Positions 1 through 29,362 of a stretch of DNA of 29,362 nt are shown piece by piece. The DNA is taken from NCBI GenBank assembly GCA_964575125.1, contig CAZNQF010000001.1, forward strand, positions 1-29,362, read 5' to 3'. The translations under genes and the position numbers were made by a program. Each line of letters starts with the position of its first letter. The stretch's first letter is position 1. This DNA is from an uncultured bacterium. GTDB taxonomy: Bacteria; Fidelibacterota; Marinisomatia; Marinisomatales; AB-629-J13. The notes below the pieces were generated by a model. That model saw nothing but the letters and a program-made list of their open reading frames with translations, made no database searches and was not told where the DNA came from.

Positions 1-40
1 ACAAGAATTAAATTCTGCCCCCGTAAAAGAATCATTTCTA

Positions 41-1078
41 TTGTATAAGTTCCTTAAATCAAGATTGTTTTTGGTGGTAATGTTATTTGTGAGTTTGTGT
101 AGTGCTTCATTTGGTTTCCTAATTATAAATTGGGAACAAAATAAACTTGAAGGAGAAATAATAATTCGAATACCAAAAGGTAAAACATTAAGAGATGTTT
201 CAAATATTTTATTACAAAAAAAAATAATTAATAGTAAAAGATCATTTATGGTTGCAGTAAAAACTTTAGGATACGAAAAAGATATTCAAGCAGGGACTCT
301 TATCCTTCATGAAGCTCACACAAATTATGAGCTCATTAATCAACTTGTCTTTGGCGTCCCCGAACTCATAAAAATTACTATCCTTGAAGGATGGAATATT
401 GAAAGAATTTCTGAATCAATACACTCAGTATTTGGGATTTCAAAAAACAAAATTATTGACCTTTGTCAAGATAGATGGTTTATTCAGAGTCTGGAGTTTT
501 CTACACATACATTGGAGGGATTTTTATTTCCGGAAACTTACTATTTTACAGAATCAGAATCTCCCCGAAATATCTTAAAAAAAATGGTTTCTGAATATAA
601 TAAACAGATTACCGATAATATGAAAATTAGAATGAAACAAATTGGATTTAATCAATTAGAAATAACAACCCTTGCCTCAATAATAGAAGGTGAAGCAATC
701 TTTGATAGTGAAAGAAAAAAGATATCCTCAGTTTACCATAACAGGATACGTCAAGGGATGAAACTACAAGCTGATCCGACAATTCAATATATAATTGATG
801 ACGGACCTAGAAGACTATTAAATAAAGATTTGAATATTCAATCACCTTACAATACTTACCTTCATAAAGGACTCCCTCCTGGTCCTATTAATAGCCCCGG
901 GATTCAATCAATTAACGCTGCTTTATATCCAGAAGATAGTGAATATATTTATTTTGTGGCTAGGGGTGATGGCTATCATACTTTCTCAAAAACTACAGAG
1001 GATCATAAAAAAGCAAAACAAAAATTTAACCGCGTTAGAAAAAAGATAAATAGAAAAAAACAAGAAGAAAATAATTAA
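41..1078 (+). CDS. mltG: Endolytic transglycosylase MltG (YceG family)
   Basis: N-terminal TM helix, LEGFLFPETY, LASIIEGEA (catalytic Glu position), KLQADPT, SPYNTY...GLPPGPINSPG and YFVA motifs. The frame is open back to base 2, so the TTG start at 41 is uncertain. Confidence 0.92.
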   Translation: MYKFLKSRLFLVVMLFVSLCSASFGFLIINWEQNKLEGEIIIRIPKGKTLRDVSNILLQKKIINSKRSFMVAVKTLGYEKDIQAGTLILHEAHTNYELINQLVFGVPELIKITILEGWNIERISESIHSVFGISKNKIIDLCQDRWFIQSLEFSTHTLEGFLFPETYYFTESESPRNILKKMVSEYNKQITDNMKIRMKQIGFNQLEITTLASIIEGEAIFDSERKKISSVYHNRIRQGMKLQADPTIQYIIDDGPRRLLNKDLNIQSPYNTYLHKGLPPGPINSPGIQSINAALYPEDSEYIYFVARGDGYHTFSKTTEDHKKAKQKFNRVRKKINRKKQEENN

Positions 1079-1083
1079 GAGAA

Positions 1084-3261
1084 ATGGATTTAAATCAACT
1101 AAATAAAACTCAAAAATCTGCAGTAGAAGAAGTGAAAAACCCAGTACTTGTTTTTGCAGGTGCAGGGAGTGGAAAAACAAGAGTATTAACCTATAAAATA
1201 TCATATTTAATCAAGAAAAATATCATTGATGCCCAAAATATTTTAGCGGTAACATTTACAAATAAAGCTGCCGGGGTAATGAAATCTAGGGTTGAATCGC
1301 TATTGGAAAATTCTAATATTTCGATTTCTATTGGGACATTTCATTCAATTTGTGCAAGATTGCTGAGGGATGAAATCCACCGACTAGGCTTCTCACGACA
1401 CTATAATATTTATGATTCACAGGATCAATCAGCTCTTATGAAAGCCCTCCTAACAGAAAGAGGGGTAATAAAAAATTATTCTTCGCCAAAAGAAGTGCTA
1501 AGAAAAATCAGCTATATGAAAAGTAAATTGATTTTTCCTGATAAAGCAAAAGATAAAGCCAAAACACTAAAAGAAAAAAATATCATAGACCTCTATGAAG
1601 CATATCAAAATGAATTAAAGAAAAATGATGCATTGGATTTTGATGATTTAATAATTATGCCATTAGTTTTATTTGAAAAATATCCGGCAGTGCTGAATGC
1701 ATATAGAAAAAAATGGAAATATGTTTTGGTAGATGAATATCAGGATACAAATATCCCTCAGTTTAAATTTGTAACAACACTTGCGGAAAAACATAAACGG
1801 ATTTGTGTAGTTGGTGATGATGACCAATCGATATATGGATGGAGGGGAGCAGAAGTAAAAAATATTCTTGAATTTGAAAAAACATTCTCTGACTGTAAAA
1901 CATTTAAACTTGAAACAAATTACAGGTCTACCCAAGAGATATTAGACGCTGCTATCCATGTAGTACAAAATAATTATCTCCGACAAGAAAAAGATTTATC
2001 TTCTGACAAAGGTAAAGGACAAAAATTAGGATTGTTTGAGACGGTCGATGAATTAGAAGAGTCAGATGCAGTGGTATCAGCGATTGGAAAAGATGTAAAG
2101 TTATCTAAGAGGAAATTTAGTGAATTTGGTGTTTTATATCGTACGAATGCGCAATCGCGAGCTTTGGAAGACAGTTTCCGACGAAATGGAATCCCCTATG
2201 TAATTATAGGCGGAATTAGGTTTTATGAAAGAAAAGAAGTAAAAGATATACTTTCATATCTTCGATTAATCGTAAATCCAAAAGATATGATTTCTCTTCA
2301 CCGCATTGTTAATTTTCCACCAAGAGGAATCGGATTAAAAACAATTACAAAATGTCAAAAATTAGCTGACCAAAAAAAACTACCTCTATTTGATGTATTT
2401 AATGATCTATCCGGGTTGGATCTTAGAAATAAACAGGTTAATTCCTTAGGATACTTTCATGACTTAATAATTAAATATAGGGAACTGATTGATAAATTAA
2501 GCCCAAATGAATTTACACGGTCATTAGTTGAGGAAGCAGGAATAATAAATTTTTATAAATCATCTGAATTACCTGAGGATGCTGAACGCCTCCAAAATAT
2601 TAATGAATTGTTAAACAGTATAGATGATTATGCTTCAAGGGAAACAAATAATGATCTAAACGGTTTTTTGGAAGAAGTGTCACTTCTTACTGACCTTGAT
2701 AAATGGAACGAAGAAGATAATCGGGTTTCTCTCATGACAATTCATGCTTCGAAAGGATTAGAATTTCCGGTAGTTTTTATAACAGGACTTGAAGAGGGAC
2801 TGTTTCCATTATCTAGAACATTTAATTCTCCAGATGAATTGGAAGAGGAACGCCGTCTGTTTTATGTAGGGATCACCCGAGCTATGGAAAAAGTTTATCT
2901 TCTGTATGCCACAAACAGGAGAAAAATTGGTATTGATTATGATGTTGGATTCTCATCTCGGTTTTTAAAAGAGATACCTAAGGAATATTTGGAAAAAATT
3001 CCGTTCCGCTCTGCTTTGATGCATAAAGTAAGCAAAAAAAGAGGGATATCTACAAAGCTTAAATCAAAAAGAAGTATTACAACATTTGATGACTTTGCCG
3101 TTGAAGATGTTGTGAAGCATACAATTTTTGGAGTTGGAAAAATTAAGGCACTGAGTGGTACAGGAGAGAATCAAAGAGTTGCCGTAGTTTTTAAAGGCGG
3201 TGTGAAGAAAAAATTAATTGTCAAGTTTGCCAATTTGAAAAAAATAGAAAATTCTTCTTAA
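1084..3261 (+). CDS. pcrA: ATP-dependent SF1A DNA helicase PcrA/UvrD
   Basis: AGAGSGKT Walker A, VDEYQD, VGDDDQSIYGWRG, NYRS, TIHASKGLEF and EERRLFYVGITRA motifs. C-terminal Tudor-like domain (VKHTIFGVGKI...) as in PcrA/UvrD. Confidence 0.96.
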   Translation: MDLNQLNKTQKSAVEEVKNPVLVFAGAGSGKTRVLTYKISYLIKKNIIDAQNILAVTFTNKAAGVMKSRVESLLENSNISISIGTFHSICARLLRDEIHRLGFSRHYNIYDSQDQSALMKALLTERGVIKNYSSPKEVLRKISYMKSKLIFPDKAKDKAKTLKEKNIIDLYEAYQNELKKNDALDFDDLIIMPLVLFEKYPAVLNAYRKKWKYVLVDEYQDTNIPQFKFVTTLAEKHKRICVVGDDDQSIYGWRGAEVKNILEFEKTFSDCKTFKLETNYRSTQEILDAAIHVVQNNYLRQEKDLSSDKGKGQKLGLFETVDELEESDAVVSAIGKDVKLSKRKFSEFGVLYRTNAQSRALEDSFRRNGIPYVIIGGIRFYERKEVKDILSYLRLIVNPKDMISLHRIVNFPPRGIGLKTITKCQKLADQKKLPLFDVFNDLSGLDLRNKQVNSLGYFHDLIIKYRELIDKLSPNEFTRSLVEEAGIINFYKSSELPEDAERLQNINELLNSIDDYASRETNNDLNGFLEEVSLLTDLDKWNEEDNRVSLMTIHASKGLEFPVVFITGLEEGLFPLSRTFNSPDELEEERRLFYVGITRAMEKVYLLYATNRRKIGIDYDVGFSSRFLKEIPKEYLEKIPFRSALMHKVSKKRGISTKLKSKRSITTFDDFAVEDVVKHTIFGVGKIKALSGTGENQRVAVVFKGGVKKKLIVKFANLKKIENSS

Positions 3262-3344
3262 AAAATTTTAAATTACTCTTAATAGAGCACACATCATTTT
3301 TCTAAAAATAAATTTTTACTAAATGGAAGAATTGGTTAACTTCT

Positions 3345-3361
3345 TTGAGATTGGTTCTCAA
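3345..3361. promoter_or_regulatory. Putative Fur box (7-1-7 inverted repeat)
   Basis: TTGAGA-TTGGT-TCTCAA is a perfect 6-bp inverted repeat. It matches TGAGAATnATTCTCA-type Fur boxes at 12 of 14 positions and sits at the start of fur-feoAB. Confidence 0.55.
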
Positions 3362-3800
3362 TAAATTGAAATCACCAAAAGGTAAATTAGAAACTCTCTT
3401 AAAAACTTCCGGATTGCGTATCACACCGCAAAGGCAGGCAATACTGGAAGAATTAAATAGAACAAATGAACATCGGGATGTTGAAGAGATCTATTCTTCT
3501 CTGAAAAAAAGAAAAATTATGGTTTCTCGGGCAACATTGTACCGTACTCTTGAACTATTAGTTACTCAAAAGCTAATACGTAGACTTGATTTAGGAGAGG
3601 GAAAACTTCGATTTGAATCTCGAGAAGGAGAACATCACGACCATATTATATGTATAGAGTGTGATAAAATCATAGAATTTGTGGATGAGAGGATTGAAAA
3701 ATTACAAGAAAAAATTGCAAAATTTTATGGATTTACTCTGGACAGACATGTTCATCAACTTTTCGGTCATTGTTCGGATAATAATTGTCCAAACAAATAA
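3345..3800 (+). CDS. fur: Fur-family transcriptional repressor
   Basis: GLRITPQRQAIL, SRATLYRTL HTH, HHDHIICIEC and C-terminal CxxxxC. The real start may be TTG at 3366. Confidence 0.92.
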   Translation: MRLVLNKLKSPKGKLETLLKTSGLRITPQRQAILEELNRTNEHRDVEEIYSSLKKRKIMVSRATLYRTLELLVTQKLIRRLDLGEGKLRFESREGEHHDHIICIECDKIIEFVDERIEKLQEKIAKFYGFTLDRHVHQLFGHCSDNNCPNK

Positions 3801-4024
3801 CCGCGTGCCAGTTAAAACCGGGACAGGTTGCAATAATTACCGGATATAAATCTGATTTAAAATCAAAATCGCGATTGGTTGAAATGGGGTTTTTACCTGG
3901 AACAAAAATCCGATTTATAAAACAAGCTATCTTTAGGGGAGCAATTGAGTTTAAAATCAGAGATTATTATGTTTCACTCAGATTAGAAGATTCCCACAAT
4001 ATTATTATAGAAAAAATCTATTGA
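3785..4024 (+). CDS. feoA: Ferrous iron transport protein A
   Basis: 79-aa SH3-like FeoA (LKPGQVAII, RLVEMGFLPGTKI). Its TGA overlaps the TTG start of feoB (TTGA at 4021-4024). Confidence 0.92.
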   Translation: MSKQITACQLKPGQVAIITGYKSDLKSKSRLVEMGFLPGTKIRFIKQAIFRGAIEFKIRDYYVSLRLEDSHNIIIEKIY

Positions 4025-6156
4025 ATTTAATAAAATCAGGGACAAACAATTTGATTGCTTTGACTGGAAACCCAAATACAGGAAAAACAGCAATTTTTAA
4101 TCTTCTTACTGGACTGCAGCAGAAAGTATCAAATTATCCTGGTATTACAGTAGAGAAAAAACTAGGAACTATGTCTCTCAACAATAAAAGATCTATTCAA
4201 ATTCTTGACCTGCCAGGATCATATAGTTTAACATCAGAATCGTATGATGAACATGTAGTTTCGGATGAAATATTTTCCTGGATTCATTATAATAAAAAAC
4301 CAAATATCATCCTTTCAGTTGTAGATGCAGAGAGTCTATCCAGAAATCTGTATTTAACAAGTCAACTTTTAGACCTAGAGATCCCAGTTATTATTGTTCT
4401 GAATATGATGGATCGAATCTCGGAAGAGACCCTCCCATTATCACCTAAACAATTAAAAGAAAGACTCAAAGTCTCGGATGTCGTTCCTATTTCTGCTTTG
4501 AGAAAGAAAGGAATAAATCAATTAAGGGATTCAATTCAAACTACATTAGATAATCCCCAAGATTTACCATCTAATGATATCCCCTTTGAAATAACAGGAA
4601 TCCTTAGGTCATCATTAAAACCAATACATGATTTTTTTAATAAAACATTGAAATATTCTTCCCGGCTATCTTGGGCGCAGGCATTGAGACTTATTAGTAG
4701 AAAATCTTTAATTGATATGTATGAAAACAATAACAAAATTATGATTGAAAAAGATCTCAGTGAATTAAAATTGATTCATTCACAAACATTAGAACGTTTG
4801 GATAGGGAAGAAATAGATTTACTATCATTGGAATCTAATCTAAGATATAGATGGATTGACGGTATTTTAAAGAAGAAAGATGAACCTATAAGCGAACCTT
4901 TCGATGAAAGTAAAAGCGAAAAAATTGATCGGATATTAACACACAAATATGCAGGCCCTTTTATATTCATTGGGATATTATACGTTATTTTTCAATCCGT
5001 TTTTTCGTGGGCAGTCACACCAATGGATTGGGTTAATAATGTTATTTTTCATTTGGGCTCTTGGGTTCAATCTGTGATCCCTGAGCATTTATTGAGAGAT
5101 TTGATTGTAGAAGGGGTAATAGGAGGTGTAGGAGCTGTACTGGTATTTTTACCTCAGATTATTATTCTTGTATTATTTATGACTGTTATTGAAGATACCG
5201 GCTACATGGCAAGAATTGCATTCATGCTTGATAAGCTTATGTCAAAATTAGGGCTTCATGGTAAATCTATTTTACCTCTTATGACAGGTTATGGATGTGC
5301 AATCCCGGGCATAATGGCAACACGGACCATTGACAGCTGGAAAGAACGGCTAGTTACCATGCTGATCTTGCCATTAATGAGCTGTTCCGCCCGCCTACCG
5401 GTTTATGCACTTATGATAGGGGCATTTATCCCTTCTATAAAATTATTTGGAATAGTGAATGCTCAGGGATTTACATTGGTCCTTATGTATTTCTTGGGAA
5501 CAGTTACAGCTTTACTACTTTCTATTATTTTCAGTAAATGGATCCCAATTGAAAGAAACTCCATTTTCGTTATGGAAATGCCTCCCTACAGAATACCATT
5601 AATGAGGTCTATCATCAAACAAGTATATCTTAGAGTAAAACAATTTGTTTCGGATGCCGGTCGGATTATTTTGGTTATTTCTATCATTTTATGGGTATTA
5701 GCATCTTTTCCCAAAACCGAAAGTGAGCATCATATTCAAAATAGTTATGCAGGAAAAATCGGAAAAATGATTGAACCGGCTATCCGGCCTCTTGGCTTTG
5801 ACTGGAAAATAGGTATAGGATTACTCACTTCTTTTGCTGCTAGGGAGGTAATGGTGAGTACAATGGCAACCATTTATAATGTAGAATCAGATGATGGAAA
5901 CATTATCAGAATTACAGAGGCACTTAAACAGGATAAAAATCAGGAAACAGGAGAGCCCGTATACTCTACTCTTACAGGGCTTTCAATTATGGTCTTTTTT
6001 GTTTTTGCTGCTCAATGTATGGCAACATTTGCTGTTGTTCGAAGGGAAACCGGTACATGGAAGTGGCCATTATTTATGATATTTTATATGACGAGCTTGG
6101 CATACATCATGTCTTTAATCGTATATCAAGGTGGATTATTATTAGGGTTTGGATAG
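4021..6156 (+). CDS. feoB: Ferrous iron transport protein B
   Basis: GNPNTGKT (G1), VSNYPGITVE, DLPGSYSL (G3), NMMD (G4), EDTGYMARIAF, GYGCAIPG gate motif and multiple TM helices. Confidence 0.97.
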   Translation: MNLIKSGTNNLIALTGNPNTGKTAIFNLLTGLQQKVSNYPGITVEKKLGTMSLNNKRSIQILDLPGSYSLTSESYDEHVVSDEIFSWIHYNKKPNIILSVVDAESLSRNLYLTSQLLDLEIPVIIVLNMMDRISEETLPLSPKQLKERLKVSDVVPISALRKKGINQLRDSIQTTLDNPQDLPSNDIPFEITGILRSSLKPIHDFFNKTLKYSSRLSWAQALRLISRKSLIDMYENNNKIMIEKDLSELKLIHSQTLERLDREEIDLLSLESNLRYRWIDGILKKKDEPISEPFDESKSEKIDRILTHKYAGPFIFIGILYVIFQSVFSWAVTPMDWVNNVIFHLGSWVQSVIPEHLLRDLIVEGVIGGVGAVLVFLPQIIILVLFMTVIEDTGYMARIAFMLDKLMSKLGLHGKSILPLMTGYGCAIPGIMATRTIDSWKERLVTMLILPLMSCSARLPVYALMIGAFIPSIKLFGIVNAQGFTLVLMYFLGTVTALLLSIIFSKWIPIERNSIFVMEMPPYRIPLMRSIIKQVYLRVKQFVSDAGRIILVISIILWVLASFPKTESEHHIQNSYAGKIGKMIEPAIRPLGFDWKIGIGLLTSFAAREVMVSTMATIYNVESDDGNIIRITEALKQDKNQETGEPVYSTLTGLSIMVFFVFAAQCMATFAVVRRETGTWKWPLFMIFYMTSLAYIMSLIVYQGGLLLGFG

Positions 6157-6161
6157 AGTGA

Positions 6162-6641
6162 TTAAATTGATTTTACCATTTTTATTTGATTTTTTTTCGT
6201 CATCATTTGAGCAAACCCTAAATTTTTAGACTCTGAGATTAGCTGCATATCTCTATTTTCAAGAAAATAATATATTTCAGAGCAATTTTTTTGTTTTGCA
6301 AAATTTTCTGCGGTTTTAATTAAAGTTTCAAAGATATTTTTTTCCCTATATGATTTATCAACGAATATATGAAATAAATTGGCGCACTTTTTAACTTGCA
6401 ATAATTTTACACTAATCATTCCCACCATCCATTTATCTAAAAATGCTCCCCACGTTTTTGTATTTTGCTCTGTATAGGATAAATTTATCCACTGGTTAAA
6501 ACGAAATGGATAGGTCATCCTTGGTTCCGTAAGGTGAAGATCTTTAGGGTTTGAAAACCATGTTTTCAAGCATGAACTCAATACAATTCTGTCTTTTGAA
6601 CTAGAGTAATGCATTTCTTTTATTAATATTTTGAATTTCAT
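6162..6641 (-). CDS. GNAT-family acetyltransferase-like protein
   Basis: 159 aa with GNAT pattern (NLFHIFVDKSYR...LIKTAENFAKQKNC...NLGF). The acetyl-CoA glycine motif is degenerate. Confidence 0.7.
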   Translation of the reverse strand: MKFKILIKEMHYSSSKDRIVLSSCLKTWFSNPKDLHLTEPRMTYPFRFNQWINLSYTEQNTKTWGAFLDKWMVGMISVKLLQVKKCANLFHIFVDKSYREKNIFETLIKTAENFAKQKNCSEIYYFLENRDMQLISESKNLGFAQMMTKKNQIKMVKSI

Positions 6642-6733
6642 TATAAAAGTTACTAAATGCCTAGAATTTAAAATGATAAGGAAAAATAATTGGTTATTGA
6701 CATAGATAGTCAGAAAGAGGAAAATTCAACTGC

Positions 6734-7684
6734 ATGAAAGAGATAACTCCTATTCATAAATTTAACGAAGGGATGACAATACAGGGATTTTACCTTTGTG
6801 TGGATAAGCACGTTCGACATACTCGAGCTGGAGATCTGTACATAGATTTAACTCTTCGGGACAAAACCGGGCAAATTCATGCTAAAATATGGAGAAAAGT
6901 TGAAAGTTTTAACGAAAAATTTGATTCAGGAGATGCTATTGTTGCAAAGGCTGATATAAGTTCGTTTCAAGGTCGTCTCCAAATGGATATTAAAAAAATT
7001 GGTAGAGCTTCTATCCAAACTCACGGAAGATACGGATATGATCCCACATTGATTGTTCCTTCATCAAAGCATGATCCTAAGAGGATGTGGGACGAAATAA
7101 GAGAATTAGTGAAGGGGATAAAGCAAAGAAAACTAAAAAAACTTGTTACTAAACTTTATAAAAAACACAAAGAAAAACTATTAATCTGTCCTGCATCTTT
7201 AAACTCGCACTATAATTTTCGTTCTGGCTTATTAGAAAGCATCTTATCAATGTCAGGGATAGCAATCGATTTAGCTCAGAGGTATGGGATGGACAAAGAC
7301 CTGTTACTAACAGGTGTTCTACTACATGATATCGGAAAAACAAAAGAATTATCTATAGACTTGAAAACGGAGATTACTGATAAAGGTAACTTTATCGGAC
7401 ATTCAGTTCTTTCACGGGACATGGTAAAAGAATGCGCTAATTCCATCCCAGAATTTTCTGAAAAATTGTTGCTAAAATTAGAACATATGATATTAGCTCA
7501 TAGAGGACAACTTGAATGGAGAAGATCACAAAAACCCAATTTTCCTGAAGCATTACTTTTACATCAAATACATCATTTAGACAAGCATATGAATCTTATG
7601 AAAACTTCCCTAGAAAATGATGAAGAAGACAATAATTGGACATCACAAAATAACCATTTATTCATACCTTTTTATAAAAGTTAA
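6734..7684 (+). CDS. YhaM/Cbf1-like OB-fold + HD-domain protein
   Basis: N-terminal OB fold (YIDLTLRDKTGQIHAKIW), LLHDIGK, GNFIGH, LEHMILAHRG, PEALLLH. Some metal ligands are substituted. Confidence 0.85.
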   Translation: MKEITPIHKFNEGMTIQGFYLCVDKHVRHTRAGDLYIDLTLRDKTGQIHAKIWRKVESFNEKFDSGDAIVAKADISSFQGRLQMDIKKIGRASIQTHGRYGYDPTLIVPSSKHDPKRMWDEIRELVKGIKQRKLKKLVTKLYKKHKEKLLICPASLNSHYNFRSGLLESILSMSGIAIDLAQRYGMDKDLLLTGVLLHDIGKTKELSIDLKTEITDKGNFIGHSVLSRDMVKECANSIPEFSEKLLLKLEHMILAHRGQLEWRRSQKPNFPEALLLHQIHHLDKHMNLMKTSLENDEEDNNWTSQNNHLFIPFYKS

Positions 7685-7717
7685 TCTTCAATGAAAACTA
7701 TATTTTAGTGAAATCAA

Positions 7718-9367
7718 ATGTATAAATATTATTGGTTTTATATCGGTATTTTTATATACGAGCTAGCACTCACGCAATCTATTGACCCTATTCATTTTGA
7801 TTGGAGTGGGCAAAATGGAATGTCTACAGATAAGGGGCTATTAAAATGGAATCAGGATTGGTATTCCCAAGGATTGTTGTTTGATGGAACATTTCAATCA
7901 TATCCGTTGAGTTTTGGAGAAAAAGTTTTTTCTAATTCATCTTTTGAAGATTCTTATAAAAATTCATTTTTTTTCTTTCCAGATTCAAATGACGTAGAAA
8001 CATCTTTTGATTATCAACAAGGAGATTATTTATATGATCAGTTTAATGTAAATGCGTTTTTTAGAAAAAAAAATCAAATAATAGAGTGGAATGGATTTAA
8101 ACGAAGTTACGGAGGTCCATTCTCCCAATTCATTCAGGATGAAAACCTTTATACTGGAACTATAACGCCAAATCAACAATCATATTTTTTCCAAATTATT
8201 TCCAGTGCAGATGAAACTCTATCTATTTTATCCGTTGGAAAATTCATTACTGATTCGGGTTTATATAATAATTCTCAATCAAACGGGGTACATAAAAATG
8301 ATATTACTTCTGCCTCATATACATCTATGTTTCACTGGAAGCAATTTGATATAAACTTTAAAATAGATCAATATTTAGAATATAGAAAATGGATATCAGA
8401 ATTTTCATCTGCATCTCCCCATTATATAAACCGAGGACATCTCTACGGAAAAATATCTAATCAAAAAATTAAAAGTTGGGACTTAGGAATATCATCTAAT
8501 ACTCAGGCATTAATATTTTCAGATACAACTATTTCAAAAAAGAGGTCATGGCTATCAGTATTTGGAAATTTTGATAATAATGGCATTCAATTGAGTGGTG
8601 GATTAGACTACGGCAATAAAGAGCTCTTACCACTATTTTCAATTAAGATGGAACAGAATTGGAATTCTGTTAAAACACTTACCAATATCTTACTAAGAAA
8701 CAAACCTCAACATTTAGCTATTTGGTCAAATAAAAATTCTTTTTTTGAATCTTGGGTAAATATTATGACAACAGCAAACATCCAAAAAAAATCTATGAGA
8801 TACTATAGTATCTTCAATTTTTGGCGTGTGACCAATTTAATAGAGTCGGAAACAGATACAACTAATTCTCCGAAAGGAATGGTGTCTCTTGAGTCCGGAT
8901 TCGTCTTTGATCATAAATCTGGAATCATTATTTCCGGAGCATGGATACATAGTACTTCTGAATCCTTTATAGCAGATGGTATCGGTGATCGAATAAAATC
9001 AAGTTTTAAAATTAATAGATTATTATTTTTCGATAATATGGAGATTACAGCTGTTTTATCTATTGAAGGACTGTTAAACCGCTATTCTTCTTTCGGATAT
9101 GACCCCGCTTATGTTAGACCCTTTCGAAATGAATGGGAATCATATGTACTCCCTGATTATTGGACTGCACATTTGGATCTCAAAGCCAAGGTTTCATCTG
9201 TAATCATAACCTATCGAATTCGGAATTTTCTACATACACAAGAGAATACAATCAAACAGCTCTATAAGGAATTACCGGATGAATGGTTGTGGCCTCGAAA
9301 TAATGCTTATTTCCTGCCTATGGGACAACTTGTGAGCTTTGGTGTGGAATGGGAGTTTAAGAATTAG
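7718..9367 (+). CDS. Hypothetical outer-membrane beta-barrel protein
   Basis: 549 aa with a signal-peptide-like N-terminus, aromatic-rich alternating strands and a terminal SFGVEWEF beta-signal-like segment. No specific family recognised. Confidence 0.55.
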   Translation: MYKYYWFYIGIFIYELALTQSIDPIHFDWSGQNGMSTDKGLLKWNQDWYSQGLLFDGTFQSYPLSFGEKVFSNSSFEDSYKNSFFFFPDSNDVETSFDYQQGDYLYDQFNVNAFFRKKNQIIEWNGFKRSYGGPFSQFIQDENLYTGTITPNQQSYFFQIISSADETLSILSVGKFITDSGLYNNSQSNGVHKNDITSASYTSMFHWKQFDINFKIDQYLEYRKWISEFSSASPHYINRGHLYGKISNQKIKSWDLGISSNTQALIFSDTTISKKRSWLSVFGNFDNNGIQLSGGLDYGNKELLPLFSIKMEQNWNSVKTLTNILLRNKPQHLAIWSNKNSFFESWVNIMTTANIQKKSMRYYSIFNFWRVTNLIESETDTTNSPKGMVSLESGFVFDHKSGIIISGAWIHSTSESFIADGIGDRIKSSFKINRLLFFDNMEITAVLSIEGLLNRYSSFGYDPAYVRPFRNEWESYVLPDYWTAHLDLKAKVSSVIITYRIRNFLHTQENTIKQLYKELPDEWLWPRNNAYFLPMGQLVSFGVEWEFKN

Positions 9368-9379
9368 TTGATAATTAAT

Positions 9380-11467
9380 TTATATAGCTGAAAATAAATT
9401 TATTGGATTATAGTTAATTGAAATACTCCAATATCGTCCCGGTTCTGAATAATCTGGAAGAGAACGGATATCCTCATTGAATATATTATTAATAACAAAT
9501 TCCAATTTTAAATTGGAATTAAAATTTGATAAAATATAACCGATATTCAAGTCAAACCGAATAAAAGCACCCATATGTTTATCTATATCTAGAAATCCTA
9601 AATTCTCATTATATTCAATAGAAGCATACGGTCGCTTTCCACAGTAGTAAACTAGTCCGTTTATGGATATTTTGTTTAATGTAATGACTGTATTTACAGA
9701 GCTTTGAAAAAAAGGAATGTGATTTAAGGGTTTTTTTGTTTGTATATCTCTAGTTTTAAAAAAATTTGCATTCCATCCAAACGTACCAGGAAACCAATTT
9801 GAACTATGTTCCCCGGACAATACAATTGATAATCGTTTTGCTGACGCAATATTCTCTGGAGACCAAATCCCCGATTCTACTTCAGCCCATTGAATTAAAT
9901 TTTTTGTTAATCGATTTGTAACACGTAGCTGAAAAATTCCAATTTGGGAGAGTGATTTTGTCCAATCTAAGGAAACCATTTGAGTTTGTTCCCCTTCTAA
10001 ATTTATATTCCCCTTTTCATACACTCCTTCGGGCCAAAACAAGTCATTTAATGTGGGCTCACGAAAAGCAGTTCCACCAGATATACGAATGTGTTCATTA
10101 TTTGTTTTTTGAAACGTGTATCTTAAATCTCCTGTCCAATGTTCATGGTCTCCGGGTGAAATATCAATTCTTATTGTGGGTGTTAATTTTATTTTTTCAG
10201 ATACTTTCCATAACCCTCGCGTTATAAGAGATTGAAAGGAACGTATATGGTCTCCGACATCTGTACTCATAATACTTTCCTCCTTCAATTCCAATAATGT
10301 TTGACTCAAAAAATTTGGATAGTAGCGCTGAACCAAGTTGAGATGAATAGTTTTAGTCTGAGGTTTGTGCTCGCTATCAATAGGCCAATCTGGATTTCCA
10401 TCCTTATAAGTTTGTATGTTTTTAAATTGAGATAAGGTTATGCCCAAATGACCATCATTTTTTAAATAAACAGCACTTAACTTACCAAGTATCAAATCAT
10501 CGTTTCTTCTTGCAAAATGAGAGGGACTGGATTCTGATCCAGCAATGCCTCTAGCAGATATTGTTTTCAGAGCTAATGCAGAAATTTGAGCCTGTTGGCC
10601 AATATGAAATTCTGATTTAATCATTCCAAATGTTTGTTTAAAATCATTATTTTCTTTTTTAATGGGTCCGTTGTGACTATCAATTAAATAGTTCCCATTA
10701 TCCTTCATAATTCCAGTGTTTAAAGATAATTTGAATGGAGCATCTACAAATGAAAGCTTCAAATGAGTTTGTCTATAACCAAAATCACCAGCAGAAATTT
10801 TGATTTGATTATCGTATGAACTTGAGCTGTTTAAATTAATAGCCCCATCGATTGCACCAGAACCGAAATACACACCGGATGTCGGAAACAAAGTTATTTG
10901 ATGGATAAGAGTTTCTGGAATTAAAGTCAAGTCAGTTATCCCAAGTTGTGGATCAGTAATTGGGATGTTTTCAAAAAGAATCTTTGTATGAACAGGCTGC
11001 CCACCATCAAAAATAAGACTTTGATTCCCAGCTCTTCCTCCATATGAATTCAATCCTAATCCTGGTAAATACCCTGGTAAATACCCTGGTTGGGATTTGT
11101 TTATTATTATAGTTTTTTCTGGTAAATCAAAGGGATAAAAAGATTCTTCAACTGTGACTGATGCTAATGTAAGTGTTTCTGACTGCATTATATATGTTTG
11201 TGAATAATTTTGCGAAACGATAAAAAATGATGATTTATATCCAAGTCTCTTAATAAATAATGTATCACCTATCACGGTGTTAAAATTATGAGAAAATAAT
11301 CCATTTTGATCAGATACCGTCCAATTGGATTTACTACTGTCTGTTATCACAGCATAGCTAATAGGTTCCCCATTTGATGATTGAAGATATCCAACTTTTA
11401 TTTTAGCAAATGAAATCGCTAATAATAAAAAATACCAAAAAAAAATATTTTTAAAAAGTGTAGGCAT
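9380..11467 (-). CDS. btuB: TonB-dependent receptor, probable cobalamin importer (BtuB-like)
   Basis: Signal peptide, CarboxypepD_reg-like N-domain, plug motifs (SYGG, GSGAIDGAINL), barrel motifs (GTAFREPTLNDLFW, GNINLEGE, INNIFNE, PGR). Lies directly downstream of a cobalamin riboswitch and has a GGAGG RBS. Confidence 0.85.
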   Translation of the reverse strand: MPTLFKNIFFWYFLLLAISFAKIKVGYLQSSNGEPISYAVITDSSKSNWTVSDQNGLFSHNFNTVIGDTLFIKRLGYKSSFFIVSQNYSQTYIMQSETLTLASVTVEESFYPFDLPEKTIIINKSQPGYLPGYLPGLGLNSYGGRAGNQSLIFDGGQPVHTKILFENIPITDPQLGITDLTLIPETLIHQITLFPTSGVYFGSGAIDGAINLNSSSSYDNQIKISAGDFGYRQTHLKLSFVDAPFKLSLNTGIMKDNGNYLIDSHNGPIKKENNDFKQTFGMIKSEFHIGQQAQISALALKTISARGIAGSESSPSHFARRNDDLILGKLSAVYLKNDGHLGITLSQFKNIQTYKDGNPDWPIDSEHKPQTKTIHLNLVQRYYPNFLSQTLLELKEESIMSTDVGDHIRSFQSLITRGLWKVSEKIKLTPTIRIDISPGDHEHWTGDLRYTFQKTNNEHIRISGGTAFREPTLNDLFWPEGVYEKGNINLEGEQTQMVSLDWTKSLSQIGIFQLRVTNRLTKNLIQWAEVESGIWSPENIASAKRLSIVLSGEHSSNWFPGTFGWNANFFKTRDIQTKKPLNHIPFFQSSVNTVITLNKISINGLVYYCGKRPYASIEYNENLGFLDIDKHMGAFIRFDLNIGYILSNFNSNLKLEFVINNIFNEDIRSLPDYSEPGRYWSISINYNPINLFSAI
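11061..11090. repeat. 12-bp tandem repeat x2.5 (CCTGGTAAATAC) encoding PGYLPGYLPG
   Basis: Exact copies at 11061-11072 and 11073-11084, plus CCTGGT at 11085-11090. Confidence 0.9.
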
Positions 11468-11473
11468 AAAACC

Positions 11474-11491
11474 TCCGAAATCTATTTCGGA
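11474..11491 (-). promoter_or_regulatory. RBS-sequestering hairpin of the btuB leader
   Basis: Minus strand TCCGAAA-TAGA-TTTCGGA forms a perfect 7-bp stem that overlaps the GGAGG at 11472-11476. Confidence 0.7.
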
Positions 11492-11549
11492 AAAAGGAAG
11501 ATATACTGAAAGATTCCATAACCTTTATCCCGAAAGTATGAATAACAAT

Positions 11550-11760
11550 CCTTTGGCCCAGGTTTCCTGACTCCCGAATTATTAGAGTTATCAGCCTTCT
11601 CATCCTGATTTATAAGAACAATGACACGATAGAAAACTCTCAGCGGTTACAGTAGCGGGGACTGTGTCCGATTTTCACGGACTTCCCTGTTGCAATCAGA
11701 TTAAATTAGTTTTAAATAACTTGAAGAATTTTAATTGATTAATTATGATTAATCCAAATA
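11550..11760 (-). promoter_or_regulatory. Cobalamin riboswitch (AdoCbl class with P8-P12 accessory region)
   Basis: Minus strand reads AGGGAA, then GTCCG-TGAAAAT-CGGAC (P4 T-loop), then ACAGT-CCCCGCT-ACTGTAA, GTCATTG...TGAGAAGG and B12 box GAGTCAGGAAACCTG. AGAGTT/AACTCT and TATC/GATA stems are present. The 5' boundary is estimated from a TTTGG/CCAAA P1. Confidence 0.95.
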
Positions 11761-11916
11761 TATAATCAGTTTTACAGTGAAAGATTCTGTAACGAAAACA
11801 ATCAGAAAGGTGATTATTAACCTTCCTTATAGCTGTTATCCCTCTTCCTCATTATAATATATGATTATCAATTTATTAGATTCAAGACAAGGACACTGTT
11901 CAATTTTCATTGTTAT

Positions 11917-12726
11917 TTAAAAATTAGGACCTGTGTGAGTACCAGTAATTTTATCAGTTAAATAATCATATGCCTCAGTTACCGAGTCACAAATTAAAAA
12001 CAATTTTAAATCTTTTTTAGAAATGGTTCCTACCTTTACCAAATAATCCCAATTAACAATATTTTCCCAAAATTCCTTTCCATATAGAACAATAGGAATT
12101 GTTTTTTTTATTTTTTTGGTTTGAATCAAAGTCAGTATTTCAAACAACTCATCCAGAGTACCAAAACCACCAGGGAAAGCGACCAAAGCTTTTGCTAAAT
12201 AAGACATCCAAAATTTTCTCATAAAAAAATAATGAAACTCTATATCAAGATCTGGTGTAATCCATTTATTTATGGATTGTTCATGGGGAACCGTAATATT
12301 TAATCCAATAGCTAATCCTTTTGCTTCTGAAGCTCCTCTATTTGCGGCTTCCATAATGCCAGGGCCACCACCTGATGTAATAATATACCGGTGCTTGGAG
12401 TTTTTAAGTCTTTTGCTCCATTTTGTTAATTGTTTTGCAAGCAATCTTGCATCTTCATAAAATCTGCTCATTTGTAAATTTTGTTCCAAGTCTCTCTTTT
12501 TTTTGTATCCAATATTTTTAGGGCTACTTTTAAAATCATTTTTAGCCTCTTTTGGAGATTTAATCCTTGCACTTCCAAAAAACACAATGGTATCCTCTAT
12601 CTTGTTATTAATAAACTGCCTTTGTGGGCCTAAATATTCAGTGATAATTCGAACGCTTCTTGCCTCTGGACTTTTGAGAAAATTGGGGTTTTTAAAAAAT
12701 TGTTTATTTTTTTGATTATTTTTCAT
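11917..12726 (-). CDS. LOG-family nucleotide phosphoribohydrolase (TIGR00730-like)
   Basis: TIVFFGSARI, SGGGPGIMEAANRGA, HYFFMRK and PGGFGTLDE (PGGxGTxxE) motifs. The ATG at 12726 is preferred over the upstream start in the ORF track. Confidence 0.9.
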   Translation of the reverse strand: MKNNQKNKQFFKNPNFLKSPEARSVRIITEYLGPQRQFINNKIEDTIVFFGSARIKSPKEAKNDFKSSPKNIGYKKKRDLEQNLQMSRFYEDARLLAKQLTKWSKRLKNSKHRYIITSGGGPGIMEAANRGASEAKGLAIGLNITVPHEQSINKWITPDLDIEFHYFFMRKFWMSYLAKALVAFPGGFGTLDELFEILTLIQTKKIKKTIPIVLYGKEFWENIVNWDYLVKVGTISKKDLKLFLICDSVTEAYDYLTDKITGTHTGPNF

Positions 12727-12927
12727 ACGTATTTCTATTTTATTAAGTGTACTAATCCTAATATATAAATTAAACAAAAAAAGATTTATCTGAATAAAAA
12801 TTAAATTACTCGAAAAAAGTATACTATAACTTCTTAAACATTTTAATTAATTTAATTTTATTGATATTATGGGAGTTGGAGTGAATACTATAAAATTCTA
12901 ATTTCTTTTCTTTATTATGATAAAAAA

Positions 12928-13587
12928 TTGCTCAAAATAGCACCCTCTATATTATCTGCTGATTTTTCTGATTTACGTTCTGCATTAAAAATATGTAGCT
13001 CTGGTAAAGCTGATTATGTTCACATTGATGTTATGGATAATCATTTTGTCCCTAATTTGACAATCGGACCAGTGGTGGTAAAATCTTTAAGATCGGTATC
13101 TCAATCTTATTTTGATGTACATTTAATGGTTACAAATCCTGAAAATATTATTGACGCTTTTTCAAAAGCAGGAGCAAATGGAATTACTTTCCATATTGAA
13201 GCATCTGAAAAACCAGATGAGTTGATAGATAAAATTAAGTCAAAGGGTAAAGATGTTGGGATATCTGTAAAACCTCAGACCCCTCTTGAAACTATCCTTC
13301 CGTTTATAAATAAAATTGATCGTGTGCTAATCATGAGTGTGGAGCCTGGATTTGGGGGACAAAAGTTTATTAAATCATCCTTAAAAAAAATTAATACTCT
13401 TCGAAATCTCTTAATTCAATATAATCGAAACAACAAAGTTGAAATTGAAGTAGATGGCGGAATTAAAATAGAAAATGCAAAATCTGTTATTGATGCAGGG
13501 GCAAATGCAATTGTTGTGGGATCAGGAATTTTTAAAGCGTCTGATCCTGAAAAACAGATAAAAGCATTTAAACAATTGGGTAATTAA
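12928..13587 (+). CDS. rpe: Ribulose-phosphate 3-epimerase
   Basis: IAPSILSADF, HIDVMDNHFVPNLTIG, DVHLMV, MSVEPGFGGQKF, EVDGGI. Confidence 0.97.
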   Translation: MLKIAPSILSADFSDLRSALKICSSGKADYVHIDVMDNHFVPNLTIGPVVVKSLRSVSQSYFDVHLMVTNPENIIDAFSKAGANGITFHIEASEKPDELIDKIKSKGKDVGISVKPQTPLETILPFINKIDRVLIMSVEPGFGGQKFIKSSLKKINTLRNLLIQYNRNNKVEIEVDGGIKIENAKSVIDAGANAIVVGSGIFKASDPEKQIKAFKQLGN

Positions 13588-15620
13588 TGAAAACATATCA
13601 TGATATAGATTCATTTCACGACTGGAGCAAAGAAGAAAAAGATATATATTCTATTCGAGTGATTAAAGGACTAATCTTGGATGGTGTTAGAAAAGCAAAT
13701 TCTGGTCATTCAGGGGGTCCACTTTCCTCTATTGATTTTGCCTTTATACTTTACACAGAGTTTTTAAATTTCGATCCCAAGGATTATAGTTGGTTTAATA
13801 GGGATAGATTTGTTCTTTCGGCAGGGCATGAGTCTATGCTATTATATACCTTCTTAACTTTAATCGGTTGGCTTTCATTGGATGATTTAAAGCAATTTCG
13901 TCAGCTAAACAGTAACACTCCTGGGCATCCTGAAGTTCATATCCCAGGAGTTGAAGCAACAACCGGTCCCTTAGGACAAGGTGTTGGGATGGGAATCGGG
14001 ATGGCCACAGCAGAACAATTATTTAAAAATATCTGCAAATTGCATACAGGTGAAGATACTTCATTTCTTTCTCATCGTACCTACGTTTTATGTAGTGATG
14101 GAGATCTACAAGAACCCGTAGCTTTAGGAGCTGCAAGCTTAGCTGGGCATTGGAACTTGAAAAAGTTAACAATGTTTTATGATGCAAATGATGCCCAAAT
14201 ATCAGGCAAAGTATCTAGAGTAGATTCAACTGATTATATTTCTGTGTTTGAGGGGTTTGGTTGGCATGTGCAATGTATAGATGGTCATAATCATGAAGAA
14301 ATTAGGAATTCAATTCAAAAAGCTCATGTTATAGATAAACCAAGTTTAATAATTGGAAAAACTAAAATAGCGCATGAAACTGCGAACATGGAAGGTGACC
14401 ATGAAACTCATGGAATGCCATTACCTTTTGAAGAAATTGATGAGACTAAAAAGAAATTAGGTCTGCCTTCAGAAACTTTTTATCTGCCGGATGGAGTCCT
14501 AGATTATTTTCAAACTAGGTTTGCAACATTAATTGAAGCAAGGAAAGAATGGAATGACAAATTAAATATCACTTTGAGTAATCCTTCTTTTAAAATATTT
14601 TGGAATACAACATTAAATCATCAACTTCCGGAATTGATTTATCCTGACTTTGATCGAGGTACTTCAATTGCTACAAGAAAAGCTTTTGGAATTACATTAG
14701 ATAAATTTTCAGAACAACTACCTCATCTTGTAGGAGGATCAGCTGATTTGGAACCCTCCAATTATACAACAAATTTTGCAAATAGGTATGGTGATTTTTC
14801 ACAATCAAATTTAAGCGGTCGAAATCTTGCGTTTGGTGTCCGAGAATTTCCTATGAGTACAATTTGTAATGGTATTTCTCTTCACGGAGGGTTAATACCA
14901 TTTGGAGGAACCTTTCTAGTCTTTTCAGATTATTCAAGACCTGCAATTCGCTTGTCAGCCATTCAAGAAACACAAGTTATCTATGAATTTACACATGATT
15001 CATTTTATGTAGGTGAGGATGGACCAACACATCAGCCCATAGAACACATTATGAGTTTAAGAGCAATCCCCAATTTGAATGTATATCGTCCTGCAGATGC
15101 AAATGAAACTGCAGTATCAATGGAGTGTATACTTAATGATAATTCAATGCCAAGTGTGATTTTACTGAGCAGACAGGGATTACCTCAATTAGATTTAGAT
15201 TTGACACTTATAAAAAATGGGGTTCGTTCAGGTGGATATATTTTAGATGACTGTGATGGAGAGCCCGATCTAATTTTTATAGCCACAGGATCTGAAGTCT
15301 CCCTATGCCTTGATGTAAAGTCAGGATTAAAAAATTTTAAATCTAGAGTTGTGAGCATGCCATGTTTGGAACGGTTTTTTCAATTAGATAAAAATGAAAG
15401 AGAAAAAATAATCCCCACCAAAAAGGGGGTCAGAATTTCAATTGAAGCTGGCGTAACAATGGGATGGGAAAAGCTAACTGGGACGGATGGATTAAATATT
15501 GGAATAGAACATTTTGGATCCTCTGCACCTCAAAAAGATTTAGAGAAAGAGTTTGGCTTTACATCTGAAAATATTAAAAACTTAATAAGAGAACATATTC
15601 AAAAAGTTACGCTAAGGTAA
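13587..15620 (+). CDS. tkt: Transketolase
   Basis: ANSGH, RDRFVLSAGH, TPGHPE, TTGPLGQG, FGVREF, THDSFYVGEDGPTHQP. TAATG overlap with rpe. Confidence 0.97.
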   Translation: MKTYHDIDSFHDWSKEEKDIYSIRVIKGLILDGVRKANSGHSGGPLSSIDFAFILYTEFLNFDPKDYSWFNRDRFVLSAGHESMLLYTFLTLIGWLSLDDLKQFRQLNSNTPGHPEVHIPGVEATTGPLGQGVGMGIGMATAEQLFKNICKLHTGEDTSFLSHRTYVLCSDGDLQEPVALGAASLAGHWNLKKLTMFYDANDAQISGKVSRVDSTDYISVFEGFGWHVQCIDGHNHEEIRNSIQKAHVIDKPSLIIGKTKIAHETANMEGDHETHGMPLPFEEIDETKKKLGLPSETFYLPDGVLDYFQTRFATLIEARKEWNDKLNITLSNPSFKIFWNTTLNHQLPELIYPDFDRGTSIATRKAFGITLDKFSEQLPHLVGGSADLEPSNYTTNFANRYGDFSQSNLSGRNLAFGVREFPMSTICNGISLHGGLIPFGGTFLVFSDYSRPAIRLSAIQETQVIYEFTHDSFYVGEDGPTHQPIEHIMSLRAIPNLNVYRPADANETAVSMECILNDNSMPSVILLSRQGLPQLDLDLTLIKNGVRSGGYILDDCDGEPDLIFIATGSEVSLCLDVKSGLKNFKSRVVSMPCLERFFQLDKNEREKIIPTKKGVRISIEAGVTMGWEKLTGTDGLNIGIEHFGSSAPQKDLEKEFGFTSENIKNLIREHIQKVTLR

Positions 15621-15624
15621 AAAA

Positions 15625-16068
15625 ATGATTATCCACTTAGCTACTGATCATGCAGGATTTGAATTAAAAGAATATATTAAACTATATTTGTCAGAAAATG
15701 GTCATAAAATTTCAGATCATGGTGCTTATGAATTTATAAAATCAGACGATTATCCTGATTTTATTTTCCCAGCCGCCAAAGCGGTATCAAAAGATATAGA
15801 TTCGCGTGGAATAATTTTTGGTGGTTCTGGCCAGGGTGAGGCAATGGCAGCAAACAGATTGAATGGAGTTAGAGCAACCGTTTACTACGGAGGGAATGAT
15901 GATATCCCACAGTTATCCCGACAACACAATAATTCAAATATTTTATCTATCGGAGCAAGATTTGTAACTTTTGAGGAAACAAAAAAAATTATTAATATTT
16001 GGCTTAAAGCTCCTTTTGAAGGAGGAAGACATAAAGATAGAATCCAAAAATTGGATAAATTAACTTAA
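15625..16068 (+). CDS. rpiB: Ribose-5-phosphate isomerase B
   Basis: DHAGFELKE, DDYPD, GSGQGEAMAANR, SRQHNNSNIL, FEGGRH. Confidence 0.93.
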   Translation: MIIHLATDHAGFELKEYIKLYLSENGHKISDHGAYEFIKSDDYPDFIFPAAKAVSKDIDSRGIIFGGSGQGEAMAANRLNGVRATVYYGGNDDIPQLSRQHNNSNILSIGARFVTFEETKKIINIWLKAPFEGGRHKDRIQKLDKLT

Positions 16069-16170
16069 TATCCCACCATTGTGTAAAACTGAATTAAATT
16101 TGACGATATTTATTATTAATTAATCTAACCATTTTATAAATAAACCGGACAAATACTTTATTAAAGTTTT

Positions 16171-17496
16171 ATGAGTTTACATCAAATTCAAACAGGAACC
16201 CAAGTAACTATCCGCTCAACAGGAGACAGCGGTTTAATAAAAGAAGTTTTTTATTTCCCAACTATGTACAACGTCGAAATGAAAAATGGAGAGGTTGAAA
16301 AATTTACAACTCATCAAATTGAAATAGACGGAATTCAGAGGGAAAACCCTGGTATAATTGAAGAAGCAAATTTAAACACTCTGGATTCAGGAAAATCTTA
16401 TGACTTAGGCTTGTTTAATGTTAAAACTGTTGTCTGGCAAGAAATCTCGGCACAAAAAACAGAAATATGGAAGCGTTTGATTTCTTTAAAAGATTATCAC
16501 TTATGGTATCCAGGAATTCAGCGGATATTACCATTGAATGATATGGGAAGATATGTTCATCAATATTCATTTGATCAATTTAATCTGAAGCCGGGGAGCC
16601 ATATTAGAACAAGAAGCAATTCACTTCTCCCATTTTTAAATGGTAGAATTGTTGATATTAAAAATGAGGAATTGTTCAGTTTGTCACTAAAAATAAATCC
16701 ACTATTAAATGAATTAGTAAAGTTTGAATTAAACAAAAAAGATGATAAGGTATTATTATCTTGCACCAGATCATACCAAGGGCTATTCTCATTACTTGGT
16801 TATTTAGGGTTTCATAAAAATACATCATTATTATTAAAAGATTTTCAGAATTTATTTTTTCCAAGTATACTTGTGGATGAAATTGTTAAGGAAGAAAAAA
16901 TTGATGAAGATGAAGCCATGCCTAAAATGGATAGAGAAACAACAATTGCATATGGTGTTAATAAAGCTATGACAGGAGATATGGAATTTATCAATTCCAT
17001 TCCAGATAAACCCACAAGAGGTCTTGCAAAAGCTGCACTTGTTAAAGCAAAAAGGACCGGGATTGTACCTCCAATGCCAAAAATAAATCCTGAAAAAATA
17101 TCAAAAACTTTAACAAAGGCCAAATCAAGCTCAAATGGAATTCCAGTGTTTGAAGATGAGCAAGATTTAATTCACTATGCGGTAAACAAAGCACTCGATG
17201 GAGAAATGGACGTGATTAATTCTATTGAAGAAAAGCCTATTCGTGGTAAAGCAAAAGCAATGATGGTAAAATGCAAAAGAACAGGTGAACGTCCACCCAT
17301 GCCTGAAATTAATTTGAAAACTAAATTAAATACTTCAGAAGTAGAAAAAGTAGAACCTGAGGAAGAATTGATAACCCGTTTAGTCGCTGATGGTGTGAAA
17401 GGAATTATGGATGAAATTAATGCTCTTGATAATAGGGTGCTTAGAGGAAAAATTAAAGCATCTATTGTAAGAGAAAAAAGGAAAGGGAATGGATAA
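16171..17496 (+). CDS. Hypothetical modular protein: SH3-like N-domain, START/SRPBCC-like domain and 3 C-terminal repeats
   Basis: 441-aa ORF. The middle region has an SRPBCC-like pattern (EISAQKTEIWKRLISLKDYHLWYPGI). The internal repeats are directly visible. Confidence 0.75.
   Translation: MSLHQIQTGTQVTIRSTGDSGLIKEVFYFPTMYNVEMKNGEVEKFTTHQIEIDGIQRENPGIIEEANLNTLDSGKSYDLGLFNVKTVVWQEISAQKTEIWKRLISLKDYHLWYPGIQRILPLNDMGRYVHQYSFDQFNLKPGSHIRTRSNSLLPFLNGRIVDIKNEELFSLSLKINPLLNELVKFELNKKDDKVLLSCTRSYQGLFSLLGYLGFHKNTSLLLKDFQNLFFPSILVDEIVKEEKIDEDEAMPKMDRETTIAYGVNKAMTGDMEFINSIPDKPTRGLAKAALVKAKRTGIVPPMPKINPEKISKTLTKAKSSSNGIPVFEDEQDLIHYAVNKALDGEMDVINSIEEKPIRGKAKAMMVKCKRTGERPPMPEINLKTKLNTSEVEKVEPEEELITRLVADGVKGIMDEINALDNRVLRGKIKASIVREKRKGNG
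16927..17487 (+). repeat. Three copies of a ~45-55-aa protein repeat (16927-17088, 17149-17313, 17353-17487)
   Basis: TIAYGVNKAMTGDMEFINSIPDKPTRGLAKAALVKAKRTG / LIHYAVNKALDGEMDVINSIEEKPIRGKAKAMMVKCKRTG / LITRLVADGVKGIMDEINALDNRVLRGKIKASIVREKRKG align without gaps. Confidence 0.9.
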
Positions 17497-17527
17497 AATT
17501 ATTAGTTTTTTCGTATATTAAATTCTG

Positions 17528-17629
17528 ATGTCAGAGTCAAATCATTATAACCGAATTCAAATCATTTCAATGGTTGCATGCACCATACTTATGATTGGGT
17601 ATATTCTTATTGTTTCTTATGTATTCTAG
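17528..17629 (+). CDS. Putative 33-aa single-TM microprotein (not in ORF track)
   Basis: My translation: MSESNHYNRIQIISMVACTILMIGYILIVSYVF*. One hydrophobic helix; it ends 2 nt before the next ATG. Confidence 0.5.
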   Translation: MSESNHYNRIQIISMVACTILMIGYILIVSYVF

Positions 17630-17631
17630 TA

Positions 17632-17799
17632 ATGTTTGATTGGCTTACAATGCACTGGCTAATGGAAAATTTAGGCTGGATTATCACATGCTTGCTAATC
17701 TCGCTAAGTCTTCTTTTCTTTTTTCCTATTTTACTTGGATTGCAGTTAAAAGATGAGACTCATAAAGAGAATAAAGATAGTTTTAAAAAAAACTCATAG
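17632..17799 (+). CDS. Putative 55-aa single-TM protein
   Basis: MFDWLTMHWLMENLGWIITCLLISLSLLFFFPILLGLQLKDETHKENKDSFKKNS*. TM helix followed by a charged tail. Confidence 0.6.
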   Translation: MFDWLTMHWLMENLGWIITCLLISLSLLFFFPILLGLQLKDETHKENKDSFKKNS

Positions 17800-17871
17800 A
17801 AATTCAATTGTATACTCTTACGAAAATATTTTAATTTTTACTTTTATTTAGATAAAACTAATCTTCTATTA

Positions 17872-18750
17872 ATGTCTGAAAACTCAAATAGCGTTTCAAC
17901 CTCCAGCAGGGTTTATGTCCTGTTTTATTCATTTTTTCTAATACCCTTAATGGTAGCGGTTATAGGAACTTCATTTTTTATTGTTGTAAAATTTTTAACC
18001 CTTGAGCCAAAAACACCCTCAGATTTGCTAAATGATATAAGAATAGGTTCAGCCACAAAAAGATGGCAATCCGCATTTGAATTATCCAAAATACTTGCTA
18101 ATGATGAAAATGTACATAAGGATAACTTATTCAGAAATCAGCTTGTATCTGCTTATAAAAATTCTGTCCATGATGATGAAAAAGTGAGAATGTATCTTGC
18201 TATGGCAATGGGAAGGTCTGGAGATCTATTTTACGGTAATCCTTTAGTGAAAGGACTGTTAGATAAAAATCCAGCTACACGGTTAGCATCAATCAAAGCT
18301 CTGGGATTCCTAAAATACAAGCCTGCAGTTAGTGAATTAGTCACTATTATTCAAAACAAGAATAGAACTAACATTGAGCACCTTTCAGCGGTTGTATCAT
18401 TAGGTAATATCGGAGATGATGGTATTATTCATGAATTATTACCATTTTTGGAACATGAAGAAGTTAATATTCGTTGGGATACTGCTTTGAGTCTTGCAAA
18501 ATTAGGTGATAAAACAGGTATTACTATCATTGCTGATTTGCTCACGAGATCATATTATGAATCTTTTCCAGAAGTAGATTATGAGGAAGCAAATCAGGCA
18601 ATTAGTGTAGCTATTCAGGTAAGCTCAAAATATAAGGAAGAGATTTTTAAAAATAAATTAATTCAATTAGCCTCAGAAGATGAAAATATGAAAATTAGAG
18701 ATTCAGCAATTAAGACATTAAAATATATTTACGGATATAATAAAGCATGA
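17872..18750 (+). CDS. Membrane-anchored HEAT-repeat protein
   Basis: One N-terminal TM helix, then HEAT-like helical repeats (VRMYLAMAMGR, TRLASIKALG, IRWDTALSLAKLG). ATGA overlap with the Rieske gene. Confidence 0.85.
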   Translation: MSENSNSVSTSSRVYVLFYSFFLIPLMVAVIGTSFFIVVKFLTLEPKTPSDLLNDIRIGSATKRWQSAFELSKILANDENVHKDNLFRNQLVSAYKNSVHDDEKVRMYLAMAMGRSGDLFYGNPLVKGLLDKNPATRLASIKALGFLKYKPAVSELVTIIQNKNRTNIEHLSAVVSLGNIGDDGIIHELLPFLEHEEVNIRWDTALSLAKLGDKTGITIIADLLTRSYYESFPEVDYEEANQAISVAIQVSSKYKEEIFKNKLIQLASEDENMKIRDSAIKTLKYIYGYNKA

Positions 18751-19298
18751 GTGAAGAAAAATTTGTTCCTGAAGCGTCCGTAGGCACTCCACAAAAAAAG
18801 TCATCAGGAGCAACTATTGAGCGGAGGGGGTTTTTTAAATGGTTAAGTATTGGTTGGCTTGCATTTACAGCAGCCACAGGTGGATTTTTTACTGTTTTAA
18901 TTCGATTTTTATTTCCCAATGTTTTGTTTGAACCTCCTCAAAGTTTTAAAATTGGATTACCGGAAGAATTTGAAATTGGGAAAGTTGATTTACGATTCAA
19001 AAAGAAATTTAGTGTTTGGATTGTACGGAATGATGAAGGAATGTATGCTTTATCAACGGTTTGCACCCATTTAGGCTGCACTCCTAATTGGTTAGATAGT
19101 GAACGAAAATTTAAATGCCCATGTCATGGAAGCGGATTCCGTTCAACAGGAATTAATTTTGAGGGACCTGCACCAAGACCTTTAGAAAGATTTAAGATTT
19201 ACTTGGCTGATGACGGGCAAGTAATCGTTGATAAAAGTAAAAATTTCAAATTTGAAAAAGGAGAATGGGAAAGATCAGAATCATTTCTAAAAGTATAA
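18747..19298 (+). CDS. petC: Rieske 2Fe-2S subunit of a Rieske/cytochrome b complex
   Basis: Tat motif ERRGFF, TM anchor, CTHLGC and CPCHGS boxes, GPAPRPL. Confidence 0.96.
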   Translation: MSEEKFVPEASVGTPQKKSSGATIERRGFFKWLSIGWLAFTAATGGFFTVLIRFLFPNVLFEPPQSFKIGLPEEFEIGKVDLRFKKKFSVWIVRNDEGMYALSTVCTHLGCTPNWLDSERKFKCPCHGSGFRSTGINFEGPAPRPLERFKIYLADDGQVIVDKSKNFKFEKGEWERSESFLKV

Positions 19299-19314
19299 AA
19301 AGGTTAAAAAAACT

Positions 19315-20109
19315 GTGAGCCAAAAACAATCAAAACAAACTTTATTAGAACGAATGGGAAATTCCCAAATATGGAAATCCATTATTCGTTCCGGTGTTCC
19401 AAAAACAAGACGCCAAAGAATGCATGCTATATTGGGAAGTGTATTTCTACACCTTCACCCTGCTAGACTGCCAAAACATGCAGTAAAAATTGGTTATACT
19501 TGGTGCATGGGAGGACTTTCATTTTTCCTTTTTGTAGTTTTAACCATTACAGGAATTATGCTGATGTTTTATTATAGACCCACCGTTGAATATGCCTATA
19601 CTGATATGATTGATTTGGGAGAACAGGTTCCTTTGGGAATTATGAGAGAAATACATCGTTGGGGAGCTCATGCTATGGTACTGACGGTTTGGCTCCATAT
19701 GTTACGAGTATTTATGACAGGGTCCTACAAGCCTCCAAGGGAATTTAACTGGGGTGTAGGTGTACTACTCATGACTATAACATTATTTCTGAGTTTTACT
19801 GGATATCTTCTGCCATGGGATCAATTGGCAATTTGGGCGGTTACTGTAGGAACAAACATGGCACGAGCAACACCATTTTTGGGCCATGAAGGTCCAGGAG
19901 CTTCCATGTTGGCTATTGGAGATATCAATTTGGTCCATGCCGGATCAGATGTAAGATTTGCACTCTTAGGGGGACGTTTTGTCGGGGAGGCAACTTTGCT
20001 TAGATTCTATGTATTACATTGTATTGGTGTACCATTTATAGCAATGATATTTATGGCTGTTCACTTTTGGCGAATTAGAAAAGACGGCGGAATCTCAGGA
20101 CCTTTATAA
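19315..20109 (+). CDS. petB: Cytochrome b6-type subunit (split cytochrome b, N-terminal part)
   Basis: WCMGG (heme ci Cys), H-x13-H in helix B, H-x14-H in helix D, PPREFNW, TGYLLPWDQ. 264 aa; GTG start. Confidence 0.95.
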   Translation: MSQKQSKQTLLERMGNSQIWKSIIRSGVPKTRRQRMHAILGSVFLHLHPARLPKHAVKIGYTWCMGGLSFFLFVVLTITGIMLMFYYRPTVEYAYTDMIDLGEQVPLGIMREIHRWGAHAMVLTVWLHMLRVFMTGSYKPPREFNWGVGVLLMTITLFLSFTGYLLPWDQLAIWAVTVGTNMARATPFLGHEGPGASMLAIGDINLVHAGSDVRFALLGGRFVGEATLLRFYVLHCIGVPFIAMIFMAVHFWRIRKDGGISGPL

Positions 20110-20122
20110 TATTATAATTATT

Positions 20123-21241
20123 ATGGAAGCAATTAAACATATAATAGATATTATTTCTGCACCAACGGTAAGCTTTACGTTAATTACGGTACTGTTCCCG
20201 TTCATTTTTCCTCCAGGAGACTGGTTTGAAAAAATCCACAGAAAATTTGGGTTTTGGCGAATATGGACAAAACCCGGTTTATACTTAGGACTTGGTACTA
20301 TTACATTATTTTTTATTATGGGTTATTATGATGAAAATTTTAATATAACTCTCACTAAACCAGATAATTTTCCTATAATTTTATTAGTATACTCAGTTTT
20401 CATTTATACTTGGATATCTATGTACAAAGCATATGAAAATGATGAACGAATGGGTCGGGGGGAGAAACCAAACGAATATAATGATCCTGATGATAAAGTG
20501 TTGGTTTGGCCTGACCTTGTTTATATTGAATTTATAGCTTTAATCATATTTATGGTTTTCTTAATTGTATGGTCAGTCTTGGTTGCTGCACCATTGGAAG
20601 AACCTGCAAATCCTGCAGCAACACCCAATCCTTCTAAAGCTCCATGGTATTTTCTTGGATTACAGGAAATGCTAGTTTATTTTGACCCATGGCTAGCAGG
20701 TGTTGTGTTTCCAGGGTTAATAATTATAGGATTAATGGCAATTCCATATATGAGTACCACATCTGATAAATTATCAGGATTTTATTCTTTTAAAGAAAGA
20801 CGATTAGGAATATTTTTATTTCAGTACGGGTTTCTGATACTTTGGATATTTTTAATATTTATTGGAACATTTTTCAGAGGTCCAAATTGGAATTTTTTCG
20901 GCCCTTTTGAATATTGGGATCCACACAAAGTGGTCCCCTTAACCAATGTAAATCTATCAGAGTATTTTTGGATTAAATGGTTGGGAACGGGGCTTCCATC
21001 AAACATAATGCTCAGAGAATCTTTAGGGTTTTTAACGGTGATAATTTATTTTGTTTCTCTACCTGTTTTACTTGCATAATATTCATTGAAAAACTTTTTA
21101 AATAGAGTGGGACCAGTAAAGTTTTCTTTTTTTGTTTTTTTAGGACTTTGTATGCTATCTCTCCCCTTAAAAATGTACCTTCGATGGATGTTTAATTTGC
21201 AATACATCGTTGCAATCCCTGAATGGTTTTTTAATATTTAA
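20123..21241 (+). pseudogene. petD: Cytochrome b subunit IV (PetD/QcrC-like, extended) interrupted by an in-frame TAA at 21077-21079
   Basis: VWPDL, PLEEPANP..TPNPSKAPWYFLGLQE. After the TAA the same frame continues for 53 codons (YSLKNFLNRVGPVKFSFFVFLGLCMLSLPLKMYLRWMFNLQYIVAIPEWFFNI) to a TAA at 21239-21241. It may be an intact gene with a sequence error. Confidence 0.8.
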
Positions 21242-21258
21242 ATTTCTTAAACTAATAA

Positions 21259-24200
21259 ATGTTTAATAAAAAAGACGAACGCTATTGGGACATCCATTTA
21301 TTAAATAAATGGTTTGCTATTACAAGCATCCTGTTTGTCATTTCTATGGTTTGGATGTTTATTGATGATAATGATGATGATTTTAAACAATATCAAAAAA
21401 CATTTAGGCAAATGGAAGTAGAAATTTCCAAGAAAAAATTAAACGAAGCAGTTGAACATGTAAAAGAAGAACAAAAAATATATGCTGAAAGACTAAAAAC
21501 AGTAAAATTAGATTTTGAAAATAAGAAAGAAAGAATAATTTTATTAAATGATAAAACAACTGAATTAAATGCCCAACATTACAAGGCAAACATGGATTAT
21601 CTCCACCTAAAAGCTGAAATTGATGCTTTAAAATATTTGGTTGAAAAAGAAAAAACTCATATTAACGAGCTGCCCAAAGAGAAAGATTCAAAATATGAAA
21701 TGGAGTATAATTCATATCTTATTGATTTGCAGGAATTAAAATTAAAGAAAGAAAAAATTGAATTACTTCAAAAAGGAGTTGAAGAAGAAATAACTCAACT
21801 AAATAAGGATGTAAAAAAAGCTGAAGATGAATTAAAAAATGTTATGAAAGATACTGACTTAGTAGAAGCAAAACTTTCTCGACTTGACCGACAAAGAATG
21901 TCCTTTTCTAACCGTATTGGCGATATTATTAGAGATTTCCCTGTTTTAGACTTTATGGACCCATATTATAAAGTAAAACAAATTGTAGTACCTGATGTAA
22001 AATATGATGTTAATTTTGCTTCAGTTTCAACAGTAGATCGCTGTACAAGTTGTCATCTAGGTATTGATAATCCAGATTATGTAGATGCTCCTCATCCATA
22101 TAAAACTCACCCTAATTTAAATCTTTATTTAACAGCACCTTCCCCTCATCCAATCGATCAATTTGGATGTACAGGTTGTCATGCGGGAAGAAGCAGAGGA
22201 ACAACTTTTAACTCTTCTGTCCATATGCCAAACTCCAAAGCTGCAAAGCAAAATTGGGAAGAAGAATATGATTGGGAAAAAATGCATCATTGGCTCAAGC
22301 CAATGCTCCCTTCAAAATACTCTGAAGCAAGTTGTTTTAAATGTCATATGGAAAAGCCAGACCTTAAAGGTGGTGAAAAACTAAATCTTGGGCTAACTAT
22401 TATAGACAAGGCTGGATGTAATGGTTGCCACCAAATTGAATCCTATCCAAAAAGGTATAATACAGGACCAGATTTAACTCGCATAAATGAAAAAGTTTCA
22501 AAGGAGTGGACAAAGAAATGGATCAGCCATCCCCAAAGTTTCCGATACAATACATGGATGCCTCACTTTTTTAATCAAGAAAACAATTCATCACCGGAAA
22601 TGGATAGGCGGAACACCACTGAAATTAATGCTATTGTAGAGTTTTTATTTAAAGACAAAGAGAACAACAATAACATATCATCTGACATTCTATATCTAGG
22701 TAATCCTAAAACTGGAGAAACATTGTTTAACAATGTTGGCTGTAAGGGATGTCATAACCTCCAAGAAAACTCCACAGAACTGGCAGATCTTGGTTATGAT
22801 TTAGAAAAATTACCCTACGAATTCTCAAAGTCAGAATTTGGATACGAACAAGAAAGAACAAATCTAGCGGAAATAACCAAACAACAAGGGCCAAATCTCA
22901 TTGGTCTAGGTTCAAAGACCTCACCAGAATGGGTATATAACTGGATAAAAAATCCCCAAGATTATTGGTCTAAAACAAGGATGCCAAATCTCAGGCTATC
23001 TAATCAAGAAGCAAAAGATATAACAGCTTATCTCCTCTCGTTTAAAAATGATGATTTTGAAAATAAAGTATTCCCTGAGCTAGATGAAAAAGAATTGGAA
23101 GATATTGCTCGGGGATGGCTAATAAAATCCTTTCCTGAAGAAAAAGCCTACCAAAAGCTATCTGAAATGGAATACACTGAAAAGGTTAATTATGTTGCAG
23201 ATAAAAGTATTCGTTTTTATGGATGTTATTCCTGCCATAATATCGATGGATATGAAAATGAAAAACCAATAGGAACTGCCTTAACTTCTGAAGGCTCAAA
23301 ATCTGTGGACAAATTGGATTTTGGTCATATCCACGATATTGAGCATTTGAATTATTCATGGTTTGAGCAAAAGCTTGCAAATCCAAGAATATTTGATAGG
23401 CATAAAATTATAGCCAAAGAAGAAAAACTACGCATGCCCAATTTCTATTTGAAACCTGAAGAAATAGAAGCAGTAGTTACAGCTCTGCTATCATTCAATG
23501 ATGATAAAGTAGGCGAACCTAAACAGGCCAGTTTTTATCAGGAAAATCACTCTGTATATGAAGGTTATAAGCTACTGAATCAATTTAATTGCCGAGGATG
23601 TCATATAATTGATGGTGTCGGAGGACAAATTGCCGATGTCATCGGTTCTTCAGAATTTTCTCCTCCAAATTTGAACACTGAAGGCGAGAAGGTTCAACCA
23701 TCTTGGTTGTTTAATTTTCTAAAAGAACCCACATTGATCAGGCCTAATCTTGAGGTCAGGATGCCGACCTTCAGCCTAAAAGATGAAGATTGGAACCATA
23801 TTATCAATGCTTTCCAGGATATGGATGGAAATAATTTAGCATTTGAATCAGATCATATTGTGAATAAAAATACCAATAAATATAAGGCAGGCGAAAAACT
23901 ACAGGACTTAGGGGTATGTTCAAATTGCCATTTCTATGGGACCACTTTTCCAAAGCAAGGAGCAGAAACTTGGGCTCCCAATTTAGCACTGTCAAAGGAT
24001 AGACTTCGCCCAGAATGGATAGTGAAATGGTTGGATGACCCTCAATCCATAATGCCAGGTACAAAAATGCCAGCACCATATATCCCATCGAAAGAAGAAC
24101 TGAATATGCCGGACTCAAAGTCTGTGTGGGGTGTGAATTTGATATCTTTAAAAGGTAACAGAGAACTCATGCTAGAGGGTTTGAGAGATTTTAATTTATC

Positions 24201-24318
24201 TATATCTGGGAAAAAAGATATTTCAAAAGAAGTAAAAGCTTATTTTGACAAAAATGGATATGATTTTAATAAAGAAGAGGAAGGAGATGAAGATGATTGG
24301 GATGATGAGGACTGGTAG
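21259..24318 (+). CDS. Membrane-anchored octaheme cytochrome c
   Basis: Eight CxxCH motifs: CTSCH, CTGCH, CFKCH, CNGCH, CKGCH, CYSCH, CRGCH, CSNCH. N-terminal TM anchor, long coiled coil and acidic tail. Confidence 0.93.
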   Translation: MFNKKDERYWDIHLLNKWFAITSILFVISMVWMFIDDNDDDFKQYQKTFRQMEVEISKKKLNEAVEHVKEEQKIYAERLKTVKLDFENKKERIILLNDKTTELNAQHYKANMDYLHLKAEIDALKYLVEKEKTHINELPKEKDSKYEMEYNSYLIDLQELKLKKEKIELLQKGVEEEITQLNKDVKKAEDELKNVMKDTDLVEAKLSRLDRQRMSFSNRIGDIIRDFPVLDFMDPYYKVKQIVVPDVKYDVNFASVSTVDRCTSCHLGIDNPDYVDAPHPYKTHPNLNLYLTAPSPHPIDQFGCTGCHAGRSRGTTFNSSVHMPNSKAAKQNWEEEYDWEKMHHWLKPMLPSKYSEASCFKCHMEKPDLKGGEKLNLGLTIIDKAGCNGCHQIESYPKRYNTGPDLTRINEKVSKEWTKKWISHPQSFRYNTWMPHFFNQENNSSPEMDRRNTTEINAIVEFLFKDKENNNNISSDILYLGNPKTGETLFNNVGCKGCHNLQENSTELADLGYDLEKLPYEFSKSEFGYEQERTNLAEITKQQGPNLIGLGSKTSPEWVYNWIKNPQDYWSKTRMPNLRLSNQEAKDITAYLLSFKNDDFENKVFPELDEKELEDIARGWLIKSFPEEKAYQKLSEMEYTEKVNYVADKSIRFYGCYSCHNIDGYENEKPIGTALTSEGSKSVDKLDFGHIHDIEHLNYSWFEQKLANPRIFDRHKIIAKEEKLRMPNFYLKPEEIEAVVTALLSFNDDKVGEPKQASFYQENHSVYEGYKLLNQFNCRGCHIIDGVGGQIADVIGSSEFSPPNLNTEGEKVQPSWLFNFLKEPTLIRPNLEVRMPTFSLKDEDWNHIINAFQDMDGNNLAFESDHIVNKNTNKYKAGEKLQDLGVCSNCHFYGTTFPKQGAETWAPNLALSKDRLRPEWIVKWLDDPQSIMPGTKMPAPYIPSKEELNMPDSKSVWGVNLISLKGNRELMLEGLRDFNLSISGKKDISKEVKAYFDKNGYDFNKEEEGDEDDWDDEDW

Positions 24319-24323
24319 AGTAT

Positions 24324-24554
24324 TTACCCCTTCCTAATCACTTTTTCTTCCCTCCAAGTTGAAGATGAGACATAAATGGTTGTATCCTCAACAGGAAAAA
24401 TTTTTATTGATTTATAATTTGTTCCCTTTTTATCGTTAATTGCTCTATGTTTATTATCACAATAGGGTAATGAATTACTTTTTCCACATGCGCACAAACT
24501 ATATTTCTTTTTTGCTTTTAAATTTATTTTTATTGCGTCGCCCGTTTTTTTCAT
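24324..24554 (-). CDS. CDGSH-type 2Fe-2S protein
   Basis: CACGKSNSLPYCDNKH fits C-x-C-x2-S-x3-P-x-C-D-x2-H. Confidence 0.85.
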   Translation of the reverse strand: MKKTGDAIKINLKAKKKYSLCACGKSNSLPYCDNKHRAINDKKGTNYKSIKIFPVEDTTIYVSSSTWREEKVIRKG

Positions 24555-24609
24555 TTAATACACCGTTTAAAAATAAGAGAAGTTATTCACAATAAAAATA
24601 TGAGATTTA

Positions 24610-24807
24610 ATGCCAAATAGAAAATTAAATATTAGCATAACATGGATTTTTCGAATCCTGTGGACAATTTCTTTTTTATTATTATTAGTTATTAAAAAAT
24701 TTTACTTCACATGGAAGTTAATTTATATTGGATTTATTATTTTTCTAACTATCATCTCAATTTTTAGGATTAAGGAGTCTCAAAGAGAGTGGTATGAAGA
24801 AAATTAA
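24610..24807 (+). CDS. Small two-TM hypothetical membrane protein
   Basis: 65-aa ORF with two hydrophobic segments that fills the gap between flanking genes and is followed by a terminator-like hairpin. Confidence 0.6.
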   Translation: MPNRKLNISITWIFRILWTISFLLLLVIKKFYFTWKLIYIGFIIFLTIISIFRIKESQREWYEEN

Positions 24808-24833
24808 AGCAAATAATAGTTTCTTTTAATTTA

Positions 24834-24861
24834 AAGAAAGGGAAGAACCTCCCCCTTTCTT
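24834..24861. terminator. Probable intrinsic terminator between convergent genes
   Basis: AAGAAAGGG...CCCTTTCTT is a 9-bp perfect stem, extendable by G-U pairs on the minus strand. It lies between the convergent 24807 and 24877 ends. Confidence 0.65.
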
Positions 24862-24876
24862 GATAGAAATTAAATT

Positions 24877-25611
24877 TTATTTCTTTTTCTTTGGTCGGAC
24901 AAATGTGTGATCTTGAACTGTTACTGAAGGCTCTTCACCATCTTCTCCAATAGTAACTTTATATTCACCGGAACCACCCATTCCCTTTGCTTTTTCATGC
25001 CAAAATTCAACTTCATAAGTTCCAGAAGGGATTCCCGTAATTTCATATTTACCATTTTCATCTGTAACAGAAAAATATGGATGATCTGTTACAGATGTCC
25101 ATGCTTTCATCCATGGATGCACATCACACTTGATATAAAAAGGGGCCTCGGTTTTTTTAAATGTAACTTTTTTTTCTTTCACTACTTTTGGCATAGCAAA
25201 ATTGAATTGACTGTTTACCTTTGCCATAGAATGAATATTGTGCATTGTGGGATCGCTGTTTTTAATAATTAATTCCTGATTTTTCATAATACCAAAAACA
25301 TGGGGTGAATAAATACAACCTTTTTGATCGATTACAACAGGTTCTTTAGGAGTCTCTCCCGTATAAGAGACGTTTTTCAGGCATACTAAAACATTCCCTA
25401 ATTGTCCTTTATCATTTAGCATGAAACTTTCCGCATACACTTTATCTCTGTGTGCTGAACTGCAGACAGGATCAGCATCCATTTTAATTGCTCTTTTCTT
25501 GGGTGGTTTACCTGAATATGTAATAGTACCGGAAAGTGTTCCCCCAAACATAGATGACATAATAAATATAAATGATAAAATGAAGTTTGATTTATTATTT
25601 AATAAATACAT
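24877..25611 (-). CDS. Secreted cupredoxin-domain protein with a carboxypeptidase-regulatory-like C-domain
   Basis: Signal peptide, IDQKGCIY.PHV, MHNIH, KCDVHPWM (type-1 Cu C-x2-H-x2-M), FSVTDENGKYEITGIPSGTYEVEFWHE. AAGGA RBS. Confidence 0.85.
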   Translation of the reverse strand: MYLLNNKSNFILSFIFIMSSMFGGTLSGTITYSGKPPKKRAIKMDADPVCSSAHRDKVYAESFMLNDKGQLGNVLVCLKNVSYTGETPKEPVVIDQKGCIYSPHVFGIMKNQELIIKNSDPTMHNIHSMAKVNSQFNFAMPKVVKEKKVTFKKTEAPFYIKCDVHPWMKAWTSVTDHPYFSVTDENGKYEITGIPSGTYEVEFWHEKAKGMGGSGEYKVTIGEDGEEPSVTVQDHTFVRPKKKK

Positions 25612-25787
25612 TATTTTTCCTTTTTTTTAATTAATAATAATTTCATAACAGATAAAAATTACTCCATTATTTTACTCTTATCCAAATAGTACTTATTTAA
25701 TCATTTTTAGTTTCATTATTTGTTCAAACATTCAATGATAGGTTAATTTCAACACCTCATTTGGTCTTGTTCTAAACTAATTGTAAA

Positions 25788-26270
25788 ATGATATTACTCA
25801 TAATTCTATCGTACTTATTAATGGGCATCACATCTGCATTGCTATTGATAACCGGCTTTCAGGGTATGGCACATACAAATATTTTTGGAATAACTCATCC
25901 CTCAATGGGACTATTAACAGTAATGGTGTTTGCATTAACAGAATCATTTACGTTAACGTATATTTCAGCTATGGTAAAATCAATTAAAAAAAATGCTAAA
26001 ACCAAACAATGTGCTATATTTGACAAAACTCGTCAATCAGTATATAAACATGGTATGATTACAATTCTTTGGGTTACACTTGTTTTTTTATTAGGCGGAG
26101 CAGTTGACACAAACCTCCTATCTCCATTTTTACATGGTATGATATATTTTTTAGGTTTGATTCATTACTTCTATGTAGTAAAAATCCAACATCAATCCTT
26201 TTCAGTTTGCTTAATTTTTATAAATGAAATGATAATTTCAAAAGAAAATCATAATAATAATTCGAAGTAA
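25788..26270 (+). CDS. Hypothetical ~4-TM membrane protein
   Basis: 160 aa with four hydrophobic segments and several His residues in or near the helices. Confidence 0.7.
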   Translation: MILLIILSYLLMGITSALLLITGFQGMAHTNIFGITHPSMGLLTVMVFALTESFTLTYISAMVKSIKKNAKTKQCAIFDKTRQSVYKHGMITILWVTLVFLLGGAVDTNLLSPFLHGMIYFLGLIHYFYVVKIQHQSFSVCLIFINEMIISKENHNNNSK

Positions 26271-26278
26271 ATTTACTG

Positions 26279-26437
26279 ATGTATTATTTGGCAAAATGTT
26301 TTGAATTATCAGGATTGTGTATTATTGGAATTGGATTGATAAACCAATTTCCAAAATTGATGAGCCCAAAATGGCTTCTTGTCGGAAGCCTTTTTTTCGG
26401 TGCTGGATGGCTTATTGAAAAATATGTATTAAAATGA
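26279..26437 (+). CDS. 52-aa two-TM small protein (not in ORF track)
   Basis: My translation: MYYLAKCFELSGLCIIGIGLINQFPKLMSPKWLLVGSLFFGAGWLIEKYVLK*. It fills the gap between 26270 and 26456. Confidence 0.7.
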   Translation: MYYLAKCFELSGLCIIGIGLINQFPKLMSPKWLLVGSLFFGAGWLIEKYVLK

Positions 26438-26455
26438 AGAGGTTAGAGTTATAAG

Positions 26456-26782
26456 ATGGCAAAAGCATATGATTATTTAAAGGGAATCCCAGAGTTGCCG
26501 GATTCCCCTAATGTAAAAAAAAGAAAACCAAAATTAATGGCTGTTGTCGATGAGGATAACTGTACAGGGTGTTCTGCCTGCGTTCCATTTTGTCCTGTCG
26601 ATTGTATTGAGCCAGTTTCTAAAGAAAAATATGATATCCCTATTCCACCTGTACAGGTAAGATTTGATGAATGTATTGGTTGTCAAGTTTGTGCAAGGGT
26701 TTGCACAAAATTAACATGGGATGCTATCAGAATGCTACCTATCGATGTTTTTGAGGAACGATACAAGATGAAAATCTCTTGA
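26456..26782 (+). CDS. 2x[4Fe-4S] dicluster ferredoxin
   Basis: CTGCSACVPFCP and CIGCQVCARVC motifs. GAGG upstream. Confidence 0.92.
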   Translation: MAKAYDYLKGIPELPDSPNVKKRKPKLMAVVDEDNCTGCSACVPFCPVDCIEPVSKEKYDIPIPPVQVRFDECIGCQVCARVCTKLTWDAIRMLPIDVFEERYKMKIS

Positions 26783-26875
26783 ATTTGGATTCAAATATTT
26801 GTTCCATTATTTACGCAGTTTAATTAAGTATCATAGAATAAAAGTATATAGTTTATTTTTTAAATTAAATTTAAG

Positions 26876-27760
26876 ATGAAATTCCTGATTGCTGTAGGAA
26901 GCGAAGATTTTTCTGGACCCACCCTGCGAGTAGGAATGGAAGTTGCCTCTGCATTTAATGCATCTGTTACAGTAGTCAAGGTGGGCCCCAAAATAAGTGA
27001 ATACTCTGCATCCCAGATAAAGCTTACCCAAGAACGATTAGGAGAATGGGATTTTGACAGCCCTGGTGTGGAGGTATTAGAGTGGGCATTTAATTTTCTA
27101 GCTTTGAATCAATATATTTCCCCCTCAATGATCGAGACAGGTTTTCCTAAAACCACCCTTATCGAAAGAGGAAAAAATCGAGCAGAGTTATATTTGCAAG
27201 GAACCACTGGTTCAGATGTTAGCCTTATTTTGAGAAATGGCGATATCATTTCAGAGCTAAGGGATGAAGTCTTAAGAGGTCAGTTTAATGTCACCATAAT
27301 TGGTGGCAGCCAAAAAAGACGAATGGCTCATGATTTAATTCAATATTTGGATAGTTCAATATTTGTTGTAAATCAATATGATCATACCAAACCTTACAAA
27401 TTACTGGTGGCAGTTAATGATTCGCTCAATACTTCCAAAGCGGTAAAATACGGGGTCCGAGTTGCTCAGGCATTTGATGTGAATGTAGATTTGGTCTCAG
27501 TATCAAGCACTGGAACATTCAAAGCAGGGTGTCATCGTGCAGTTAATCAAGCGGAAAGATTGTTAAAGAGGTTGAAAATTTCATATAAAACTCACCTGTT
27601 AAAAGGTGACCCCATTGATATCATAAAAAACACTGCAGGCAACGATCATATCATTGTAATGGGTACTTCAACAAAAAATCCATTGATTAAATATTTCAAA
27701 GGGAGTAAACCTTTGAAAATTATGGAGAACTGTCCCTGTCCTGTTCTCATAGTTAAATAA
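26876..27760 (+). CDS. Tandem universal stress protein
   Basis: Two USP domains (FLIAV...IIGGS...DSSIFVV; LLVAVNDS...KGDP...IVMG...IMENCPCPVLIVK). Confidence 0.88.
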   Translation: MKFLIAVGSEDFSGPTLRVGMEVASAFNASVTVVKVGPKISEYSASQIKLTQERLGEWDFDSPGVEVLEWAFNFLALNQYISPSMIETGFPKTTLIERGKNRAELYLQGTTGSDVSLILRNGDIISELRDEVLRGQFNVTIIGGSQKRRMAHDLIQYLDSSIFVVNQYDHTKPYKLLVAVNDSLNTSKAVKYGVRVAQAFDVNVDLVSVSSTGTFKAGCHRAVNQAERLLKRLKISYKTHLLKGDPIDIIKNTAGNDHIIVMGTSTKNPLIKYFKGSKPLKIMENCPCPVLIVK

Positions 27761-27775
27761 AATCGTAATTCCGGT

Positions 27776-29161
27776 TTGTTAAGAAACATTATTTTTTGGA
27801 TCACTCAGAAGCGGTGGTTTTTAATAGCTGTTTTGACCGGTTCAATTCTTTACATCTTGAAAACTCCAGAAGGGCTTTCTCTGGAAGGATATAGAACTTT
27901 GATCATTGTAATCATGGCAATTATCCTCATCATTTTTGAACCTATACCGCTTCCCGGGGTTGCAATTATGATGCTGTTTTTACAGGTTTTGTTAGGAATA
28001 GATGAACCAAATGATGTAGCAAAGTCTTTTATGAGTGATGCTGTATTTTTTATTATGGGCTCTTTGATGCTGGCAGTTTCTATAGTGAGTCAGGTATTGG
28101 ATTCCCGCCTTGCATTAGGTATCATTAGATTAACGGGGAATAAAACCTGGTGTATTGTGCTTGGATTCGTAAGCATTTCTGCGTTCTTATCATCTTTTGT
28201 GGGGGAACATACTGTTACCGCAATGATGATGCCTGTAGGGTTGACCCTTATTTATAACACAAGTACAGATAGAGCCGTAACAAAAAATCTAGCCCCATTA
28301 ATCTTATTTTCTATCGCCTATGGAAGTGCTATGGGTTCAATCGGTACACCATCAGGCGGTGGACGGAATGTGATTATGATGGAATACTGGCAAGAGTTTG
28401 GTCTAGCGGAAATCACATATCTAGGCTGGATGAAGTATGCTTATCCAATGCTGTTGGTAGAAATTCCCTTGGCAGTGATTATTCTTTGGTTAACATATAA
28501 CCACAAACTAAGTGTTTAGGATTCCGCGGACCGGAAATTGAAAATGCAAGGAGCGAAAAAAGGGGGTATGACTAGTCAAGATTTGATGACAATGATCGTT
28601 TTCTTTCTCGTATTTTTAGGGTGGGTTTTTCTCAGTCACAAAATTGGTCTGGGAATCATTGCTCTTATGGGTGTATTCCTTTATCTGGTTCTTGGATTGA
28701 TACGCTGGTCAGATTTGAACCGAAACACAAACTGGGGAGTTATTCTGCTTTTTGGAGCTGCGGTTTCCATTGGCCTTCAGATGAAAGAAACCGGAGCTGC
28801 GCTGTGGATTGCAAATTCAGTTATGGATGTGTTAAAACTAATAAGTGAAGATATTTCTATGCTACGATGGGTAATAGCTGTACTCTTGACAGGAACGCTG
28901 ACGAACCTTCTCAGTAATTCCGCAACTATTGCAGTTATAGGCCCAATTGTTTTAAATATGGGAGGTGACCCAATGATTATGGGATTTTCCACTGCCATCG
29001 CATCAGCATTCGCATATTTAACCGTTGTTGCATCACCAACCTGCATGATTATCCACAGCAGTGGATTGGTAAAACAATCTGACTATATGAAAGCAGGATG
29101 GAAAATGTTTATCATGTCTATTATTGTTCTTTTCATTATGTCAAAAATATGGGCAATTTAG
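27776..29161 (+). pseudogene. SLC13/DASS-family Na+:dicarboxylate/sulfate symporter interrupted by an in-frame TAG at 28517-28519
   Basis: The two ORFs (27776-28519 and 28538-29161) are in the same frame. Together they give 462 codons with both SNT-like motifs (VGEHTVTA, LSNSATIA), GTPSGGGRN and ASPT. Confidence 0.8.
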
Positions 29162-29253
29162 CAGTTATTATTATTATATTTAATCAAACCACTAAGAGGA
29201 TTCTAAACTTAAAAACTTTTATGTATCTTCAAATTTTATAAAGGAAGAGATTT

Positions 29254-29362
29254 ATGACCAATAAAACATCAAGTATTAATCCAACGGAAATAGCTTACCA
29301 AAGAGCGATTGAACATCTCGGTTTAAAACCGAATATTGCGAATGCGCTGGAAATGTCAGACA
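29254..29362 (+). CDS. 5' fragment of a probable Glu/Leu/Phe/Val dehydrogenase (runs off window)
   Basis: MTNKTSSINPTEIAYQRAIEHLGLKPNIANALEMSD after AAGGAAGA resembles GDH N-termini. Only 36 codons are visible. Confidence 0.5.
   Translation, partial: MTNKTSSINPTEIAYQRAIEHLGLKPNIANALEMSD

What the first reader, a model, noticed from the sequence alone, without database searches (positions are those of the whole stretch)
16171..17496. 441-aa protein with three copies of an unrecognised helical repeat, upstream of the Rieske/cyt b locus
The architecture is a small SH3-like barrel, an SRPBCC/START-like ligand-pocket domain and three repeats. The repeat consensus is I-x3-V-x2-[AG]-x2-G-x-M-[ED]-x-I-N-x-[IL]-x2-[KR]-x2-R-G-[KL]-[AI]-K-A-x2-V-x2-K-R-x-G, and the first two copies end in PPMPxIN linkers. 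I know no named family for this repeat. The invariant G-x-M-x2-IN and RG-x-x-KA...KR-x-G residues suggest a folded binding module with a basic face. START/SRPBCC proteins bind lipids or quinones (e.g. Coq10), so a quinone or lipid chaperone for the downstream complex is a testable guess.
Basis: partly seen in the sequence, partly recalled or inferred. Interest (0 to 1): 0.75.

Follow-up and report, generated by a model that had tools for sequence, protein, structure and literature searches.

The report
Respiratory-linked SRPBCC protein, new helical module
A marine Marinimicrobia (SAR406) gene just upstream of an unusual cytochrome b operon encodes a soluble protein made of a small beta-barrel, a lipid/quinone-type pocket domain and three copies of an unclassified 45-residue helical module; relatives also attach that module to two subunits of respiratory complex I, so it looks like a new accessory part of this phylum's respiratory chain.

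Summary
ORF 16171-17496 (+) encodes 441 aa. It has a predicted five-stranded barrel (aa 11-52), a confirmed SRPBCC/START helix-grip domain (aa 73-229) and three real repeats (aa 254-298, 329-373, 396-439). Each repeat is a confident helix / short helix / long basic helix unit. No Pfam, NCBIfam or PDB family matches the repeat.

The main new result is that the module is not private to this protein. In the same order it sits at the N-terminus of NuoC. In class-level relatives, degenerate copies extend the C-terminus of NuoI. All these nuo operons lack nuoEFG.

Placement upstream of the Rieske/cyt b operon is conserved in 8 of 21 loci (two families). These are exactly the loci whose protein keeps the barrel. 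In the other 13 loci the gene has no respiratory neighbours.

My best reading is a cytoplasmic, tethered hydrophobic-ligand (probably quinone) carrier that works like CoxG or COQ10, with the repeats as a respiratory-chain docking or tethering module. What the module binds is not known.

The scan met an orthologue before on other DNA (e1-2079500) and reached the same reading. My tests were run independently and agree with it.

It is a new variant of a known kind, of moderate to high interest.

The parts
16171..17496 (+). Whole ORF, 441 aa. Cytoplasmic by sequence: no signal peptide and no TM segment.
   Evidence: single copy in the genome
16192..16332 (+). N-terminal small five-stranded beta-barrel (aa 8-54)
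   Evidence: AF2 strands 11-14, 20-28, 32-37, 42-46 and 50-52, pLDDT 83-90. Fused only in families f1 and f4. Free-standing 60-63-aa ORFs in f15.
16387..16857 (+). SRPBCC/START helix-grip domain (aa 73-229)
   Evidence: Foldseek PDB probability 1.0 (3ijt TM 0.80, PYR/PYL, CalU16). AFDB SRPBCC/COQ10 clusters. Swiss-Prot top hit COQ10. Of 32 family members, 17 weakly hit AHSA1, 13 Polyketide_cyc2 and 9 Polyketide_cyc.
16930..17064 (+). Helical module copy 1 (aa 254-298)
17065..17088 (+). Pro-rich tail VPPMPKIN after copy 1, then a disordered linker
17155..17289 (+). Helical module copy 2 (aa 329-373)
17290..17313 (+). Pro-rich tail RPPMPEIN after copy 2, then a disordered linker
17356..17487 (+). 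Helical module copy 3 (aa 396-439), the C-terminal type
   Evidence: 'Last' copies form one clade with 100/97 support.
17528..17799 (+). Two conserved single-TM micro-ORFs (33 and 55 aa) that fill the gap to the HEAT gene. The first begins 31 nt after the stop of this ORF.
   Evidence: tblastn finds both in all 7 syntenic relatives (55-aa ORF 50-59% identity, E 1e-12 to 1e-16) and in G006. Not found upstream of the operon in G186 or G063.
17872..24318 (+). Downstream operon: HEAT-repeat membrane protein, Rieske, cytochrome b, subunit IV, multihaem cytochrome c
   Evidence: Pfam; same order and strand in 8 of 21 loci

Best explanation
The gene encodes a cytoplasmic accessory protein of the respiratory chain, restricted to one order of Marinimicrobia/Fidelibacterota. 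The SRPBCC pocket domain most likely carries a hydrophobic ligand, with a respiratory quinone as the best guess. The three helical modules sit on disordered Pro-rich linkers. I read them as tethers that hold the pocket domain at the cytoplasmic face of the respiratory membrane or at respiratory complexes. This is functionally like CoxG, where an SRPBCC domain on a flexible linker is held by a membrane anchor and ferries menaquinone. Shown here: the domain architecture, the fold of the pocket domain, the reality and independent folding of the module, its presence on NuoC and NuoI of NuoEFG-less complex I, and conserved placement ahead of the Rieske/cyt b operon in two families. Inferred: that the ligand is a quinone, that the module is a tether, and what it binds (membrane surface, a shared protein partner or itself).
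For: (1) SRPBCC fold: Foldseek probability 1.0 with TM up to 0.80. COQ10 is the best reviewed hit and recurs among the top 30. Relatives weakly hit the AHSA1, Polyketide_cyc2 and Polyketide_cyc models. (2) The module folds alone at pLDDT 95. It is the best conserved part of the protein, with mean pairwise identity 0.54-0.64 against 0.47 for the SRPBCC domain. (3) Rosetta-stone evidence: the same module is the N-terminus of NuoC (P0225, P0179; in situ nuoA-B-C-D-H-I-J-K-L-M-N in G186 and G063). Related copies extend NuoI (P0205; G161 nuoI 586 aa with 5 copies; G180 with 2). The ESM Atlas independently returns a Fidelibacterota NuoC cluster at TM 0.92. (4) One NuoC type nests inside the 'middle repeat' clade of this protein family (100/96 support), so the module has been exchanged between the two contexts. 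(5) Synteny: target, two micro-ORFs, HEAT, Rieske, cyt b, subunit IV and multihaem cytochrome lie on one strand in 8 of 21 loci. Upstream neighbours differ between these loci (rpiB against ctaA). No terminator-like site lies between the target and the HEAT start, and the gap to the first micro-ORF is 31 nt. (6) 26 of 28 genomes with the protein also hold the orthologous cyt b, against about 20 of 173 without it; kinship confounds this count. (7) Precedent: CoxG (PMC12202499, PMC13525633).
Against: In 13 of 21 loci (families f5, f6, f9, f10) the gene has no respiratory neighbour. There it lies convergent to hydrolase, DHFR and M16 peptidase genes. The Rieske/cyt b/HEAT operon occurs in many genomes without this protein (f12, f15, f16, f18, f19, f20), so it is not an obligatory subunit. 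The window's own NuoC and NuoI carry no module. The SRPBCC fold does not tell the ligand: PYR/PYL, Bet v 1 and cyclases score as well as COQ10. The family keeps many invariant polar residues (Arg, His, Tyr, Glu), which could point to an enzyme or a polar ligand. The repeats carry little net charge, which weakens simple electrostatic binding to membranes. There is no biochemical evidence at all.
Confidence: 0.5

Rival explanations
1. The helical module is a docking site for a soluble acidic electron carrier (ferredoxin or flavodoxin) that feeds the NuoEFG-less complex I. On NuoI and NuoC it would act as a capture antenna beside the terminal Fe-S cluster. The free protein would be a soluble scaffold or regulator of the same carrier.
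For: The nuo operons with the module lack nuoEFG. Marinimicrobia are reported to hold such a non-canonical NDH with a suspected flavodoxin-type donor (PMC6143742). In cyanobacterial NDH-1, lineage-specific accessory subunits surround NdhI and shape the ferredoxin pocket (PMC6992706). Helix 3 keeps a conserved basic stripe (invariant R30 and K34). Arrays of 2-5 copies on long linkers fit capture by avidity.
Against: It does not explain the SRPBCC domain or the placement ahead of a quinol-oxidising complex. Whole modules are nearly neutral. No carrier gene is a conserved neighbour.
Confidence: 0.15
2. The protein has no dedicated respiratory role. It is an SRPBCC enzyme, sensor or stress protein, and its repeats serve general protein, nucleic-acid or self association. 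Adjacency to the Rieske operon is then a clade-specific accident.
For: Most loci (13 of 21) show no respiratory neighbours. The SRPBCC domain keeps many invariant polar residues. SRPBCC members include cyclases and AHSA1-type proteins, the models most relatives touch.
Against: The module occurs elsewhere only on NuoC and NuoI, apart from a few apparent assembly chimeras. Adjacency survived rearrangement of the upstream side in two families. The gene is near-universal in cyt b-bearing genomes of its order.
Confidence: 0.2
3. The modules bind one another in trans. They would link the pocket protein to module-bearing complex I and cluster respiratory components, in the way quinone-handling assemblies such as Ndh-Ncp filaments do.
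For: Each module has an acidic first half and a basic third helix. The copies are multivalent and sit on flexible linkers. The module is shared by NuoC, NuoI and this protein. A quinone-carrying assembly exists in Bacillota (PMC13524794).
Against: AF2 does not pack the three copies together (pTM 0.42, linkers below pLDDT 50). In this genome only this protein carries the module, so there is no partner on complex I.
Confidence: 0.1

Closest known systems
CoxG (SRPBCC subunit of Mo-CO dehydrogenase systems; PMC12202499, reviewed in PMC13525633)
   Same: An SRPBCC pocket domain, then a flexible linker, then a C-terminal element that could hold it near the respiratory membrane. It is genetically tied to a redox complex.
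   Different: No match to the CoxG model and no TM anchor. Three soluble helical modules take the anchor's place. The neighbours are a Rieske/cyt b operon, not coxLMS. Quinone binding is untested.
COQ10 / PasT (RatA) quinone-binding START proteins (Pfam PF03364)
   Same: Helix-grip fold. COQ10 is the best reviewed structural hit. An ESM Atlas cluster of the family is auto-named COQ10-START.
   Different: The window's protein does not reach any Pfam SRPBCC model. Only 9 of 32 relatives touch PF03364 weakly. COQ10 proteins are single-domain.
Lineage-specific accessory subunits of NuoEFG-less complex I (cyanobacterial NdhS, NdhV, NdhO, NdhN; PMC6992706)
   Same: Small clade-restricted additions to the hydrophilic arm of an 11-subunit complex I, placed on or around NuoI/NuoC homologues.
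   Different: No sequence or tested fold similarity. Here the addition is a fused, repeated helical module on long linkers, and it also occurs in a separate SRPBCC protein.

Membership tests
SRPBCC / START superfamily | Helix-grip fold: antiparallel sheet wrapped around a long C-terminal helix | tested here: met
   The AF2 model has 7 strands plus helices 96-112 and 207-229. Foldseek probability 1.0, TM by target up to 0.80.
SRPBCC / START superfamily | Sequence match to a clan model (AHSA1, Polyketide_cyc, Polyketide_cyc2) | tested here: inconclusive
   The window's own protein has no hit at E<=10. Among 32 relatives, 17, 13 and 9 hit weakly (best 1.3e-7), mostly under the curated cut-offs.
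SRPBCC / START superfamily | Enclosed hydrophobic ligand cavity | not tested
   Model coordinates could not be analysed with the tools at hand.
COQ10 / PasT quinone-binding proteins | Membership of PF03364 above threshold | tested here: not met
   No hit for the window's protein. 9 of 32 relatives hit weakly.
COQ10 / PasT quinone-binding proteins | Binds ubiquinone or menaquinone | not testable with these tools
   Needs protein purification and lipid mass spectrometry.
CoxG | CoxG (PF06240) model match, C-terminal TM anchor, cox gene neighbourhood | tested here: not met
   No such Pfam hit. No TM segment in the sequence. The neighbours are pentose-phosphate and Rieske/cyt b genes.
SH3-like small barrels | Five-stranded partly open barrel with SH3 topology | tested here: inconclusive
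   Five strands are predicted at pLDDT 83-90. The domain was not folded or searched alone. A profile search of PDB sequences found nothing.
Any described family for the 45-aa module (Pfam incl. DUF5681 and PCP_red, NCBIfam, PDB) | Significant sequence or fold match | tested here: not met
   Pfam and NCBIfam give nothing. Among 34 units, only 2 touch DUF5681 at E 0.014 and none touch PCP_red. The PDB profile search gives nothing. Foldseek gives E>3. VIA-align gives Z<=5.2, inside the noise for helical models, so the fold test by itself is inconclusive.

The most novel reading that the evidence does not exclude
The 45-residue module is a phylum-specific docking domain of the respiratory chain. 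It would physically connect a quinone-carrying SRPBCC protein, the NuoEFG-less complex I and (through the barrel-bearing form) the octahaem Rieske/cyt b complex. Alternatively, it recruits the still unknown electron donor of 11-subunit complex I. Either way it gives an experimental handle on how NuoEFG-less complex I is fed or wired.
Probability: 0.15. Interest if true: 0.8.

Novelty: new variant of a known kind. Interest (0 to 1): 0.55.

Why it matters
Marinimicrobia (SAR406) are abundant in the dark ocean and oxygen-minimum zones, and they are uncultured. Their respiratory chain combines a complex I without its NADH module and an uncharacterised octahaem Rieske/cyt b complex. A clade-specific module shared by complex I subunits and a pocket protein next to the cyt b operon gives a concrete lead. 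It can be tested with recombinant protein. The questions it opens are how quinones or electron donors are handled at these complexes, and what feeds 11-subunit complex I, which is a long-standing open question. It also defines a new, well-folding 45-residue domain family for the databases.

Tried and rejected
1. Complex prediction with the genome's own NuoC, NuoD and NuoI plus aa 325-441 of the protein returned 'no answer' (score 0.00, controls not run). This is no evidence either way.

2. I considered the HEAT-repeat neighbour as receptor for the basic helix, then dropped the idea. In 8 orthologues the flank before the single TM helix is basic and the flank after it is acidic. The HEAT domain is therefore probably periplasmic, while this protein, NuoC and NuoI are cytoplasmic. 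G161 also has module-bearing NuoI but no HEAT gene.

3. My recalled resemblance to the PCP_red (ChlB C-terminal) domain found no support: no unit hit it at E<=10. The DUF5681 hit in P0013 is sub-threshold and isolated.

4. The protein-atlas search by features on aa 325-441 gave no usable hit.

5. Most 'stand-alone barrel' proteins of 97-148 aa from the representative search are gene fragments or chimeras. Only the 60-63-aa ORFs in f15 genomes are convincing.

6. RNA libraries: short contigs about 99% identical (2 differences each) cover 16830-17060 and 17120-17303 in one marine metatranscriptome. Others cover the HEAT gene. None bridges the two genes, shares are small (0.07) and DNA carry-over is not excluded. 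This is only a weak hint of expression.

7. The sigma-70 promoter scan was uninformative: 16 sites against 10.9 expected.

Full report
OBSERVATION. The ORF at 16171-17496 (+) is open and encodes 441 aa. The internal repeats are far beyond chance. Copy 1 against copy 2 is 60% identical over 53 aa (E 2e-21). Copy 2 against copy 3 is 41% identical over 46 aa (E 4e-10). A profile built from 34 diverse units (A2) finds three hits in the whole 1.96-Mb genome, all inside this ORF. A 99%-identical protein from an independent cluster covers aa 125-441 with the same three copies, so the count is not an assembly artefact.

STRUCTURE. AlphaFold2 on a 66-sequence alignment gives mean pLDDT 82.
- A five-stranded barrel lies at aa 11-52.
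- A seven-stranded alpha/beta domain with terminal helices lies at aa 73-229.
- Three units follow, each a 13-residue helix, a 4-residue helix and a 17-residue helix, all above pLDDT 90 and joined by linkers below 50.

The low pTM (0.42) says the domains are beads on a string. The middle domain is an SRPBCC helix-grip fold. Foldseek gives probability 1.0 to SMU.440 (TM 0.80), CalU16, PYR/PYL receptors and a bacterial START domain. It also hits SRPBCC/COQ10 clusters in AFDB. COQ10 is the best reviewed hit and recurs through the top 30. The window's own sequence reaches no Pfam model. Among 32 relatives, 17 touch AHSA1, 13 Polyketide_cyc2 and 9 Polyketide_cyc.

A single repeat folds alone at pLDDT 95. 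It has no convincing match in Pfam, NCBIfam, PDB sequences, Foldseek/PDB or VIA-align. Its only close shapes in the ESM Atlas are this same family and a Fidelibacterota NuoC cluster.

DISTRIBUTION. All named homologues are 'Candidatus Marinimicrobia' hypothetical proteins. Among 1.84 billion representatives only 136 match, many of them fragments. In a 200-genome sample of the phylum the full protein occurs in six families of one order (28 genomes). Relatives carry three or four copies. The same-genus genome G184 has four. A tree of units shows positional orthology: 'first' copies form a clade (97/99) and 'last' copies form a clade (100/97). Extra copies are recent duplicates of the middle unit. 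The repeats are the best conserved parts of the protein.

THE KEY FINDING. The module is shared with complex I. Hits outside the family include NuoC proteins with one or two N-terminal copies (P0225, P0179) and NuoI-type 2x[4Fe-4S] proteins with C-terminal copies (P0205, P0231). I checked this in genomes.
- G186 and G063 have nuoA-B-C(233 aa, module first)-D-H-I-J-K-L-M-N, followed by nqrA-F.
- In class-level relatives nuoI is 586 aa with five degenerate copies (G161), or 419 aa with two (G180).

None of these operons has nuoEFG, and neither does the window's own operon, whose NuoC and NuoI lack the module. One NuoC type nests inside the middle-repeat clade of this protein family (100/96). The module has therefore moved between the two contexts. 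Published work already notes a non-canonical NDH without NADH-oxidising subunits in most Marinimicrobia, with flavodoxin suggested as donor (PMC6143742).

NEIGHBOURHOOD. In 8 of 21 loci (families f1 and f4) the order is target, HEAT, Rieske, cyt b, subunit IV, multihaem cytochrome, all on one strand. The upstream gene differs between them: rpiB in f1 and divergent ctaA in f4. The 376-nt 'gap' after the ORF holds two single-TM micro-ORFs that are conserved in all seven syntenic relatives. The first begins 31 nt after the stop. No terminator-like site lies before the HEAT start.

In the other 13 loci the gene lies convergent to hydrolase, DHFR and M16 peptidase genes, and the protein lacks the barrel. 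Barrel and adjacency thus coincide, 8 of 8 against 0 of 13. A barrel profile finds it only in f1 and f4 (fused) and in f15 (free 60-63-aa ORFs), with a weak hit in f18. The f15 operon checked (G006) also carries the micro-ORFs, while the operons checked in G186 and G063 do not.

The orthologous cyt b and its HEAT partner always travel together. They are more widespread than this protein. 26 of 28 genomes with the protein have that cyt b, but kinship confounds this count.

MECHANISM. What is shown: a cytoplasmic protein with an SRPBCC pocket and three copies of an independently folding module, and that module is otherwise found only on peripheral-arm subunits of complex I. What I infer: the protein is a tethered carrier of a hydrophobic ligand, most likely a quinone, and works like CoxG. 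In CoxG an SRPBCC domain on a linker, anchored at the membrane, ferries menaquinone to a redox enzyme (PMC12202499, PMC13525633). Here the modules would replace the anchor. What the module binds is open.
- Near-neutral net charge argues against plain electrostatic membrane binding.
- Long linkers and 2-5 copies argue for avidity towards something abundant or for capture of a soluble partner.
- High conservation argues for a specific partner.

Rival readings are carrier docking for NuoEFG-less complex I, by analogy with accessory subunits around NdhI (PMC6992706), then self-association, then a non-respiratory role. They are scored separately above.

COMPARISON AND NOVELTY. The pocket domain belongs to a known superfamily. 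The module is an undescribed domain family. The architecture and the NuoC and NuoI fusions are not in the papers I could search. The scan had already met an orthologous 437-aa protein in another genome and reached the same reading (e1-2079500). I saw that note only after my own tests, and they agree with it.
- the repeat tree with module exchange;
- the coincidence of barrel, micro-ORFs and synteny;
- the probable periplasmic side of the HEAT domain;
- the three- versus four-copy polymorphism.

Verdict: a real feature, a new variant of a known kind, with the mechanism only inferred.

Noticed in passing
window 17528-17799: The two single-TM micro-ORFs (33 and 55 aa) between this gene and the HEAT gene are conserved at protein level in all 7 syntenic relatives and in G006 (f15). 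They were not found ahead of the operon in G186 or G063 (f6).
   Followed up: partly
window 20123-21241: Subunit IV is 318 aa here, but the orthologous ORF is 372-373 aa in all 7 syntenic relatives.
   Followed up: partly
L092 (G000:C23:8796-16758): The genome's own nuo operon runs nuoA-B-C-D-H-I-J-K-L with no nuoEFG. Its NuoC (164 aa) and NuoI (193 aa) carry no helical module.
   Followed up: yes
L085:7671-9431 (G161) and L084:3777-4478 (G186): NuoI of 586 aa has five degenerate module copies after the 2x[4Fe-4S] core. NuoC of 233 aa has one module and a roughly 50-aa low-complexity linker before the 30-kDa domain. In G186 and G161 the nuo operon is followed directly by what look like nqrA-F genes, judged from ORF sizes and N-termini only (no family scan was run).
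   Followed up: partly
L090:1162-1344 and L091:7325-7510: Free-standing 60-61-aa barrel ORFs in f15 genomes lie at the end of a same-strand run of CxxCH cytochrome genes and a DUF2231 membrane protein. In G006 and G198 the barrel ORF instead lies among small membrane proteins.
   Followed up: no
P0182, P0217, P0199, P0211: Metagenome proteins join a GroEL fragment, a TrcR/formyltransferase fragment or a signal-peptide protein to part of this family (P0182, P0199 and P0211 to the last module type; P0217 to the barrel/SRPBCC region). They are probably assembly or gene-calling chimeras.
   Followed up: no
L035 (G184:C10) versus window 17155-17289: The same-genus orthologue has four modules (509 aa) against three here. 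In P0027 and P0020 the two middle copies are identical in protein sequence, so copy number changes by recent tandem duplication or loss.
   Followed up: partly
L037, L039, L040, L042, L047, L048: In family f4 the gene is preceded, divergently, by a COX15/CtaA haem A synthase gene.
   Followed up: no
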